A DNA stretch of 64,000 nt from an uncultured Acidobacteriota bacterium (GCA_963709315.1 CAVPWC010000003.1:139969-203968), one strand, 5' to 3'. Shown: positions 1 through 64,000, counted from the stretch's first letter. Translations and numbers: made by a program. Notes: a model not told the origin generated them from the sequence alone.

Positions 1-1
1 C

Positions 2-262
2 GAAGCGCCGCATGGAGGAGTTGGCACGAGCGGCTGGGGCCGTACTCACGGCAAAGCAGGCTTGCTCGAAATGGTGCAAGCAAAATATATCGACGTGGAC
101 CGCTTGCCCGGCCGCGAAAAGCCGTGGTGGTATCGTTATGGGGCCGATCTCGAGCGCGCCGCCGACGGGTTTCTCCGCTTTGAATTTGGTGGAGGCCTAG
201 CCGCAAAATTGCGCAATGTCCGCAGCGCGCTGAAAACAATGTTCCGCGATCACGGTTTTTAG
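2..262 (+). CDS. aldehyde dehydrogenase family protein, C-terminal fragment (gene starts upstream of the window)
   Basis: Frame 2 is open from the window edge and reads EAPHGGVGTSGWGRTHGKAGLLEMVQAKYI, matching the ALDH C-terminal PFGG..SG.GRE.G..GL motif; TAG at 260-262. Confidence 0.8.
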   Translation, partial: EAPHGGVGTSGWGRTHGKAGLLEMVQAKYIDVDRLPGREKPWWYRYGADLERAADGFLRFEFGGGLAAKLRNVRSALKTMFRDHGF

Positions 263-324
263 CTTCGTGGCACGCACTGATGTGCGGTAAGTTCGCGGCC
301 CACGAAGCGAAAGAAGGCGAGCCG

Positions 325-1578
325 ATGCAGCAAAATGATCCGACGCGGCTAAACGAATGGATCTACGACTGGAACGTGGCCGCTGCGCCGCTTATCGCTC
401 CAGGCACGCATGTCCTTCTCAACGATGAAACGCTGCGTGACGGCCTGCAAAACCCCAGCGTCCACGATCCCAGCATCGAAGAAAAAATCGAAATCCTGCA
501 CCTGATGGAAGCGCTGGGCATCGATTCGCTAAACATTGGATTGCCCGGAGCGGGCACACGAGCCGTCGAGCATGTCGAAGCCCTCGCCCGCGAAATCGTC
601 ACCAAGCGCTTGAAGATCAAGCCCAACTGCGCAGCCCGAACTGTCGAAGCCGACATTCGCCCCATCGCCGAAATTTCCCAGCGCGTAGGAATCGCGATTG
701 AAGCCGCCACATTTCTCGGCTCAAGCCCCATCCGCCGCCTCGTCGAAGACTGGACCGTCGATCATCTCGAGCGCACCACAGAAAAGGCAGTGAAGTTCGC
801 GGTCGAGCACGGCCTTCCTTCAATGTACGTGACCGAAGACACGATTCGCACCGACCCGGACACCGTCAAGCGCCTCTATACGACGGCGATTCGCAGCGGC
901 GCGCGCTCCATCGTGCTCTGCGACACCGTCGGCCATGCCATTCCCAATGGCGCGTACAATCTCGTTAAATTCGTCATCGAAGAGGTCGTCAAGCCTAGCG
1001 GCGAAAAAATCCGTGTGGACTGGCACGGCCACAACGATCGCGGTCTGGCCATTGCCAATTCTCTAGCAGCCATCGCCGCCGGCGCCAATTCCGTCCACGG
1101 CGCCGCCAATTCCCTCGGCGAACGCGTTGGCAACACGCCCATGGAACTCATGCTCGTGAATTTGCGCTTGATGGGCGTGATCCATCAGGATCTCTCACGC
1201 CTCAAGGAGTATTGTGAGAAAGTCGCCAAATATACGCACACCACAATCCCGCCGAACTATCCCGTCATCGGCCGGGATGCCTTCCGCACCGCCACCGGCG
1301 TCCACGCCGCCGCCATCATCAAAGCTTTTCACAAGGGCAACCAGTCCCTCGCCGATTCCGTCTATAGCGGTGTGCCTTCGCATCTCTTCGGACTCGAGCA
1401 AGCAATAGAAATCGGCCCCATGAGCGGCAAATCCAACGTCCTCTTCTGGCTGGAACGCCACAAAATTCCCGCCGACGATTTTCTCGTCAATCGCATCTTC
1501 GACGCCGCCAAACAATCCGCTCGCGTGCTCACCGACGCCGAAATCTCCGCGCTCTGCGCCGAGGCCACACGCCATTGA
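325..1578 (+). CDS. LeuA-family (2-isopropylmalate/homocitrate/citramalate synthase-like) acyltransferase lacking the C-terminal regulatory domain
   Basis: DETLRDGLQ, HGHND and GERVGN motifs of the DRE-TIM metallolyase family; ATG 325 follows GAAGG; about 417 aa, so no allosteric domain. Confidence 0.85.
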   Translation: MQQNDPTRLNEWIYDWNVAAAPLIAPGTHVLLNDETLRDGLQNPSVHDPSIEEKIEILHLMEALGIDSLNIGLPGAGTRAVEHVEALAREIVTKRLKIKPNCAARTVEADIRPIAEISQRVGIAIEAATFLGSSPIRRLVEDWTVDHLERTTEKAVKFAVEHGLPSMYVTEDTIRTDPDTVKRLYTTAIRSGARSIVLCDTVGHAIPNGAYNLVKFVIEEVVKPSGEKIRVDWHGHNDRGLAIANSLAAIAAGANSVHGAANSLGERVGNTPMELMLVNLRLMGVIHQDLSRLKEYCEKVAKYTHTTIPPNYPVIGRDAFRTATGVHAAAIIKAFHKGNQSLADSVYSGVPSHLFGLEQAIEIGPMSGKSNVLFWLERHKIPADDFLVNRIFDAAKQSARVLTDAEISALCAEATRH

Positions 1579-2882
1579 GCAAAGCAATCTCACGGACCCG
1601 GGCCGTGAAACGCGTCCTCGTTTGGGTTATCCTTTCCGCTATGCCGGTTCGCTCCTCTCTCGCGAGACAAACCACGCGCTCCGCTGCAACGGCCCAACTT
1701 GGCGAAAACGGGCAAGTGCGCGCGGCCGTGGACTGGTTCGTGCCCAATCTAAATTGGATCAACGACCAGCAAATTCGTCTAACCGAAATACCCGCGCCGG
1801 CCTTTCAAGAGAGCGAGCGCGCCACCGCGCTCAAACAACTACTCACCCAAGCCGGGCTGGAAGTCCATATCGACGCCACCGGAAACGTGATCGGAGAGTT
1901 GCCCGGTCTAAATGAAAACGAAATCGTCACGCTCTCCGCGCACCTGGACACGGTCTTTCCTCCAGGAACAGACGTTAAGGTTCGCCGTGATGGCGGTCGC
2001 CTCCTCGCCCCAGGCATTTCGGACAACGGCACTGGCCTCGCCGCGCTAGCAGCCATTGCCCGCGCTGTTCACGAAGCGCGCATCAAGCCCCAACGCACTA
2101 TCCTCTTTGTCGCCGACGTCGGCGAAGAAGGCGAAGGCAATCTCCGCGGCATTCGCGCGCTCGTCGATACTTACCACAGCAAACTAAAAGCAATGATCGT
2201 TCTCGACGGCGCCGGGACCGATTATGTGACCACCATCGCTCTTGCCTCGCGTCGCCTGGAGGTCGTGATCAACGGTCCAGGCGGACATAGTTGGTCAGAC
2301 TTTGGCATGCCCAATCCCATCAATGCTCTCGTTCGCGGCTCCGTCCGCTTCATTAACACGAGAGTTCCCGCATCGCCTCGCACCACCTTTAATCTTGGAC
2401 AAATCGATGGCGGCACTTCCGTCAACTCCATCCCTTACGAAGCCCACCTGAAAGTTGATGTGCGCTCCGAAAGCCAGGACGAGCTCACCCGCCTCGAATC
2501 CGCTTTTCGCGAATGCATGGCCGCCGGCGTGCGCGACGAGATGGAGTCGTCTCGCGATCGTTCGCGCGGAAAGCTCGAGTGGAAGGTCGAAGTGATTGGC
2601 AGCCGCCCCGGTGGCGAATTGGCGGCAGAGTCGCCACTTCTCGCCGCATTGCGCGCCGCGGATGTTATCTTGGAAAACGATTCACGGATTGAACGTTCTT
2701 CCACCGATGCAAATATCCCGCTCTCCATGGGTATCGACGCGATTTCGATTGGCGCTGGAGGCAACGGCGGAGGTGCGCACTCGCTCCTGGAATGGTACGA
2801 GCCCGCGGGACGCGAATTGGGATTGAAACGCGCCCTGCTCACCCTGCTCGGAGTGGCAGGCGTTGCCCCGGAGAAGCCTTGA
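1575..2882 (+). CDS. M20/M25/M40 family metallo-hydrolase, probably exported
   Basis: SAHLDTV, GISDNGTG, GEEGEG, GGHS and GGAHS metal-binding motifs; hydrophobic N-terminus; start overlaps the upstream stop. Confidence 0.85.
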   Translation: MSKAISRTRAVKRVLVWVILSAMPVRSSLARQTTRSAATAQLGENGQVRAAVDWFVPNLNWINDQQIRLTEIPAPAFQESERATALKQLLTQAGLEVHIDATGNVIGELPGLNENEIVTLSAHLDTVFPPGTDVKVRRDGGRLLAPGISDNGTGLAALAAIARAVHEARIKPQRTILFVADVGEEGEGNLRGIRALVDTYHSKLKAMIVLDGAGTDYVTTIALASRRLEVVINGPGGHSWSDFGMPNPINALVRGSVRFINTRVPASPRTTFNLGQIDGGTSVNSIPYEAHLKVDVRSESQDELTRLESAFRECMAAGVRDEMESSRDRSRGKLEWKVEVIGSRPGGELAAESPLLAALRAADVILENDSRIERSSTDANIPLSMGIDAISIGAGGNGGGAHSLLEWYEPAGRELGLKRALLTLLGVAGVAPEKP

Positions 2883-4618
2883 TGAAAAATCGCGCGACGA
2901 GCTTGCTCTATTTGAGCGTTATAGTGTTTTTCAGTTTTTGCGCGGGCGTCATTGCCCTCCGCGCGAAAGCGCAAACCTCGCAGTCCTATCCGCCCCAGCC
3001 GCACACCACGGTCTATCTCCACGGCCGTATCTACACGAACGACCCTGCGAATCCCTGGGCTGAAGCCATGGCTATTCGCGAGGGCAAGATTCGCTGCGTC
3101 GGCAGAATTGATTACGTGCTGCTCGAATGCGGCGGAAGCGATCCAAACGCCGAAACGATTCATCTCCACGGCAAATTTGTGATGCCCGGTTTCAATGACG
3201 CTCACGTGCACCTCGGCAGCGCCGGCGCCGACATGCTTTCCGTCCGGCTGAACGGCGTTGCAAGCGTGGAGGAACTGCAAAAGCGCATAGCCGACGCCGT
3301 GACTCACCACCAAGAGGGCGAGTGGATCACCGGAAGCGGCTGGGACCACACACTATGGCCCGACAAGAAATTTCCGACCAAACAGGAACTCGATGCCATA
3401 GCTCCGAAGAATCCTGTTTTCCTCACGCATGTTTCAGGCCACGTGGCCATTGCCAATTCACTCGCTCTGCAGCACGGCGAAATCACCAAGGACACTCCCA
3501 ATCCTCCCGGCGGCATGATCGAACGCGACGCCAACGGCGAAGCCACGGGCATGCTCGAGGAAGATTCCGCGATGAGTCTCGTCTCCGACAGGATTCCCGA
3601 CCTGAAAGCCGACCAGCGCCGCCGGGGCATCCTCATGGTGCTCGCCGATGCCGCCAAAAACGGCGTGACCTCCGTCCAGGATTTTTCCGATTGGCAGGAC
3701 TTTCTTGTCTATGTGCAATTGAAGCAGGAAGGGAAGCTCACCCTGCGCATCACGGAATGGCTCCCCTTTATTGATACGATGAACCAGCTTGAGGACATGC
3801 GCGCGCAAGCCGGAGCCTCGGATCCATGGTTGCGTACCGGCGCGGTTAAGGGATTTCTTGACGGCGCTCTCGGTTCTCGCACGGCCGCCATGCTTGCTCC
3901 TTATTCCGATGATCCTTCCACCAGCGGCATTCTCACCAACGATCCCGATAAATTCCGCGCCATGGCCATCGAGCGCGACAAAGCCGGCTTCCAGATCAAC
4001 TTTCACGCCATCGGCGATCGCGCCAATCGTGAAGCTCTCGACATTTTCGAAGCCGTCGCCAAAGCCAACGGTCCGCGCGATCGCCGGGACCGCGTCGAGC
4101 ACGCGCAAGTTCTCTCTCCCGAGGATTTGCCGCGTTTCGCGAAACTCAACGTCATCGCTTCGATGCAGCCCTCTCATGAAACCACCGACATGCGCTGGGC
4201 GGAACAACGCCTCGGCCCCGACCGCTCCAAAGGCGCCTACGCATGGGCCTCGCTGCTCAAGAGCGGAGCACATCTGGCATTCGGCACGGACTATGACGTC
4301 GAACCGATCACCCCGATGCGCGGGCTCTACGCCTGCGTAACGCGCGAACTTCCCGAAGGCGGTCCTGTCGGCGGGTGGGAGCCGCAAGAAAAAATTTCGC
4401 TCGCCGATTGCATTCGCGCTTACACGTCCGGCTCCGCCTATGCGCAATTTGAGGAAGGGAAGAAGGGCGAACTCAAAGTCGGCGAGTACGCGGACTTCGT
4501 TATTCTTTCCGACGACCTCACCAAAATACCGGCGAAGCAATTCACGAAGGTCACCGTTTTGCGTACCGTCGTTGGTGGACGCAACGTTTATTCAGCGGAT
4601 GACAGCATGCTTCCTTAG
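2882..4618 (+). CDS. amidohydrolase 3 family (YtcJ-like) metal-dependent hydrolase with signal peptide
   Basis: PGFNDAHVH, FHAIGDRA, RVEHAQ and FGTDY motifs; TGATG overlap with the upstream gene; signal-like MKNRATSLLYLSVIVFFSFCAGVIALRAKAQ. Confidence 0.9.
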   Translation: MKNRATSLLYLSVIVFFSFCAGVIALRAKAQTSQSYPPQPHTTVYLHGRIYTNDPANPWAEAMAIREGKIRCVGRIDYVLLECGGSDPNAETIHLHGKFVMPGFNDAHVHLGSAGADMLSVRLNGVASVEELQKRIADAVTHHQEGEWITGSGWDHTLWPDKKFPTKQELDAIAPKNPVFLTHVSGHVAIANSLALQHGEITKDTPNPPGGMIERDANGEATGMLEEDSAMSLVSDRIPDLKADQRRRGILMVLADAAKNGVTSVQDFSDWQDFLVYVQLKQEGKLTLRITEWLPFIDTMNQLEDMRAQAGASDPWLRTGAVKGFLDGALGSRTAAMLAPYSDDPSTSGILTNDPDKFRAMAIERDKAGFQINFHAIGDRANREALDIFEAVAKANGPRDRRDRVEHAQVLSPEDLPRFAKLNVIASMQPSHETTDMRWAEQRLGPDRSKGAYAWASLLKSGAHLAFGTDYDVEPITPMRGLYACVTRELPEGGPVGGWEPQEKISLADCIRAYTSGSAYAQFEEGKKGELKVGEYADFVILSDDLTKIPAKQFTKVTVLRTVVGGRNVYSADDSMLP

Positions 4619-4935
4619 GTCTATCTGCTAATAAAACGTTCTCGTTCGCCAGATTCGAACGCCGCGATAAGTCGCAACAAAATGTTCCCGCTCCGATTCG
4701 CCTGCTTCCATCTTCATCGTTTTTGGCAGCCTCTCGAAGAATTTGGCAGCGGCCTCAACTCAATTATGTTGCGGGGTGCGAGAGACTTTCTCGACCAAAT
4801 AAGAACGTGGCTATCAGCGTTGTGGCCGCATGTCGAAGCCAAGTACTGAGCGTACTATAGCCATACTTCAAGCGTGCTCGCGACCCTTCAATCCAATGAA
4901 TCTGAATTTTATATGATGCTGACCTCAGTTTCTCG

Positions 4936-4964
4936 TTGACAAATCATTCTGGTGGCCATATATA
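4936..4964 (+). promoter_or_regulatory. sigma70-type promoter upstream of the TonB-dependent receptor
   Basis: TTGACA (4936-4941), 17-nt spacer, TATATA (4959-4964). Confidence 0.7.
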
Positions 4965-4971
4965 GGCCACC
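4951..4971. promoter_or_regulatory. operator-like dyad centred on the -10 box
   Basis: GGTGGCC-ATATATA-GGCCACC, perfect 7-bp inverted repeat. Confidence 0.55.
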
Positions 4972-5376
4972 TATTTGTCTTTGCTGTGGTTGTATGGCGT
5001 GACGCATTTCATCGGGGATGTTTTGCGTCGTGAGCTGTGGCTTGGGAGAAATTTTCGCGTCTCTGCCACTTTTGCGTCGTAAGAGCTCGTCGAGTTTCTA
5101 TGAAAGGCTGTAGTGAAATATGGCGCGGCGTAGATGGATCGTCAGCCAGTTAACCTCAGCTTTAGATAATTCATAGAACGCATTCGGCTTAGCTTTTTCT
5201 GGCGCAATGGTATCCGGCTTGCAAATGATTTTGCCATACGGTTTTAGTTGGTGGTTGCCTAATTCAAGAAAAGTTTGGATTTCTCGAAGTCGCTCGAGTG
5301 TAGCTTGCTTTGGTTAGTTTGCTTCACCTGCTCGATTCGTATGAGGGCTATAAACGCCCATCCAGGAGGTAGTTGA

Positions 5377-8300
5377 ATGTCAAGTAAGCGAGTGGCTCTG
5401 CTCCTAGCTGCATTGTTTTGTTTGTTTGCTGTAACTCCGTCCTCCCTGTTCGGTCAAGCCGCGAGTACTGGCACGGTCGCGGGAACGGTTACGGACCCGT
5501 CGGGCGGAGCAGTGGTTGGCGCCACGGTCACTTTGATCGATACGGCGACGAACATTTCACGCACAGAAACGACGAACGACACAGGAAGATACTTTTTTGC
5601 GAACGTGGTTCCCAGCGTCTACAACGCTACCGTAAGCAAGACGGGGTTCCGCGTTTCGAAGCTGACGAGTCAGACTGTGGAGGTAGGCGCGTCCCTCACT
5701 TTGAATGTTGTGATGGAGCTGGGCTCGGTGGCTGAAACCGTCGAGGTCACTGTCACCAACGGCGCCGAACTTCAGACCTTGAACGCCACCGTCGGCAACA
5801 CGATTGGCGGCAAACTCCTCGAGGATCTGCCCTCCATCAACCGCGACGCCGCGACTTTCGTGACCCTGCAGCCAGGCGTTTCTCCCGACGGCAGCGTGGC
5901 TGGCGCGGTTAGCGACCAAAGCACCTTCATGCTCGATGGCGGTCAGAACAGCAACGACATGGACGGCAGCATGGCGGTTTACACGGCTAGCTTCGCTGGC
6001 GATCCGACCGGAGGTATCGTTGCGGATATGATCGGCGGCAGCCCCACGGGTGTCATGCCCACTCCTCTCGACAGCGTCGAGGAGTACAAAGTCAATACTG
6101 CCAACCAGACCGCGGACTTCAACAGCTCGGCGGGTGCGCAGGTTCAAGTCGTCACCAAGCGCGGCACCAACTCCTGGCACGGCACCGCTTACGAATATTA
6201 TCTCGACAACAATTTCGACGCCAACACCTGGAACAACAACAACTCTGGTACCCCCATTCCCAGCTATCACTACAACCGGTTTGGTGCTTCTGGCGGCGGC
6301 CCAATTATTAAGAAGGAGATTCTAGGCGGCAAGACTTTCTTTTTCGCCAATGTCGAAGGTTTCCGCTGGAATAAGTCGCAGACTTACGAAGCAGTCGTTC
6401 CCAGCGCTAATATGCGCGCCGGCGTCTTGACCCTGCCGGTGTGCACCGGCGCCTGTGCGGCTGGCGGGGCCGGTGCTCCACCTCCAGTACCCACGGTCTT
6501 CAACCTCAACCCTAATGCGGTGACCGTCAATGGCGTTACTTACCCGGGATCAGGAACAACCCTCGACCCCCGAGGCCTCGGAATCAATCCCTTGGTCCAG
6601 CAAATGTGGAACAAATTCGAACCCATGCCGAATGACCTCAATTGCAGCGGTGTTGGGCTGACCCAAACTTGCGATGGCGTGAACGAACAAGGTTACAAGG
6701 CCAACGTCGAGATACCCTACAGTTCGAATTTCGCAGTGGCTCGTTTGGACCACGATTTCGGCTCCAGGTTCCACTTCAACACCAGCTACCGTTACTACAA
6801 GCTGCAACAGGCCACAACCAACCAAGTGGACGTTGGCGGTTTCTTCTCTGGTGACACGCTGGGGACTCCGGCAGCCCTTTCCCAGCGTCCGCAGCAGCCG
6901 TGGTACTTCGTGGCGGGGTTGACCGTAAACGTCACTCCTAACACCACAAACGATTTGCATTACAGTTACCTGCGCAATTACTGGTCTTGGTCCAATCCAG
7001 GCGGTGTTCCTCAATTCCCCCAACTTGGTACCGACGTGGGCGGAGCCGCTCTTGAGCCCTTTGGCGAGACTGCCAATCCGCTCGCTCCTTACAACGTGAA
7101 CACTCAAGGCGTCCGTACTCGATTCTGGGATGGCCACGACAATTTCCTCCGCGACGACTGGACCATGCTGAAGGGCAACCACCTCTTTACGTTCGGCGGC
7201 GCCTACCAGCGCAATTGGGATTGGCATCAGCGCTCCGACAACGGCGGCGGTATCAACTACCAAGCCACCTATCAGCTAGGCCAAAGCACGACTGGCGGCG
7301 GCGCCGTGGACTTCACCGGCACCTTGCCTGCCGGCGTGGCTCCAACGACTTGGGGCCGCGACAGTGCCGCCGTTTTAGGCATCGTTACCGCCTCGCAAAT
7401 CGCCTATACGCGTTCTGGCTCTGACCTTGCGCTGAATGCTCCGCTGACTCACGCGTTCGACCAGAGCACCATCCCCTATTACAACGTGTACTTCAGCGAC
7501 TCCTGGCATCTGAAGCCGTCCTTCACCTTGACCTACGGGTTAGGTTGGACTCTCGAAATGCCGCCGACCGAGGCACAGGGCAAGCAGATGGAGCTCGTGG
7601 ATCAGAGCGGCCAGCCTGTTAGCACCGAGGCCTACCTCAACCAGCGGGAGCTCGCCGCTCTTAACGGTCAAGTCTTCAACCCAATACTTGGCTACTCTCT
7701 CGTCGGCAATACCGGAGCCGGATCGAAGTACCCCTATAATCCCTTCTACGGTTCGTTTAGCCCGCGCGTTGCCGCGGCTTGGAACCCCAACATCACCGAT
7801 GGGTTCCTTGGCAAAGTGTTTGGCGGCAACAAGTCAGTCGTACGCGGCGGCTACAGCCGTGTTTACGGGCGTCTGAATGGCGTGGATCTAGTTCTCGTGC
7901 CCCTGCTGGGTGACGGACTTATTCAGGCCGTCCAGTGCAGCCAAAACTACATGCCCATACCGGTAGGCATGGGCGGGACCGGTGCCCCCACTTGCGGGGC
8001 CCCGAATGGCGCTGCTATTCCCCTTACTGTTGCCAACGCCTTCCGCGTTGGAACGGACGGCAACAATGCTCCCATCCCTGCAGCCGCACCCACGCTTCCG
8101 AAGCTCAACTTCCCGGGCGTTAATAGCGTCGCGGCGGGCGCAGGCGAAGTCCTTGACCCAAATTTCCGCCCCAACGTCGTGGACTCCTTTGACTTGACCA
8201 TCCAGCGCCAGATCGGCAACAAGTTCATCTTGGAATTGGGCTACATCGGCCGGAGAATCACCCACGAGTACCAGCCGATCAACTTGAACTCCGTGCCCTA

Positions 8301-9564
8301 CATGATGACTCTTGGCGGGCAGCAATTCTCCAAGGCCTATGCCGGCGTTGAGACTTCTCTCGGCTGTGCGACTTCCTTCGCGGCTTGCGGAGCGAATGTC
8401 CCTGCCGCGAAACTGGCGAATGGCAGTCAGAACCCGGCCTACGCACAATATTTCAACGCGATTCCGGCGCAGCCCTTCTTTGAGTCGGCTCTCTCCGGCA
8501 CAGGGTATTGCAACGCTACGTACGGTGGAGTGCCCTTGACGAGCTGCACCGCGGTCGCGGCCCTCAATGAGATCGGCAACTTCACGACGCAGAGCGTTTG
8601 GAACCTCTGGAGCGACCTCGACAACGGCGGGTTCAATTTTGCCCGCAGCATGATGAACACTAAAATCGTCGGTGGTCCACTGGATTGCGGCACAACCGCC
8701 GAGCCCACCACTTGCGGCAGTGGCGGTCAGACCTCATCCGGCGTCGGCATGAATGCTAGCGTCGGCCATGGCAACTATAATGGCGGGTTCGTTTCTCTGA
8801 AAATGAACAGCTGGCATGGGATCACCCTGCAAGAAAACTTCACCTACAGCAAGGCCTTGGGCACAGGAGCTCTCGTCCAGGCCACCAGCGAGTACACACC
8901 CAATGATCCCTTTAACCTGAACGCCGGTTACGGTGTGCAGAACTTCGACCGCAAGTTCGTGTTCAACACCTACGCCATGATCGATGACCCGTGGTACAAG
9001 GGCCAGCAAGGGCTCATCGGCCGCCTCGCGGGCGGTTGGTCCTTGTCTCCGATTCTCGCGATGGGCAGCGGCGAACCGCTCGGTTGCGGTACCTTTACGA
9101 GCTCCGAGTCTTTCGGAGCAGGTGATGGTTCCAACTTCTTCGACACCGAAAACTGCATTCTCACCAAGCCGTCCTCCGGGTCCTCAGCCTCTCTTCACTC
9201 TGATGGCACTCCTGGCCAATTCAACCTCTTCGCGAATCCTGGCGCTGTGTTGAGCACGCTGCGCCCTGCGATTCTTGGCCTCGATACGAGCACGGGTGGC
9301 GTCGGCGTATTCACTGGTTTGATGTATTGGAACGTGGACATGCGTTTGGTGAAAAACATCAAAATCTCCGAACGCTACACTCTCCAGTTCGAGTACACCG
9401 TTACCAACATATTTAACCATCCCGTGTTCCAGGATCCCACCGGCGGCGACGCACAAACCGGTATTGGCGTCGTCCCAACGAACGGCGTAGGAACCTTCGG
9501 CGTTGTCAACGTCCAGGGGAACAATCCCCGCCAGATGCAGTTTGGTCTGAGGTTCGCGTTCTAA
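5377..9564 (+). CDS. Oar-like TonB-dependent outer-membrane receptor with N-terminal carboxypeptidase-regulatory-like domain
   Basis: Signal peptide, GTVTDPSGGAVVGATVTL N-domain, plug motif DSVEEYKV...GAQVQVVTKRGTN.WHG, C-terminal PRQMQFGLRFAF; AGGAGG SD. Confidence 0.92.
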   Translation: MSSKRVALLLAALFCLFAVTPSSLFGQAASTGTVAGTVTDPSGGAVVGATVTLIDTATNISRTETTNDTGRYFFANVVPSVYNATVSKTGFRVSKLTSQTVEVGASLTLNVVMELGSVAETVEVTVTNGAELQTLNATVGNTIGGKLLEDLPSINRDAATFVTLQPGVSPDGSVAGAVSDQSTFMLDGGQNSNDMDGSMAVYTASFAGDPTGGIVADMIGGSPTGVMPTPLDSVEEYKVNTANQTADFNSSAGAQVQVVTKRGTNSWHGTAYEYYLDNNFDANTWNNNNSGTPIPSYHYNRFGASGGGPIIKKEILGGKTFFFANVEGFRWNKSQTYEAVVPSANMRAGVLTLPVCTGACAAGGAGAPPPVPTVFNLNPNAVTVNGVTYPGSGTTLDPRGLGINPLVQQMWNKFEPMPNDLNCSGVGLTQTCDGVNEQGYKANVEIPYSSNFAVARLDHDFGSRFHFNTSYRYYKLQQATTNQVDVGGFFSGDTLGTPAALSQRPQQPWYFVAGLTVNVTPNTTNDLHYSYLRNYWSWSNPGGVPQFPQLGTDVGGAALEPFGETANPLAPYNVNTQGVRTRFWDGHDNFLRDDWTMLKGNHLFTFGGAYQRNWDWHQRSDNGGGINYQATYQLGQSTTGGGAVDFTGTLPAGVAPTTWGRDSAAVLGIVTASQIAYTRSGSDLALNAPLTHAFDQSTIPYYNVYFSDSWHLKPSFTLTYGLGWTLEMPPTEAQGKQMELVDQSGQPVSTEAYLNQRELAALNGQVFNPILGYSLVGNTGAGSKYPYNPFYGSFSPRVAAAWNPNITDGFLGKVFGGNKSVVRGGYSRVYGRLNGVDLVLVPLLGDGLIQAVQCSQNYMPIPVGMGGTGAPTCGAPNGAAIPLTVANAFRVGTDGNNAPIPAAAPTLPKLNFPGVNSVAAGAGEVLDPNFRPNVVDSFDLTIQRQIGNKFILELGYIGRRITHEYQPINLNSVPYMMTLGGQQFSKAYAGVETSLGCATSFAACGANVPAAKLANGSQNPAYAQYFNAIPAQPFFESALSGTGYCNATYGGVPLTSCTAVAALNEIGNFTTQSVWNLWSDLDNGGFNFARSMMNTKIVGGPLDCGTTAEPTTCGSGGQTSSGVGMNASVGHGNYNGGFVSLKMNSWHGITLQENFTYSKALGTGALVQATSEYTPNDPFNLNAGYGVQNFDRKFVFNTYAMIDDPWYKGQQGLIGRLAGGWSLSPILAMGSGEPLGCGTFTSSESFGAGDGSNFFDTENCILTKPSSGSSASLHSDGTPGQFNLFANPGAVLSTLRPAILGLDTSTGGVGVFTGLMYWNVDMRLVKNIKISERYTLQFEYTVTNIFNHPVFQDPTGGDAQTGIGVVPTNGVGTFGVVNVQGNNPRQMQFGLRFAF

Positions 9565-9593
9565 CTTCTTCCGGCGTGCTTTCATAAGCCGCC

Positions 9594-9640
9594 GCAAAAA
9601 CGGGGAAGGCCACATCGGCCTTCCCCGTTTTGCTTTTTCT
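9594..9640 (+). terminator. intrinsic terminator after the receptor gene
   Basis: AAAACGGGGAAGGCC-ACATC-GGCCTTCCCCGTTTT followed by GCTTTTTCT. Confidence 0.85.
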
Positions 9641-9784
9641 GACCTTTGTCCCACTTTCTCCCGCTCGTTATAGAACTCCTTTGTCGCAGCGCCCACGCTT
9701 CGTCACCGGCGTCGTCACCAGCGTTGTCATCGTTTGCGACCGGAATTACACTTACGCGCTCGCCTCTTTCAGGCGCCACAGCAC

Positions 9785-10717
9785 ATGACCAAACGTCTTC
9801 GCGCCGATATCTCATTGGCCTTCTGCAGCCTGCTCTGGGGCGCGACATTTGTCGTCGTCAAGGATTCCCTTGGCTATTCCTCCGTCTTCATTTTTCTCGC
9901 CGCTCGATTCACCTTGGCCGCGCTGCTCATGGCTGCCTTCCGCCCACACGTCTTTCGAACGCTAAAAAGGGAAGAGCTGATTGCCGGAGCCGCTCTCGGC
10001 TTTTTCATGTTCGGCGGCTATGCTTTCCAGACTGCCGGTTTGCAATACACGACTCCCGCCAAGTCCGGTTTTGTCACCGGATCCAGCGTCGTCATGGTCC
10101 CGCTTCTTCTGGGTATTTTCTGGGGACGCCGGCTGACCTTTTGGGTGTATGCCGGCGTGTTCGCCGCGGTCTTCGGGCTCTATTTCCTGACGGTTCCCGT
10201 GGAAGGCGTCTCGCATCTCAACCGCGGCGACTTGCTGACGTTCATCGCCGCGGGGCTGTACGCGATGCATATCATTCTGGTTGGGGATTACACCCGTCGG
10301 CACTCCGTTGCCGCGCTCAGCGTGCTCCAGGTTGCGGCCTGTGCCGCTCTGGCGTGGCTTGCCACCGGTTTTGCTTCCGCGTCTGGTTGGCAACCGGCGC
10401 GCTTCGGTTGGCAGGGGGAGTCGCTAGCGGGAATCGCGATTTGCGCGGTGCTGGCGACCGCCGTGGCTTTCTCGATTCAGCTTTGGGCGCAGCAGTTCAC
10501 GACATCGAGCCACGCGGCGATACTCTTCACGCTCGAGCCGGTCTTCGCGTCGATCACTTCTTATCTCTTATTGCGCGAGAGACTCGGAAACCGCGCGCTG
10601 TTTGGCGCGGCGTTCGTGCTGGCGGGCATTCTCATCGCGGAACTGCTCGGTCCGCCCGCTGCGCCAGAATCGCCGGAACCAACAGCTGAATCAGAGCCAA
10701 CCGCCGAGGCCGCGTGA
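9785..10717 (+). CDS. EamA/DMT family transporter
   Basis: About 10 TM segments, LLWGATFVVVK start motif, AAILFTLEPVFA in the second repeat. Confidence 0.9.
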   Translation: MTKRLRADISLAFCSLLWGATFVVVKDSLGYSSVFIFLAARFTLAALLMAAFRPHVFRTLKREELIAGAALGFFMFGGYAFQTAGLQYTTPAKSGFVTGSSVVMVPLLLGIFWGRRLTFWVYAGVFAAVFGLYFLTVPVEGVSHLNRGDLLTFIAAGLYAMHIILVGDYTRRHSVAALSVLQVAACAALAWLATGFASASGWQPARFGWQGESLAGIAICAVLATAVAFSIQLWAQQFTTSSHAAILFTLEPVFASITSYLLLRERLGNRALFGAAFVLAGILIAELLGPPAAPESPEPTAESEPTAEAA

Positions 10718-10745
10718 ACTTTCGCCCCCCTGCGAACGCGAATCG

Positions 10746-11387
10746 CTATTGGCGGCTGGCGTAATTTTTTACGTCGACGGGTTCGTACATGGTGGCTGTG
10801 GCGGTGTGGGCTTTTTCATACGAGGTGATGTCGGCTTCGTGCTGTAAGGAGGTACCTATATCGTCGAGACCTTTCAGCAGAACTTCCTTGCGCGATGGCG
10901 CAATGTCGAAGCGGAACATCAGGCCATGCCGGTCGGCAATGGTTTGATTCGCCAGGTTCACTGTGAGCATGTAGCCTTCTTCTTTTTCCGTGCGCTGAAA
11001 AAGTTCCTCGACCTGATCCTCGGTAAGGGAAGCGGGCAAAATGCCGTTCTTGAAACAATTGTTGTAGAAAATATCGGCGTAGCTCGGCGCAATGATCACG
11101 CGGAAGCCGTAGTCCTTCACGCCCCAGGGCGCGTGTTCGCGGCTCGAGCCGCATCCGAAATTATGGCGCGCCAGCAACACGGAGGATCCTTCATAGCGCG
11201 GGAAATTCAGCACAAACTCAGGATTCGGTTTTTCGCCGGGCAAGTAGCGCCAGTCGTAAAATAAGATCCGCCCAAATCCTTGCCGCGTCAGCGCCTTCAA
11301 AAATTGCTTCGGCACCATCTGGTCGGTGTCCACATTGACCCGGTCCAGCGGCATAACCATGCCAGTGTGTGTGTTAAACGGTTCCAT
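10746..11387 (-). CDS. leuD: 3-isopropylmalate dehydratase small subunit
   Basis: [40 protein letters not shown]. Confidence 0.97.
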
Positions 11388-11727
11388 TTGCTGCTGCTCC
11401 TAAGATTCCTTTTCGACGTCTTTTTGCCATTCTTCGCTCAATGACTTCTCCAAGTGGCTTGTCGGGATGTTTTCTGAACCCGCGGTTTCTGCTGTCGGTA
11501 ATCGTCAATTTGACTTGAAACTCGGTCTCTGAGGCAACATCATCATCGATCTGCCCCGTAAGCCGACTTAGGACCTGGGAGATTGCTCGACGCTCATCCA
11601 TGTGCCGAAGTTGCTTTCCCCTCGCGATATTCTTTCGGCTCGACTTAGAATTTTCGCCATGAATGTTGCGACGGTCTCGCTTCAGGCTCAAGCTTTTCTT
11701 TTGTTTCGGACTCTTGATCTTGCTCAC
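11374..11727 (-). CDS. orphan basic hypothetical protein (117 aa) between leuC and leuD
   Basis: Open frame fills the leuC-leuD gap, GTG start 8 nt after the leuC stop, 3' end overlaps the leuD start by 14 nt; very K/R rich. Confidence 0.65.
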
Positions 11728-11735
11728 GGCGGTAG

Positions 11736-13163
11736 CTACTCGACACTCGTGACGTCGAGTGAACGTACATCCACAAAGTGGCCGGCAATCGCGGCAGCGG
11801 CAGCCATTACCGGGCTAACCAGGTGCGTGCGGCTGTCTTTGCCTTGGCGGCCCTCGAAATTGCGATTGCTGGTGCTGGCGCTGCGCTCGTGCGCTGGGAG
11901 GACGTCGGCGTTCATGCCGATGCACATGCTGCAGCCTGCGTCGCGCCACTCGAAGCCGGCCTCTCGGAAAATCTTATCGAGGCCTTCTTTTTCGGCTTGC
12001 GCTTTGATGCCGCGCGAGCCGGGCACGATGAGCGCCTGCTTGATGCTGTGCGCAACGTGTTTGCCAGCGACAAGGTGAGCGGCGGCACGCAAATCATCCA
12101 ACCGCGAATTCGTGCACGAACCGATGAAAACGCGATCGACAGGAATGTCCACAATCGGCGTTCCAGCTTTCAATCCCATATATTTCAGCGCGCTTTCCGT
12201 GGCTTTCTGATCGTTCGGATCATGGAACGACCCGGGCTCCGGCACGCGTCCCGTTACGCTCGTCACCATGCCCGGATTTGTTCCCCACGTGACTTGCGGC
12301 GCAAGATCCTGCGCTTGCAACTCGACGGTCATATCAAACTTCGCGCCGTCGTCGCTCGTCAGTTTTTTCCAACCTGCAACGGCATCCTCAAATGCTTTGC
12401 CTTGCGGCACAAACGGCCGCCCTTCCATATAGGCAAACGTTGTGTCATCCGGCGCGATCATTCCGGCGCGCGCGCCGCCTTCAATCGTCATGTTGCAGAC
12501 GGTCATGCGGCCGTCCATGCTCAAATCGCGAATGGCTTCGCCGCCGTATTCCGCAACGTGGCCGGTGCCGCCGCTGATTCCGATTTTTCCGATGATGGCA
12601 AGAATGATGTCTTTCGCCGTTACGCCGCGCGGGCGCTTGCCGTGAACCAAAATGTGTAATGTCTTGCTGCGTGATTGGACCAAACACTGCGTGGCCAAAA
12701 CATGCTCGACTTCGCTCGTCCCGATGCCAAACGCTAGCGTACCAAAGGCTCCGTGCGTCGAAGTGTGGCTGTCGCCACAGACAATGGTTTGACCCGGCTG
12801 CGTCACGCCCAGCTCCGGACCGATGATATGCACGATGCCCTGGTTGCGGCTGTTCATGTCGAAAAGGCGCACGCCGGATTCACGGCAGTTTTTCTCGAGG
12901 GCTTCAAATTGCAGCCGGGCGTCGGTATCGACGATGGGCAGCAAGCGGTCTCCCATGGTGGTCGGAACGGAGTGGTCCATCACCGCGAAGGTCAGGTCGG
13001 GGCGCCGCACTTTGCGGCCTTCCGCTTGCAGCCCCGCGAAGGCTTGCGGCGACGTGCCTTCATGAATGAGATGGCGGTCAATATAGATCAGCGCGGGCTT
13101 TCCGGCTTCTTCGTGGACGACGTGGGAATCCCAGATTTTTTCGTAGAGTGTTTTGGGCGGCAT
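11736..13163 (-). CDS. leuC: 3-isopropylmalate dehydratase large subunit
   Basis: [50 protein letters not shown]. Confidence 0.98.
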
Positions 13164-13178
13164 GTGGTTTCAGTCTGG

Positions 13179-13206
13179 ATTTTAACACTCCAGGAATGGA
13201 TGTCCA
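13179..13206 (-). promoter_or_regulatory. probable leuC promoter
   Basis: Minus strand TGGACA-N16-TAAAAT with an extended -10 TG; -10 ends 15 nt before the ATG. Confidence 0.5.
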
Positions 13207-13236
13207 ATCTGGCGCGTTGCGCCGCCTGCGCAGGCT

Positions 13237-13319
13237 GTGGGCGGCAGCGCCAATCCTGGCGTTGCGCGGCCGTGCTGCGACGAATCTAGAATCTGCACAG
13301 CTAAGATTGGCTGTGCCAC
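13237..13319. repeat. pair of oppositely oriented GTGG-type REP-like palindromes
   Basis: Plus GTGG-gcg-GCAGCGCC-AATCCT-GGCGTTGC (13237-13265) and minus GTGG-CACAGC-CAATCTTA-GCTGTG (13319-13292) share a CCAATC(C/T)T(G/A)GC core. Confidence 0.55.
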
Positions 13320-13522
13320 TAGCGGAGAATGTTGACTGCCGCAGCGTCGGCTTCGTAGCCTTCTTCTTTCACGGTTTCCTCGGCTTTTGCGCGGAGAGTT
13401 TTTTCGTCCGCGTCCTTTGGTGCTTTGCAATGGCGCCGGATTACTTCTTCGCCGCTGGCGATGCGAACAAGCCAGTCCGATTTCGCTCCATCCCAGGAAA
13501 GTTCCACTCGATCGGCACGCAT
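13319..13522 (-). CDS. small hypothetical protein (67 aa)
   Basis: GGAGG SD 4 nt before the ATG; protein-like composition (MRADRVELSWDGAKSDWLVRI). Confidence 0.75.
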   Translation of the reverse strand: MRADRVELSWDGAKSDWLVRIASGEEVIRRHCKAPKDADEKTLRAKAEETVKEEGYEADAAAVNILR

Positions 13523-13704
13523 ATTTCCTCCAGCATTCCCACCACAGGGATTCGGGCGTCATTGTAGTCCAAGCGGGCGCGCAAGAGAACCGACATCTCA
13601 TGGGGCGAAGCTTGTTGGAGGCACATCTCGCGGGTAACGGGACGCCCGCAAGACATTTGTTTTTGTTAGCGGAGAATGACAGAGGAAATTCGCGGCTTGC
13701 CAGT

Positions 13705-13962
13705 TCAGGACGCCACAGCGGTGGGCCTTGAGAGGATCCATTCTTGCAGCGAGGATACGTCGCGGAATGTCTTGGAGTTGATCTTCCACGGGATAGTGGC
13801 CCAGTAGACGGTCGCGCTGTTCGTCAGACTGTCAATACAAATGCGATCCTCGGAATCCGCCGTGGCTTTCTTCAGCCAAAGAACAGTACCTTCGTCAGAT
13901 TCTTCGGCAGCAAGGAATCCGGCTTTGCGAGCTGCATCTTGAAATGCTTGAAGCTTAATCAT
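13705..13962 (-). CDS. hypothetical protein (85 aa)
   Basis: Globular-looking sequence; TATACT box 9 nt upstream of the ATG. Confidence 0.6.
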   Translation of the reverse strand: MIKLQAFQDAARKAGFLAAEESDEGTVLWLKKATADSEDRICIDSLTNSATVYWATIPWKINSKTFRDVSSLQEWILSRPTAVAS

Positions 13963-14129
13963 AGTGCTTTCAGTATAAACCCTCGGTCACGCGAAGGGTG
14001 GTTTGCAAAGGAAATATGTTATTAGAAATTTTTCATTCAACTAAAAGAAAGAGAGAATGATCCGAAGTGGTTCATCCAGTTCTAACGTGGATGGGAAAAC
14101 CTGTTGCCGAGGCGATGCCGGAAGCCACG

Positions 14130-14459
14130 CTATGCGGCGCTTGAAACCTTCGGCTTTGCAGGGTAGCCGTAGACTTTGGGTGCGTGAGAACTGCGGTAGT
14201 CGTCCAAGTCTGTCTCCGTGATCCGATAGCTTGCCTGTGGAGGATCGTTTCCGAGAGCAGCCAACTCATGCCGAAGCCTGCGCGAGCAGATCTCCGGAGC
14301 GTCTTGAAAGCGCACGCGCCGCGAACCAAATGCTTCGTTCCCAATGGTCAGTGTAAATTCGCTGGTCTCATTTAAGGCTCGCCGCACAATAAAACTATAT
14401 TCGCGCACTAGCTCTTTCGATTTGAAACCCACGTACTGGATGTTCACGTTTTCAGCCAT
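14130..14459 (-). CDS. hypothetical protein (109 aa)
   Basis: AAAGGA SD upstream of ATG 14459; beta-rich N-terminus NIQYVGF..REYSF. Confidence 0.7.
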   Translation of the reverse strand: MAENVNIQYVGFKSKELVREYSFIVRRALNETSEFTLTIGNEAFGSRRVRFQDAPEICSRRLRHELAALGNDPPQASYRITETDLDDYRSSHAPKVYGYPAKPKVSSAA

Positions 14460-15018
14460 CAGGGTCCTTTCGTCCGAGCCGGGGGCATTTTCACGGATCG
14501 GGGACACTTATATTTTTACTAATGGAGCAAAGGAATAAATGTCTTGCGGCACAGGAACCGTCGCTTTGGTAGCGCGGCGGAAGGTGTGAGGGTTGACTCT
14601 TAAAGTATACGCTCTTGTGACGCCGCCTGCCCGACTATCGGGACTCGATTTTTGCAGCGAATCCGTTCATGAGACAGAAAAGCCCTGATGGAGCGCTTGT
14701 TCGGGCGAATCGCGCTTGGACAAACGCGCACGAATGTGGAATTACGCGTTGAAGCGGGCGATTGCTCGCGGGAACGGTGCCTCATCTTCGGGGTTCAGAT
14801 GGATTGATTAGAATTGTCAAAGATTTGGAAAAGTCCAAACAAGCGTCCCTAAGAAACCAAATGTCAACCGTTCGGCGTGCGACGGCTAGAAAATGCAGCA
14901 CAGCGTCCCCCCGCATTAATTCCTTAAGAGTGCGCAATACGAGACAGACACGGGAATCCCAAGCCCCCTACGATGACATGTTCGAGGAAACATAGACTGA
15001 GATAACTGAGGTGAATTT

Positions 15019-15417
15019 ATGCGTGGATTTACTCTTCTTGTGATGGCTGCCGTGGCCGGCAGTTGCTTTGCGGCAACAGCTCCCAGGGCGGAGGCTCAGG
15101 TCAGCGTCGAAGTCGGCGTGGCTCCTGACTGTCCCTACGGATACTATGACATCGCCCCTTACGACTGTGCTCCGTCCGGCTACTACGGTCCAGAGTGGTT
15201 TAGTGGGGACGTTTTCGTTGGCGCGGGCCCGTGGTTTCACGGCGGCAATGAGTTCCGCGGCAAGGTAGACAACCGCTTCGATCCGCAGCACGGCTATAAA
15301 GGCGCGAAGCCAAACCGTGGCGAGAAGGCCGAGCCAGCCAAGCGCGTCGATCGTGACCACTTCAAAGGAAACGAAGAGCGGGACGGACGTGGCCACGCAT
15401 CTCCTGGCAAACATTGA
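15019..15417 (+). CDS. secreted hypothetical protein with Tyr/Pro/Gly-rich two-Cys segment
   Basis: GAGGTG SD, signal peptide ending AEA, CPYGYYDIAPYDCAPSGYYGPEWF, basic low-complexity tail. Confidence 0.8.
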   Translation: MRGFTLLVMAAVAGSCFAATAPRAEAQVSVEVGVAPDCPYGYYDIAPYDCAPSGYYGPEWFSGDVFVGAGPWFHGGNEFRGKVDNRFDPQHGYKGAKPNRGEKAEPAKRVDRDHFKGNEERDGRGHASPGKH

Positions 15418-15513
15418 TCCACATCTAACCCAGGCGATGGGGAGACAAAACAGCGAAGTCTTTAGCGCTTACGCTAAGAGTGTCCTCCTTGCCGGGATTG
15501 AGATGGAGTCGTG

Positions 15514-15552
15514 AGGTTGCGGGAAAATGTCTGTCGTCAAAATCCGCAACCT
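15514..15552. other. inverted repeat between convergent genes, possible terminator hairpin
   Basis: AGGTTGCGG (15514-15522) and CCGCAACCT (15544-15552); no clear U-tract. Confidence 0.35.
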
Positions 15553-15615
15553 TGCGATGGTGCGTGCGGCACGAGTGGCGCATCGACTTAGAAAAAATCA
15601 AAACTCTTCGAGATG

Positions 15616-16041
15616 TCAGGAACGACCAATCCGCCGTTTTTTCTTGGTTCCGAGCTGTGCCACCCGCGCCTTCACGATTTTTTTGATCAGGGCAATCGGC
15701 AGAGGCTTGTCCATGGGGAAGTGGATGGTGCCTTTGGACGTGGAGAAGCTTTTCAGTTCGTCTTGAAACGCCTCGATCACGGAAGCAGTCGGAAACAGAC
15801 TGATGTGGTCTGAAAAGGCCGCGAACCATAGCAGCACGCCTTTGTCGGTTTTGAAGGCAGGAATGCGGTAGCTGATGGTCTCGGTCGCTTCGAGCGGCGT
15901 GACTGCCTGAATTGTTGCGCGCATCTTGTTCAGGACTGCACGGGCAGGTTCTTGGACCCGCGCTACGTATTCATCCACGTTGCGTGGGGCGGAATTGCGT
16001 TTCGCCGTCGAGCTACGATTCGCGGATTTCACTTTTTTCAT
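15616..16041 (-). CDS. DUF1801 (YdhG-like) domain protein
   Basis: NVDEYVARV..PARAVL..MRATI....P.A.ETISYRIPAF and SKGTIHFPMDKPLP; start could also be 16050 or 16077. Confidence 0.85.
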   Translation of the reverse strand: MKKVKSANRSSTAKRNSAPRNVDEYVARVQEPARAVLNKMRATIQAVTPLEATETISYRIPAFKTDKGVLLWFAAFSDHISLFPTASVIEAFQDELKSFSTSKGTIHFPMDKPLPIALIKKIVKARVAQLGTKKKRRIGRS

Positions 16042-16125
16042 ATGCGGCATGCTATACCACTTCCAGCTCAAATCCATGTGCGAGGGGAGCGCCCGTCCAC
16101 AATTTCCTAATAATCGCTCCTCGGA

Positions 16126-16404
16126 TCATCTCTGCCGAGCCGCATGCCAAATCGTAGTGATGATGACGCGGAGACCGCGGACGCGGTAGAGAATTGTGTA
16201 GGGAGTGCCGCCGATGACGAGTTCGCGAATGCCGGGTTCCGTGCCAGCGCGACCTAGATGGGGATGAAGTTTGAGAGTTTCCACGACGGCGACAATGCGG
16301 GTTGCGAGACGTTCGGCGGCGTCAGGCTTGTCGAGAGCGACGAAGGCGTGAATTTCGCGGAGACGGGCCAGAGCCAGCGGAGACCAGACTATCGCTACCG
16401 GCAC
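16126..16404 (-). CDS. type II toxin, RelE/ParE family
   Basis: IVWSPLALARLREI, HPHLGRAG..PGIRELVI..TPYTILYRV, IWHAAR; overlaps the antitoxin stop. Confidence 0.9.
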   Translation of the reverse strand: MPVAIVWSPLALARLREIHAFVALDKPDAAERLATRIVAVVETLKLHPHLGRAGTEPGIRELVIGGTPYTILYRVRGLRVIITTIWHAARQR

Positions 16405-16706
16405 AGCGACTCGTCGTCGTGGACTTTACCGCAGACGCACTTTGGCGGAGGCAATTCGCGCTTCGTGCCCCAGGAGAGCAACCAGGCCTTTATCTCCTCG
16501 TTCCTGACGTAATGGCCTGACTTCACTTGGCGCTCAGCTTGGCGCGTTTCGGTGAGGAGTCTTTCCTGGTCGGCGACGTAGGCTTCGACGGCGTCGGAGA
16601 TTAAGAAATTGGAGCTGCGGCCGGAGGCTTTGGCAAGCTTTGCCAGACGGCGTTTTATCCCTGGTTTGAGCCGTGTACTGAGGGTTGCACTTCGTGTGTT
16701 CGCCAT
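16395..16706 (-). CDS. type II antitoxin, CopG/ribbon-helix-helix family
   Basis: LSTRLKPGIKRRLAKLAKASGRSSNFLISDAVEAYV RHH pattern and EEIKAWLLSWGT..ELPPP tail; directly upstream of the toxin. Confidence 0.88.
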   Translation of the reverse strand: MANTRSATLSTRLKPGIKRRLAKLAKASGRSSNFLISDAVEAYVADQERLLTETRQAERQVKSGHYVRNEEIKAWLLSWGTKRELPPPKCVCGKVHDDESLCR

Positions 16707-17045
16707 AAACACATTCTAGCACAGCTCAAACAGACGGTGACGCTCGGCAGCTAGCGCCGGTTACCAAGAGGCAGTTTATATCGGCTAAATTAGCGAGACT
16801 GGCGGGCCAGCGGTGGTGTGATATTATTTTGTTTCGCTGTTATGACGAACGGCGATAAGGATTACGGAGCGGCCGGCATTGCTGCTCGTTACCCGCTCGC
16901 GTCACCTCGAAGGTGTCCCGCCACCTTTGGAAGTTGGCCACGGCTTCCGGAAGCTGCTCCGCAGGCAAGAACCAGCCAAGACAGGAACTTCTGACGGAAC
17001 TGGGCTGTTCTTGTTGTCCAGCCGGGAAACAAAAATGGAAAATCA

Positions 17046-19049
17046 ATGATGATTCGCAATCGCAAACGTGGGACTCGACTGTCGGCCGTTAGATTGCCAA
17101 TACTCATTTTGTGCGCCGCCATTGTCTCCTTTGGTGCCGATCAAACCGACCGGGACGCGATACTTGGCCACCTGAATCAGATTCTGGGCTTGTACCAGGA
17201 TTCGACGGCGAAGATAGAAACGGGCGGGCTTCCGAGCGATTTGATTTTTCAGGAGAACGCGCAATCGTTGGCGACGCAGGCGGTTCGATTGGCGTTCCAG
17301 TCGGCAAGAGCGCAAGCGGAATTGATTCGAATGTCAGCGGGTGCGTCCAATGATGCGTCAGCCGGCAAACCAAATGGTGCGTCAAACGGCATTTCAAACG
17401 GCACTTCGACGAATGCTCCCACGAATAGTGCGGCTCCGCAATCCACAGAGCAGTCCGAGGGCGGCGGAACGCCAGACTATGCCGCGGTTCAGGTGCAAGT
17501 GGAGAAGCGCATTAGCGATAGGCAATCCCAGATTGATGAGTTGAACAAAAAAATCCTGGTAACGCCTGCAAGCAAGGCGAAAGCGCTGATTGCCCAGAGA
17601 GATGCTTTGGAAGGGCAGTTATCGCTGGACCGCGCGATGCTTGAGGCGGTGAAAAAGCTTGCGACCTTTGTCGAAAACAACAGCGAAGGAGGCGATGGCC
17701 TCCTTGGAAGCATCAACGAGCTTGCGCGGACGGTGCCGGAAGTCGGAGAGACGCCGACGGCCTCGAAAGGGGTTGCCGGGAACAAGCCTGCTGCTCCCGC
17801 GCCAGCGCAATCCATCGAGTCAGAGCAGCCCTCGGGATTGTTCGGGCAGATGGTCACATTGTATGGACAAGTGAAAAGCGTCCAGACCATCGACCGGCTG
17901 GTTCGAGAAAGTTCGGTTGTCCGCCAGAAGGCGGACAGCCTAAGCACGCCGCTGCGCAACACCCTGCGTCAGACAATACGGAGCGCTCAAAGCCCCGCAT
18001 CCCAAAGCGTCGCTCAGCCGGCCGCGCAGGCCCAAACAAGTCCGCAGCAATTTGCCGTACTCACGCAGCAGTTCAATCAAGTGACTACGGCACTGGTGCC
18101 ATTGCGCGAGGAGATGGTGGTTCTGGATCAGATGCGCGGCAACCTTGTGGAATGGCGCCACTCCGTCACGGCGGAATCCAAGCGCACCTTAATTTCGTTG
18201 CTGGTGCGGGTTGCGGGAATCGCGCTGGCGCTCGGCCTCGTATTGGTTCTCTCGGAGGTCTGGCGGCGAATGACGTTTCGATACGTGCACGATGGACGAC
18301 GAAGGCGCCAGATCCTCGTGCTGCGGCGCTTCGTAATGGGATTTTTTCTCAGCGTCGTTGTGGTGCTGGGATTCGTAAGCGGGTTCAGTTCGTTGGCTAC
18401 GTTCGCGGGCTTCGCTACCGCGGGTGTGGCTGTTGGGCTGCAAACCGTGCTGCTGTCGGTGGCCGCGTACTTTTTTGTAGTGGGACGATATGGTATCCGC
18501 GTAGGCGATCGCATCAGCGTTGCGGGCGTTACGGGCGAAGTGGCCGACGTTGGGCTGGTGCGCTTATATCTGATTGAGATGGCCGGGACCGGCGTCGACC
18601 TCTATCCCACAGGACGCATCGCGGTGTTTTCCAATTCGGTGCTTTTTCAGCCCACAACGCCGCTCTTCAAACAAATTCCCGGCACGGAGTACACCTGGCA
18701 CGAAATTGTGCTGATGCTGGCGTCCGGTGGGGACCACAAGCTCGTACAGGAAAAATTGGTGGCCGCGGTGAACTCGGTCTACGAAAAATATCGCGACGCC
18801 ATCGAGCGGCAGCATGGAGCGATTGAAGACCGCATGGAGGTGGTGCTAAAGGCTCCTGCGCCAGAGGTTAAAATCCAGCTCGCGGACGCGGGCCTGGAAT
18901 TGTTGGCGAGGTATCCCGTCGACCTGCACCAGGCATCCGAGATGGATGACGAGGTCGCGAGGGCGGTGCTCGGGATGTTTGGCGCGGACGAAAAGCTGCG
19001 AGCCGCAGTGTCTGGCACGCCCAGAATTCGGGCAGCCATTCGAGGATGA
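17046..19049 (+). CDS. MscS-family mechanosensitive channel with long exported N-terminal domain
   Basis: Signal peptide, about 350 aa helical region, three TM helices, RVGDRISVAGVTGEVADVGL and RIAVFSNS core motifs. Confidence 0.85.
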   Translation: MMIRNRKRGTRLSAVRLPILILCAAIVSFGADQTDRDAILGHLNQILGLYQDSTAKIETGGLPSDLIFQENAQSLATQAVRLAFQSARAQAELIRMSAGASNDASAGKPNGASNGISNGTSTNAPTNSAAPQSTEQSEGGGTPDYAAVQVQVEKRISDRQSQIDELNKKILVTPASKAKALIAQRDALEGQLSLDRAMLEAVKKLATFVENNSEGGDGLLGSINELARTVPEVGETPTASKGVAGNKPAAPAPAQSIESEQPSGLFGQMVTLYGQVKSVQTIDRLVRESSVVRQKADSLSTPLRNTLRQTIRSAQSPASQSVAQPAAQAQTSPQQFAVLTQQFNQVTTALVPLREEMVVLDQMRGNLVEWRHSVTAESKRTLISLLVRVAGIALALGLVLVLSEVWRRMTFRYVHDGRRRRQILVLRRFVMGFFLSVVVVLGFVSGFSSLATFAGFATAGVAVGLQTVLLSVAAYFFVVGRYGIRVGDRISVAGVTGEVADVGLVRLYLIEMAGTGVDLYPTGRIAVFSNSVLFQPTTPLFKQIPGTEYTWHEIVLMLASGGDHKLVQEKLVAAVNSVYEKYRDAIERQHGAIEDRMEVVLKAPAPEVKIQLADAGLELLARYPVDLHQASEMDDEVARAVLGMFGADEKLRAAVSGTPRIRAAIRG

Positions 19050-19090
19050 AGCGCGCGTGTAAATCGCCGATCTAACCTTAGTCAATATAT

Positions 19091-20478
<1,388 letters not shown>

Positions 20479-20482
<4 letters not shown>

Positions 20483-20778
20483 GACTTTTTCGCCGCCTTG
20501 CCCGTTTTGAACATGCCCAGCATGCGGTCCGTGATGACGAAGCCGCCGACCATGTTGCTGAAAGAGGCGGCGACGGCGATGAGGCCGAGGATGGTCGAAA
20601 GGCGCGTCTCATGGCGGCCGGCAATAATGATGGCGGCGACGAGGACGATGGCATCGAGGGCGTTGGTGAGAGACATAAGCGGAGTGTGCAGAAGCGGCGA
20701 GACCCGCTTAATGAGCTCGATGCCTAAAAACGCCGATAGGATGAACACAAATAGACTGGAGATAAAATCCGCGGGCAT
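20479..20778 (-). CDS. pntA: NAD(P) transhydrogenase alpha subunit, part 2 (membrane)
   Basis: LHTPLMSLTNA, NMVGGFVITDRMLGMF. Confidence 0.95.
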
Positions 20779-20796
20779 CCATGCCTCCTTAAGGTT

Positions 20797-21969
20797 TCAA
20801 GATTTCGCAGCCAACGCCGGCAGCTTATAAATTTCGCGCAGCCTGGCATTCACGATTTCGCCGCCCTGGGTCAAGAGAGTGTCGCGCACGATTTCATCCT
20901 GCGGGTTTAACTGGAGCTTACCGTCTTTGACCAGGTGCAGAAGAAACGTCGCGACGTTGCGCGCGTACATTTGGCTGGCGTGATAGGGAACAGTGCTTGC
21001 CAAATTGATCGAGCCCATGATGGTCACACCATGCTCGACGATTTGTTCTCCTTCGCGCGTCATCTCGCAATTGCCGCCGCGCTCGGCAGCGAGATCGACG
21101 ATCACGGAGCCGGGGGCCATGGCCGTAACCATTTCTTTGGTCACGAGAATCGGCGATTTTTTTCCGGGAATGACCGCGGCGGTAATGACCACATCGCTTT
21201 CCGCGACTACTTTTCCGAGGAGTTCGCGCTGCTTCTTGTAGAATTCTTCGCCTTGTGCGGTCGCGTAGCCGCGCGCATCTTGGGCGTCTTTTGCCTCAAT
21301 GGGCAATTCGACGAAGCGGCCACCAAGGCTTTGCACCTGCTCTTTGACGGCGGGACGTAGATCGTAGGCGGAGACAACCGCGCCGAGCCTGCGCGCGGTG
21401 GCAATGGCTTGAAGCCCTGCGACGCCGCATCCGATGATAAATACTCGCGCTGGAGTGATGGTTCCAGCCGCTGTCGTCATCATCGGAAAGAGGCGGGGGA
21501 GCGTGTCCGCGGCAACGACCACGGCTTTGTAGCCGCTGATGGTGGCCATCGAGGAAAGCGCGTCCATGCTCTGCGCGCGCGTGGTGCGCGGCATCAGCTC
21601 GATGGAAAAAGCGGTGATACCTTTCGAGGCGATCTCTTGAATGGTTTCGAGTGAACCCAGCGGACGCAAGAATCCGACCAGCGCTTGATTGGGACGATAA
21701 AGAGGAACATCGGCTTTGCCGGTTCTGTCATTCGAACCGTAGCAGAGCACCTGAATGACGATATCGGCGGCGCCGAAAACATCCGCGCGCGTAGGAAGAA
21801 TCTTCGCGCCCTTGGCGGCGTAGTCCGCGTCCAAATAGCCGGCTTCTTTTCCCGCGCCCGCCTCGACCACCACTTCCAGGCCCGCTTTCGTGAGGCTAGG
21901 AACAACGGCGGGGACCATCGCCACACGGCGTTCGCCGGGAAAGCTCTCTCGTGGCACTCCGACAATCAT
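20797..21969 (-). CDS. pntA: NAD(P) transhydrogenase alpha subunit, part 1 (dI, NAD-binding)
   Basis: ERRVAMVP, RAQSMDALSSM, GCGVAGLQA, VIVDLAAERGGNC. Confidence 0.96.
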   Translation of the reverse strand: MIVGVPRESFPGERRVAMVPAVVPSLTKAGLEVVVEAGAGKEAGYLDADYAAKGAKILPTRADVFGAADIVIQVLCYGSNDRTGKADVPLYRPNQALVGFLRPLGSLETIQEIASKGITAFSIELMPRTTRAQSMDALSSMATISGYKAVVVAADTLPRLFPMMTTAAGTITPARVFIIGCGVAGLQAIATARRLGAVVSAYDLRPAVKEQVQSLGGRFVELPIEAKDAQDARGYATAQGEEFYKKQRELLGKVVAESDVVITAAVIPGKKSPILVTKEMVTAMAPGSVIVDLAAERGGNCEMTREGEQIVEHGVTIMGSINLASTVPYHASQMYARNVATFLLHLVKDGKLQLNPQDEIVRDTLLTQGGEIVNARLREIYKLPALAAKS

Positions 21970-22096
21970 GAAGCTTCCTCCGATACTCTAAAACCGAGCC
22001 ACAATGGCAGTCTTGTCCCGGCCACGCGGCATCTTACACCCACCCTGTTCACACAAAGAAATTCGCGTGCAGCTTTTCAGGAAGCCTCGCCGCGAT

Positions 22097-22882
22097 TTAT
22101 TCAGCTCCGGCCTCTTTGCCCGGGATGAAATAGACTTCTTCGAAGAGAGTTCCTTTTTGCCAGCCGGCGCGGCTCAAAATGCCCATGCCGTTTTCGCACA
22201 TGCTGGGATGGCCGCAGAGATAGCCGGTCGTAGCCGCCGGGTGCAAGTCCCATTCGTCGACATACATGCGAACAAGGTCATCGACGCGGCCGGTTTGGCC
22301 TTTCCAAGCGGCGTCCTCCCACGGACGGCTGATGGTGGCGACATATTTGAACCACGGAACTTCGGCGGCGATGCGCTCGAGTTCTTCGCGGTAACCGAAC
22401 TCCCAGGAGCGGCTTCCGCCTTGCAGGCAATAAAGTTTGTGCTCGCCGGGCATGGGGCTGTTACCGGCTTTCCAGTCGCGGTAAAGCGTGCGAACATAAC
22501 TTACAAAGGGAGCGATGCCGGTCACGGTGGCGAGGAGCAGATGATTGGTGCGTCCACTTTTCAGATCGAGGGTGAAGCGGCCTTTCGAGATCTTGCGGCA
22601 GAGCATGGTGTCGCCGACTTTGAGCTTGTAGAGATGCGGGGTGAGAGCGCCCTGAGGGACGAGTTCGATGAAAAACTCGAGGCTCTCTTCATAGGGCGAG
22701 GAGACGATGGAATAGGCGCGCTCGATACGCTTGTCTTCGTGATCGACGCCAAGCGTAGCGTACTGGCCGGCTTTGAAAGAAAAAGGCCCGCCGGGATCGA
22801 CGCGAATGAGCCACAAGTCTTCCGACAGGTCTTTTCGCTCGATAACGCGGGCTGTGAAGTGTTTGTCTGCCGAAAGAGGCAT
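22097..22882 (-). CDS. fpr: ferredoxin/flavodoxin-NADP(H) reductase
   Basis: RAYSIVS, GALTPHL, LATVTGIAPF, YLCGHP and C-terminal EVYF motifs. Confidence 0.88.
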   Translation of the reverse strand: MPLSADKHFTARVIERKDLSEDLWLIRVDPGGPFSFKAGQYATLGVDHEDKRIERAYSIVSSPYEESLEFFIELVPQGALTPHLYKLKVGDTMLCRKISKGRFTLDLKSGRTNHLLLATVTGIAPFVSYVRTLYRDWKAGNSPMPGEHKLYCLQGGSRSWEFGYREELERIAAEVPWFKYVATISRPWEDAAWKGQTGRVDDLVRMYVDEWDLHPAATTGYLCGHPSMCENGMGILSRAGWQKGTLFEEVYFIPGKEAGAE

Positions 22883-23351
22883 TCGGGAAATCCTCCATGT
22901 CTTGGCGCGAAAAATCCTAAAGGGCCGCCGAAAAAGCGACCGTTCAGGCGAACAGCCAGGCCGAAGAACGACAGTGTGGAGCGGCCAGCTGCGCTGCTCC
23001 GTGCCGTGAAATCCACACTGAACTCTTGGGGATGAAAAGAATCACTCGAAAGGAGCCATCCCTTGATTGGCCTTGCACTGCCTCACTCTGATCGGGGAGT
23101 TGCTCGGCGTATCCGCGCGACGTTTTGCGGGCCGAGGGACTCCATCAGGCGGCATTGTACACCCGCTTGGCCGTTTTGCGAGGGGAGGAATCAGTGAAGT
23201 GAAGCTCGCCGTAAAAGCTGAGTGTGCATGGGTATCGAAATCCGCAGCACTTGCCCATGACGGAGGTCTCTCACCGCGCGCATACCGCAGTGTATACTTC
23301 CGCTTTCGGTTTCCTTCGGGAATTAAATCCTGGAAGACAGGCGCTTTAAAA

Positions 23352-25658
23352 ATGAATTGTGGCCATCGCCGAGCCCAGAAACGACAGGTCGCAGTCGCTT
23401 ATGGATTGGGCGCTGCGTTACTGCCGCTCTTCGTTTGTGCCACCACGTTTGCGCGGACGAAGCCTGCCTCATTTCCTCGCTATTTGGCTAAAGATTTCGA
23501 TTACGCGAGCTTTATGCGCTTCGGCGCAGAAGCTCCGCCCAAAGACTCAATTTACCAGTCCAACGGTTTCATCGCATTGCAGGAAAAGGGATTCGGCGGG
23601 CAGACAGTCATTGTTCCCGCCACAGTGGATCAGGTGCCCCACAACAGTAGCGATAGGGTGTTGGCGCTGGAGATTGATCCCCCGGTGTTCTCGAATGCTT
23701 CTGGCAAAACCTTCCAGTTCGGAACTGGTCTGGCGCAGCGCCATCTGGATTACTATGCGGACCGAACCATCTATCGGGCTGCGTTTGAGGGCGGCCCAAC
23801 GGTTTCCCTGACGGTTTATCCCATCTACGGCAAGTCGGCCGCAGTCGTAAGAATAAACGTGGACAGAGCCAGCGAGCCCGTTCGCGTTAGCCTGCGCGTT
23901 CGCGGAACCGGATTGCCGTTGTTGGCTGACCAGAATGCCCAAATAGCGGCCTATGGTTCGGTGCGGTGGGATTATCGCGTGTTAGTGGGATCTGTTCCGG
24001 CGGCAGAGATACAAGATGGCACCTTGAAATGGCAACTGAAAGCTGGAAGCCAAGCCGCGGCAATCATCGCGTTGGGTGAGGACATGCAAAAGGCCGCCGC
24101 TGTTCTTCAGGAAGTGAGGGCTTCCGACGATTCATTCAGCCAAGCAACGCATAAGGCTTGGAACGAATATTTGGGGTCAACTCCGCTCGTGGCGCCAGCC
24201 CAGCCGATTCATTTTACGATTGGAACGTCAGGCGAAAAAGAGAGGATTGAGCCGGAGGATTTAGTGCGCAGCGAGCTTTGGTTCTGGAGAGGAGTGTTGA
24301 ACACGACCTGCCAGGTATCGTATATGCCGGCTTGCCCGATGACGATCGCGGACTGGAACGTGTTCATGGGCATGTGGGGCAACGACGGTATCGCGGAGAC
24401 GCTGGCGCTTGCGGCGACAGGACGGAAGGACCTGGCGCGCGGAGCGATCCTGAATTGGTTTCGTTATTCAGTGAACGCAAAGGGAGACGGCACGGCGGCG
24501 TGGACAATTTTCCCTTCCGGCAAGAACACTTTTCAGGCGAGAGGCCCTGAACGTGAAACACAAAGCGTTCCAGTGCAGGCTTCACTGGTCGGGCAATATG
24601 TGCGCATGACGGGAGATACAGCGATCCTCGACGAAAAGCCTGGTGGCGCAGCCGGCGATCGAACGCTTTGGGAGGCGCTCCTCGCGTACCAGCGGAATTT
24701 GGCGAGCGTGCGAGACCCCAATCGCGATCATCTGATCGATTGGCTGCATACTTACGAAACCGGCTGGGATGATAAGAACTCGCCGTTTGTCGACCTCGAA
24801 GGCGCTCCGACTAGCGCGATGAACGAGCAGGTATTCAATTTGTGGAGCTTGAAGGAGATGGCCTATCTCGCGAAGATTCGCGGGGAGCGGTCTGAACCAT
24901 GGGAGAAGGAATTCGGCGCAGCGAAGGAAGCGGTTCGCAGCAAGCTGTGGGATGAACGCACGAAACGCTATTGGGACCTGGATGTAAAGACGGGAGAGTT
25001 GTGGACACGAGGAGAAAATCTCGATGCCTACTATTTTCTCTACTACGAGTCTGATCCCTCGCGGATTGCCGCTATGATGAAACGTTTAAACGATCCCGCA
25101 AAGTTTAACGGAGCGCTTTTGCCTACTATGGCTTTTGATACGCCAAAGTGGGGAGGGTACTGGCGTGGTCCTGCGTGGCCAAGAATATTTTCCTACGTGT
25201 CCTTGGCACTGGATCGAGCTGGGGAGCGGGGCGAGGCTTTCGAGTGGCTGGCGCGCGCGATTCAGTCGAATCTCGGCCCGCTGCTTCCGGAGAATGTCGA
25301 TCCCAAGGCCTATCCGCCGGGAGCGCACGCTATTGGAAGCGTAAGAATCATGGGTTATGACGCTTTGGACGCCATGGCATTTCCGGACGTAGCGGGCTTG
25401 CGCACTTGGGCTGGCGAAGATCTTACGGTGATGCCGAACGTAAGCGAAGGCAAGGTTTATGTCCGCGGCCAGAAATGGATGGGGAAGAGCTTCGACGCGG
25501 TGTTTGAGGGCCAGCAACCCACGCGCATCTGGATGAATGGACAGGAGATGAAACCGTTGGCGGCGAATCAGACTTGGCGGGCGACGAGAAGCGGAGAAAG
25601 TATAGTGTTCAAGGCCGTACGAGCGGCTGCGGATCATATCCCAGCTCAAAACGAGTAA
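23352..25658 (+). CDS. secreted (alpha/alpha)6 glycoside hydrolase, GH63/MGH1/trehalase-like
   Basis: Signal-like N-terminus, YETGWDDKNSP (ESG.DNSP-like), GYWRGPAWP, PENVDP; the ORF-track start at 23067 is probably an upstream extension. Confidence 0.7.
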   Translation: MNCGHRRAQKRQVAVAYGLGAALLPLFVCATTFARTKPASFPRYLAKDFDYASFMRFGAEAPPKDSIYQSNGFIALQEKGFGGQTVIVPATVDQVPHNSSDRVLALEIDPPVFSNASGKTFQFGTGLAQRHLDYYADRTIYRAAFEGGPTVSLTVYPIYGKSAAVVRINVDRASEPVRVSLRVRGTGLPLLADQNAQIAAYGSVRWDYRVLVGSVPAAEIQDGTLKWQLKAGSQAAAIIALGEDMQKAAAVLQEVRASDDSFSQATHKAWNEYLGSTPLVAPAQPIHFTIGTSGEKERIEPEDLVRSELWFWRGVLNTTCQVSYMPACPMTIADWNVFMGMWGNDGIAETLALAATGRKDLARGAILNWFRYSVNAKGDGTAAWTIFPSGKNTFQARGPERETQSVPVQASLVGQYVRMTGDTAILDEKPGGAAGDRTLWEALLAYQRNLASVRDPNRDHLIDWLHTYETGWDDKNSPFVDLEGAPTSAMNEQVFNLWSLKEMAYLAKIRGERSEPWEKEFGAAKEAVRSKLWDERTKRYWDLDVKTGELWTRGENLDAYYFLYYESDPSRIAAMMKRLNDPAKFNGALLPTMAFDTPKWGGYWRGPAWPRIFSYVSLALDRAGERGEAFEWLARAIQSNLGPLLPENVDPKAYPPGAHAIGSVRIMGYDALDAMAFPDVAGLRTWAGEDLTVMPNVSEGKVYVRGQKWMGKSFDAVFEGQQPTRIWMNGQEMKPLAANQTWRATRSGESIVFKAVRAAADHIPAQNE

Positions 25659-25835
25659 GGCCGCGCCATTCGGCGTTGTAAATCGGTGAGGGAACCTCTC
25701 TCCCGGAGGCGCAGCGGCTTGCGCGGATTTGCGACGTATTTGAGCATTGGTAGCGATATTCCAGAAATATTTACGCAGCGAACCTGAGCGCACTGGGCCT
25801 TCCCCTTGCCTTCTGGTATCCCGGCCGAGATTTTT

Positions 25836-25866
25836 TGTAACATTTAGGGGTCTCGGACACGTCTAA
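25836..25866 (+). promoter_or_regulatory. possible ECF-type promoter for the DUF5666-receptor pair
   Basis: TGTAAC-N18-CGTCTAA; spacer is slightly long for ECF promoters. Confidence 0.3.
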
Positions 25867-25961
25867 CCTTTGACGCAATGGGAATGGCGCGTCTGCCGCA
25901 TTTCCCTCCCAAGCGAACTCAGACGACGTTTGCGTTCCGCGTTAGATTGCAGGAGTCATCG

Positions 25962-27233
25962 ATGGAATGGCGGGAAAAGGGGCGCCTGGGGCGCTTGAAA
26001 GTGACGGGTATTTCCATTTGCATAGCGGTGGGGCTTAGTGGGGCGTGGGGCACGAACGCCATGGCGGGAGAACACACACCGCGAGCAGCACAAACTGCCG
26101 CAGCGAAGGCGGTGGGAACGATCAAGACCATTTCGGGAAATACGATCGTAGTGACCACGGACACGGGGGCTGAAACCACCGTTCAGGTGCCGGATGGAGC
26201 CAAGCTAGTCCGCATCGAGCCGGGCGCGAAAGATTTGAAGAGCGCGGTTCCGCTTCAATTGTCGGAACTGCAGCCCGGCGACCGCATTTTGGTCCGAGGG
26301 ATGATGGCGGCGGATGGCAAAACGCTGGCGGCCGCGTCCGTGATTGCCATGAAGCACGAGGACATTGCCGCGAAGCAGACGCATGAGCGCGAAGAGTGGC
26401 AAAGGCATGGAGTCGGCGGGCTGGTAAGCGCTGTGGACCCGTCAACCGGCACGATAAAGATATCGACGAATGCGTCTGGCGTAGCGAAGGATGTTTCGGT
26501 TCAAGTGACGAAGCAAACGATTCTTCGCCGGTATGCGTCCAATTCCGTGAAGTTTGACGATGCAAAGCCTGCGCCAATCGACCAGATTAAAGCAGGAGAT
26601 CAGCTTCGCGCGCGGGGCACGCGGAGCGCGGATGGCTCGGAACTTACGGCGGACGAGATTGTCTCTGGATCCTTTCGGAACATAGCGGGGACAATCAGCG
26701 CCGTGGACGTCAGCGCAGGAACGCTGACGGTGATGGACCTGGTGGCGAAAAAAAACATCACCGTGAAAGTCGGCTCTGATACGCAAATTCGCAAGCTGCC
26801 TGCCATGATGGCGCAGCGCATTGCGATACGCCTCAAGGGCGCCCCGGCAGCCGAGGCCGCTGGTGGAAACGGGGCAGCGGGGGCGGCGGCAAAGCCCGCC
26901 GAAGCGGCGGCTGAAAACCACGAGGGCGGCCAAGCTGGCGCTCGACCTGGCGGCTCCGAAGGCCGACCGGCTGGACGGCTCGGCGGCGGAGGAGGCGGAA
27001 GCGACCTGCAGCAGCTGTTGAGCCGAATACCCGCGTCGACCCTTGCGGATTTGCAGAAGGGCGACGCCGTAATGATCGTAACGACCGAAGGCACGGGGGA
27101 GAATGACGCCACGGCGATCACACTCCTCGCCGGAGTAGAACCCATCCTCGAGGCTTCGCCGAAGGGCGGAGCGTCCAGCATCTTAACTCCGTGGACGATG
27201 AGTGAAGCGCCGACGGGCGATACCAATCCCTGA
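25962..27233 (+). CDS. exported protein with tandem DUF5666-like beta domains
   Basis: AGGAG SD, signal peptide, repeated G.I..IS...I.V ... L..GDRI.VRG ... A..V units, Gly/Ala-rich insert. Confidence 0.75.
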   Translation: MEWREKGRLGRLKVTGISICIAVGLSGAWGTNAMAGEHTPRAAQTAAAKAVGTIKTISGNTIVVTTDTGAETTVQVPDGAKLVRIEPGAKDLKSAVPLQLSELQPGDRILVRGMMAADGKTLAAASVIAMKHEDIAAKQTHEREEWQRHGVGGLVSAVDPSTGTIKISTNASGVAKDVSVQVTKQTILRRYASNSVKFDDAKPAPIDQIKAGDQLRARGTRSADGSELTADEIVSGSFRNIAGTISAVDVSAGTLTVMDLVAKKNITVKVGSDTQIRKLPAMMAQRIAIRLKGAPAAEAAGGNGAAGAAAKPAEAAAENHEGGQAGARPGGSEGRPAGRLGGGGGGSDLQQLLSRIPASTLADLQKGDAVMIVTTEGTGENDATAITLLAGVEPILEASPKGGASSILTPWTMSEAPTGDTNP

Positions 27234-27278
27234 AGAACGGCGGCCAGTGAAAATAATGGAATCAAGTCAGGAGAAGGA

Positions 27279-30272
27279 ATGAGACTGCGGGTTATCTATC
27301 GGAGCATTGTATTCCTCGGCGTGCTCTTTTTAGCAGGGATTGCGGGAAATGCGGTGCGAGCGCAGGACACGACGGGAACGTTGCGCGGGCAGGTGACGGA
27401 TCCTTCCGGCGCGGCAGTCGCCGAGGCCACCGTACTTGTAACGACACCAAGCGGAGCAGCGACAACGGCGACGACGAACCGCGATGGCTTGTTTGAAGTG
27501 AAGGGATTGGTTGCGGGAAAGTATGGCGTGAAAGTGATTGCCACGGGATTTGCACCGTTTGAGCAAGCCGAGGTGGATATTGCCGCCGGACAAACGCAAA
27601 AATTGAATGCCCAATTGAGTATCCAGGTGCAGGAGCAGAAAGTCGAAGTCACGGATACGACGACGAAGATCGACGTGAATCCCGCCAGCAATGCGGGCGC
27701 GGTTGTGATTCAGGGCAAGGATCTCGAAGCGCTTTCGGATGATCCGGACGAACTGGAGTCTGAGCTTCAGGCGCTGGCCGGACCATCGGCTGGGCCGAAC
27801 GGCGGGCAAATTTATATTGATGGTTTTACGGCCGGGGAACTTCCGCCGAAAGCGTCGATTCGAGAGATTCGCATCAATCAGAACCCTTTCTCAGCGGAAT
27901 ACGACAAGCTGGGTTATGGGCGAATCGAGGTTTTTACCAAGCCGGGGACGGACCAGTTTCACGGCCAATTCTTCCTAACGGGAAACACCGCGGGCTTCAA
28001 CTCGCGCAATCCCTTTGAGGACTTGCCCGCAGGTACACAACAGCCCGGCTATCACACGACGCAATTCAGCGCGAATGTCGGCGGGCCGCTGAGCAAGAAG
28101 GCCTCATTTTTTTTCAACATCGAGAGGCGCGACATCACCGACCTCAACGTGATCAGCGCGCAAATCGTCAATCCGACGACCTTTCAAATCGAGCCGTTCA
28201 GCAGCGCCGTGCCGAATCCCCGGACACGGCTGAACATCAGCCCACGAATCGACTACCAGGTGACGCCCGGCAATACGCTGACCGTGCGCTATCAATACTG
28301 GCGGAACAACGAAATCAACGACGACGTGGGCTCGTTCAATCTGGCCACCCAAGCCACGAATTCGCTGGAGACGGAAAACACTCTGCAAGCCACCGACACA
28401 CAGACCGTCAGCCCGACCATAATCAACGAGACGCGCTTTCAATACATCCGTGATTCGACGAACGGAACGCCCTTCAACACCTTGCCCGCGATCAATGTGG
28501 AGGCAGGCTTCTTGGGCGGAGGCTCTACCAGCGGTATAAACACGGATACGCAGAATCGCTACGAACTGCAAAACATTACGTACCTGAACAAAGGCAAGCA
28601 CGCCTGGAAAATCGGCGCACGCGTGCGCGAGACGACGGATGACACCGCCTCCAACGCGAGCTTCAACGGATCGTACTTTTTTGGTTCGCGGGCTCTGCCT
28701 GGGTGCGTGCCCACCACGACGGACAATTGCGTCATCACGCCGCTCCAAGCGTATCAAATCACGTTAATGGGCCTCGCGAACAGTGAAAGCATCAGCGCGA
28801 TTCAGGCCGCGGGCGGCGGAGCGAGCTTCTATTCCTTGAACTTCAACCCGAGCGGGACGGCGCCCGCCAGCGTCAGCTGGTTTGACGCGGCTTTATTCGC
28901 GCAGGACGACTACAAGTGGCGTCCCAATGTGACCGTCAGCTACGGGCTGCGCTATGAAACGCAGAACAATCTCGGCGACCACGCCGATTTTGCGCCGCGC
29001 TTGGGCGTGGCATGGGGGCTCGACGGCAACGGCAAAAATAAATCGCCCAAAACCATCCTTCGTCTGGGCTACGGCATTTTCTACGACCGCTTTGCGGAAA
29101 ATCTTGTATTGCAGCAACAACTGGCGAACGGTTTCATCCAGCAGCAGTTTCTAATACCGAACCCGGCCTTTTTCGATCCTAACCAGACCACTTTGCCGTC
29201 TGGTTTTCCCACCACGGCTTCATCACCACAAACGGTGTACGTGAAAAATCCGAATCTTCGCGCGCCTTACACGATGCAGACGGGCGTAACGCTCGAGCGC
29301 CAGCTCACGAACTTTGCGAACATTTCCGTGACCTATCTGAATTCGCGCGGCGATCACCAGCTCTATAGCAACGTTTTTGCCCCAAACACGCCCAATGCGC
29401 CGCTCCCGGCCGGCTTTAATCCCAACGACATCGCCTACCAATACGCCTCTGAGGGCGTATTCAAACAGAACCAACTGATCGTTCACAGCATGGTGCGCAT
29501 TCCAACGGCGCACGGCTTCGTCAAGAGCCTTTCGCTCTTTGGCTTCTACGTTTTGAACTATGCAAATAGCGACACTGCTGGTGCGGGATACGTCCCTTCC
29601 ATCCCTGGAGATATCAGCGCGGATTATGGACGCGCGTCCTTCGACATCCGGCAGCGCGTTTTCTTCGGCGGAACGATGGACATCCCTTACGGATTCAACC
29701 TGAGCCCCTTTCTCATCGCGAGCTCGGGCATTCCGTTCAATATCACGACCGGTCAGGACGCCTTCGGCGACGCGCAGTTCAATACGCGGCCGTCCTTTGC
29801 CACATGCGGCTCCGGGGCGCCGGCTGGCGTAATGCAAACAGCTTACGGCTGTTTTAATCTTCTCCCGCAAGCGAATGAGTCGCCTATTCCAATCAACTTT
29901 GCGACGGCACCGGGGCGATTCACGCTGAATCTTCGCGTAAGCAAAACATTCGGCTTTGGGCTGAAAAAGGAAGCCAATGCCAGTGGCGCGGGCGGGCCAG
30001 GAGGCGGAGGCGGGTTCGGGCACGGACCAGGCGGTGGCCACCACGACGGAGGGCCCGGCGGAATGTTTGGCGGCGGCGGTTCCTCCAAATATCGGTACAA
30101 CCTCACGTTCAGCGTGAGCGCGCGGAATCTGCTCAACAGCGTCAATTATGGGCCGTTCATCGGGAACCTGAGCTCTCCGCTCTTTGGCGAAGCAAACTCA
30201 TCGGCCGGACAGCCCTATGCTTCCTCGACGGCGAATCGCCGGATCGATTTGCAGGTACGGTTCACGTTCTAG
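27279..30272 (+). CDS. TonB-dependent receptor-like outer-membrane protein with carboxypeptidase-regulatory-like N-domain
   Basis: GQVTDPSGAAVAEATV, LSDDPDEL...QALAGP..GP.GGQIYIDGF, REIRINQNPFSAEYDKLGYGRIEVFTKPG, C-terminal RRIDLQVRFTF. Confidence 0.9.
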   Translation: MRLRVIYRSIVFLGVLFLAGIAGNAVRAQDTTGTLRGQVTDPSGAAVAEATVLVTTPSGAATTATTNRDGLFEVKGLVAGKYGVKVIATGFAPFEQAEVDIAAGQTQKLNAQLSIQVQEQKVEVTDTTTKIDVNPASNAGAVVIQGKDLEALSDDPDELESELQALAGPSAGPNGGQIYIDGFTAGELPPKASIREIRINQNPFSAEYDKLGYGRIEVFTKPGTDQFHGQFFLTGNTAGFNSRNPFEDLPAGTQQPGYHTTQFSANVGGPLSKKASFFFNIERRDITDLNVISAQIVNPTTFQIEPFSSAVPNPRTRLNISPRIDYQVTPGNTLTVRYQYWRNNEINDDVGSFNLATQATNSLETENTLQATDTQTVSPTIINETRFQYIRDSTNGTPFNTLPAINVEAGFLGGGSTSGINTDTQNRYELQNITYLNKGKHAWKIGARVRETTDDTASNASFNGSYFFGSRALPGCVPTTTDNCVITPLQAYQITLMGLANSESISAIQAAGGGASFYSLNFNPSGTAPASVSWFDAALFAQDDYKWRPNVTVSYGLRYETQNNLGDHADFAPRLGVAWGLDGNGKNKSPKTILRLGYGIFYDRFAENLVLQQQLANGFIQQQFLIPNPAFFDPNQTTLPSGFPTTASSPQTVYVKNPNLRAPYTMQTGVTLERQLTNFANISVTYLNSRGDHQLYSNVFAPNTPNAPLPAGFNPNDIAYQYASEGVFKQNQLIVHSMVRIPTAHGFVKSLSLFGFYVLNYANSDTAGAGYVPSIPGDISADYGRASFDIRQRVFFGGTMDIPYGFNLSPFLIASSGIPFNITTGQDAFGDAQFNTRPSFATCGSGAPAGVMQTAYGCFNLLPQANESPIPINFATAPGRFTLNLRVSKTFGFGLKKEANASGAGGPGGGGGFGHGPGGGHHDGGPGGMFGGGGSSKYRYNLTFSVSARNLLNSVNYGPFIGNLSSPLFGEANSSAGQPYASSTANRRIDLQVRFTF

Positions 30273-30326
30273 GCCGCGTTGGTTTACACTCGACGTGCGG
30301 GCGATTCGAATCTCGCCTGAACGATC

Positions 30327-30488
30327 ATGGCCAAGCGACGCAAAAGAAAAATTCTGGATGCAGGCGTGGAAGCGCGCCGCGCGGCGCGTAATTCAGGAAT
30401 CGCGCCTTCGGCCACGCGCGTGATCGCCGATAAGCGCCAGCGCGCGGCCAAGCACAAGAAAAAGTGGCTTGAGAAGGAAGCGGAGTGA
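30327..30488 (+). CDS. small basic hypothetical protein (53 aa), below the ORF-track cut-off
   Basis: MAKRRKRKILDAGVEARRAARNSGIAPSATRVIADKRQRAAKHKKKWLEKEAE*, followed by a hairpin plus T tract. Confidence 0.6.
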   Translation: MAKRRKRKILDAGVEARRAARNSGIAPSATRVIADKRQRAAKHKKKWLEKEAE

Positions 30489-30521
30489 ATCCCGGCGGCT
30501 AGCAATTCTTGTTTTTCTTGG

Positions 30522-30548
30522 ATTAGGTCCGGACCGGACCTAATTTTT
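30522..30548 (+). terminator. intrinsic terminator-like hairpin (plus strand)
   Basis: ATTAGGTCCG-GAC-CGGACCTAAT followed by TTTT. Confidence 0.55.
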
Positions 30549-30554
30549 CGAACC
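30522..30554 (-). promoter_or_regulatory. candidate bacterial SECIS element
   Basis: Minus strand UGA-GGUUCGAAAA-AUUAGGUCC-GGUCC-GGACCUAAU: stem starts 10 nt after the UGA and the apical loop begins GGUC. Confidence 0.6.
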
Positions 30555-31103
30555 TCACCCAGGCTTGTGGTCGGGAACGGATTCACCGGCGCGGAAAAGC
30601 GCGGCAGGCGCGATTTTCTTGCGGTCGGCCAAGGCGGACGCGATCGATTCCAGGTCTTTCCTGTCAAAACCCATGCAACTGACTTTCACGATGCCATCCG
30701 GCTCGATCAAAAAGATCGTTGGGACATTGGTGAGCCCGTAGGCATTCGACGCGACGTAGCCTTTTTGTTTTTCATCGAGGGCCATCGGGAAAGTTACGCC
30801 GAACTCTTTGGCAAAATCTTTTGTGTCGCGGGCATCGTCTTGCGAGATTCCGAGGAACGTGACGCCGTCGCCGCCATAGCGCTTGTAAAGGCGCTCGAGG
30901 TACGGGAACGTAAATTGGCAGACGGGGCAGGATATTTTGAAGAACGCAGCGACAACGGGGCCGCGCTCGAGCAACCCGGTGAGCGAAACTTCCTTTCCAT
31001 CGAGAGTCTTTAAAGAAAAATCAGGTGCTGTATTTCCGGCAACGATGTTCGTCATGGTCCCTTCCGAACCCATCCAGCGTTTGAGCCGCCGCAAGATTCC
31101 CAT
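30540..31103 (-). CDS. AhpC/TSA/TlpA-like redoxin (CPVC), probable selenoprotein with C-terminal PG-U-GSKN (ends at 30555 if the UGA is a true stop)
   Basis: APDFSL, FFKISCPVCQFTFP, GISQD, LTNVPTIFLI; in-frame TGA 30557-30555 followed by GGT TCG AAA AAT TAG. Confidence 0.85.
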
Positions 31104-31218
31104 CGATTCATCTTAGCGCAACGGCGCAAGAGGAGCCGGTTCGCGATGCTCCTCGGCGTGCGAATGAAACAATCTTAGCTCGGATCTTCGTCCAGCAGTC
31201 ACGGACACCGAGTCCGCA

Positions 31219-32496
31219 TCAGTGAATTTGCTTCGTTTTGCGCTGCATGTAATCCATCAACAAATATTGGCCGAGGGTGTAAGGCGTCGTGAAGTAGGCC
31301 TTGCCGCGGCACATCTCGGTGATTTTTTGGACGAAGTGGACCAGGCTGTAATCGCTCGCAAGCATGAACGTGTTAATCATGATGCCCGCGCGCTTGCATT
31401 TGTTCACTTCTTCGAGCGTCTGCCCGACAACGAAAGGATCGAGCCCGAACGCATTTTTGTAGATGCGGCCGTCTTCGAGCGTTAAGGCGGAGGGCTTTCC
31501 GTCGGTGATCATGATGATTTGCCGCATGTCTTTTTTTTGCCGAAGCAGAATGCGTTGCGCCAGGCGAAGTCCTTCGCGCGTGTTGGTGTAGTAGGGCCCG
31601 ACTTGAACGCGGGCGAGTTCGCCGAGAGGGACTTCTTCCGCGCTATCGTGGAATAGCACGAGGCTGAGAGTGTCCCCCGGATATTGCGTGCGAATCAGAT
31701 GCGAGAGCGCCATGGCCACGCGTTTCGCCGGGGTGAAGCGATCCTCGCCATAAAGAATCATGCTGTGACTGCAATCCAAAAGTACGACCGTGGCGCACGA
31801 GCTGTGATATTCGCACTGGTGAACCATCAGGTCCGAATAGGTCATTTCGATCGGAACTTTTGCGCCCTGGCGGCGGACGGCGTTGAAAAGAGTTTCGCTG
31901 ATGTCGAGATTTAGCGTGTCGCCAAATTCGTAAGGACGGGAGATGCCGCCGGATTCGATGCCGGTCGAAAGGTCGCGCGTATCGTGACGCCCGAAACTGC
32001 TCCGGCCCAGCGAACCGAGCAGATCCTGCAGAGTTTTGAAGCCGAGGAAGTCGATTGTTTTGTCCGTGATTTCAAAACGCGCTTCCGGCTGCTTTTCGTG
32101 AGGCTGGCCGACTTGGCCGCGCGCCGAAGTTTGCGGAGGCGGCGTCACTTGCGGCGGTTGCTGCGGGTTGATGAAGCCCTCCTGGGCGAGCCGCTCCATC
32201 AATTTCTCGATGAGATCGCGTATACCTTGGCTGTTTTGCGCGTCGGAATGTTGAAGCATCTCGCGAAGCTCTTCGCTCATTGCATCTTGCGGAAGTAGAT
32301 CGCCCTCCTGCAAGGCGCGAAGGATGGCTTCGCGCAGCGCTTCCATCGAACGGTCGGGGTCCATCGGGGAAACGCCGTAGTATTGCGATTCGAAGCCGCT
32401 TTGCAGGAAAAAATCGCCCATGCGTTTGACGAGCTCTTCCAGATCGACAGCGTCGGCTGGTTCGCCCGTGTATTTTCCGTAGCGAATGAATTTCAT
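31219..32496 (-). CDS. VWA domain-containing protein
   Basis: MIDAS motif [22 protein letters not shown]. Confidence 0.9.
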
Positions 32497-32604
32497 CGGG
32501 CAGACCTCGGAGCGCTGACGGTCCTCGGTTCATGGTTCATGCACAGGAAAAACGAAACATGCGCTGAGCGGAAGCGAAGGTCGAATTGTCGCGTAGCGCG
32601 CATG

Positions 32605-34119
32605 TCAGTTGAACTGGCGTCGCGGTGGCCTGCCAGGGTTTTCTCGTTCACGTGGCTCGGGCTGCTTAGGCTTGTCCGCGTAGAAACCGCGTTCCTCGCT
32701 GCGGCCGATGCGGCGATGGGCCCACAGCCCTTCGAGAATCATTTCCGCGGCGGATGCGGCAGCGCCGGCATCCTTGCGGTCCTGGACTCCAAGGCGGCCG
32801 ATGTGTTCCATCAAGCCCTGGATTTTTGAAAGCTGATGGTAGCGGTCGGGAGTTGTGGCAAGCTCGGGAAGTTTCAGTTCGCCGCCGATTTCAAACCATT
32901 GGATCACCGGCTGAAAATTGACTTCGGCGAAATGTTTGCTGAACACTCGCCCGACGGCGGTGCGGATCAGTTCGCGCGCGACGGTGTCGGCGCCTTTAAG
33001 CTCGCCCTCGTATTCGAGTTCGAGTTTCCCGGTGATGGCGGGAAGAGAAGAGTAGACATCGGCGATGCGTGCGACGACGGCTTTTTCGCCAGTACGCGCG
33101 GCGCGCTGCTCGGCGCTGCTTACGAGGCTTTCGAGAGTGGTGATGGGAAGGCGCTGGCTGACACCGGAGCGGCGATCCACGCGCTTATCTTCCCGAGCTT
33201 GAAAAGCAATCTCTTCCACGACGTTGCGAAGGTAAGCGGGAACTTCGACCTTGCGCCCAATATCGCGCGCAACCCAGGCTTCTTGCGCCGTGATGGCCAT
33301 GCCCTCTTCGAGCGTGGAAGGGTAGTGCGTGCGAATTTCCGCGCCGATGCGGTCCTTGAGCGGAGTGATGATTTTGCCGCGCGCAGTGTAATCCTCGGGA
33401 TTTGCCGTGAAGACCAGAAGCACATCGAGAGGCAGGCGCAGCGGGTAGCCCTTAATCTGGATGTCGCCTTCCTGCATGATGTTGAACAAACCGACCTGAA
33501 TTTTCCCCGCGAGGTCGGGAAGCTCATTGATCGCGAAAATTCCGCGATTGGCGCGTGGCAGCAATCCATAGTGGATGGTCAACTCGTCCGAAAGATCGCG
33601 GCCGCCGCGAGCAGCGCGTATGGGATCGACGTCGCCGATAATGTCGGCCATGGTCACGTCGGGCGTCGCGAGCTTCTCGACGTAGCGATGATCGCGGGGC
33701 ATCCAGGCGATAGCCGTGCTGTCGCCCTCGGCGGCGATTTTCTCGCGACAGGCGCGGCAAATCGGGCGAAGCGGGTCGTCGTTGATTTCGCAGCCGGCGA
33801 CGACGGGAATTTCCGGATCGAGGAATTGTGCCAGCCCGCGCAGAATGCGGCTCTTGGCTTGGCCGCGAAGACCCAGCAGAATGAAATTATGGCGTGAGAG
33901 CAAGGCGTTGATGATTTGCGGGATCACCGTGTCTTCGTAGCCGTGCACGCCGGAGAAGAGCGGCTCGTTTTTTTCGATCATGCGCAAGAGGTTTTGGCGC
34001 ATCTCGTTTTTCACGGAGCGTGAAACAGCCTGCGCGTCGAAGTCCGGGATGCGCTTAAGCTCGCCAAGAGTGCGAGCTTTCGGATGCGCTGAAGGTTGCA
34101 ACGATGTGCTCACTGTCAT
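32605..34119 (-). CDS. AAA+ ATPase, Mg-chelatase ChlI/MoxR-like
   Basis: Walker A GLRGQAKS, Walker B variant IFAINE, VFTANPEDY, PLKDRIG; ATG 34119 chosen over the 34308 extension. Confidence 0.88.
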   Translation of the reverse strand: MTVSTSLQPSAHPKARTLGELKRIPDFDAQAVSRSVKNEMRQNLLRMIEKNEPLFSGVHGYEDTVIPQIINALLSRHNFILLGLRGQAKSRILRGLAQFLDPEIPVVAGCEINDDPLRPICRACREKIAAEGDSTAIAWMPRDHRYVEKLATPDVTMADIIGDVDPIRAARGGRDLSDELTIHYGLLPRANRGIFAINELPDLAGKIQVGLFNIMQEGDIQIKGYPLRLPLDVLLVFTANPEDYTARGKIITPLKDRIGAEIRTHYPSTLEEGMAITAQEAWVARDIGRKVEVPAYLRNVVEEIAFQAREDKRVDRRSGVSQRLPITTLESLVSSAEQRAARTGEKAVVARIADVYSSLPAITGKLELEYEGELKGADTVARELIRTAVGRVFSKHFAEVNFQPVIQWFEIGGELKLPELATTPDRYHQLSKIQGLMEHIGRLGVQDRKDAGAAASAAEMILEGLWAHRRIGRSEERGFYADKPKQPEPRERENPGRPPRRQFN

Positions 34120-34163
34120 GAAGCCCCGTTCCGCGTCCCCGGAAAAAGAGGACGCCTCGAATG

Positions 34164-34784
34164 CTAATTCAATGCGTGTCCATTGCCACCGGCGCGCTGG
34201 CGCATGACCCCTGTCTTCTGTAGATGCGGCGCCCAGGCACGGAGATACCCGACGAGCCGTTCCTGACGGTCCCCCTCCGTCCGAAGTTCGAGGATTTGTT
34301 GCTTCCACATCAGGTCCATCGGCAAACTGCCCGCAACAATAAAAGAAAGTTGGGTGGACTGCTCGCCTTCGGTATTTTTGGGATAATCCTCATAAATGAG
34401 CGTGTAGCAGGTTTCGTAGAGCTCGACCAATTCATGCTGCAAGGTTGCGCTGGTTTCGGAGTCTCGGTCTTCAAGATAGTCCACCTGGCCCTCGGCGAGT
34501 GGATTCTCGTCGAAAAATTCAATGACCCGAAATGGTTCACGGCCCACCGCCAGAATGTCCAGAGTGCCATCGGCATTGCGGTTGGCCACCTCGATGATTT
34601 CCGCGCTGCAGCCGACGCGCACAACACCTTTGGGGAGAGCAAGAAGAATGCCGAATTCGGACTTATCCTTCAAGCAGCGGCTGACCATCTCCAGATAGCG
34701 TGGCTCGAAGATGTGCAGAGGAAGGTCCGCGCCGGGGAGAAGAACGACGTTGAGTGGAAAGAGCGGAATGCGATCTGGCCGCAT
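34164..34784 (-). CDS. stand-alone Lon N-terminal (substrate-binding) domain protein
   Basis: IPLFPLNVVLLPG..LPLHIFEPRY..MV, VGCSAEI, KQQILE. Confidence 0.9.
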   Translation of the reverse strand: MRPDRIPLFPLNVVLLPGADLPLHIFEPRYLEMVSRCLKDKSEFGILLALPKGVVRVGCSAEIIEVANRNADGTLDILAVGREPFRVIEFFDENPLAEGQVDYLEDRDSETSATLQHELVELYETCYTLIYEDYPKNTEGEQSTQLSFIVAGSLPMDLMWKQQILELRTEGDRQERLVGYLRAWAPHLQKTGVMRQRAGGNGHALN

Positions 34785-34969
34785 TGTTCCAGCCCAAATG
34801 ATACCAGACGGAGGCGCGTTCTGAGTGACGAGCCGTGAAGAGTCTTGGGGAGCAAGGGCACTCCTGGGTAGTCGAGTCCCAATTGCCTCTTTTTCGGAAG
34901 TCTGTTACGCAGACGAGAGTGGTAAGCTGGCGGCGTTTCCGCTGACAAAGAGAAGAAGGAGAGCATCTA

Positions 34970-35818
34970 GTGGATAGGAAAAAGAAGCTTTCGTGCGTCG
35001 TGTATAGCGGTTGCTTGATCGTTGCGATGCTTATGTGTGGAGTGCAGGTATTTGCGCAGTCTGCGGCGCCGCCAGCTCCGAGCCAGAACGCCAAGCTAGC
35101 GGATCCGGCGGAAGCCTATTGGGAACAACTGACGCCTTACGAAAAATCGCAGATCGAACATATGTACGCCGATTGGGCCTTCCTCGCGAAATTCCGCGAA
35201 GCGAATAAGGAGCTGCCGCCTCCTGTAGCGGCCGAGGCCCGCGTAGTGTTCATGGGCGATTCGATCACGGAAGGCTGGGGCATGAAGGCCACGGCAACAT
35301 CGCCGGCCCGCGGCGAGTTTTTCCCCGGAAAGCCTTACATCAACCGCGGCATCTCTGGGCAGACAACGCCACAAATGCTGGTGCGTTTCCGGCAGGACGT
35401 GATCGAGCTGAAACCGAAAGCGGTTTTGATTCTTGCGGGCATAAATGATATCGCTGAGAACACGGGAAAAATGACCCTGGGAGAAATTGAAGGCAACATA
35501 GAGTCCATGAGCGAACTTGCCCGGGCGAGTAAGATTCATCCCGTACTGTGTTCCGTGTTGCCGGCAAGCGATTTTCCTTGGCACAAAGGACTGGAACCTG
35601 CGCCCAAAGTCAGAGCGCTGAATGCGTGGATCAAGGAGTATGCCGCGAAAAATGACTTCGTTTATGTCGACTACTATTCAGCCATGGCGAACAGCGAAGG
35701 CGGAATGAGAGATGGTCTAAGCCTGGACGGCGTGCATCCGAACAAAGCGGGCTACGATATCATGGCGCCCCTTGCCGAAGCCGGGATCGCAGCGGCTTTG
35801 AAACAGCCGGTTCATTGA
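34970..35818 (+). CDS. SGNH/GDSL family hydrolase, exported
   Basis: FMGDSIT, NRGISGQTT, ILAGINDI, DGVHPN; AAGGAG SD. Confidence 0.93.
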   Translation: MDRKKKLSCVVYSGCLIVAMLMCGVQVFAQSAAPPAPSQNAKLADPAEAYWEQLTPYEKSQIEHMYADWAFLAKFREANKELPPPVAAEARVVFMGDSITEGWGMKATATSPARGEFFPGKPYINRGISGQTTPQMLVRFRQDVIELKPKAVLILAGINDIAENTGKMTLGEIEGNIESMSELARASKIHPVLCSVLPASDFPWHKGLEPAPKVRALNAWIKEYAAKNDFVYVDYYSAMANSEGGMRDGLSLDGVHPNKAGYDIMAPLAEAGIAAALKQPVH

Positions 35819-35909
35819 GAAGAAGTTACGGCACAGAGGCGACGGCCGGTGCAATCTCTCGAAACGTACAAATTATTCCGATTTGCAACCGATCGTGAAC
35901 TTGGCGACT

Positions 35910-36233
35910 TCAGGCGAGCTCGCTGAGAAGAGTTTCCATTTCTGAGCGCGCGTGTTCGTCGCCTTTTTGGGCAGCCGCGGCGATGCCTGCGGAGAGAATT
36001 TTGCGGGCTTCGTCGTTGCGGGATTCGCGGGCGAGTAGCTGGCCGTACATCAGATATGCTGGAATGTAATTCGCGTTGCGTGCAAGCAACGCGCTAAAGT
36101 GACCGTCGGCAGCGGCAGGATCGCCGCTGTTCATGCACTCCATCGCGAGGCCGTAACGGGAGAAGGCGTCGTCGGGTTTTGTGGCGACAAACTCTTCAAG
36201 CATCTGGCGGCGGGTTTTCTTTTGGTCGGTCAT
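35910..36233 (-). CDS. tetratricopeptide repeat protein
   Basis: PDDAFSRYGLAME, YIPAYLMYGQLL, GDEHARSEM; GGGAG SD and TATAAT upstream. Confidence 0.85.
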   Translation of the reverse strand: MTDQKKTRRQMLEEFVATKPDDAFSRYGLAMECMNSGDPAAADGHFSALLARNANYIPAYLMYGQLLARESRNDEARKILSAGIAAAAQKGDEHARSEMETLLSELA

Positions 36234-36241
36234 GGTTGGCT

Positions 36242-36256
36242 CCCGTATTATACGGG
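36242..36256 (-). promoter_or_regulatory. TATAAT -10 box of the TPR gene embedded in a dyad
   Basis: CCCGTAT-T-ATACGGG; minus-strand TATAAT at 36252-36247. Confidence 0.45.
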
Positions 36257-36341
36257 GAGTGCCGTGGAAAAAGAATTTTACACAGAGGGCACTAACAGCC
36301 CAGAGAATACGGATAAGAGATTGACGAGAAGCGGGGAGCGA

Positions 36342-36878
36342 ATGAAGCGAGAACAGCTTGTGAAGAGTGAGATGAGCGGAGATTTGGCGCTGAAGGGCAA
36401 GCCGGTGAGCGCCTCCAGATCCGAGATGACCGAAATTGTGCTGCCGGCGCAAACAAATCCGCTGGGGAAATTGCTGGGCGGGCAGGTGATGCATTTGGTG
36501 GACATGGTTGCCGCTATGGCGGCGCACCGGCACTCGAACAGTTATGTGGTGACGGCGTCGGTGGACTACATCGATTTTCGCAACCCTATAAATCTGGGTG
36601 AGATCGTTAATCTGAAGTCGCAGGTGAACCGCGTATTTCGGACGTCGATGGAAGTAGGCGTCGAAGTGTATTCGGAAAATGCGATGACGGCGGAGCGGAA
36701 GCACACCACTACAGCGTATGTAACGTTTGTGGCCATCGATGAAAATACCAAGTTGCCGAAGCGTGTTGCACCACTGATCCTGAAAACGGCGGAGGAGCGG
36801 CGGCGTTTTCGCGAGGCGGCAAAACGGCGCGAGGCTCGGCTGGCTTTGCGTTACGGCAAGAAACTTCAATCACGCTGA
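36342..36878 (+). CDS. acyl-CoA thioesterase (HotDog fold)
   Basis: MTEIVLP..TNPLG.LLGG..MHLVD, VTASVDYIDF, SMEVGVEV, AYVTFVAID; start could be 36372. Confidence 0.92.
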   Translation: MKREQLVKSEMSGDLALKGKPVSASRSEMTEIVLPAQTNPLGKLLGGQVMHLVDMVAAMAAHRHSNSYVVTASVDYIDFRNPINLGEIVNLKSQVNRVFRTSMEVGVEVYSENAMTAERKHTTTAYVTFVAIDENTKLPKRVAPLILKTAEERRRFREAAKRREARLALRYGKKLQSR

Positions 36879-36946
36879 AAACCAAATTGCTTTTTTCACC
36901 AACGCCCGATTGCGTAATTCACAACATGTGTGCGTGCTGCTGGCGT

Positions 36947-36970
36947 GGGCACGATGTATCGTGCCCCTAC
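36947..36970 (-). repeat. GTAG-type REP-like palindrome
   Basis: Minus strand GTAG-GGGCACGAT-AC-ATCGTGCCC between convergent genes. Confidence 0.75.
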
Positions 36971-37051
36971 CAAGAATTTGGTGAGATAAGACGCCTGTCT
37001 TGACCACGGATAGATTGTTGTGCTTGGTGCGTTCAAAGCTAGCGAACCGAA

Positions 37052-37858
37052 TTAGCTGACGCCGCCGACCCAGCGCGGCGTTTCGGTCGGCCAGGGACTG
37101 CCGCCTTCCGGCTCTTCGGTGATGGCGATAGCCTTGGTGGCGTTCATGGATTCCGGCGGATTCGAGACCAATAGAACGAATTTCCCATTGGCATCCGGCC
37201 AAGTCATCATCGAGGGCATGGGCTTGGCTTTCGGATCTTTGGGAATGAACCACAATTGCAAAACATGATGCGGGGATGGCATGGGAATATTTTCTCCCAT
37301 CACTACGATGCCTAGTTTCGGATTCCACTTGGCTTCAAGCTGCATTCCTTGCACGTTTTTGCCGACCGGAGCAATTTTCACGGAGCTGGGATCCATCATA
37401 ATCATAGCTTCGCGCTTGGCTTGGGCAAGCTGCAGCTCGGCGTTTTGGCGCTGTTGTAGAAGCGCGGCCGCGCGTTCGTTGGACTCCCGAATTTCGCTTT
37501 GCAATCGGCGCATGTTCCATGTCGAGTAGATCGAAAAGACCAGGAGCGCGGCGACGGCCGCCCAGAGCCAGAATGGAATGGCGCTCTTCGCGGGCATCGC
37601 ATGCGGCTTCGCCACCGAATGAGCTTGCGCTTCGGCGCGGACCGTTTGCATAAGGCGGCCCTTGAGCATGTCGGAGGGTGCCGCTTCGGGAGCGGCGTAA
37701 GCGAGTTGGCTGACAAGCCAGCGCGCTTCTTCGACGGCTTTGGCACAATCGGCGCAGCCCGTCGCAAGATGCGCTTCGAGCGCGGCGCGCTCTTCGGGAT
37801 CTAGCGCACCGAGTGCGTGGGCTTCGATCAATTCACGAAATTGGTCGCAGTTCTTCAC
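37052..37858 (-). CDS. anti-sigma factor, RskA-like, with zinc-binding N-terminus
   Basis: HALGAL...E..A.EAHLATGCADC, one TM helix, LQLWFIP, AIAITEEPEGGS..PT. Confidence 0.9.
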   Translation of the reverse strand: MKNCDQFRELIEAHALGALDPEERAALEAHLATGCADCAKAVEEARWLVSQLAYAAPEAAPSDMLKGRLMQTVRAEAQAHSVAKPHAMPAKSAIPFWLWAAVAALLVFSIYSTWNMRRLQSEIRESNERAAALLQQRQNAELQLAQAKREAMIMMDPSSVKIAPVGKNVQGMQLEAKWNPKLGIVVMGENIPMPSPHHVLQLWFIPKDPKAKPMPSMMTWPDANGKFVLLVSNPPESMNATKAIAITEEPEGGSPWPTETPRWVGGVS

Positions 37859-38442
37859 GTTGTTGCCTGCAATCCTTCTCTCAAGCGAATCAAACCGTTG
37901 CGAATCCAGCTTTTCACCGTGCCAAGAGGTTCCTTCAGGGCCGTGGCAATTTCCGAATGGCTTAAGCCTTCAAAGTAAGCAAGCTCGATGGCTTTTTTCT
38001 GCTGCGGAGCGAGCGAAGCCATTAAAGAGCGAACGCGTTCCGCGCGGCGTTTTTCGTCGAGAAGCTTTTCGTAATCGGGCGCGACGAGGACGGAAGGTAA
38101 GTCGTCAGGCAGATCCTCGCGGCGGCGCTGTCGCTCGCTTTTCAGGCGCAGGTGATCGAGGGCGCGATTGCGCGCCATGGTACACAGCCAAGGAACAAAA
38201 GGGCCGCGCGAGGAATCGTACTGATCGGCGTTGCGCCAGAGCTGGAGAAATACGTCCTGAACGACCTCTTCGGAGGTCGAGGCATGTTGAAGGATGCGCA
38301 GAACCAGGCCGTAGACGAGGCGCGAGTGGCGATCGTAAAGCTGTTCAAAAGCGCTCACGTCTTTTTGAAGAAGGCGCGTCAGCAGCGTCGCGTCTGGCGA
38401 CACTTCGCGGGGACCGCTGGATGTGAAAGCCGCCAGGAACAC
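37855..38442 (-). CDS. ECF RNA polymerase sigma factor (SigK-like)
   Basis: AFEQLYDRHS, EEVVQDVFLQLW, MARNRALD, ELAYFEGLSHSEIA..L..PLGTVKSWIR. Confidence 0.93.
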   Translation of the reverse strand: MFLAAFTSSGPREVSPDATLLTRLLQKDVSAFEQLYDRHSRLVYGLVLRILQHASTSEEVVQDVFLQLWRNADQYDSSRGPFVPWLCTMARNRALDHLRLKSERQRRREDLPDDLPSVLVAPDYEKLLDEKRRAERVRSLMASLAPQQKKAIELAYFEGLSHSEIATALKEPLGTVKSWIRNGLIRLREGLQATT

Positions 38443-38473
38443 GAGAGTCGGCTTCTTCCTCTCCTCAAAGACT

Positions 38474-38500
38474 ATACGGCAGAAACGGCGTTTCGGATGA
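38474..38500 (-). promoter_or_regulatory. probable autoregulated ECF promoter
   Basis: Minus strand TCATCC-N15-CCGTAT, 31 nt upstream of the sigma start codon. Confidence 0.5.
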
Positions 38501-38531
38501 CGGCTTGGTGTTGGCCTCCGTCATCGCGGAC

Positions 38532-39920
38532 TTACCCCTGAGACGCGGCGCGAATTTCTTCGGCCACGGCGAGGGATCGTTCGATGCAGGCGCCGATGGC
38601 CGGGCCGCGCAGGTAGTTTCCCGCGAACCAGAGATTCTCGCAACGAGAGCCAAATTCGGATGGACGCGCCGTGCGATCGAGATGGCCGAGATTGTATTGG
38701 GGAAGAGCGCGTTCATAGAGCTGAACATTTGCAAAAACAGGAGGCTGGCCGATGGACAGGATAAGAGCCAATTCGCGATGCACGAGGGCGACGATGTCCG
38801 CGGCCGGTAGCGACACTGCGGCCGGATCCGTAGCGCCGCCTATAAAGCTGGTTAGAAGGGCGTGGTTTTCGGGAGCGCGGCCGGGAAAGAGGGAAGAATT
38901 CCAGACGGCGCCGAGGGTGCGGAGTTTTTCGGAGCGCGGGATGAGAAAGCCGAAACCTTCGAGAGAGTGGCCGATAGCTGATTTTTCATAGCCAAGGGAA
39001 AGGACGGCGAGGGGAGCAAATTCGATTTCGTTCAGCCGGCATTCTTCCATTTGTCCAGACTCGCTGCATAAAAGTTTTGCCGCGATGTTCGGCGGCGTGG
39101 CCAGAACAAGGTGATCGGCGATGATCGAATCGTTACCTGATTCGGTTTTGACGTCGACAACGAAGCGAGCGCCTGTTTGGGGATATCCAGCGCCTCCGTG
39201 TTGAAGCGAGGTGACCTCGACCCCGCAGCGAAGAGCGGGGCCAAGATTTGCAGCTAACGCGCGGACGAGAGTTTCATTGCCACCGCGGAAGGATTGGAGC
39301 CTTTGCCGGTGTTTCGGGCCGGGTTTGGACTTTGCGGCGCGTAGCATGCCGCGGATGACGCTGCCGGCGGTGCGCTCGGCTTCGTGGAGTTGAGGGAAGG
39401 CCGCGCGGAGGCTTAGTTTTTCGGGGTCGCCGGCGTAGATGCCGGAAACGAAGGGGCCGACGAGTTTGTCGAGGAGTTCGGCGGAAAATTTGCGGCGTGT
39501 AAAGGCGGCGAAGGATTCGTCGGATTCAGGAGGGGTAGTGTGGCCTAAGAGATCGCGGAGGACGCTTGCTTTTGTGCGGACGCTGAAAAGGGAAGAAGTG
39601 AAGAAGGTGGGCGGGGTAAGCGGCGCGGGTTTTAGTTGGCCGTTGGTTAGGACGAATCTTGGCGCGCCGGGCGGAGCTTCGATTAATTCGTTTTGCATGC
39701 CGAGTTCACGGCAGAGATCGGCTAGCTGAGGAGTGCCGCTGAAACTCTGCGGGCCGAGTTCGAGGAGGTATCCTTCGCGGAATTCGGAGCGGATTACGCC
39801 GCCGGGGCGCGGCGCAGCTTCGACGATGTGGGCGTCGATGCCGGATTTGCGCAGGTAGTAGGCGCAAGCGAGGCCGGAGATTCCGGCGCCGACGATTAGA
39901 ACTGGAAGATGGGTGGTCAT
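38532..39920 (-). CDS. hemG: protoporphyrinogen/coproporphyrinogen oxidase, HemY-type
   Basis: VLIVGAGISGLA, ELGPQSF, PFVSGIYAGDPEKLS, GFGFLIP, LPQYNLGH, GNYLRGPAIGAC. Confidence 0.93.
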   Translation of the reverse strand: MTTHLPVLIVGAGISGLACAYYLRKSGIDAHIVEAAPRPGGVIRSEFREGYLLELGPQSFSGTPQLADLCRELGMQNELIEAPPGAPRFVLTNGQLKPAPLTPPTFFTSSLFSVRTKASVLRDLLGHTTPPESDESFAAFTRRKFSAELLDKLVGPFVSGIYAGDPEKLSLRAAFPQLHEAERTAGSVIRGMLRAAKSKPGPKHRQRLQSFRGGNETLVRALAANLGPALRCGVEVTSLQHGGAGYPQTGARFVVDVKTESGNDSIIADHLVLATPPNIAAKLLCSESGQMEECRLNEIEFAPLAVLSLGYEKSAIGHSLEGFGFLIPRSEKLRTLGAVWNSSLFPGRAPENHALLTSFIGGATDPAAVSLPAADIVALVHRELALILSIGQPPVFANVQLYERALPQYNLGHLDRTARPSEFGSRCENLWFAGNYLRGPAIGACIERSLAVAEEIRAASQG

Positions 39921-39943
39921 TCGTTGGCTTGGTTGCCGAGATG

Positions 39944-39967
39944 GGGCGCAGCATGCTGCGCTCCTAC
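39944..39967 (-). repeat. GTAG-type REP-like palindrome
   Basis: Minus strand GTAG-GAGCGCAGC-AT-GCTGCGCCC in the hemG leader. Confidence 0.75.
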
Positions 39968-40060
39968 GATTGGCGGCCGGAAGCCATCCTATCATCTTGA
40001 ATCGGTAGTCCCGCCCCGAGTACGGTGCGCTTCCCGACCGCATCTGGGATGAAGTGGAAG

Positions 40061-40085
40061 TCTGCACAGACTGAAGTCTGTGCCA
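40061..40085 (-). repeat. REP-like palindrome related to the 13292-13319 copy
   Basis: TCTGCACAGAC-TGAA-GTCTGTGCCA; compare TCTGCACAGC-TAAGATTG-GCTGTGCCA. Confidence 0.6.
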
Positions 40086-40146
40086 GCCTTCCCATTGGTC
40101 TTTTCCAAGCGTTGCATCTGAAAACCGCAGGGAGGGGGCGGCTTCC

Positions 40147-40193
40147 CCTTGCCAAACTAGGAGAGCATTGGGTAGACTCCTAGCTAGGCTAGG
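40147..40193. promoter_or_regulatory. two CCTAG-N5-CTAGG-like dyads, candidate PadR operators
   Basis: CCTTG-ccaaa-CTAGG (40147-40161) and CCTAG-ctagg-CTAGG (40179-40193) just upstream of padR. Confidence 0.5.
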
Positions 40194-40208
40194 GGAGGGG
40201 CATGCACT

Positions 40209-40550
40209 ATGGGCAAAAACGCCGAATTGCTTCCGGGAACGCTGGACATGTTGATTCTCAAAGCAGTGTCTTTGAAACCGCTGCACGGATATGGCGTGAT
40301 GGTGCGCATCCGGCAGATTTCCGGGGATGCGCTTGAGATTCCGCAGGGTTCTCTATATCCGGCGCTCTATAGACTGGAGCACCACGATCTGATCACCGCG
40401 GAATGGGGGCAGAGCGAGAATAACCGCCGGGCGAAATACTACACATTGACGGCCGCGGGACGCCGGCGGCTGCGCGACGAAACGGCGGGTTGGAACCGGC
40501 TCGCGACGGCGATTGCGGCGGCCCTGACGACCACGTCGGAGGAGGTGTGA
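40209..40550 (+). CDS. PadR family transcriptional regulator (acidobacterial type)
   Basis: LLPGTLDMLILK, HGYG, GSLYPALYRLE, NNRRAKYYTLT. Confidence 0.93.
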   Translation: MGKNAELLPGTLDMLILKAVSLKPLHGYGVMVRIRQISGDALEIPQGSLYPALYRLEHHDLITAEWGQSENNRRAKYYTLTAAGRRRLRDETAGWNRLATAIAAALTTTSEEV

Positions 40551-40551
40551 C

Positions 40552-43218
40552 ATGTTCAAACGCTGGCGGTCGCTCTTTCGTGTACTCTCGCGGCGGCGGG
40601 ATTTCGAAGCTGGCATGACGGAAGAGCTTCGCTTCCATATCGAGCAATATACCAATGAGCTAGTGAGCTCGGGTATGTCACCAGAAAAAGCGGCACGCGT
40701 CGCGCGAATGGAACTCGGCAGCCTCACGAATGTGAAAGGCGATTGCCGCGAGGCTTTCGGCGTTCACCTGGTTGATGAGTTTCGCAGACAGCTGAGCTAC
40801 GCCGCTCGATTGCTGCGTAAGACGCCTGGATTCACGGTTACGGCGCTTCTGACGCTCGCCGTTTGTTTTGGTGCCAATCTGACGATCTTTGCGGTAATCG
40901 ACTCGGTGCTGCTTCGTCCGCTGCCGTTTCCCGATCCCGCGCGCCTCGTGGCCATATTTAACACCTATCCGAAAGCCGGCGTGGATCGCGACGGCGCGTC
41001 GCTGACGAACTACTTTGAACGCCGCGGCCGCATACCGGCTTTCAGCTCGCTCTCTATCTATAGCTATGGCACGGAGATTATCGGCGAGCCGGGCTCGACG
41101 GAACGCGAGCAAACCATGCGAGTATCTCCGGATTTTTTCTCGACGGTTGGGCTCGGCCCTGGTATCGGACGCTCGTTCACAGACGAGGAAACTACTTCTG
41201 ACACCGATCACGTCGCGATTATTTCCGACACATTTTGGCGGCAACGATTCAATGGCGATTTCCATGTGATCGGAAAACAGGTTCGTGTAAACAGTGTTCG
41301 CAGAACTGTCATCGGCGTTTTGCCTCCAGGCTTCCGGTTTCTCTCTGCCGATGCGCGTTTGTTCTTGCCGCTTGCATCGCGCCCTGAAGATCGTTTGCCA
41401 TCGCGGCGGCATTCCGGGGGAAACGTGATCCAAATGATTGCGAGGCTTAAACCGGACTCTACCCTCGAGCAAGCGCAGTCTCAGATTGATGCGCAGAACG
41501 CGGCATTGGAAGTAGACGACCCTCAGGCCAAAATGATCGCTGATGCGGGATTCCGTTCCCTGGTGGTGCCCTTGCACGCGGACCATGTCGCGGCAATCCG
41601 TCCCACTCTGCTGTTGCTGGAAGCTGGAGTACTCGTCCTTCTTTTAATCGGCACAGTTAACCTTTTGAATTTGCTTCTCGTTCGCGCTAACGGTCGAGTG
41701 AAAGAACTCGCTATGCGGCAGGCGCTCGGTGCAAGCCGCGGATACATCGTCAGTGAAACACTGGTGGAGACCACCATGCTGACGGTGGTCGGCGGAATAC
41801 TCGGGCTCGCCGTCGGCGCCGGCGGAATCGATCTCCTGCGGATGTTGGGTGCTGACAGCCTGCCCTTGGGAGGCCGCATCACTTTCGATGCGCGATTGGC
41901 TTTAGCGGGGTTGGCCGCAGCCATTGTCTTGGGAATTGCGCTTGCCGCACCAATCGCTTGGCTCAGCCTTCGAAGCCATCTCGGTGGCGCGCTTCAGTCC
42001 ACGAGCCGGGGCGGCACAAGCGGCCGCACAGCGCAAATGATGCGCCATGGCTTCATCGTCTCTCAGATCGCCTTGGCATTCGTGCTCTTAGCCGGATCGG
42101 GTCTGCTGGCCCTCAGTCTTCAGCGCGTGATGGCTGTTTCTCCGGGCTTCCAGTCTGACCATGTGCTTACCGGGCAAATCCTGCTTCCCTGGGCAAACTA
42201 CCCGAACGCCGCTCGTCTGACATTTGTTGAAAACTTGATGGACAAAATCGGACACACGCCGGGAGTGTTGGCTGCGGGCGTGGTCGACAATGTGCCGTTC
42301 AGCGGAAAGACGGGCAAGAGCGCCGCCACCATAGAAGGACACATTGCGCGTCCGGGCGAATCGGCGCGAGGGCACTACTCATATGGAGTCGGAGGCGACT
42401 ATTTCCGCGCTATGGGCTTTTCGTTGAGGGAAGGACGGTTTCTGACGGCCGACGATTCGCGACGTACGGAGCGGGTCTGTGTTGTGGACGAAGACTTCGC
42501 GCGATACTACTGGCCAAACGCCAACGCGATTGGCCAACGATTGTGGGACGGGTCTGAAGTAGGGAAGGATGTCGATGCGTTCACTGTCGTGGGCGTGGTC
42601 GGTAGCGTGAAACAGGCAGGGCTCACGGAAGACGCAGCCCAGGGCGCGGTTTATTATCCCTATGCCTTCCGCATCGACAGCAGCTTCTTCGTGGCCGTCC
42701 GCACGAGCCTTGCGCCCGAATCACTGGGGTTGACGCTCCAAAAGGTAGTTCGGCAAGTCGACGCGGACATACCGGTGAACGATGTCCGGTCGATGGACAC
42801 GCGGATTGCGGATAGTCTTGTTGGGCGTCGTTCGCCGGCATTGCTGGCTGGTCTGTTCTCAGGGATCGCATTGTTGCTCACAGCCATCGGAACTTACGGT
42901 GTGTTGAGCTATAGCGTGGCACAGCGCCGCCGCGAGATTGGTGTGCGCATGGCGCTGGGTGCGCAACCGCGCCAAATTCGCGGCCAATTTCTTTCTCTCT
43001 CGCTTCGTCTGATGGCCAGCGGAACGGTGTTGGGTTTGCTTGGAGCCTGGCAGGCGGGGCGAGCCATGCGGACGGTGCTATATCGAGTACCTCCCTTGGA
43101 TCTCTCGATCCTTGGCGGCACTGCTTGTGTGACGGCGCTCGTGTGCTTGGCCGCGTGCCTGCTGCCCTTGCAACGCGCGGCGCGCATATCCCCAATGGAG
43201 GCTCTCACCGAAGAGTAG
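40552..43218 (+). CDS. duplicated MacB/FtsX-type ABC permease without ATPase (ADOP family)
   Basis: EELRFHIE N-terminus, RKTPGFT..ALLTLA...GANLTIF, two FtsX repeats (R..ELAMRQALGASR; RRREIGVRMALGA), P..RAARI.PM.AL. Confidence 0.92.
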   Translation: MFKRWRSLFRVLSRRRDFEAGMTEELRFHIEQYTNELVSSGMSPEKAARVARMELGSLTNVKGDCREAFGVHLVDEFRRQLSYAARLLRKTPGFTVTALLTLAVCFGANLTIFAVIDSVLLRPLPFPDPARLVAIFNTYPKAGVDRDGASLTNYFERRGRIPAFSSLSIYSYGTEIIGEPGSTEREQTMRVSPDFFSTVGLGPGIGRSFTDEETTSDTDHVAIISDTFWRQRFNGDFHVIGKQVRVNSVRRTVIGVLPPGFRFLSADARLFLPLASRPEDRLPSRRHSGGNVIQMIARLKPDSTLEQAQSQIDAQNAALEVDDPQAKMIADAGFRSLVVPLHADHVAAIRPTLLLLEAGVLVLLLIGTVNLLNLLLVRANGRVKELAMRQALGASRGYIVSETLVETTMLTVVGGILGLAVGAGGIDLLRMLGADSLPLGGRITFDARLALAGLAAAIVLGIALAAPIAWLSLRSHLGGALQSTSRGGTSGRTAQMMRHGFIVSQIALAFVLLAGSGLLALSLQRVMAVSPGFQSDHVLTGQILLPWANYPNAARLTFVENLMDKIGHTPGVLAAGVVDNVPFSGKTGKSAATIEGHIARPGESARGHYSYGVGGDYFRAMGFSLREGRFLTADDSRRTERVCVVDEDFARYYWPNANAIGQRLWDGSEVGKDVDAFTVVGVVGSVKQAGLTEDAAQGAVYYPYAFRIDSSFFVAVRTSLAPESLGLTLQKVVRQVDADIPVNDVRSMDTRIADSLVGRRSPALLAGLFSGIALLLTAIGTYGVLSYSVAQRRREIGVRMALGAQPRQIRGQFLSLSLRLMASGTVLGLLGAWQAGRAMRTVLYRVPPLDLSILGGTACVTALVCLAACLLPLQRAARISPMEALTEE

Positions 43219-43431
43219 AGGGGCCTGGCGTCGAGGTGATGTTTTTCGAGTTAGAGATCGAAAATCGTGGGCAGGTTGCGGAGAAAGACGAGGCCTAGTT
43301 GGGTGGAAACCTACTGGTTCACGTTGGTTTCGCAGATCAAGAGTTATCTGATATGAAGGGGAAGTTAGCATCGTCATGGGAACCGGCGCGTCTTGAATAT
43401 GACCGATTTTTAGCCGATCAAGGGAGAGTCA

Positions 43432-44259
43432 GTGGAAACAGAGGGAAACCTGGCCGCGAAGGTTAGCGACGCATCGGTGCAGACGAAGGACGACGTATTG
43501 ACGGTTGTTGGCATTAGCTTTGTGGCGCAGGTTGTCGCCGATGTGTTGCATGAAGGGTTGGGGCACGCGGCGGTGGCTTTGATCACCGGTACAAGAACGG
43601 GTGTTTTGTCGACTGTCGCGTGGTCCAGCGCGGTCGACTCGCGACTGGTCGCGGCGGGAGGAACGCTGGCGAACTTGGCAGCCGGTTTGGTTTTTTGGAT
43701 TGCGCTGCGCCGCGCGAAAAGTGGATCGGTTCGATTGCGTTTTTTTCTGCTGACTTGTGTTGCGTTCAACCTTTTTGCTGGTACTGGGTATTTTTTCTTC
43801 TCTGGCGTGACGAATTTCGGCGACTTGGCAGTCGTCATACATGGGTTGCCGGCTCATTGGTTGTGGCGATCGCTGCTCGTGGTCGTCGGGATAGCTTCGT
43901 ACTACGGCGTCGTATTGGTTGTGGGCACGGGGCTGGTTCGGTATGTGGGAGTTCCGAGGAACGACCAGCGGCGGCTGCGGAAACTCACATACATTCCTTA
44001 CTTCTCGTCGGTGGTGCTTTTGAGTCTGGCGGGGCTCCTGAATCCGATTGGAATCCAGCTGATGTGGCAATCCGCTCTGCCGGGAGCGGCGGGCGCGCAC
44101 TCAGGGCTGCTGTGGCTGATGTATTACGTTCCGAGAGGGACCGTTCCTGAGCGGGGATCGGAGAGCATTGGCAGGAATTATGCGTGGATCCTCTGGGCTG
44201 TGGGGTTGTCGCTTGTTTTTATTTTCGTGATGGGGCGTGGGATTACGCTGCATTTGTAG
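43432..44259 (+). CDS. polytopic membrane protein, M50-like zinc peptidase candidate
   Basis: HEGLGH in the first TM helix, VAAGGTLANL, later FGD; about 7 TM segments. Confidence 0.6.
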   Translation: METEGNLAAKVSDASVQTKDDVLTVVGISFVAQVVADVLHEGLGHAAVALITGTRTGVLSTVAWSSAVDSRLVAAGGTLANLAAGLVFWIALRRAKSGSVRLRFFLLTCVAFNLFAGTGYFFFSGVTNFGDLAVVIHGLPAHWLWRSLLVVVGIASYYGVVLVVGTGLVRYVGVPRNDQRRLRKLTYIPYFSSVVLLSLAGLLNPIGIQLMWQSALPGAAGAHSGLLWLMYYVPRGTVPERGSESIGRNYAWILWAVGLSLVFIFVMGRGITLHL

Positions 44260-44322
44260 GCTCCACGCACTTCAATTGCATTCTGTGTAGGGGAGAAGTG
44301 GCTGTGCGTCTAGAAAAAGACG

Positions 44323-44411
44323 AAGAGAGATTTCTCTCTGCGCGCAGGCCGACACGTTGGCAGGAGCAAACGTGAAAGAAAAGGCGTTGGCCGGCTCCGT
44401 TCGAAATGACA
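44323..44411. repeat. about 90-bp nested-hairpin interspersed element
   Basis: AAGAGAGATTTCTCTCT...AGGCCGAC-ACGTTGGC-AGGA-GCAAACGT...GTTGGCCGG...TCGAAATGACA; single copy in the window. Confidence 0.4.
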
Positions 44412-44578
44412 GGGGGACGGGGCGGAGCGGATTGAGACGGCGGTTTGCGGGGGCCTGCTTTCCAGTTACGCGGTGAGGACCAACGAATGATTCAACGGTG
44501 GCGGGCTCAATGCAAAGTGAGGCTAAAGCAAAAGGGAAACACCACCGACCGAGCATGACTATCCTGGGATGACCATCG

Positions 44579-44932
44579 TCACTCAAGCAGTGGACCAGCG
44601 GCGACCTTCACCAAATCGAGTTCATAGTACAGCAACTGCACACCAATTCCTGAAAGTCCTTGAGGCATATTTTTCGGTTCGATGTGGGCGACTCTGCCTG
44701 CGAATCGCCGAATGCCTGCTTTCACTCCGGTGACACGCTTGGGCATTCTTAGCAGAACTTCCACGGCCTCGCCAACACAGAGGATAACGTTCGTGGTGAA
44801 GTAAACGCCCCTGGTGGAGATATTAATGGCTTTGGCTTGATGCACGCCTTCGGATGGCGTCTCCATCCGATGAAAGGACAGAGGAGTATTTAGCTTGAAG
44901 CGTGGAGTGATGCGATGCTCGTTCGCGGCCAT
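44579..44932 (-). CDS. PilZ domain-containing protein
   Basis: R.TPRF, NISTRGVYF, GRVAH, GIGVQL; AAGGAG SD. Confidence 0.85.
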   Translation of the reverse strand: MAANEHRITPRFKLNTPLSFHRMETPSEGVHQAKAINISTRGVYFTTNVILCVGEAVEVLLRMPKRVTGVKAGIRRFAGRVAHIEPKNMPQGLSGIGVQLLYYELDLVKVAAGPLLE

Positions 44933-45199
44933 GCCTTCTCCTTGATTTCGCCTGAGAAGGGTATGGCAGGCAGCGTCAACCCAATTGACGGGGATAAACC
45001 TTGACACAGGTGTGCGGGCAGAACTGTCCAAAAGAGGACAGTTTGACGAACGTTAAGATTCTCCAATGATTGGAAGACGAACGAATCGGGGAACTAGAAC
45101 CTTTTCGGGAAATTCCTCGCTATTTAGGTTCTGACAAACGACGTGAAGAGAGACTGAGTGGCCAGTCGAGGGCATTGAACAGTGTGGTTTCGGGACGGG

Positions 45200-46612
45200 C
45201 TAGAGGGTTTTGGAGAAGAGAGGCTTGGCGTTGAGGTGCTGTTTTTCGAGGTAGGGGTCGAAGAGCATGGCTGCGTTGCGGATAAAGATGCGGCCTAGGG
45301 GGGTGGAGCGGATTTCGTTGGGGGAGAGGAGGATCAGGCCGTCTTCGCGGAAGGGTTCGAGGCGGCGGAGTTCTTCGGCGAAATACTGATCGAAATCGAT
45401 TCCGAATTCCTTTGAGATTTCATCCTTCAAGACAATGGTGTGGCAGAGAAGGCGGCTGATGACCGTGCGGCGGAGACGGTCATCATCGGAGAGGTGGTAG
45501 CCACGCATGGTGGCGATGCCGCGTTCGTTGACGGCTTTTTCCCAGGTGGGGATGTCGCGATGATTCTGGGCGTAGGCGTTTTGGATGCCGGAGATGGCGG
45601 TGATGCCCATGCCATAGAGGTCGGCGCCGGATTTGGTGGTGTAGCCCTGAAAATTGCGGTGGAGAGTGCGATTTTGCTGTGCGGTGGCTAGTTCGTCGCC
45701 GGGTTTGGCGAAGTGGTCCATGCCGATGTAGAGGTAGCCGGCTTCCAGAAATTTGATGAGGCCGGTGCGGAAGATTTCGAATTTTTGCATGCCTTCGGGG
45801 AGATGGCCTTCGAAAGAGTTTTGCTGTTTTTTGAGCCAGGGGACATGGGCGTAGCTGAAGAGGGCGATGCGGTCGGGAGTGAGCGAGAGGATTTGTTCGA
45901 CGGTGTGGGCGAAGGTTTCGGCGGTTTGGTAGGGAAGACCGTATATGAGGTCGACGTTGACGGAGTCGAAGCCGAGGTCGCGGGCGGATTGGATCAGCGC
46001 GGCGGTAAGTTCGTAGGGTTGGACGCGATTGATTGTTTTTTGGACTAGCGGGTGGAAATCCTGGATTCCCATGCTTAGGCGATTGAAGCCCAGTTTGCGG
46101 AGGGTTTCGAGATGCTCTCGGCTGGTGACGCGGGGGTCGACTTCGATGCCGATTTCAGCGTCGGGCGCGAAGGTGAAGTGGTTGTGTGTGAAGCCGAAGA
46201 GATCTTCGATTTGCGGAGGAGTGAGATAGGTGGGAGTGCCGCCGCCCCAGTGGAATTGGACGACTGGGCGATCTTTGGAGACGGCCCGGCTGACGCTGGT
46301 GATTTCCCGTTTAAGGATTTCCAGATAAGGGAGCGAGACGCGCTTGTCTTTTTGGATGATTACGTTGCAGGCGCAGAAGAGGCAGAGACTTTCGCAGAAG
46401 GGGATGTGCATGTAGAGCGAGAGGGGGGATTTGGCGGCGTCCGCTTGCTCGTGGACTTTTTCGAGGTCGGCGGGGCCGAAGGTGTCGTTCCAGACGGGGG
46501 CGGTGGGGTAGCTGGTGTAGCGAGGGCCGGGACGGTTGTAGCGGGCTAGGAAGGCTTCGCTGACCCGGAGTTCCTCGCGCATCGTTTGCAGTGTGGGATG
46601 AGCGAAGGTCAT
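45200..46612 (-). CDS. hemN: oxygen-independent coproporphyrinogen III oxidase (radical SAM)
   Basis: GPRYTSYPTA, HIPFCESLCLFCAC, HWGGGTPT, GMDHF, HRNFQGY; ATGA overlap with hemE. Confidence 0.97.
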   Translation of the reverse strand: MTFAHPTLQTMREELRVSEAFLARYNRPGPRYTSYPTAPVWNDTFGPADLEKVHEQADAAKSPLSLYMHIPFCESLCLFCACNVIIQKDKRVSLPYLEILKREITSVSRAVSKDRPVVQFHWGGGTPTYLTPPQIEDLFGFTHNHFTFAPDAEIGIEVDPRVTSREHLETLRKLGFNRLSMGIQDFHPLVQKTINRVQPYELTAALIQSARDLGFDSVNVDLIYGLPYQTAETFAHTVEQILSLTPDRIALFSYAHVPWLKKQQNSFEGHLPEGMQKFEIFRTGLIKFLEAGYLYIGMDHFAKPGDELATAQQNRTLHRNFQGYTTKSGADLYGMGITAISGIQNAYAQNHRDIPTWEKAVNERGIATMRGYHLSDDDRLRRTVISRLLCHTIVLKDEISKEFGIDFDQYFAEELRRLEPFREDGLILLSPNEIRSTPLGRIFIRNAAMLFDPYLEKQHLNAKPLFSKTL

Positions 46613-47718
46613 GAGGCGCTTCCGTGGCCGGCGCGCGCGGGTGGGGTAAGCCCCGCCCCTACAGCTTCTTGTTGCAGAGGTTGTTGGCCGGTTTGGATGA
46701 ACAGTTGGGCGTTCTCGACTGGAGTGTGTTGAAGGATGCCGTGGCCTAAGTTGAGGATGTGGCCGATGCCGCCGAGAGCTGCCACGGCCTCTTGGGTGGC
46801 GCGACAAATTTGGTCGGGCGGGGCGAAAAGGACGGCGGGGTCTACGTTCCCTTGGATGGCGATTTTTGGGCCGAGTTTCTCGCGGAGGGCGCGCATGTCG
46901 ACGCGCCAGTCAACGCTGAGGACATTTGCGCCTGAGCGGGCTACGGCGGGGAGTAAGTGGTGGGAGGCTTTGGTGTAATAGATGACGGGAGTTTGTGGGG
47001 CTGCGGAGGCGAGGGCGGAAATGATCTCTTGGACGGCGGGAAGCGCGAAGGCTTCAAAGTCGGGGAGGGCGAGTTCGCCACACCAAGTGTCGAAGAGTTG
47101 GATGGCGGCGGCACCCGCGGCGATTTGCGCTTTCAGATATGGGATTGTGGCTTGCGCAATGCGATGGAGGAGACTGCGGAAGGTCGAGGGTTCACTGAGG
47201 AGGAAGCTTTTGACGGTGGGGAAGCCTTCTTTGGCGCGGCCTTCGACCATATAGCAGGCTAGAGTCCAGGGAGCGGCGGCGAAGCCAAGGACGGGGACTG
47301 TGGGGCCGACTTCGCGAGCAATGCGACGAATGGCTTCGGGGAGGAAGGCGGTTTCGATTTCGGGATCAAAGAGTTTGAGTTTTTCGACGTCGCGTTTGGA
47401 GCGAACTGGTTCGGGGAGATTGGGGCCAGCATCGCCTAGCTTAAGCTTGAGACCCATGGCTTCGGCGGGGATAAGAATGTCCGAGAAGACGATGACGGCA
47501 TCGACGCCGAGCAAGCGAAAGGGCTGAAGAGAGACTTCGACGGCTAGATCCGGGGTTTTACAAACTTCGAGGAAGGCGTGATTTGCGCGAATGGCGCGAT
47601 ACTCGGGGAGATAGCGGCCTGCCTGCCGCATCATCCAGACAGGGAGGCGCGAGAGCGTTTCGCCGCGGCACGCGCGGAGGAATAAGTCTTTACGATTGAG
47701 AGGGGCGGAAGTGGTCAT
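46609..47718 (-). CDS. hemE: uroporphyrinogen decarboxylase
   Basis: PVWMMRQAGRYLPEY, FSDIL, IQLFDTW, QGNVDP, NLGHGI. Confidence 0.97.
   Translation of the reverse strand: MTTSAPLNRKDLFLRACRGETLSRLPVWMMRQAGRYLPEYRAIRANHAFLEVCKTPDLAVEVSLQPFRLLGVDAVIVFSDILIPAEAMGLKLKLGDAGPNLPEPVRSKRDVEKLKLFDPEIETAFLPEAIRRIAREVGPTVPVLGFAAAPWTLACYMVEGRAKEGFPTVKSFLLSEPSTFRSLLHRIAQATIPYLKAQIAAGAAAIQLFDTWCGELALPDFEAFALPAVQEIISALASAAPQTPVIYYTKASHHLLPAVARSGANVLSVDWRVDMRALREKLGPKIAIQGNVDPAVLFAPPDQICRATQEAVAALGGIGHILNLGHGILQHTPVENAQLFIQTGQQPLQQEAVGAGLTPPARAGHGSAS
46639..46662 (-). repeat. GTAG-type REP-like palindrome inside the 3' end of hemE
   Basis: Minus strand GTAG-GGGCGGGG-CTTA-CCCCACCC, translated as VGAGLTPP. 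Confidence 0.65.
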
Positions 47719-47734
47719 GTGGCGCCTAACGATG

Positions 47735-47763
47735 AGGATAGCAAATCCAGTGGATGATTGCAG
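47735..47763 (-). promoter_or_regulatory. possible hemE promoter
   Basis: Minus strand CTGCAA-N17-TATCCT with an extended TG; 16 nt to the ATG. Confidence 0.35.
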
Positions 47764-47897
47764 AAGCAGGGGAAGCGGTTAGCGGGCGCCAAGTGGCTGG
47801 GCTATACTCGGGGTACCGGGCATGAAACTAAGTTCAAGATGGGAGCTGGTGTGATTGACGGACTGGCAGGCCCGAGTACGTTAAGATCGCAGAGCTA

Positions 47898-48710
47898 ATG
47901 GAACATCTGTTCTTCATATTAACGATTATTGCGTACGCCGGAAGTCTTGCCTGCTATCTGCATTTCCTGACCTCGGGCAAAGAGATTTCGGGGCGGCTGG
48001 GGTCTTTGTTCCTCGGGCTGGGACTCATCGCCCACTACGTTGCGCTTTTGGAGCGCTCCCGTGGATTGCATATCGTTCCTTATCACGATCTTTACGGATC
48101 GATGTCGCTGTTTGGATGGCTACTTGCGCTGACGTATCTTGGCTTGGAACTTTTTCACCGCCAACGCTCGGTGGGGGCGTTTGTTGTGCCGTTCATTCTG
48201 GTGTTTTTTGTTATGGCGCAGTTGGCGCCTGCGGATCGGTTGTCCCCGACGCCTGCTCACGGTGTTGCGTTTGCGTTTCATGTGACGCTGAGCATTTTGG
48301 CGTATGCGGCGTTCGCACTTTCGTTCGTCTTTAGCTTGATTTTTCTGGGCGAGGAACGCCATTTGCGAAGCCATAAGATGGGGAGCGTGGTCTGGAGACT
48401 GCCGCCCCTGGAACTTCTCGAACGCATGAGCCGGTCGAGCGTGTTGGTGGGATTGGTGTCGATTGCGATTGGGACGGCGCTTGGATTCGTGTGGGTCGAT
48501 CGGTTGCACGGAGGCTTCTGGTACTACGATCCCAAATACGTGATCACGCTGCTGGTCCTGCTTCTCTATGTGGTTTATTTCCAGCTGGCGAGGACCGCGT
48601 CTTGGCGCGGCGCGCGGGCATCGAAGCTTTGTATATTTAATTTTTTCGTGGTGGTGATGAGTTTTACGGTGGTGAATTTGTATTTGTCGCAGAATCACCG
48701 GTATTTCTAG
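47898..48710 (+). CDS. ccsA: CcsA/HemX-like cytochrome c assembly family membrane protein
   Basis: About 8 TM segments, FHVTLSILAY, GFVW...WYYDPKY, NLYLSQNHRY; first gene of the hemA operon. Confidence 0.8.
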   Translation: MEHLFFILTIIAYAGSLACYLHFLTSGKEISGRLGSLFLGLGLIAHYVALLERSRGLHIVPYHDLYGSMSLFGWLLALTYLGLELFHRQRSVGAFVVPFILVFFVMAQLAPADRLSPTPAHGVAFAFHVTLSILAYAAFALSFVFSLIFLGEERHLRSHKMGSVVWRLPPLELLERMSRSSVLVGLVSIAIGTALGFVWVDRLHGGFWYYDPKYVITLLVLLLYVVYFQLARTASWRGARASKLCIFNFFVVVMSFTVVNLYLSQNHRYF

Positions 48711-48747
48711 GAAGAAAGTGATTAGTGGTTAGTGAGCAGGGAGCGGG

Positions 48748-50025
48748 ATGGAAATTGTTCTCGTGGGGTTGAATCACCGGACGGCGCCGGTCGAGGTGCG
48801 GGAACGGGTGTCCTTCACCATGGAGCAGTCGCGCAAGGCTGCGGAAGAGTTGCGCTCGCGGGGAATCCTGCAAGAAACGCTGGTGCTTTCGACGTGCAAC
48901 CGCAGCGAGATTTATGGCGTGCCGCCGGAGAGTTCGCATGAATGCGCGCCTGGATTGTCTTCCTTTCTGAGCGAATTTCATTCTGTACGTGCGGATGTGC
49001 TTGGCGTGTCGCTCTACCATCATTACGACCGCGAGGCGGTGCGGCATCTTTTCCGCGTTGCGGCGGGGCTTGATTCCATGCTGCTTGGCGAAGCAGAGAT
49101 TTTGGGACAGGTGCGCGAAGCATATCGCTATGCACACGAATATGGGGCCACCGGCCCGGTGCTGAACCGATTATTTCAAGGGGCGCTGGAAGTCGGGAAA
49201 CGCGTGCGATCGGAAACGGACTTGGGAACGCGGCCCATGTCGGTGGCATCAGCAGGAGTGAAACTGGCGGAGCGTATTTTTGGAAAAATGAACGAGCGAA
49301 GCGCGCTCGTTCTGGGTGCGGGAACGATCAGCGAACAGGTGGTTAATCAGTTGAGAGACCGCGGGATCGCGCGATTGTTTATCATGAACCGCTCTCGTGA
49401 ACGCGCCGAAGATCTGGCAGTGCGCTTTGGCGGAACAGTCGTCGGCTGGGGTGAATGGGAAACGGCATTAACAGTGCCGGATGTGGTGGTTTCTTCCGTC
49501 ACTTCGGACGAACCCGTTTTGCGACGCGAGATCCTTGAGGCGGCGATGTCTGCGCGCGGCAACCGCGCTCTTTTCCTGATGGATTTGGGATTGCCGAGAA
49601 ACATCGAAGCCAGTGCCACCGAACTTTACAACGTCTATGTGTACAACATCGATGACCTGACGGAGATCGTGGAGCAGAACCGCCATGCGCGAGAGAGCGA
49701 AGTTCCGCGAGCGGAAACGATCGTGGACGAGCATGTTGGAAAGTTTCTGTCCTGGCAAGCGAGCGTGGAATTGGTTGGATTGGTGGATGCGCTGCGCACC
49801 CGATTGCGCGAGGAAAGGGCAGCCTTTATTCAGGCGCGCATGGACACCATGAGCCACCTCGGCGCTGCGGAGCGCGAGCGCCTGGAAGCAATGATGGACG
49901 AATTGCTGGAAAAACTGTTGCTACAACCCGCGGAAAGATTGCGCGGCGAGAAAGAACTTCGCCGCAAGATTCAAAACGTGGAAGCGCTGCGCGATCTATT
50001 TCTCTCGAACCGGGAGAAGCCGTGA
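48748..50025 (+). CDS. hemA: glutamyl-tRNA reductase
   Basis: VGLNHRTAPVEVRE, STCNRSE, GLDSMLLGEAEILGQV, GAGTIS, DLGLPRNIE. Confidence 0.97.
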   Translation: MEIVLVGLNHRTAPVEVRERVSFTMEQSRKAAEELRSRGILQETLVLSTCNRSEIYGVPPESSHECAPGLSSFLSEFHSVRADVLGVSLYHHYDREAVRHLFRVAAGLDSMLLGEAEILGQVREAYRYAHEYGATGPVLNRLFQGALEVGKRVRSETDLGTRPMSVASAGVKLAERIFGKMNERSALVLGAGTISEQVVNQLRDRGIARLFIMNRSRERAEDLAVRFGGTVVGWGEWETALTVPDVVVSSVTSDEPVLRREILEAAMSARGNRALFLMDLGLPRNIEASATELYNVYVYNIDDLTEIVEQNRHARESEVPRAETIVDEHVGKFLSWQASVELVGLVDALRTRLREERAAFIQARMDTMSHLGAAERERLEAMMDELLEKLLLQPAERLRGEKELRRKIQNVEALRDLFLSNREKP

Positions 50026-50948
50026 GGCACCTGCGCATCGGCACGCGAGGCAGCTTGCTTGCGAAATGGCAGGCGGAATTTGTCCGCAAACAGCTTTTTG
50101 CCGATGCGGGAGTGGAAACCGAGATCGTCGTTATCAAAACATCGGGCGACAAGCTGCAGTTGTCGCCCTTGACACAAATCGGCGGCAAGGGAATTTTCAT
50201 CAAGGAACTGGAAGAGGCGCTGCTGGAGGAAACGATTGATCTGGCGGTGCACAGCGTGAAAGACATTCCCACGGACACACCATCGCGCTTGATGTTTCCG
50301 GCAGTGTGCCGGCGCGCAGATGTTCGAGATTGCCTGGTGGGAGCGAAGGGAGCGACGCTCGGGAGTCTGCGGCAGGGCGCGCGAGTCGGCACCGGCAGCT
50401 TGCGGAGGCAGGCTCAGTTGCGGCACATGAGGCCTGATCTCGATGTGCGCGATCTGCGCGGGAATGTGGATACACGTCTGCGAAAAGTGGAAAGTGGAGA
50501 ATATGACGCCATCATGCTGGCGAAAGCGGGACTCGACCGTTTGGGCTGGAGTGAACGGATTACGGAGACGTTCGCCCCCGAGGTTTTTTTGCCTGCGGTG
50601 GGACAGGGAGCCATCGCCGTGGAATGCCGGTTGAAGGACCTCGAGGCGGGAGAAGTTGTTGAAAGACTGGACGACGCGGAAACGCGCACGGCCATTATTG
50701 CCGAAAGGGCGTTGCTTGCGGCGTTGCATGGCGGATGTCAAGTACCGCTCGGCGCCTGGGCGCGGATTGAACGGGGCGAACTGGTGATGGAAGCGTGTGT
50801 TTGCTCCGCGGACGGTTTGCAATATATTCGGCAAAGGGCAACGTCGGCTATCGAGCAAGCGGCTGAGCTTGGCGGGCACATGGCCACGCTATTGATGGAA
50901 GCGGGAGCGCAGAGCATTCTCGAAGAAGTGAGCCGGCAGCGTGGGTAA
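50022..50948 (+). CDS. hemC: hydroxymethylbilane synthase
   Basis: GTRGSLLA..Q, GKGIFIKELE, AVHSVKD, RGNVDTRL, GGCQVP. Confidence 0.97.
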   Translation: MRHLRIGTRGSLLAKWQAEFVRKQLFADAGVETEIVVIKTSGDKLQLSPLTQIGGKGIFIKELEEALLEETIDLAVHSVKDIPTDTPSRLMFPAVCRRADVRDCLVGAKGATLGSLRQGARVGTGSLRRQAQLRHMRPDLDVRDLRGNVDTRLRKVESGEYDAIMLAKAGLDRLGWSERITETFAPEVFLPAVGQGAIAVECRLKDLEAGEVVERLDDAETRTAIIAERALLAALHGGCQVPLGAWARIERGELVMEACVCSADGLQYIRQRATSAIEQAAELGGHMATLLMEAGAQSILEEVSRQRG

Positions 50949-51762
50949 CACAATGGTTTCCCCGCTTGCCGGCAAGACCGTGGTTGTCACGCGTGCCGTG
51001 GAACAGAGTGGAAGACTGGTCGAAGAACTGACTGCGCGGCATGCGAAGGTAAAAGTTGTACCCCTCATTTCGTTCGCGCCGCCGGAAGATTACGCGGAGT
51101 TGGATGCCGCACTGACTCGACTGAGTTCCTTTGATTGGATCCTATTCACTAGCGCGAATGCGGTTCATGCGGTCGATCGGCGTAGACGGCAGCTTGCTCA
51201 TGACGTGACTCCGACGGCAACCTTGCCGCGCGCGGCCACAGTCGGACCAGCGACGGCTGATGAGGCGGAGCACGCGGGCTTTTCGGTAGACTATGTGGCG
51301 ACAAACCATCGCGGCGCGGAGCTCGCCAAGGAATTGAAAGACGAAGTGAAAGGCCGAAGCGTGTTTCTCCCGCGCAGTGATCGTGCAAACCTCGATTTAC
51401 CGGAAGCGCTTCGGCGAAGTGGCGCGCTAGTGACGGAAGTAGCCGCGTATAGAACATTGCCGCCCAGCGACGACGTTCGCGAGCAGATGAAGGAGAGCTT
51501 GAAAGAAGGAGTAGACGGCATTTTGTTCTTCAGCCCGAGCGCGGTCCATGGGTTTCTGGAATTAGTTGGCCGAGAGCGGTTGACGGCGCTACAAGGCAGG
51601 GCAGTGATGGTCGCGATTGGACCGACGACAGCGAGGGCGTTGAGCGCGGCCGGAGTGCAAAGAATCGCTTGGGCAGCGGACACGACCCCGGGAGCCGTGA
51701 TCGAGGCGCTAGAGGGACATTTGGCACGCACGCGGAAACGGGCAGAAGTGGAGCAAGAATAA
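50941..51762 (+). CDS. hemD: uroporphyrinogen-III synthase
   Basis: [38 protein letters not shown]. Confidence 0.93.
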
Positions 51763-51764
51763 GA

Positions 51765-52739
51765 ATGAGCTTTCCCACCCATCGTCCACGGCGATTGAGA
51801 AGGAGCGAAGCGTTTCGCGGGTTGGTCCGCGAAACGCGGCTTACGACCGCGGGATTCATCTATCCAATGTTCGTGTGCCCCGGCACAAAAGTTCGCAAGG
51901 AAATTGGCTCGATGCCAGGGGTATACCAGCAATCCGCTGACCAGATCGTCGAAGAGTGCAGAGAAGTGGAATCGCTGGGAATTCCTGGAGTGATTCTTTT
52001 TGGATTGCCTGAATCAAAGGACGCGCGGGGGACCTGCTCGACTTCGGCGGAGGGGGTCGTTCAGCGGGCGATTGAGGCCATTCGCAAGGCGAAGCTGAAG
52101 CTCTTGGTGGTTACCGACGTTTGTTTGTGCGAGTACACGGACCACGGGCATTGCGGCGTGATCGAAAATGGCGATGTTGCAAATGACGCGACGCTGCCGA
52201 TCCTCGCCGAGCAGGCGTTGTCTCATGCGCGGGCTGGCGCGGACATCATCGCGCCGTCGGATATGATGGACGGGCGCGTGGCCGCAATCCGGAAAACGCT
52301 CGACGAGCATAAGTTTCAGGACATCGCGATTCTTGCGTATGCCGCGAAATATTGTTCGGGCTTCTATGGCCCATTTCGCGAAGCAGCCGATTCAGCGCCG
52401 CAGTTCGGGGATCGCCGGAGCTATCAAATGGATCCTGCAAACGCGCGAGAGGCGCTGAAGGAAGTCGCGCTGGATCTCGAGGAAGGCGCGGATATTGTGA
52501 TGGTAAAGCCGGCGCTGCCGTATCTCGACGTGATTCGGCGTGTGCGCGATGCGTTTGACGTTCCGGTGGGGGCGTACAACGTGAGCGGGGAGTATGCCAT
52601 GGTGAAGGCGGCCGCACAGAAGGGCTGGCTGGACGAGAAACGCGTCGTGCTGGAAATTTTGACGGGTATTCAGCGAGCGGGAGCAAATATTATTTTGACG
52701 TATCATGCCAAGGATGCGGCGCGATGGCTGAAAGCGTGA
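51765..52739 (+). CDS. hemB: porphobilinogen synthase (Zn-type)
   Basis: [45 protein letters not shown]. Confidence 0.97.
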
Positions 52740-52758
52740 CGCCGCCGGCCGAGACTCG

Positions 52759-54087
52759 ATGAGCGCAATCCCCATAAAAGTGAAGATAGAACGACGACGA
52801 TCGCGGGAGATTTTCGAGCGCGCGGAAAAGATACTGGTCGGCGGCGTGAACAGCCCGGTGCGCGCGTTTCGTTCCGTTGGTGGCGAGCCGCTCATCATCG
52901 ATCGCGGCCACGGGCAGTATCTTTACGATGCCGATGGTAACGAGTTGCTGGATTACGTGTGTTCGTGGGGCGCGATGCTGCTGGGACACGCGCACCCCGC
53001 CGTGACGCAGGCTATTGTGGAGCAAGCCCAGCGCGGCACGAGCTATGGAGCGACGACAGAGCTCGAGGTTGAACTCGCGGGAATGATTGTGCAGGCAATT
53101 CCTTCCGTCGAAAAGATTCGCTTCGTTTCCAGCGGCACGGAAGCCACGATGAGCGCCGTTCGTCTGGCTCGCGGTGTAACGAAACGGGATTTCATCGTGA
53201 AGTTTGAAGGTTGCTACCACGGGCATTCGGACAGTTTTCTTTCGCAAGCGGGATCGGGGCTGGCGACTTTAGGAATCGCGGAATGCCCGGGGGTTCCGCA
53301 AGCGCTTGCCGAGTTGACGCTGAACGCGCCCTACAATGATTTGGCGGCGGTGGAAAAACTATTTTCTCAACATAAGGATAAGATCGCGGCAGTCATCCTC
53401 GAGCCGATTGCCGCGAATATGGGGGTTGTCGAGCCGGTCCCGGGATTTCTTGCTGGGTTGCGTGAAATTACTCGGCGGAATGGAGCGCTGCTCATCGTGG
53501 ATGAAGTAATTACCGGATTTCGCATGCATTATGGTGCGGCGCAGCAGCTTGCTGGTGTGCAGGCTGATTTGACGACACTCGGGAAGGTTATTGGCGGAGG
53601 ATTGCCAGTCGCTGCGTATGGCGGGGCGACGGATATTATGAATCATGTTGCGCCGTCGGGGCCCGTGTATCAGGCCGGAACGCTGGCTGGAAACCCTCTG
53701 GCGATGCGCGCGGGGATTGCCACGCTCAAGCAACTTACGCGGCCGGGAGTCTATGAGAGAATCAACGAACAAGCTGGACGGCTGGTGGCCGGACTACGCG
53801 AAGCGGCTGCCGAAACAGGAATTGCCGGGCAAGTGAACGCGGCGGGCTCGCTGTCGACGCTCTTTTTTACGGCGGAGCCCGTGCGCAATTACAAGGATGC
53901 AAAACGGTCCGATACAAAACGGTATGCGCGGTTTTTCAGGGAGATGCTGGATCGCGGTATCTTTCTTGCACCATCACAGTTTGAAGCTGCGTTTGTCTCC
54001 GCAGCGCACACGTCCGAAGACATTACAAGGACGATCGCGGCCGCGCGAGACTCTTTGAAGGCCATTGCGGCGGGACCGACTGCTTGA
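52759..54087 (+). CDS. hemL: glutamate-1-semialdehyde 2,1-aminomutase
   Basis: GGVNSPVRAF, SGTEATMSA, FEGCYHGH, DEVITGFR, LGKVIGGG, PSQFEA. Confidence 0.97.
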   Translation: MSAIPIKVKIERRRSREIFERAEKILVGGVNSPVRAFRSVGGEPLIIDRGHGQYLYDADGNELLDYVCSWGAMLLGHAHPAVTQAIVEQAQRGTSYGATTELEVELAGMIVQAIPSVEKIRFVSSGTEATMSAVRLARGVTKRDFIVKFEGCYHGHSDSFLSQAGSGLATLGIAECPGVPQALAELTLNAPYNDLAAVEKLFSQHKDKIAAVILEPIAANMGVVEPVPGFLAGLREITRRNGALLIVDEVITGFRMHYGAAQQLAGVQADLTTLGKVIGGGLPVAAYGGATDIMNHVAPSGPVYQAGTLAGNPLAMRAGIATLKQLTRPGVYERINEQAGRLVAGLREAAAETGIAGQVNAAGSLSTLFFTAEPVRNYKDAKRSDTKRYARFFREMLDRGIFLAPSQFEAAFVSAAHTSEDITRTIAAARDSLKAIAAGPTA

Positions 54088-54109
54088 CTGCAAAAGGAGA
54101 GATCAAACC

Positions 54110-54643
54110 ATGCCGGAAGGTATCGAACTGCCAGAAGGGGAGCACGGAGACAATCCGTTTCTAGTTCCTGTCTCCGTCACCATCTCTATTCTCGCCGTAC
54201 TCGTGGCGGGAGCTACGCTGCTTAGCCATCGTGCGCACACGGAGGAACTGCTGTTGCAGGCGCAAGCGACGGATCAATGGGCGTATTATCAAGCAAAAAA
54301 TATCCGTCTACATGAGATGCAGTTCGTGACAGACATTTTCGCCACCCTTGCCCCGGTGGATAAAGACAAGGCTGCCGTCATGCACGACAAGTATGCAAAG
54401 GAAGCGGAGCGGTACGGAAACGACAAGGACGACATCAGCGAGAAAGCCAAGGATTTGGAGAAAGAACGCGATTTCGTGAGCCGACGCGCAGATCGGTTTG
54501 ATGGAGGAGAAGGCCTCCTCGAGGTCGGGCTGGTGATTTGTTCGATGACGCTGCTTACCAAGCGCCGGGGATATTGGTTTGCGGGCATGTTAATCGCGGC
54601 GGGCGGCGTGGTGTTTGCGTTGACTGCTTTCCTGGTGCGTTAG
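54110..54643 (+). CDS. DUF4337-like membrane protein
   Basis: AAGGAG SD, TISILAV, ATDQWAYYQAKNI, coiled segment, two C-terminal TM helices. Confidence 0.75.
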   Translation: MPEGIELPEGEHGDNPFLVPVSVTISILAVLVAGATLLSHRAHTEELLLQAQATDQWAYYQAKNIRLHEMQFVTDIFATLAPVDKDKAAVMHDKYAKEAERYGNDKDDISEKAKDLEKERDFVSRRADRFDGGEGLLEVGLVICSMTLLTKRRGYWFAGMLIAAGGVVFALTAFLVR

Positions 54644-54669
54644 GAGAGAAGCTTCTTAGGGTGCAACGG

Positions 54670-55263
54670 TTAGGCGCGCGCTGGTGGCTGAGAACCTCTC
54701 AACAGCGCAACTTCTTCCATTAATTTTTCGAGGCGGCCCACCACTTCTAAATGACGGACTTCCTCGGAGGCAGGTTTTTTTCCGGCGAAGGTAAGTGTGC
54801 CGCCGGGCTCAAGGATGCATTTGTCGACTTCGGCCAGAGAGTCAAACCCCTGCTTTCTGGCAGCGGCTTCGAGCTGAGTGGTGGTGATCAGCTCCTTCTT
54901 CAAACGTGCCTTGTTTACCCTCCCGGCCTCAATCAAGACATCCGATTGACCTTCCACGATCTCCTCGAGTTTGCTGTGCCCGTAGAGAAAACGAACCACG
55001 AGGTAGTTGATGGCGAGCAGGGAAGTGGCGCCGATCAAGCCGCCGGAGACACTGTTGTCATCGCCAATGATGGCATTTTGCACGGTGTTCGAGAGGGTCA
55101 GTAAGACGACGAGGTCGAAGGGGTTCAGCTGAACCAATTCGCGTTTTCCAGAGAGCCTGAGGCTCACAACCAGGAACGCGTAAACGAAGATCGGCCTGAG
55201 AATTTTCTCCAGCAAAGGGAGCCCCAGGACGAACATATCTTTCCAAATGTCATGCGTTGGCAC
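54670..55263 (-). CDS. DUF421/YetF domain membrane protein
   Basis: RLSGKRELVQLNPFDLVVLLTLSN.VQ, ILE..GTL; GGAGG SD. Confidence 0.88.
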   Translation of the reverse strand: MPTHDIWKDMFVLGLPLLEKILRPIFVYAFLVVSLRLSGKRELVQLNPFDLVVLLTLSNTVQNAIIGDDNSVSGGLIGATSLLAINYLVVRFLYGHSKLEEIVEGQSDVLIEAGRVNKARLKKELITTTQLEAAARKQGFDSLAEVDKCILEPGGTLTFAGKKPASEEVRHLEVVGRLEKLMEEVALLRGSQPPARA

Positions 55264-55598
55264 TTCGCCTCCTCACGGCCAGGTGAACTTTACGGAATCC
55301 TGCGCACCACGATTTCCGAGAAACGAAAGGGAGGTTAACACGCTCCCCGGGACGTGGAAAGGAGGCTGGATTCATCGCGCCACCGGCTTGAAATGTTTTA
55401 CCTGTACTTTCGGACAGTCATATTTTCGCAACACGGAATGTGAGGCATCGTCGCCAAATGTTGGGAATCCGCTATGATTAAATCGATTCGCTAACCTGTT
55501 GACGGCGAGGTCGTTCTAGAACGCGATCGTAAGGCGGCGGAGTTCGTCTCCACCGCAGTCCTTTGGGGTACGAAAACGTTTTCATTTGCAGCGACCCT

Positions 55599-58010
55599 AT
55601 GTCACAACGCCATTCTCTCGAACAAACTATGACGGCTAGTATCGAGCAACTCTCGATGTTGCTCGATTGCGCGCGCGAGATGCTGGTGATTCTCAGCACG
55701 GATGGAATTGTGCTTTACGCGAGCGCGGGAGCCACGAGCACGCTGGGGCTGCGTCCCGATGAGCTTGCCGGAAGGACGCTCACGGAGTTTATGCATCCAG
55801 ACGACGCGAGCGAGATGGCGGACCGCTTTCGAGCGCTCGCCCATGGACCGGCCAGCCCACGCAAAGGACGCTGTCGCCTGCGCACCAAATCTGGGGAATG
55901 GCGATGGTGCGAGGCGACCCTCAGGAATTGCTTGAACCATCCGGCCATCGATGGGCTGGTTGTGACTTTCCTCGACGTAACGGCGCTACATCGTATGGAA
56001 GCAGAGCGCCAAGTCATTTCGGAAGTGGTCCACGCGCTGAATCAAACTTCCAATCTCGATCAACTGCTTGAAGGCATCCATCAAGCGCTGAAGAAAGTCC
56101 TGTACGCCGAGAATTGTTTCGTTGCACTGCATAATCCGAAAGAGGACACGTTTTCGTTTCCTTTTTTTGTAGACCAGTTCGATATGGCGCCGCCGCCACA
56201 AAAAGTGGGCCGCAGCTGCACCGCTTTTGTGTTTCGCACCGGCGGCGGGATGCTCATTCCGCAGTCGGAGTTCGACCGTCTTGCCCAGGAAGGCGAGGTG
56301 GAACTGGTCGGTTCGCCGGCTCCGGCGTGGTTGGGCGTGCCGCTAAAGACGCCGACGGCAACGATCGGTGTTCTCGTGGTGCAGCACTATCAGAGCGAGA
56401 GCGCTTACGACATGCGCGACCTCGAATTTCTGGATTCCGTGGGAGGCCACATCGCTCTGGCGATTGAGCGGAGACGTTCCGAGGAAGCTTTGCGCAAAAG
56501 CGAATCCGTTTTCCGGCTTCTGTTTTCGCACAATCCTTTGCCAACCTGGGTGATGGACGACGAGACGCTGCAGTTTATCCAGGTGAACGATGCCGCGGTT
56601 CGGCAGTACGGTTTTAGTGCGGAAGAGTTTAGCCGCATGACGCTGTTTGACCTTCGGCCGGAAGCTGAGCGAATTTCCGGCGAAGCGCGCTCTGCTGAAA
56701 ACGGCGGCCCTGGACGCTTTCAAGGCGTCTGCAAGCACCGCAAAAAAGACGGGAAGGTGATTGAAGTCGAGATGATTTCGCATCAGCTTGATTCCGCGGG
56801 CCGCCGGGTGCGTTTGGTGGTGGCCCAGGACATCAGCGAACGACATCTGCTTGAGCAGCAGCTCCGTCAATCACAAAAAATGGAAGCCGTAGGGCGCCTG
56901 GCGGGCGGCGTGGCGCACGATTTCAACAATCTCTTGATGGTTATCAAGGGACATACCGAGCTGCTGATGAATGCATTGCCTCCCGCGGACCGAATGTGCA
57001 GAAAAATCTCTCAAATCGACCGAGCCGCGGATCGCGCGGCAGCCTTGACGAAACAGCTTCTCGCGTTCAGCCGCATGCAGGTGTTGCTGCCGCGAGTGAT
57101 GAATCTGAACGGCGTCGTCGAGGATATGGGCAAACTGCTTCCGCGGCTGATCGGCGAGGATGTCGAGCTAGGGATTCGCATCACGCCGGAGCTGGGCGCG
57201 ATTCGCGCGGACGCCAGCCAGATCGAACAGATCATTATGAATCTAGCGGTGAACGCGCGGGATGCCATGCCCAATGGCGGACGTCTACTGATCGAGACTT
57301 CGAATGCCGAGTTGGACCGCACTTACAACACGACGCATCCCATCGTGCAACCTGGGCGGTACGTGCTGCTCGCCGTTTCCGACACCGGCACAGGCATGGA
57401 CGCGGATACACAAGCGCATATTTTTGAGCCGTTCTTTACGACAAAAGAGCCCGGCAAAGGGACGGGGCTTGGCCTCGCAACCGTGTATGGCGTTGTGAAA
57501 CAGAGCGGCGGCTTCATCTGGGTCTATAGCGAACTTGGCAAAGGTACGTCTTTCAAAATTTATCTTCCACGTGTGGACCAGCCCGAGGATGCCGGGAGCG
57601 TACCGCAGACTTTCACGGAAGCGCCGCGCGGCACGGAAACAATCTTGTTGGCGGAAGATGAACAGGAAGTGCGCGAGGTGGCGCGCGAGTTTCTGGAGTC
57701 CGGCGGCTACACGGTCATCGAAGCGCACAATGGCGCCGAGGCCCTGCGACTCGCCACCGAACACAAATCTTCCGTTGATCTGTTAGTGACCGACATGGTC
57801 ATGCCAGGGATGACTGGCAGAGAGCTGGCGCAGCGATTGCAGCAGCGGCATTCGGGCGTTGGAGTGATTTACATGTCCGGCTACAGCGAGCAGACGGTTG
57901 CCGAAACATCGCAAGCCGAAGCCAATATGCGCTTGCTCACAAAGCCATTCAGCCGGGGAAGCATTCTCCGCGCTGTACGAGAAGCACTCAACGTTGCTCG
58001 AAGCGTTTAG
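55599..58010 (+). CDS. PAS-GAF-PAS hybrid sensor histidine kinase with C-terminal receiver
   Basis: H-box [35 protein letters not shown], receiver [15 protein letters not shown]. Confidence 0.93.
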
Positions 58011-58043
58011 CCTTCCCGTTGCGCTCCAACTGTCCACGAGGAA

Positions 58044-59453
58044 TCAAACAACTCTTGGATGTCGGCGATGCCAGTCCGTATGAAGCTGGAATGTTCGCGC
58101 TGCCTTAATCACGGCAAAGTCGTCCCCCGCGCGCCCCACGAACTGCACCCCCACGGGAAGGTTTTTTTCAGTGAAGCCGCAAGGCACGGATAGGGCGGGA
58201 AGTCCGCAAAGGTTTCCGATGGCGCCTAGAGGATCAGGAAATGAGAGACCGGCTTCCAGGTCAGTCTCCAGCGGAGGAGCGGGGACGGGTTGAGTGGCAG
58301 CCACAAGTACGTCAAACGAATCAAAAAGAGCTTCCATTTTTTTCTGCAATATTTCCCGGATGCTGAGCGCGCGCAAATAATCGGCGGCGGAATATTGTTC
58401 GTTGATGTATCCGGCGATTTGGCCCAGCGGGTCCGCTAATTCGCTGACTCTTCCGGAACGAATGAGTGTGCGAAAGGAAGCGGCAGACTCCGAGGAAATA
58501 ATAATGTTCCCTGCGTCTTCAAACGGGCCTTCTGGGAGCGCCGCTGCTCGCGTGCCAGCGAAGAGTTTCCGCACGACTTTCTCGGTAGCAAGTAGGGTCT
58601 TCGCCACACCCGAATCCAATTGTTTCCACGCGTTCGTGAGCCAGCCGACTTTCAATGGACGCACCTTGAGATCCAAAGACGGAGAATAGGTGAAGGCCGC
58701 CTTGTCTATGGGAAGTGTGCTGCGGTCTTGGGGATCGTGACCCGCAATCGCGGCGAAAACGCGCGCGCAGTCTTCCGCGGTGCGCGTGATGGGGCCGATT
58801 TTGTCCATTGAAGGCGCAAGTGCCATCGTGCCATAACGGCTCACGCGCCCGTAAGTGGGACGCAGGCCGCTGACACCGCAGAACGCGGAAGGACAAACGA
58901 GCGAGCCCCAGGTTTCAGTTCCGATGGAAAATGCCGCGAGCCCGGCGGCAACGATAGCCGCGGAGCCCGACGAAGAGCCGCCCGTCCAACACTTCGTGTC
59001 CCAGGGATTTTTCGCGGCACCCTGCAACGAGGCAGAAGCAAATCGGTAACCCATTCCACCGGCCAGTTCGATCATCGATGCTTTTCCGATGAGAATTGCT
59101 CCGACTCGATTCAAGTGCTCGATGACGGTCGCGTTGTACTGGAAAACTTGATCCGCATAGGGCTTTGCTCCCCATGTCGTCGGAATGCCGTTGACGGCTA
59201 ACAAGTCTTTCGCAGCATAGGGAATGCCGTGCAGAGGACCACGGTAGTGGCCGTGCTGAATTTCCTTCTCGGCGGCTTTTGCTTGTTCCAGGGCGATTTC
59301 AGGCGTCAAGCGTGCGTAAGCGTTGAAGCGCGGACCCAACTTCGTGCTGCGGTCGAGGTAGATTTGTGTCAGCTCGACTGGCGAAAGTTTCTTTGCTTCA
59401 ATGCGCTTGGCGAGTTCGCTTAACGGCAGATAGAAGATTTCTTCGGCAGGCAT
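58044..59453 (-). CDS. amidase signature family protein (GatA/AtzE-like)
   Basis: PLHGIPYAAKD, GGSSSGSA, IGTETWGS...P...CG..GLRPT.GRVSR; no signal peptide. Confidence 0.92.
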   Translation of the reverse strand: MPAEEIFYLPLSELAKRIEAKKLSPVELTQIYLDRSTKLGPRFNAYARLTPEIALEQAKAAEKEIQHGHYRGPLHGIPYAAKDLLAVNGIPTTWGAKPYADQVFQYNATVIEHLNRVGAILIGKASMIELAGGMGYRFASASLQGAAKNPWDTKCWTGGSSSGSAAIVAAGLAAFSIGTETWGSLVCPSAFCGVSGLRPTYGRVSRYGTMALAPSMDKIGPITRTAEDCARVFAAIAGHDPQDRSTLPIDKAAFTYSPSLDLKVRPLKVGWLTNAWKQLDSGVAKTLLATEKVVRKLFAGTRAAALPEGPFEDAGNIIISSESAASFRTLIRSGRVSELADPLGQIAGYINEQYSAADYLRALSIREILQKKMEALFDSFDVLVAATQPVPAPPLETDLEAGLSFPDPLGAIGNLCGLPALSVPCGFTEKNLPVGVQFVGRAGDDFAVIKAARTFQLHTDWHRRHPRVV

Positions 59454-59465
59454 CAGAGGTAGCCC

Positions 59466-59882
59466 TCACGGCTTCTTCGCGGACGTACTGGAGGCGTGAG
59501 AGATCGCAGCTGATTCGGGCTTCTTCTCTCTTTCGACCAATGGCTTCAAAAACAACGCAGGCGCGTCGCCGTTTTGAATTTCAGAGGCGCGCACGTGGTC
59601 GAGAGAAGGTTGCGCAGCGAAACATAGCCGGCGTAGTTCCGGTTTCTGTGCGTCGGAGAATCGAGAACCATAGACGGCAAGAATTGTCTGATAGCGAGCT
59701 TCTGCATCTGCCTGGCTTTCTGGCGACAACGGGGGTGTGCCCGACGGCTGTTGTGGCGCGGTCTTTTCGACGGAGGGATACATCGTCTTGGCACTTGGCG
59801 GCACCAAGGACACAGCAGAAACGATGGCGGCACGGCGCGCAAACTCACGCCGCGATATTGGTGAACTGCTCTTTCCATTCAT
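59466..59882 (-). CDS. small Tat-signal protein, possible GatC/AtzG-like amidase partner
   Basis: ISRREFARRAAIVSAVSL twin-arginine signal; helical core ending EIQNGDAPALFLKP; 12 nt upstream of the amidase. Confidence 0.7.
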   Translation of the reverse strand: MNGKSSSPISRREFARRAAIVSAVSLVPPSAKTMYPSVEKTAPQQPSGTPPLSPESQADAEARYQTILAVYGSRFSDAQKPELRRLCFAAQPSLDHVRASEIQNGDAPALFLKPLVEREKKPESAAISHASSTSAKKP

Positions 59883-60003
59883 GAAAGCCCCCAGTTCAGA
59901 GAATGGATACTCGAAGAGCAAAGAGCGAAGCTACCGAATTAGCTTTCCAGCGTCAACTTCGCGGATTGCCAAAACTAACGTAAAAGTAACTTCACTGCTG
60001 CAC

Positions 60004-60798
60004 TTAGTCTACCCGCGTAAGCGTTTGTATCTGCAGCTCGAGCGCTTGCGTGTACTGCCGCTCGATCTGCATTTCGGTTTGCAGTTTCTTGACGAGCAAA
60101 TCGAGACGGGCGATTTCCGCGCGAAGTTTTTGTATGTCAGAGGCGGTAGGAGCCGGCCGGTTATACGGTGCACCCGGTTGCTGCAAATTCTGTTGAGAGG
60201 CAGGTCCGTCAACTGGCCGCGGCGCTGTAAAGGCTTCGGCAAGAGCGCGTGGCCAAATGGATTCTGGTGTCCGCTGGTCTCCAAGCGAGGGCGGAGGAGC
60301 AACCGGCCGCGGCGGCGCGAACAGACTATTGAGAGCATTCGTCGCGGCGGGGCGTTCGGCAATGGGTGCGTCTGGCGCTCGCTTCGGCTCCAGCAAACTT
60401 TTGACGCGTCCAATCAGTTCCTGCGGCTGAAAGGGTTTGCGAATCAGTTCGTCGGCTTTCACCGCGACAGCTTTGTCTGCGACGGTCTTGTTCACGACGC
60501 CGGACATAAGCACGACTGGAGTGTTGCCGTAATCCGGATGCTGCTTGATCTGGCTGCATACGGAATAGCCGTCCTGATCGGGCATAATCACATCGGTGAT
60601 CACGACGTCGGGCTTGTTCTGTTCAAACTGGGCCAGCGCGGATGCGGCGTCGGCGCATGTGATCACGTTAATGCTCTCGCGGCGGAAAGCGATCTTGATC
60701 ACTTCGCGCATGGTTGCGCTGTCATCGATGAAATAGACCGTCGGTATCCGCTTCGTTTCTGTTTCGCCCAGCGGTGGAAGAGTCATCGCCTCGCTCAT
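60004..60798 (-). CDS. response regulator: receiver, Pro-rich linker and C-terminal coiled coil
   Basis: FIDDS, VITDVIMP, LIRKPF; tail DIQKLRAEIARLDLLVKKLQTEMQIER. Confidence 0.88.
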   Translation of the reverse strand: MSEAMTLPPLGETETKRIPTVYFIDDSATMREVIKIAFRRESINVITCADAASALAQFEQNKPDVVITDVIMPDQDGYSVCSQIKQHPDYGNTPVVLMSGVVNKTVADKAVAVKADELIRKPFQPQELIGRVKSLLEPKRAPDAPIAERPAATNALNSLFAPPRPVAPPPSLGDQRTPESIWPRALAEAFTAPRPVDGPASQQNLQQPGAPYNRPAPTASDIQKLRAEIARLDLLVKKLQTEMQIERQYTQALELQIQTLTRVD

Positions 60799-61568
60799 AG
60801 CGCTTCCTTGTCCGCCATGTCGCGCGCTCCTTCATCGTACTCGCGCATGGCATCGAGCATCAGATCAGTCGCCGACCGCAACACGGTGCGCTGCGGTGAA
60901 GTCGTCCCATAAGCAAACTTATATACGCCGGAGGCGCCCTGCACGCAGCTCTTTAGAATGTGAATCACCGCTTCGTCGCCGAACAGGCTGCCGCATTCTG
61001 CATGGGTGATTTCTCCGGCATCAAAGAAGAGCACGGCATCGGTTTCGCCTGCATTGATGTGCAGCGCGCCGGTCTGGCGCGCATGGCCGAGCATTTGCAT
61101 GACGCCCGTAAGGTCGTGGTGCGTCAAGTTGCCGCTGAGGCTGGTGTCCGACTGCGTAAGCATTTGCGTGGGTTGAAAGCCCTCTGCTCTGCTGACGATG
61201 ATGCTTTTGACATGCGAGGCAATAGCCGCCGGCGCGCTTTGCCGGTCGATGTAGTCATCGCAGCCTGCTTGAAATGCTTCCATCAGCGCGCGTTGGCTGC
61301 CGTCGCCGAGCGCGATGATTTGGAGCGAAGCGTTCTTGGGGTCCGCATGAATGATTCTCGCAATCTCGAGGGCGCCCATCTCGCGCATGTTGGTCGAGCA
61401 AAGAATGGCGGCGGGAGCATCGTATTCGAGAGTGGTCAGAGCGTAGGTGGCCTGCGTGCTCGACACGACTTCGAAGCCTTCGCGCTTCAGGGCGTCGCAC
61501 AGCCGTTTCGCGAAATACACGTTGCTGTCGATCAATAGAATTTTTGGACCGCGTCCCGGAGGCATCAT
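60795..61568 (-). CDS. atypical receiver plus DUF4388 (PatA-N-like) domain protein
   Basis: LLIDSN, ILCSTNM, YIDRQ receiver; LSGNL....L..VMQML...QTGAL, LFFDAGEITHA. Confidence 0.82.
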   Translation of the reverse strand: MMPPGRGPKILLIDSNVYFAKRLCDALKREGFEVVSSTQATYALTTLEYDAPAAILCSTNMREMGALEIARIIHADPKNASLQIIALGDGSQRALMEAFQAGCDDYIDRQSAPAAIASHVKSIIVSRAEGFQPTQMLTQSDTSLSGNLTHHDLTGVMQMLGHARQTGALHINAGETDAVLFFDAGEITHAECGSLFGDEAVIHILKSCVQGASGVYKFAYGTTSPQRTVLRSATDLMLDAMREYDEGARDMADKEAL

Positions 61569-62044
61569 GGACTGGCCTCGAGAAGAACGGCAGGCGCGAG
61601 GGAAGCGGACAGGCCGGCCCCGCCTGGCGTCAGTGCGTCCAGATTCAGCACTTCAATCACTTCGCCATTGTGCGAAATCCAACCGGCGACGTGAGGAGCG
61701 TCCGCTTCCCCCGACCCGGTCATCTCCGCGGCAATCAGTTCGCAATCGCCAGTTACGGGTAGAGCTACCCACTCGGATTTTTCTCCGTAATGTCGCACGG
61801 CAATAAGATAAAAGCGCCGCGAACTGAGTCCTCTTCCGAGGAGAGTTTCGGCAACGTCGCACACCGGAACGATGCGGCCGCGCCGGAGAATCACTCCTTC
61901 GAGTCTTGGGGTTCGATGAGGAAACCGAAAAATGCGGCTTGGAGCCACAAGCTCTGAAATTTGGGTAGCCACCACGGCAAAGCGGCGTTCGCCGAGTCGC
62001 AACAGCACGAATGATTGAGAACCGAGTTCGGCGCTCTGTGTCAT
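61565..62044 (-). CDS. cheW: CheW-like coupling protein
   Basis: FVLLRLGERRFAV, LEGVILRRGRIVPVCD, IEVLNLDAL. Confidence 0.82.
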   Translation of the reverse strand: MTQSAELGSQSFVLLRLGERRFAVVATQISELVAPSRIFRFPHRTPRLEGVILRRGRIVPVCDVAETLLGRGLSSRRFYLIAVRHYGEKSEWVALPVTGDCELIAAEMTGSGEADAPHVAGWISHNGEVIEVLNLDALTPGGAGLSASLAPAVLLEASP

Positions 62045-62577
62045 TGCGGCAACTCCGAATCGGCATTCGCATTTTCCTCGGGCACTTCGAGAGGAAGCAA
62101 CGAAGCATCGAGCAGGGCGAATTCGTCAGAAGTCAGGAACCCTTCAGGGTTAACCACCGGGATCACATTTTGATCGAGAGCCGTCAATCCGCGGTACCAC
62201 TGGCGTTCTTCGTCGCAATAGGCAAGTGGAAGTGCCTGCAATCGCGTCATGGTCGCCATTTTCTCCATGCCGTCCACGAGCAACGCGGTTCGCGTTTTTC
62301 TCAACACAAAAACAAGGCTGGCCGAGGAAGCCGGCAAACCAAAGTGCACGGCGGCGTTTATGACGTAGAGAGCCTTATCGCCTCGCCGTAGCACGTGGCG
62401 CACCTTGCGGAGAGTGGGCTGATTGATTTCTATGGCAGCTCCCGAAAGGCTGTCCACACTGCGGACTTCTTGCACGGATGCGGAGGACACAGCAAATAGC
62501 TGGCCGGACACGCGGAACAGAATGATCTGCTCGGTGCGCGCGGCGTGGAGTTTAGCAGGCGGGGTGGCCACATGCAT
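62041..62577 (-). CDS. cheW: CheW-like coupling protein
   Basis: ILFRVSGQLFAV....VQEV, TALLVDGME, YRGL......VIPVVNP; TGATG overlap with cheB. Confidence 0.8.
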   Translation of the reverse strand: MHVATPPAKLHAARTEQIILFRVSGQLFAVSSASVQEVRSVDSLSGAAIEINQPTLRKVRHVLRRGDKALYVINAAVHFGLPASSASLVFVLRKTRTALLVDGMEKMATMTRLQALPLAYCDEERQWYRGLTALDQNVIPVVNPEGFLTSDEFALLDASLLPLEVPEENANADSELPQ

Positions 62578-63707
62578 CAGCGGACTCCCACGGGAGTGGA
62601 ACGGCAAATCCCGATCACTCGCTTCTCGATGGCTGGATAAATATCATCGATACCCAGAACCTGATCCACTGCGCCGACCTTTATGGCTTCCGCGGGCATG
62701 CCAAAGATGACGCACGTCGCTTCGTCCTGGGCGAGAACTAAGCCGCCAGCCGCTTTGATGGCTTTTGCGCCGCTGGCTCCGTCATTGCCCATTCCAGTGA
62801 GAATCGCACCGATGCTCATGGCGCCTGCGAACGAGGCGACGGATTCCATCGTCGCGTCAATGTTTGGCAGGTAGCCGTTGATGCGGCCGCTCGAGCCGTC
62901 CAACTGGATGCGTCCCGTGGGGGTCACTCGCAAGTGATGGCCGCCGGGACAAATGTAGAACGTGCCGGGCTGAAGGGTCTCGTTGGGTTCCGCTTCCTTG
63001 ACGCGAATGCCGGTGAACTCGGCAAGCTGCGTCGCATATTGCGTAGTGAAAGAGGCAGGCATGTGCTGTACCAAAATCACCGCAGCTGGGAAATCGCGCG
63101 TGAAGCCCGGAGCAAGGCGCATGACCGTCGCAGGGCCCCCTGTCGAAGCGGCCAACACGACAACGGGGAATCGTTGATCGAGGCCCGAATTGGCAGCAGG
63201 ACGAGGCGCAATGGGTGGCGGAGGTGCCGTTTGCGAGGTACCGTTCGATTTCTGAACGGTGGAAGCGAGACGTGAGGCCGTGCGCACGACGCGCACTTTT
63301 GCCGCCATCCGCACTTTGCGCAGCAGATCGTCTTTCACGCTCTGCATGTCGAGATCGATTCCGCTCGACGGCTTGGCCACAAACTCAATCGCTCCTAGTT
63401 CCAGAGCTTTCAGCGTGCTTGCGGCCCCTTCGCGCGATTCAGAGCTGACGATCACGATCGGCCGGGGATTCGTGGTCATAATCTGCGCTGTAGCTTGCAA
63501 ACCATCGACGTGCGGCATGTTGATGTCCATGGTGATGACGTCGGGCTTAAGAGATTCGGCGAGGGCGACGGCTTCGCGCCCATCCTTCGCGTGGCCGGCC
63601 ACTTGCAACTGGTCGTCCGCATTGAAAATTGTCTCCAGCACCTTCCGCATGAACGCGGAATCGTCCACGATGAGTACGCGAAATTTCTTGTTTGCGCTGG
63701 TGGCCAT
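62577..63707 (-). CDS. cheB: chemotaxis methylesterase/deamidase with receiver domain
   Basis: LIVDDSAFMR, ITMDINMP, ASTGGP, VQHMP, LTGMGNDG, FGMP. Confidence 0.96.
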   Translation of the reverse strand: MATSANKKFRVLIVDDSAFMRKVLETIFNADDQLQVAGHAKDGREAVALAESLKPDVITMDINMPHVDGLQATAQIMTTNPRPIVIVSSESREGAASTLKALELGAIEFVAKPSSGIDLDMQSVKDDLLRKVRMAAKVRVVRTASRLASTVQKSNGTSQTAPPPPIAPRPAANSGLDQRFPVVVLAASTGGPATVMRLAPGFTRDFPAAVILVQHMPASFTTQYATQLAEFTGIRVKEAEPNETLQPGTFYICPGGHHLRVTPTGRIQLDGSSGRINGYLPNIDATMESVASFAGAMSIGAILTGMGNDGASGAKAIKAAGGLVLAQDEATCVIFGMPAEAIKVGAVDQVLGIDDIYPAIEKRVIGICRSTPVGVR

Positions 63708-63713
63708 GGACGA

Positions 63714-63998
63714 TTACGCAACCGGTATCGTTGGTCGCGCCTCCGTTCCCATAAGTTGTTCCACCGCTGCAATCAGCTGATCTTCCTGCACGGGTTTGGT
63801 CAGGAAGGCGGCCGCGCCTTCTTTCATCGCGCGGTCCCTATGTTTCGCACCGGCGCGCGATGTAACGACCATTACCGGAATTCGGCGCGTCGTGGGGCTC
63901 TGCCGCAACTGCACCATAAGCTCGTAGCCCGTCATGCGCGGCATCTCCAGGTCGGTGATCACCAGGTGGCAGCCGTGTTGCGTCACCAGTTCGGCCGC
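63714..63998 (-). CDS. C-terminal receiver domain of a hybrid CheA/ChpA-like kinase (gene extends beyond the window)
   Basis: VITDLEMPRMTGYEL, VVTSRAGAKHRDRA, FLTKPVQEDQL, typical of ChpA-type hybrid kinases; position directly upstream of cheB. Confidence 0.75.
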   Translation of the reverse strand, partial: AAELVTQHGCHLVITDLEMPRMTGYELMVQLRQSPTTRRIPVMVVTSRAGAKHRDRAMKEGAAAFLTKPVQEDQLIAAVEQLMGTEARPTIPVA

Positions 63999-64000
63999 TT

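Follow-up and report, generated by a model that had tools for sequence, protein, structure and literature searches.

An acidobacterial redoxin gene whose C-terminal in-frame UGA very probably encodes selenocysteine

The redoxin gene and its neighbours

The window, that is, the whole 64-kb stretch of DNA from an uncultured soil bacterium of the Acidobacteriota that was analysed, carries on its minus strand an ORF of 182 aa (31103..30558) whose product ends in ...VPDHKPG and belongs to the thioredoxin fold. A reading made earlier from the sequence alone (the sequence-only reading) had placed a UGA at 30557-30555 directly after VPDHKPG and had the frame running on through GSKN to a TAG; this description was found to be exact to the base. 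The features of the locus are listed below with the evidence on which each was assigned.

30540..31103 (-): recoded coding sequence, very probably 187 codons (182 + Sec + GSKN) plus a UAG stop (sequence reading)
30558..31103 (-): annotated, truncated part, a TlpA/ResA-like thioredoxin-fold domain with a C-terminal extension ending ...LFRAGESVPDHKPG (Pfam)
30918..30929 (-): CPVC redox motif, Cys59 and Cys62 (sequence reading)
30555..30557 (-): in-frame UGA, very probably read as selenocysteine, residue 183 (comparison of loci)
30543..30554 (-): tail codons GGT TCG AAA AAT, Gly-Ser-Lys-Asn (periodicity and switches of the Ser codon)
30540..30542 (-): the true stop UAG, inside the 5' arm of the hairpin (sequence and related loci)
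30522..30544 (-): SECIS-like hairpin, with the 5' arm AUUAGGUCC at 30544-30536, the loop GGUCC at 30535-30531 and the 3' arm GGACCUAAU at 30530-30522 (folding and covariation)

The start codon of the redoxin gene is uncertain. An alternative, Met17, lies at 31055-31053; close homologues are mostly called at 182 aa and some at 166 aa from the Met17 equivalent, which is also where distant members of the family start.

On the other side of the hairpin, a convergent ORF at 30327..30488(+) encodes a very basic product of 53 residues (MAKRRKRKILDAGVEARRAARNSG...KKKWLEKEAE) with no Pfam match; it was taken for a real small gene because 73 of 80 related loci retain it and the stop codon varies among them. 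Also convergent and downstream, the segment 27279..30272(+) encodes a 997-residue outer-membrane protein with CarboxypepD_reg and OMP beta-barrel domains, TonB-dependent-receptor-like, the gene of which is syntenic in 62 of the 80 loci and unrelated to the selenoprotein finding. Upstream of the redoxin gene and in the same orientation, a VWA-domain protein (31219..32496(-), about 95% identical in relatives) and a 567-residue ORF (32605..34308(-), no Pfam match at E 1e-3, relatives about 93% identical) form a pair present in 46-51 loci, which gave no clear hint to the function of the redoxin. The annotated GTG start of the 567-residue ORF probably lies too far upstream, since its relatives align only from residue 49-61 on.

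Conservation of the UGA and translation of the tail

A search of 5.8 billion proteins returned 7,730 relatives of the redoxin. Almost all of the top 120 are exactly 182 residues long and end at KPG, as expected from the earlier proposal that standard gene callers truncate the protein, and the shared ending [KR]-[PA]-G is found in about 90 of the top 150 cluster representatives, at identities as low as 37%. The truncated products are named 'TlpA disulfide reductase family protein' or 'peroxiredoxin' (NCBI, JGI).

The codon following this common end was analyzed in the genomes of GTDB species representatives. The close-locus set (78-80 loci) consists of Acidobacteriota MAGs labelled Acidoferrum, Acidiferrum or Acidiferrales; TGA was present at the Sec position in all 78 parsable loci, followed by four codons and a second stop. 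TGA was likewise found in 8/8 loci of a clade that is 43-47% identical, in 4/4 loci linked to selC and in 21 further loci; among these more distant loci are Sulfotelmatobacter, Acidobacteriaceae and other Terriglobia, some Melainabacteria and a single contig that had been binned as Armatimonadota. A mixture of stop codons at the PG end of homologues was the outcome to be feared for the selenocysteine reading; none was mixed, TGA being found in 78/78 close loci and about 32 more distant ones, with TAA or TAG in none of these roughly 110 related loci. As a control, the stops of four neighbouring genes were counted in the same 80 loci and proved mixed (TGA/TAA/TAG 33/9/9, 31/7/8, 10/13/34 and 22/21/27, the last for the small ORF). 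A global reassignment of UGA was ruled out because neighbouring genes terminate at TGA.

Three relatives depart from this pattern. Locus L024 (3532-3591) reads KPG-TGA-NSKN-TGA and is without the GGUC hairpin; locus L240 (950-1070; 37% identity, CGTC motif) reads KPG-TGA-SPRHLRG-TAG and has, directly after the TGA, a hairpin with a CACCU loop that is not SECIS-like; and in protein P0216 Gly stands where Sec is expected (KPG-G-GGAA). Decay, a different recoding signal or an assembly error may lie behind these exceptions. Separately, six loci of near-identical synteny (L009, L025, L061, L068, L070, L077) come from SMAG soil MAGs labelled Verrucomicrobiia, Cybelea, Limnocylindrales, Methylomirabilota, Baltobacteraceae and Eremiobacteraceae. 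They look like mis-binned Acidobacteriota contigs, and for this reason the taxon labels of related loci are used with caution.

The segment between the TGA and the second stop has the properties of a coding sequence. Among the 78 close loci, the tail is GSKN in 47, SSKN in 25 and of other types in 6, and the second stop is TAG in 77 (in the distant clade any of TAA, TGA and TAG occurs). Entropies are 1.5, 1.6, 0.8 and 0.8 bits at the third positions of the four tail codons and do not exceed 0.3 bits at most first and second positions, a three-periodic pattern. All four Gly codons, both Lys codons (AAA/AAG) and both Asn codons (AAT/AAC) are used, and for Ser most loci have TCN and four have AGY. 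The conservation of GSKN in homologues, which the sequence-only reading wished to see checked, is present at the level of the protein, where the tail is kept as x-S-K-N.

A Cys codon (TGC or TGT) occupies the Sec position in about 13 loci, mostly from Melainabacteria/Obscuribacterales MAGs (L083/L242, L084, L243-L246, L248, L249, L251, L252 and L255-L257). Two cluster representatives run past the position with Cys, ending in ...KPG-C-ESKRPA (codon TGC) and ...RPG-C-MSKQPA (codon TGT), and the Cys and Sec forms have the tail motif [U/C]-x-[S/T]-K in common. When genomes were scanned with one Cys representative, a clade consisting mostly of Melainabacteria/Obscuribacterales was recovered, in which about 12 species have TGC and five have TGA. 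The TGA forms of this clade have six-residue tails like those of their Cys sisters (e.g. U-TSKRPA, U-GSKHLA), and each of them forms a hairpin (-8 to -12.6 kcal/mol) whose GGU-containing loop begins about 19-20 nt past the UGA; folding of the TGC forms gave no consistent structure at the position of the hairpin. Alternation between Cys and UGA with a hairpin in the TGA forms only is the classical signature of a selenoprotein family. Cys is thus aligned with the UGA at the exact position in a sister clade, as the sequence-only reading had hoped to see, but the ending PGCGSKN that it gave for homologues was not found as such: the Cys homologues end in PG-C-ESKRPA, PG-C-VSKRPV or PG-C-MSKQPA, and PG-U-GSKN is the ending of Sec forms. 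When the Cys-bearing C-terminal 43-mer was used as a protein query, one match was obtained, itself truncated.

A SECIS-like hairpin and the machinery for its decoding

In the window, a perfect 9-bp stem starts 10 nt after the UGA and its loop begins 19 nt after the UGA; the earlier description of a stem ten nt downstream with a GGUCC loop was confirmed to the base. The hairpin is the MFE structure according to RNAfold, which prefers a 10-bp stem with a GUC loop. As the true stop lies inside the 5' arm, the hairpin extends from the end of the coding sequence into the 3' UTR. Judged by stability alone, it does not stand out (-20 kcal/mol over 76 nt, z = -1.6, with 16 of 200 shuffles folding equally well). 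Two other results indicate that it is more than a chance structure. Firstly, open frames of 80 codons or more are closed by 187 TGAs in the window, both strands counted, and of these only the redoxin UGA is followed by a hairpin of 6 bp or more whose GU-containing loop lies 15-23 nt downstream. Secondly, a covariance model built from a sub-alignment of related loci with uniform geometry has a single match in the window, at 58 bits (E 4e-17), which is the second-highest score among the 74 sources searched.

The hairpin is present in 77/78 close loci, with a loop of the form (G)GUC(N) that begins 19-20 nt after the UGA. In an alignment to the covariance model, with 56 distinct sequences, pairing holds in 94.7% of cells and compensatory changes occur in 4 of 7 pairs; cells with double changes number 25 compared to 6.8 +/- 1.8 in shuffles (0/500 shuffles reach the observed value), and sliding the partners by one column lowers pairing to about 50%. 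In distant clades the stems are entirely different and a GU-containing loop lies at the same distance after the UGA (UCCCGC-GGUC-GCGGGA, GCCGCC-GGUC-GGCGGC, GACGCC-GGUC-GGCGUC, GGUUC-CGUGC-GAACC and CCGGCUU-AGGUU-GAGCCGG). Alignment of 22 diverse hairpins with MAFFT followed by RNAalifold gave no consensus structure because stem and loop lengths differ among them. In Rfam, the window has no match at gathering thresholds, and a search of the region by E-value gave a chance match to PreQ1 only (E 0.37).

Bacterial SECIS elements, as sought by programs of the bSECISearch type, are stem-loops just 3' of the UGA with a G or GU in the apical loop, at a distance like that in fdhF. The redoxin hairpin is a stem-loop 3' of its UGA with a GU apical loop at such a distance. 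The fdhF element of E. coli was read from the MG1655 sequence: its loop is GGUC, as previously stated, and starts 18 nt after the UGA compared to 19 nt here, both hairpins following the UGA immediately. The two differ in that the whole fdhF element lies within the coding sequence, whereas here the coding sequence goes on for only 12 nt beyond the UGA, the stop is in the stem and the rest is 3' UTR; moreover, no bulged U is evident in the redoxin hairpin, for which SelB binding is predicted. These comparisons support the view that the hairpin acts as a bacterial SECIS.

The conserved element could instead be a terminator, shared with or belonging to the convergent gene for the 53-aa protein, with the TGA as a genuine stop. 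That small ORF, retained in 73/80 loci, does end only 34 nt before the hairpin, and on the plus strand the hairpin is followed by TTTTT, which is the complement of the AAAAAY bases of the Lys and Asn codons. A terminator scan, however, flagged the hairpin on neither strand: CCAAGAAAAAC follows it on the redoxin strand and no more than UUUUU-C on the opposite one, so that the structure falls short of an intrinsic (Rho-independent) terminator, in which a U-run comes directly after a G+C-rich hairpin on the transcribed strand. In 20/79 sequences the Lys codon is AAG in place of AAA, a change that breaks the T-run and keeps the Lys. Nor would a terminator account for the TCN/AGY switches of the Ser codon and the three-periodic wobble of the tail, or for a loop that is conserved though the stems change completely, and the clade L086-L092 keeps TGA-GSKN and the hairpin without the small gene. 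Together with an invariant TGA where real stops drift, and with Cys homologues that read through the position, these observations make termination at the TGA extremely unlikely. A secondary role of the hairpin as a terminator for the convergent small gene is possible.

Sec-utilising Acidobacteria are on record (PMC1794560, PMC12013277), and the genes required for Sec incorporation were sought in the window and in related genomes. In three related loci, a gene for tRNA-Sec was detected by ARAGORN and by the Rfam model RF01852 (64-68 bits), 0.25-2.3 kb downstream of the redoxin gene:

L036, 3786-3884: tRNA-Sec gene near the redoxin gene
L075, 5736-5834: tRNA-Sec gene near the redoxin gene
L079, 4326-4424: tRNA-Sec gene near the redoxin gene

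A scan with the invariant 3' half of tRNA-Sec then identified selC in at least 120 genomes, mostly Acidobacteriota, and in four of the scanned selC loci (L143, L160, L179, L195) the redoxin gene lies within 5 kb. Taken together, at least 7 Acidobacteriota genomes have tRNA-Sec at 0.25-5 kb from the redoxin gene, and on CAWDOI010000005.1 the distance is about 10 kb; at least 6 more assemblies in which a TGA form was verified have selC elsewhere, among them CAVXHD01, the assembly of the closest GTDB relative of the window protein (86% identity). The search for selC that the sequence-only reading called for thus revealed that tRNA-Sec and the TGA form of the redoxin gene occur together in at least 13 genomes. 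The 64-kb window itself has no tRNA genes. With SelA, SelB and SelD of E. coli as tblastn queries, no match was obtained in the window or in the short flanks of the Acidobacteriota loci; selA/selB were found beside selC only in loci of the Methylomirabilota/Rokubacteria type, and selD in none of the loci searched. The linkage of selC with the redoxin gene recurs in Acidobacteriota loci with neither selA nor selB adjacent.

The comparative data by themselves indicate translation past the UGA and do not give the identity of the residue. The UGA might be read by a near-cognate tRNA (Trp, Cys or Arg), stimulated by the hairpin, with short and long isoforms being made, and the lack of selA, selB and selD in the Acidobacteriota loci, of which short flanks were searched, is in keeping with this. 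Near-cognate reading is nevertheless highly unlikely, given that the position alternates specifically with Cys, that the loop and spacing of the hairpin are those of the SelB-binding fdhF SECIS, and that tRNA-Sec is present in the same genomes and repeatedly linked to the redoxin gene; in addition, most known selenoprotein families are thioredoxin-fold oxidoreductases (PMC13188914).

It could also be argued that the family is a true selenoprotein family of which the window organism keeps a relic, the Sec machinery having been lost and only the 182-residue protein being made. The window contains no selC or other sel genes, and some relatives look decayed or altered, such as L024 without the hairpin and P0216 with Gly. 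Yet the window copy has a perfect hairpin of 9-10 bp, an intact GSKN-UAG and the second-highest covariance-model score of 74, the assembly of the closest GTDB relative has selC, and 64 kb are far too little for inferring the absence of selC. A relic is accordingly an exceedingly improbable explanation.

We conclude that the UGA at 30557-30555 very probably encodes selenocysteine, residue 183 of 187. The 187-aa reading with an N-terminal CxxC and a C-terminal Sec, as originally proposed, is strongly backed by the conservation of the UGA, the coding of the tail, the alternation with Cys and the hairpin. In the mechanism that we propose, when the ribosome reaches the UGA, SelB carrying Sec-tRNA(Sec) would bind the GGUC apical loop and deliver Sec; the SECIS hairpin would be placed 13-35 nt downstream of the UGA, containing the UAG and running into the 3' UTR; and after Sec, GSKN would be added and translation would stop at the UAG.

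Fold, proposed chemistry and relation to known families

Pfam assigned the window protein to AhpC-TSA (3e-23) and Redoxin (1e-19). Its nearest relatives in the PDB, ResA and DsbE, cover residues 21-150 only (phmmer 1.7e-17). P0257, a natural homologue with Cys at the Sec position, was modelled with AF2; the model has a pLDDT of 97 (90 for the last nine residues) and was grouped by Foldseek with ResA (E 1.6e-12, TM 0.86); in this model the tail is ordered and a beta-turn at K-P-G just precedes the Sec position. The redoxin domain with a CxxC at the N-terminus of helix 1 is that of a TlpA/ResA-like thioredoxin-fold protein. No model of NCBIfam release 20 reaches its cut-off on the window protein (ResA, the best, 81.5 bits vs 170, DsbE 30 vs 123, TlpA 17 vs 230), so that the protein is outside ResA, TlpA and DsbE as defined by these cut-offs, and it is also without the signs of an extracytoplasmic location that go with them. 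The window protein has no hydrophobic N-terminal segment (maximum KD(19) of 0.24 in the first 40 residues), and from this its sequence is that of a probably cytoplasmic protein. ResA, TlpA and DsbE are thus its best relatives in structure and sequence, with the CxxC in the same place, but they are membrane-anchored or periplasmic and have no tail, whereas the redoxin selenoprotein has a 35-residue C-terminal extension carrying Sec. A peroxiredoxin function was discarded for want of a PxxxT/SxxC motif: the sequence FFKISCPVCQ resembles that of ResA and has no T/S three residues before either Cys, and peroxiredoxin models score 17-34 bits against cut-offs of 140-261.

All 92 family members compared have Cys59, and at least 90% of them have Cys62 as well. 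Other residues take the place of the second Cys of the CxxC in several Sec forms (CPTS/CATS in L274, L275, L277 and L278) and several Cys forms (CPVV in L243-L246, L248-L250 and L084), and all of these CPTS, CATS and CPVV variants keep the first Cys and the C-terminal Sec or Cys. As the second Cys can be replaced and the other two residues are kept, the constant pair is Cys59 and Sec/Cys183, a pattern of conservation that points to these two as the essential redox pair. Sec183 would sit just past the tight KPG turn on an ordered C-terminal tail and could form a selenenylsulfide with Cys59, with Cys62 as an optional resolving thiol. The result would be a redox relay with three centres, for which the GCUG tail of thioredoxin reductase in animals offers an analogy. 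A redox relay through a Cys59-Sec183 selenenylsulfide is plausible from these sequences.

Animal thioredoxin reductase has a C-terminal Gly-Cys-Sec-Gly tail, and its SECIS, as in eukaryotes generally, is a distant element of the 3' UTR. Like the redoxin, it combines in one enzyme a Sec on a C-terminal tail near the stop with a distant dithiol centre, and the analogy suggests that electrons may shuttle between the two in the redoxin as well. It is an analogy only: the reductase is a flavoprotein and not a thioredoxin-fold protein, and the redoxin tail has no Cys neighbouring Sec.

A review of May 2026 tabulates 119 prokaryotic selenoprotein families and does not mention Acidobacteria (PMC13188914). 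In its thioredoxin-fold families, Sec lies inside the redox motif (UxxC, UGC, VPGU; PMC13188914). Several of them share domains and fold with the window protein, namely the Prx-like thiol:disulfide oxidoreductase, Redoxin (PF08534, UxxC), the thiol-disulfide isomerase-like family (cd02966, UxxC) and the UGC-containing TlpA (PMC13188914), and these thioredoxin-fold selenoproteins, like the redoxin family, have a predicted redox function and are cut short or split by gene callers (PMC13188914). In contrast to the known thioredoxin-fold families, where Sec replaces a Cys of the N-terminal motif, the CxxC is intact here and Sec is about 120 residues away. The 'star' families (UXX-star 1 and 2, KCU-star, GUXX-star; PMC13188914) resemble the redoxin family in having Sec a few residues before the stop, and in both, therefore, the SECIS must extend past the stop codon; they are unrelated proteins thought to be metal-binding, and NF041114, NF041211 and NF033934 are absent among the NCBIfam matches of the window protein. 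The motif of the redoxin is PG-U-x-S-K-x(1-3)-stop. The inventory of 119 families has no redoxin in which the CxxC is intact and the C-terminus bears a PG-U-x-S-K tail (PMC13188914). As far as this inventory and NCBIfam reach, the redoxin represents an uncatalogued and widespread selenoprotein family whose decoding machinery is probably canonical. A bolder picture, in which this uncatalogued family is abundant, a mobile selenol arm bearing PG-U-x-S-K pairs with the first Cys as a single-domain bacterial counterpart of the Sec tail of thioredoxin reductase, tRNA-Sec forms mini-islands with the gene in several lineages and the SECIS also terminates the convergent small gene, is offered tentatively and is more doubtful than the recoding itself.

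Of the family's thousands of database entries, nearly all are cut at KPG and are without the residue that is likely to be catalytic. The combination of a CxxC with a distal Sec, for which natural Cys and CxxS variants exist, would make a compact system for asking why Sec is used rather than Cys, and a clean bacterial SECIS that lies across a stop codon and the 3' UTR would be useful for training selenoprotein gene finders. As for the organisms themselves, the family implies that Sec is used by non-photosynthetic Melainabacteria and by Terriglobia, both of the Acidoferrales type and others, which rank with the most abundant bacteria of soils.
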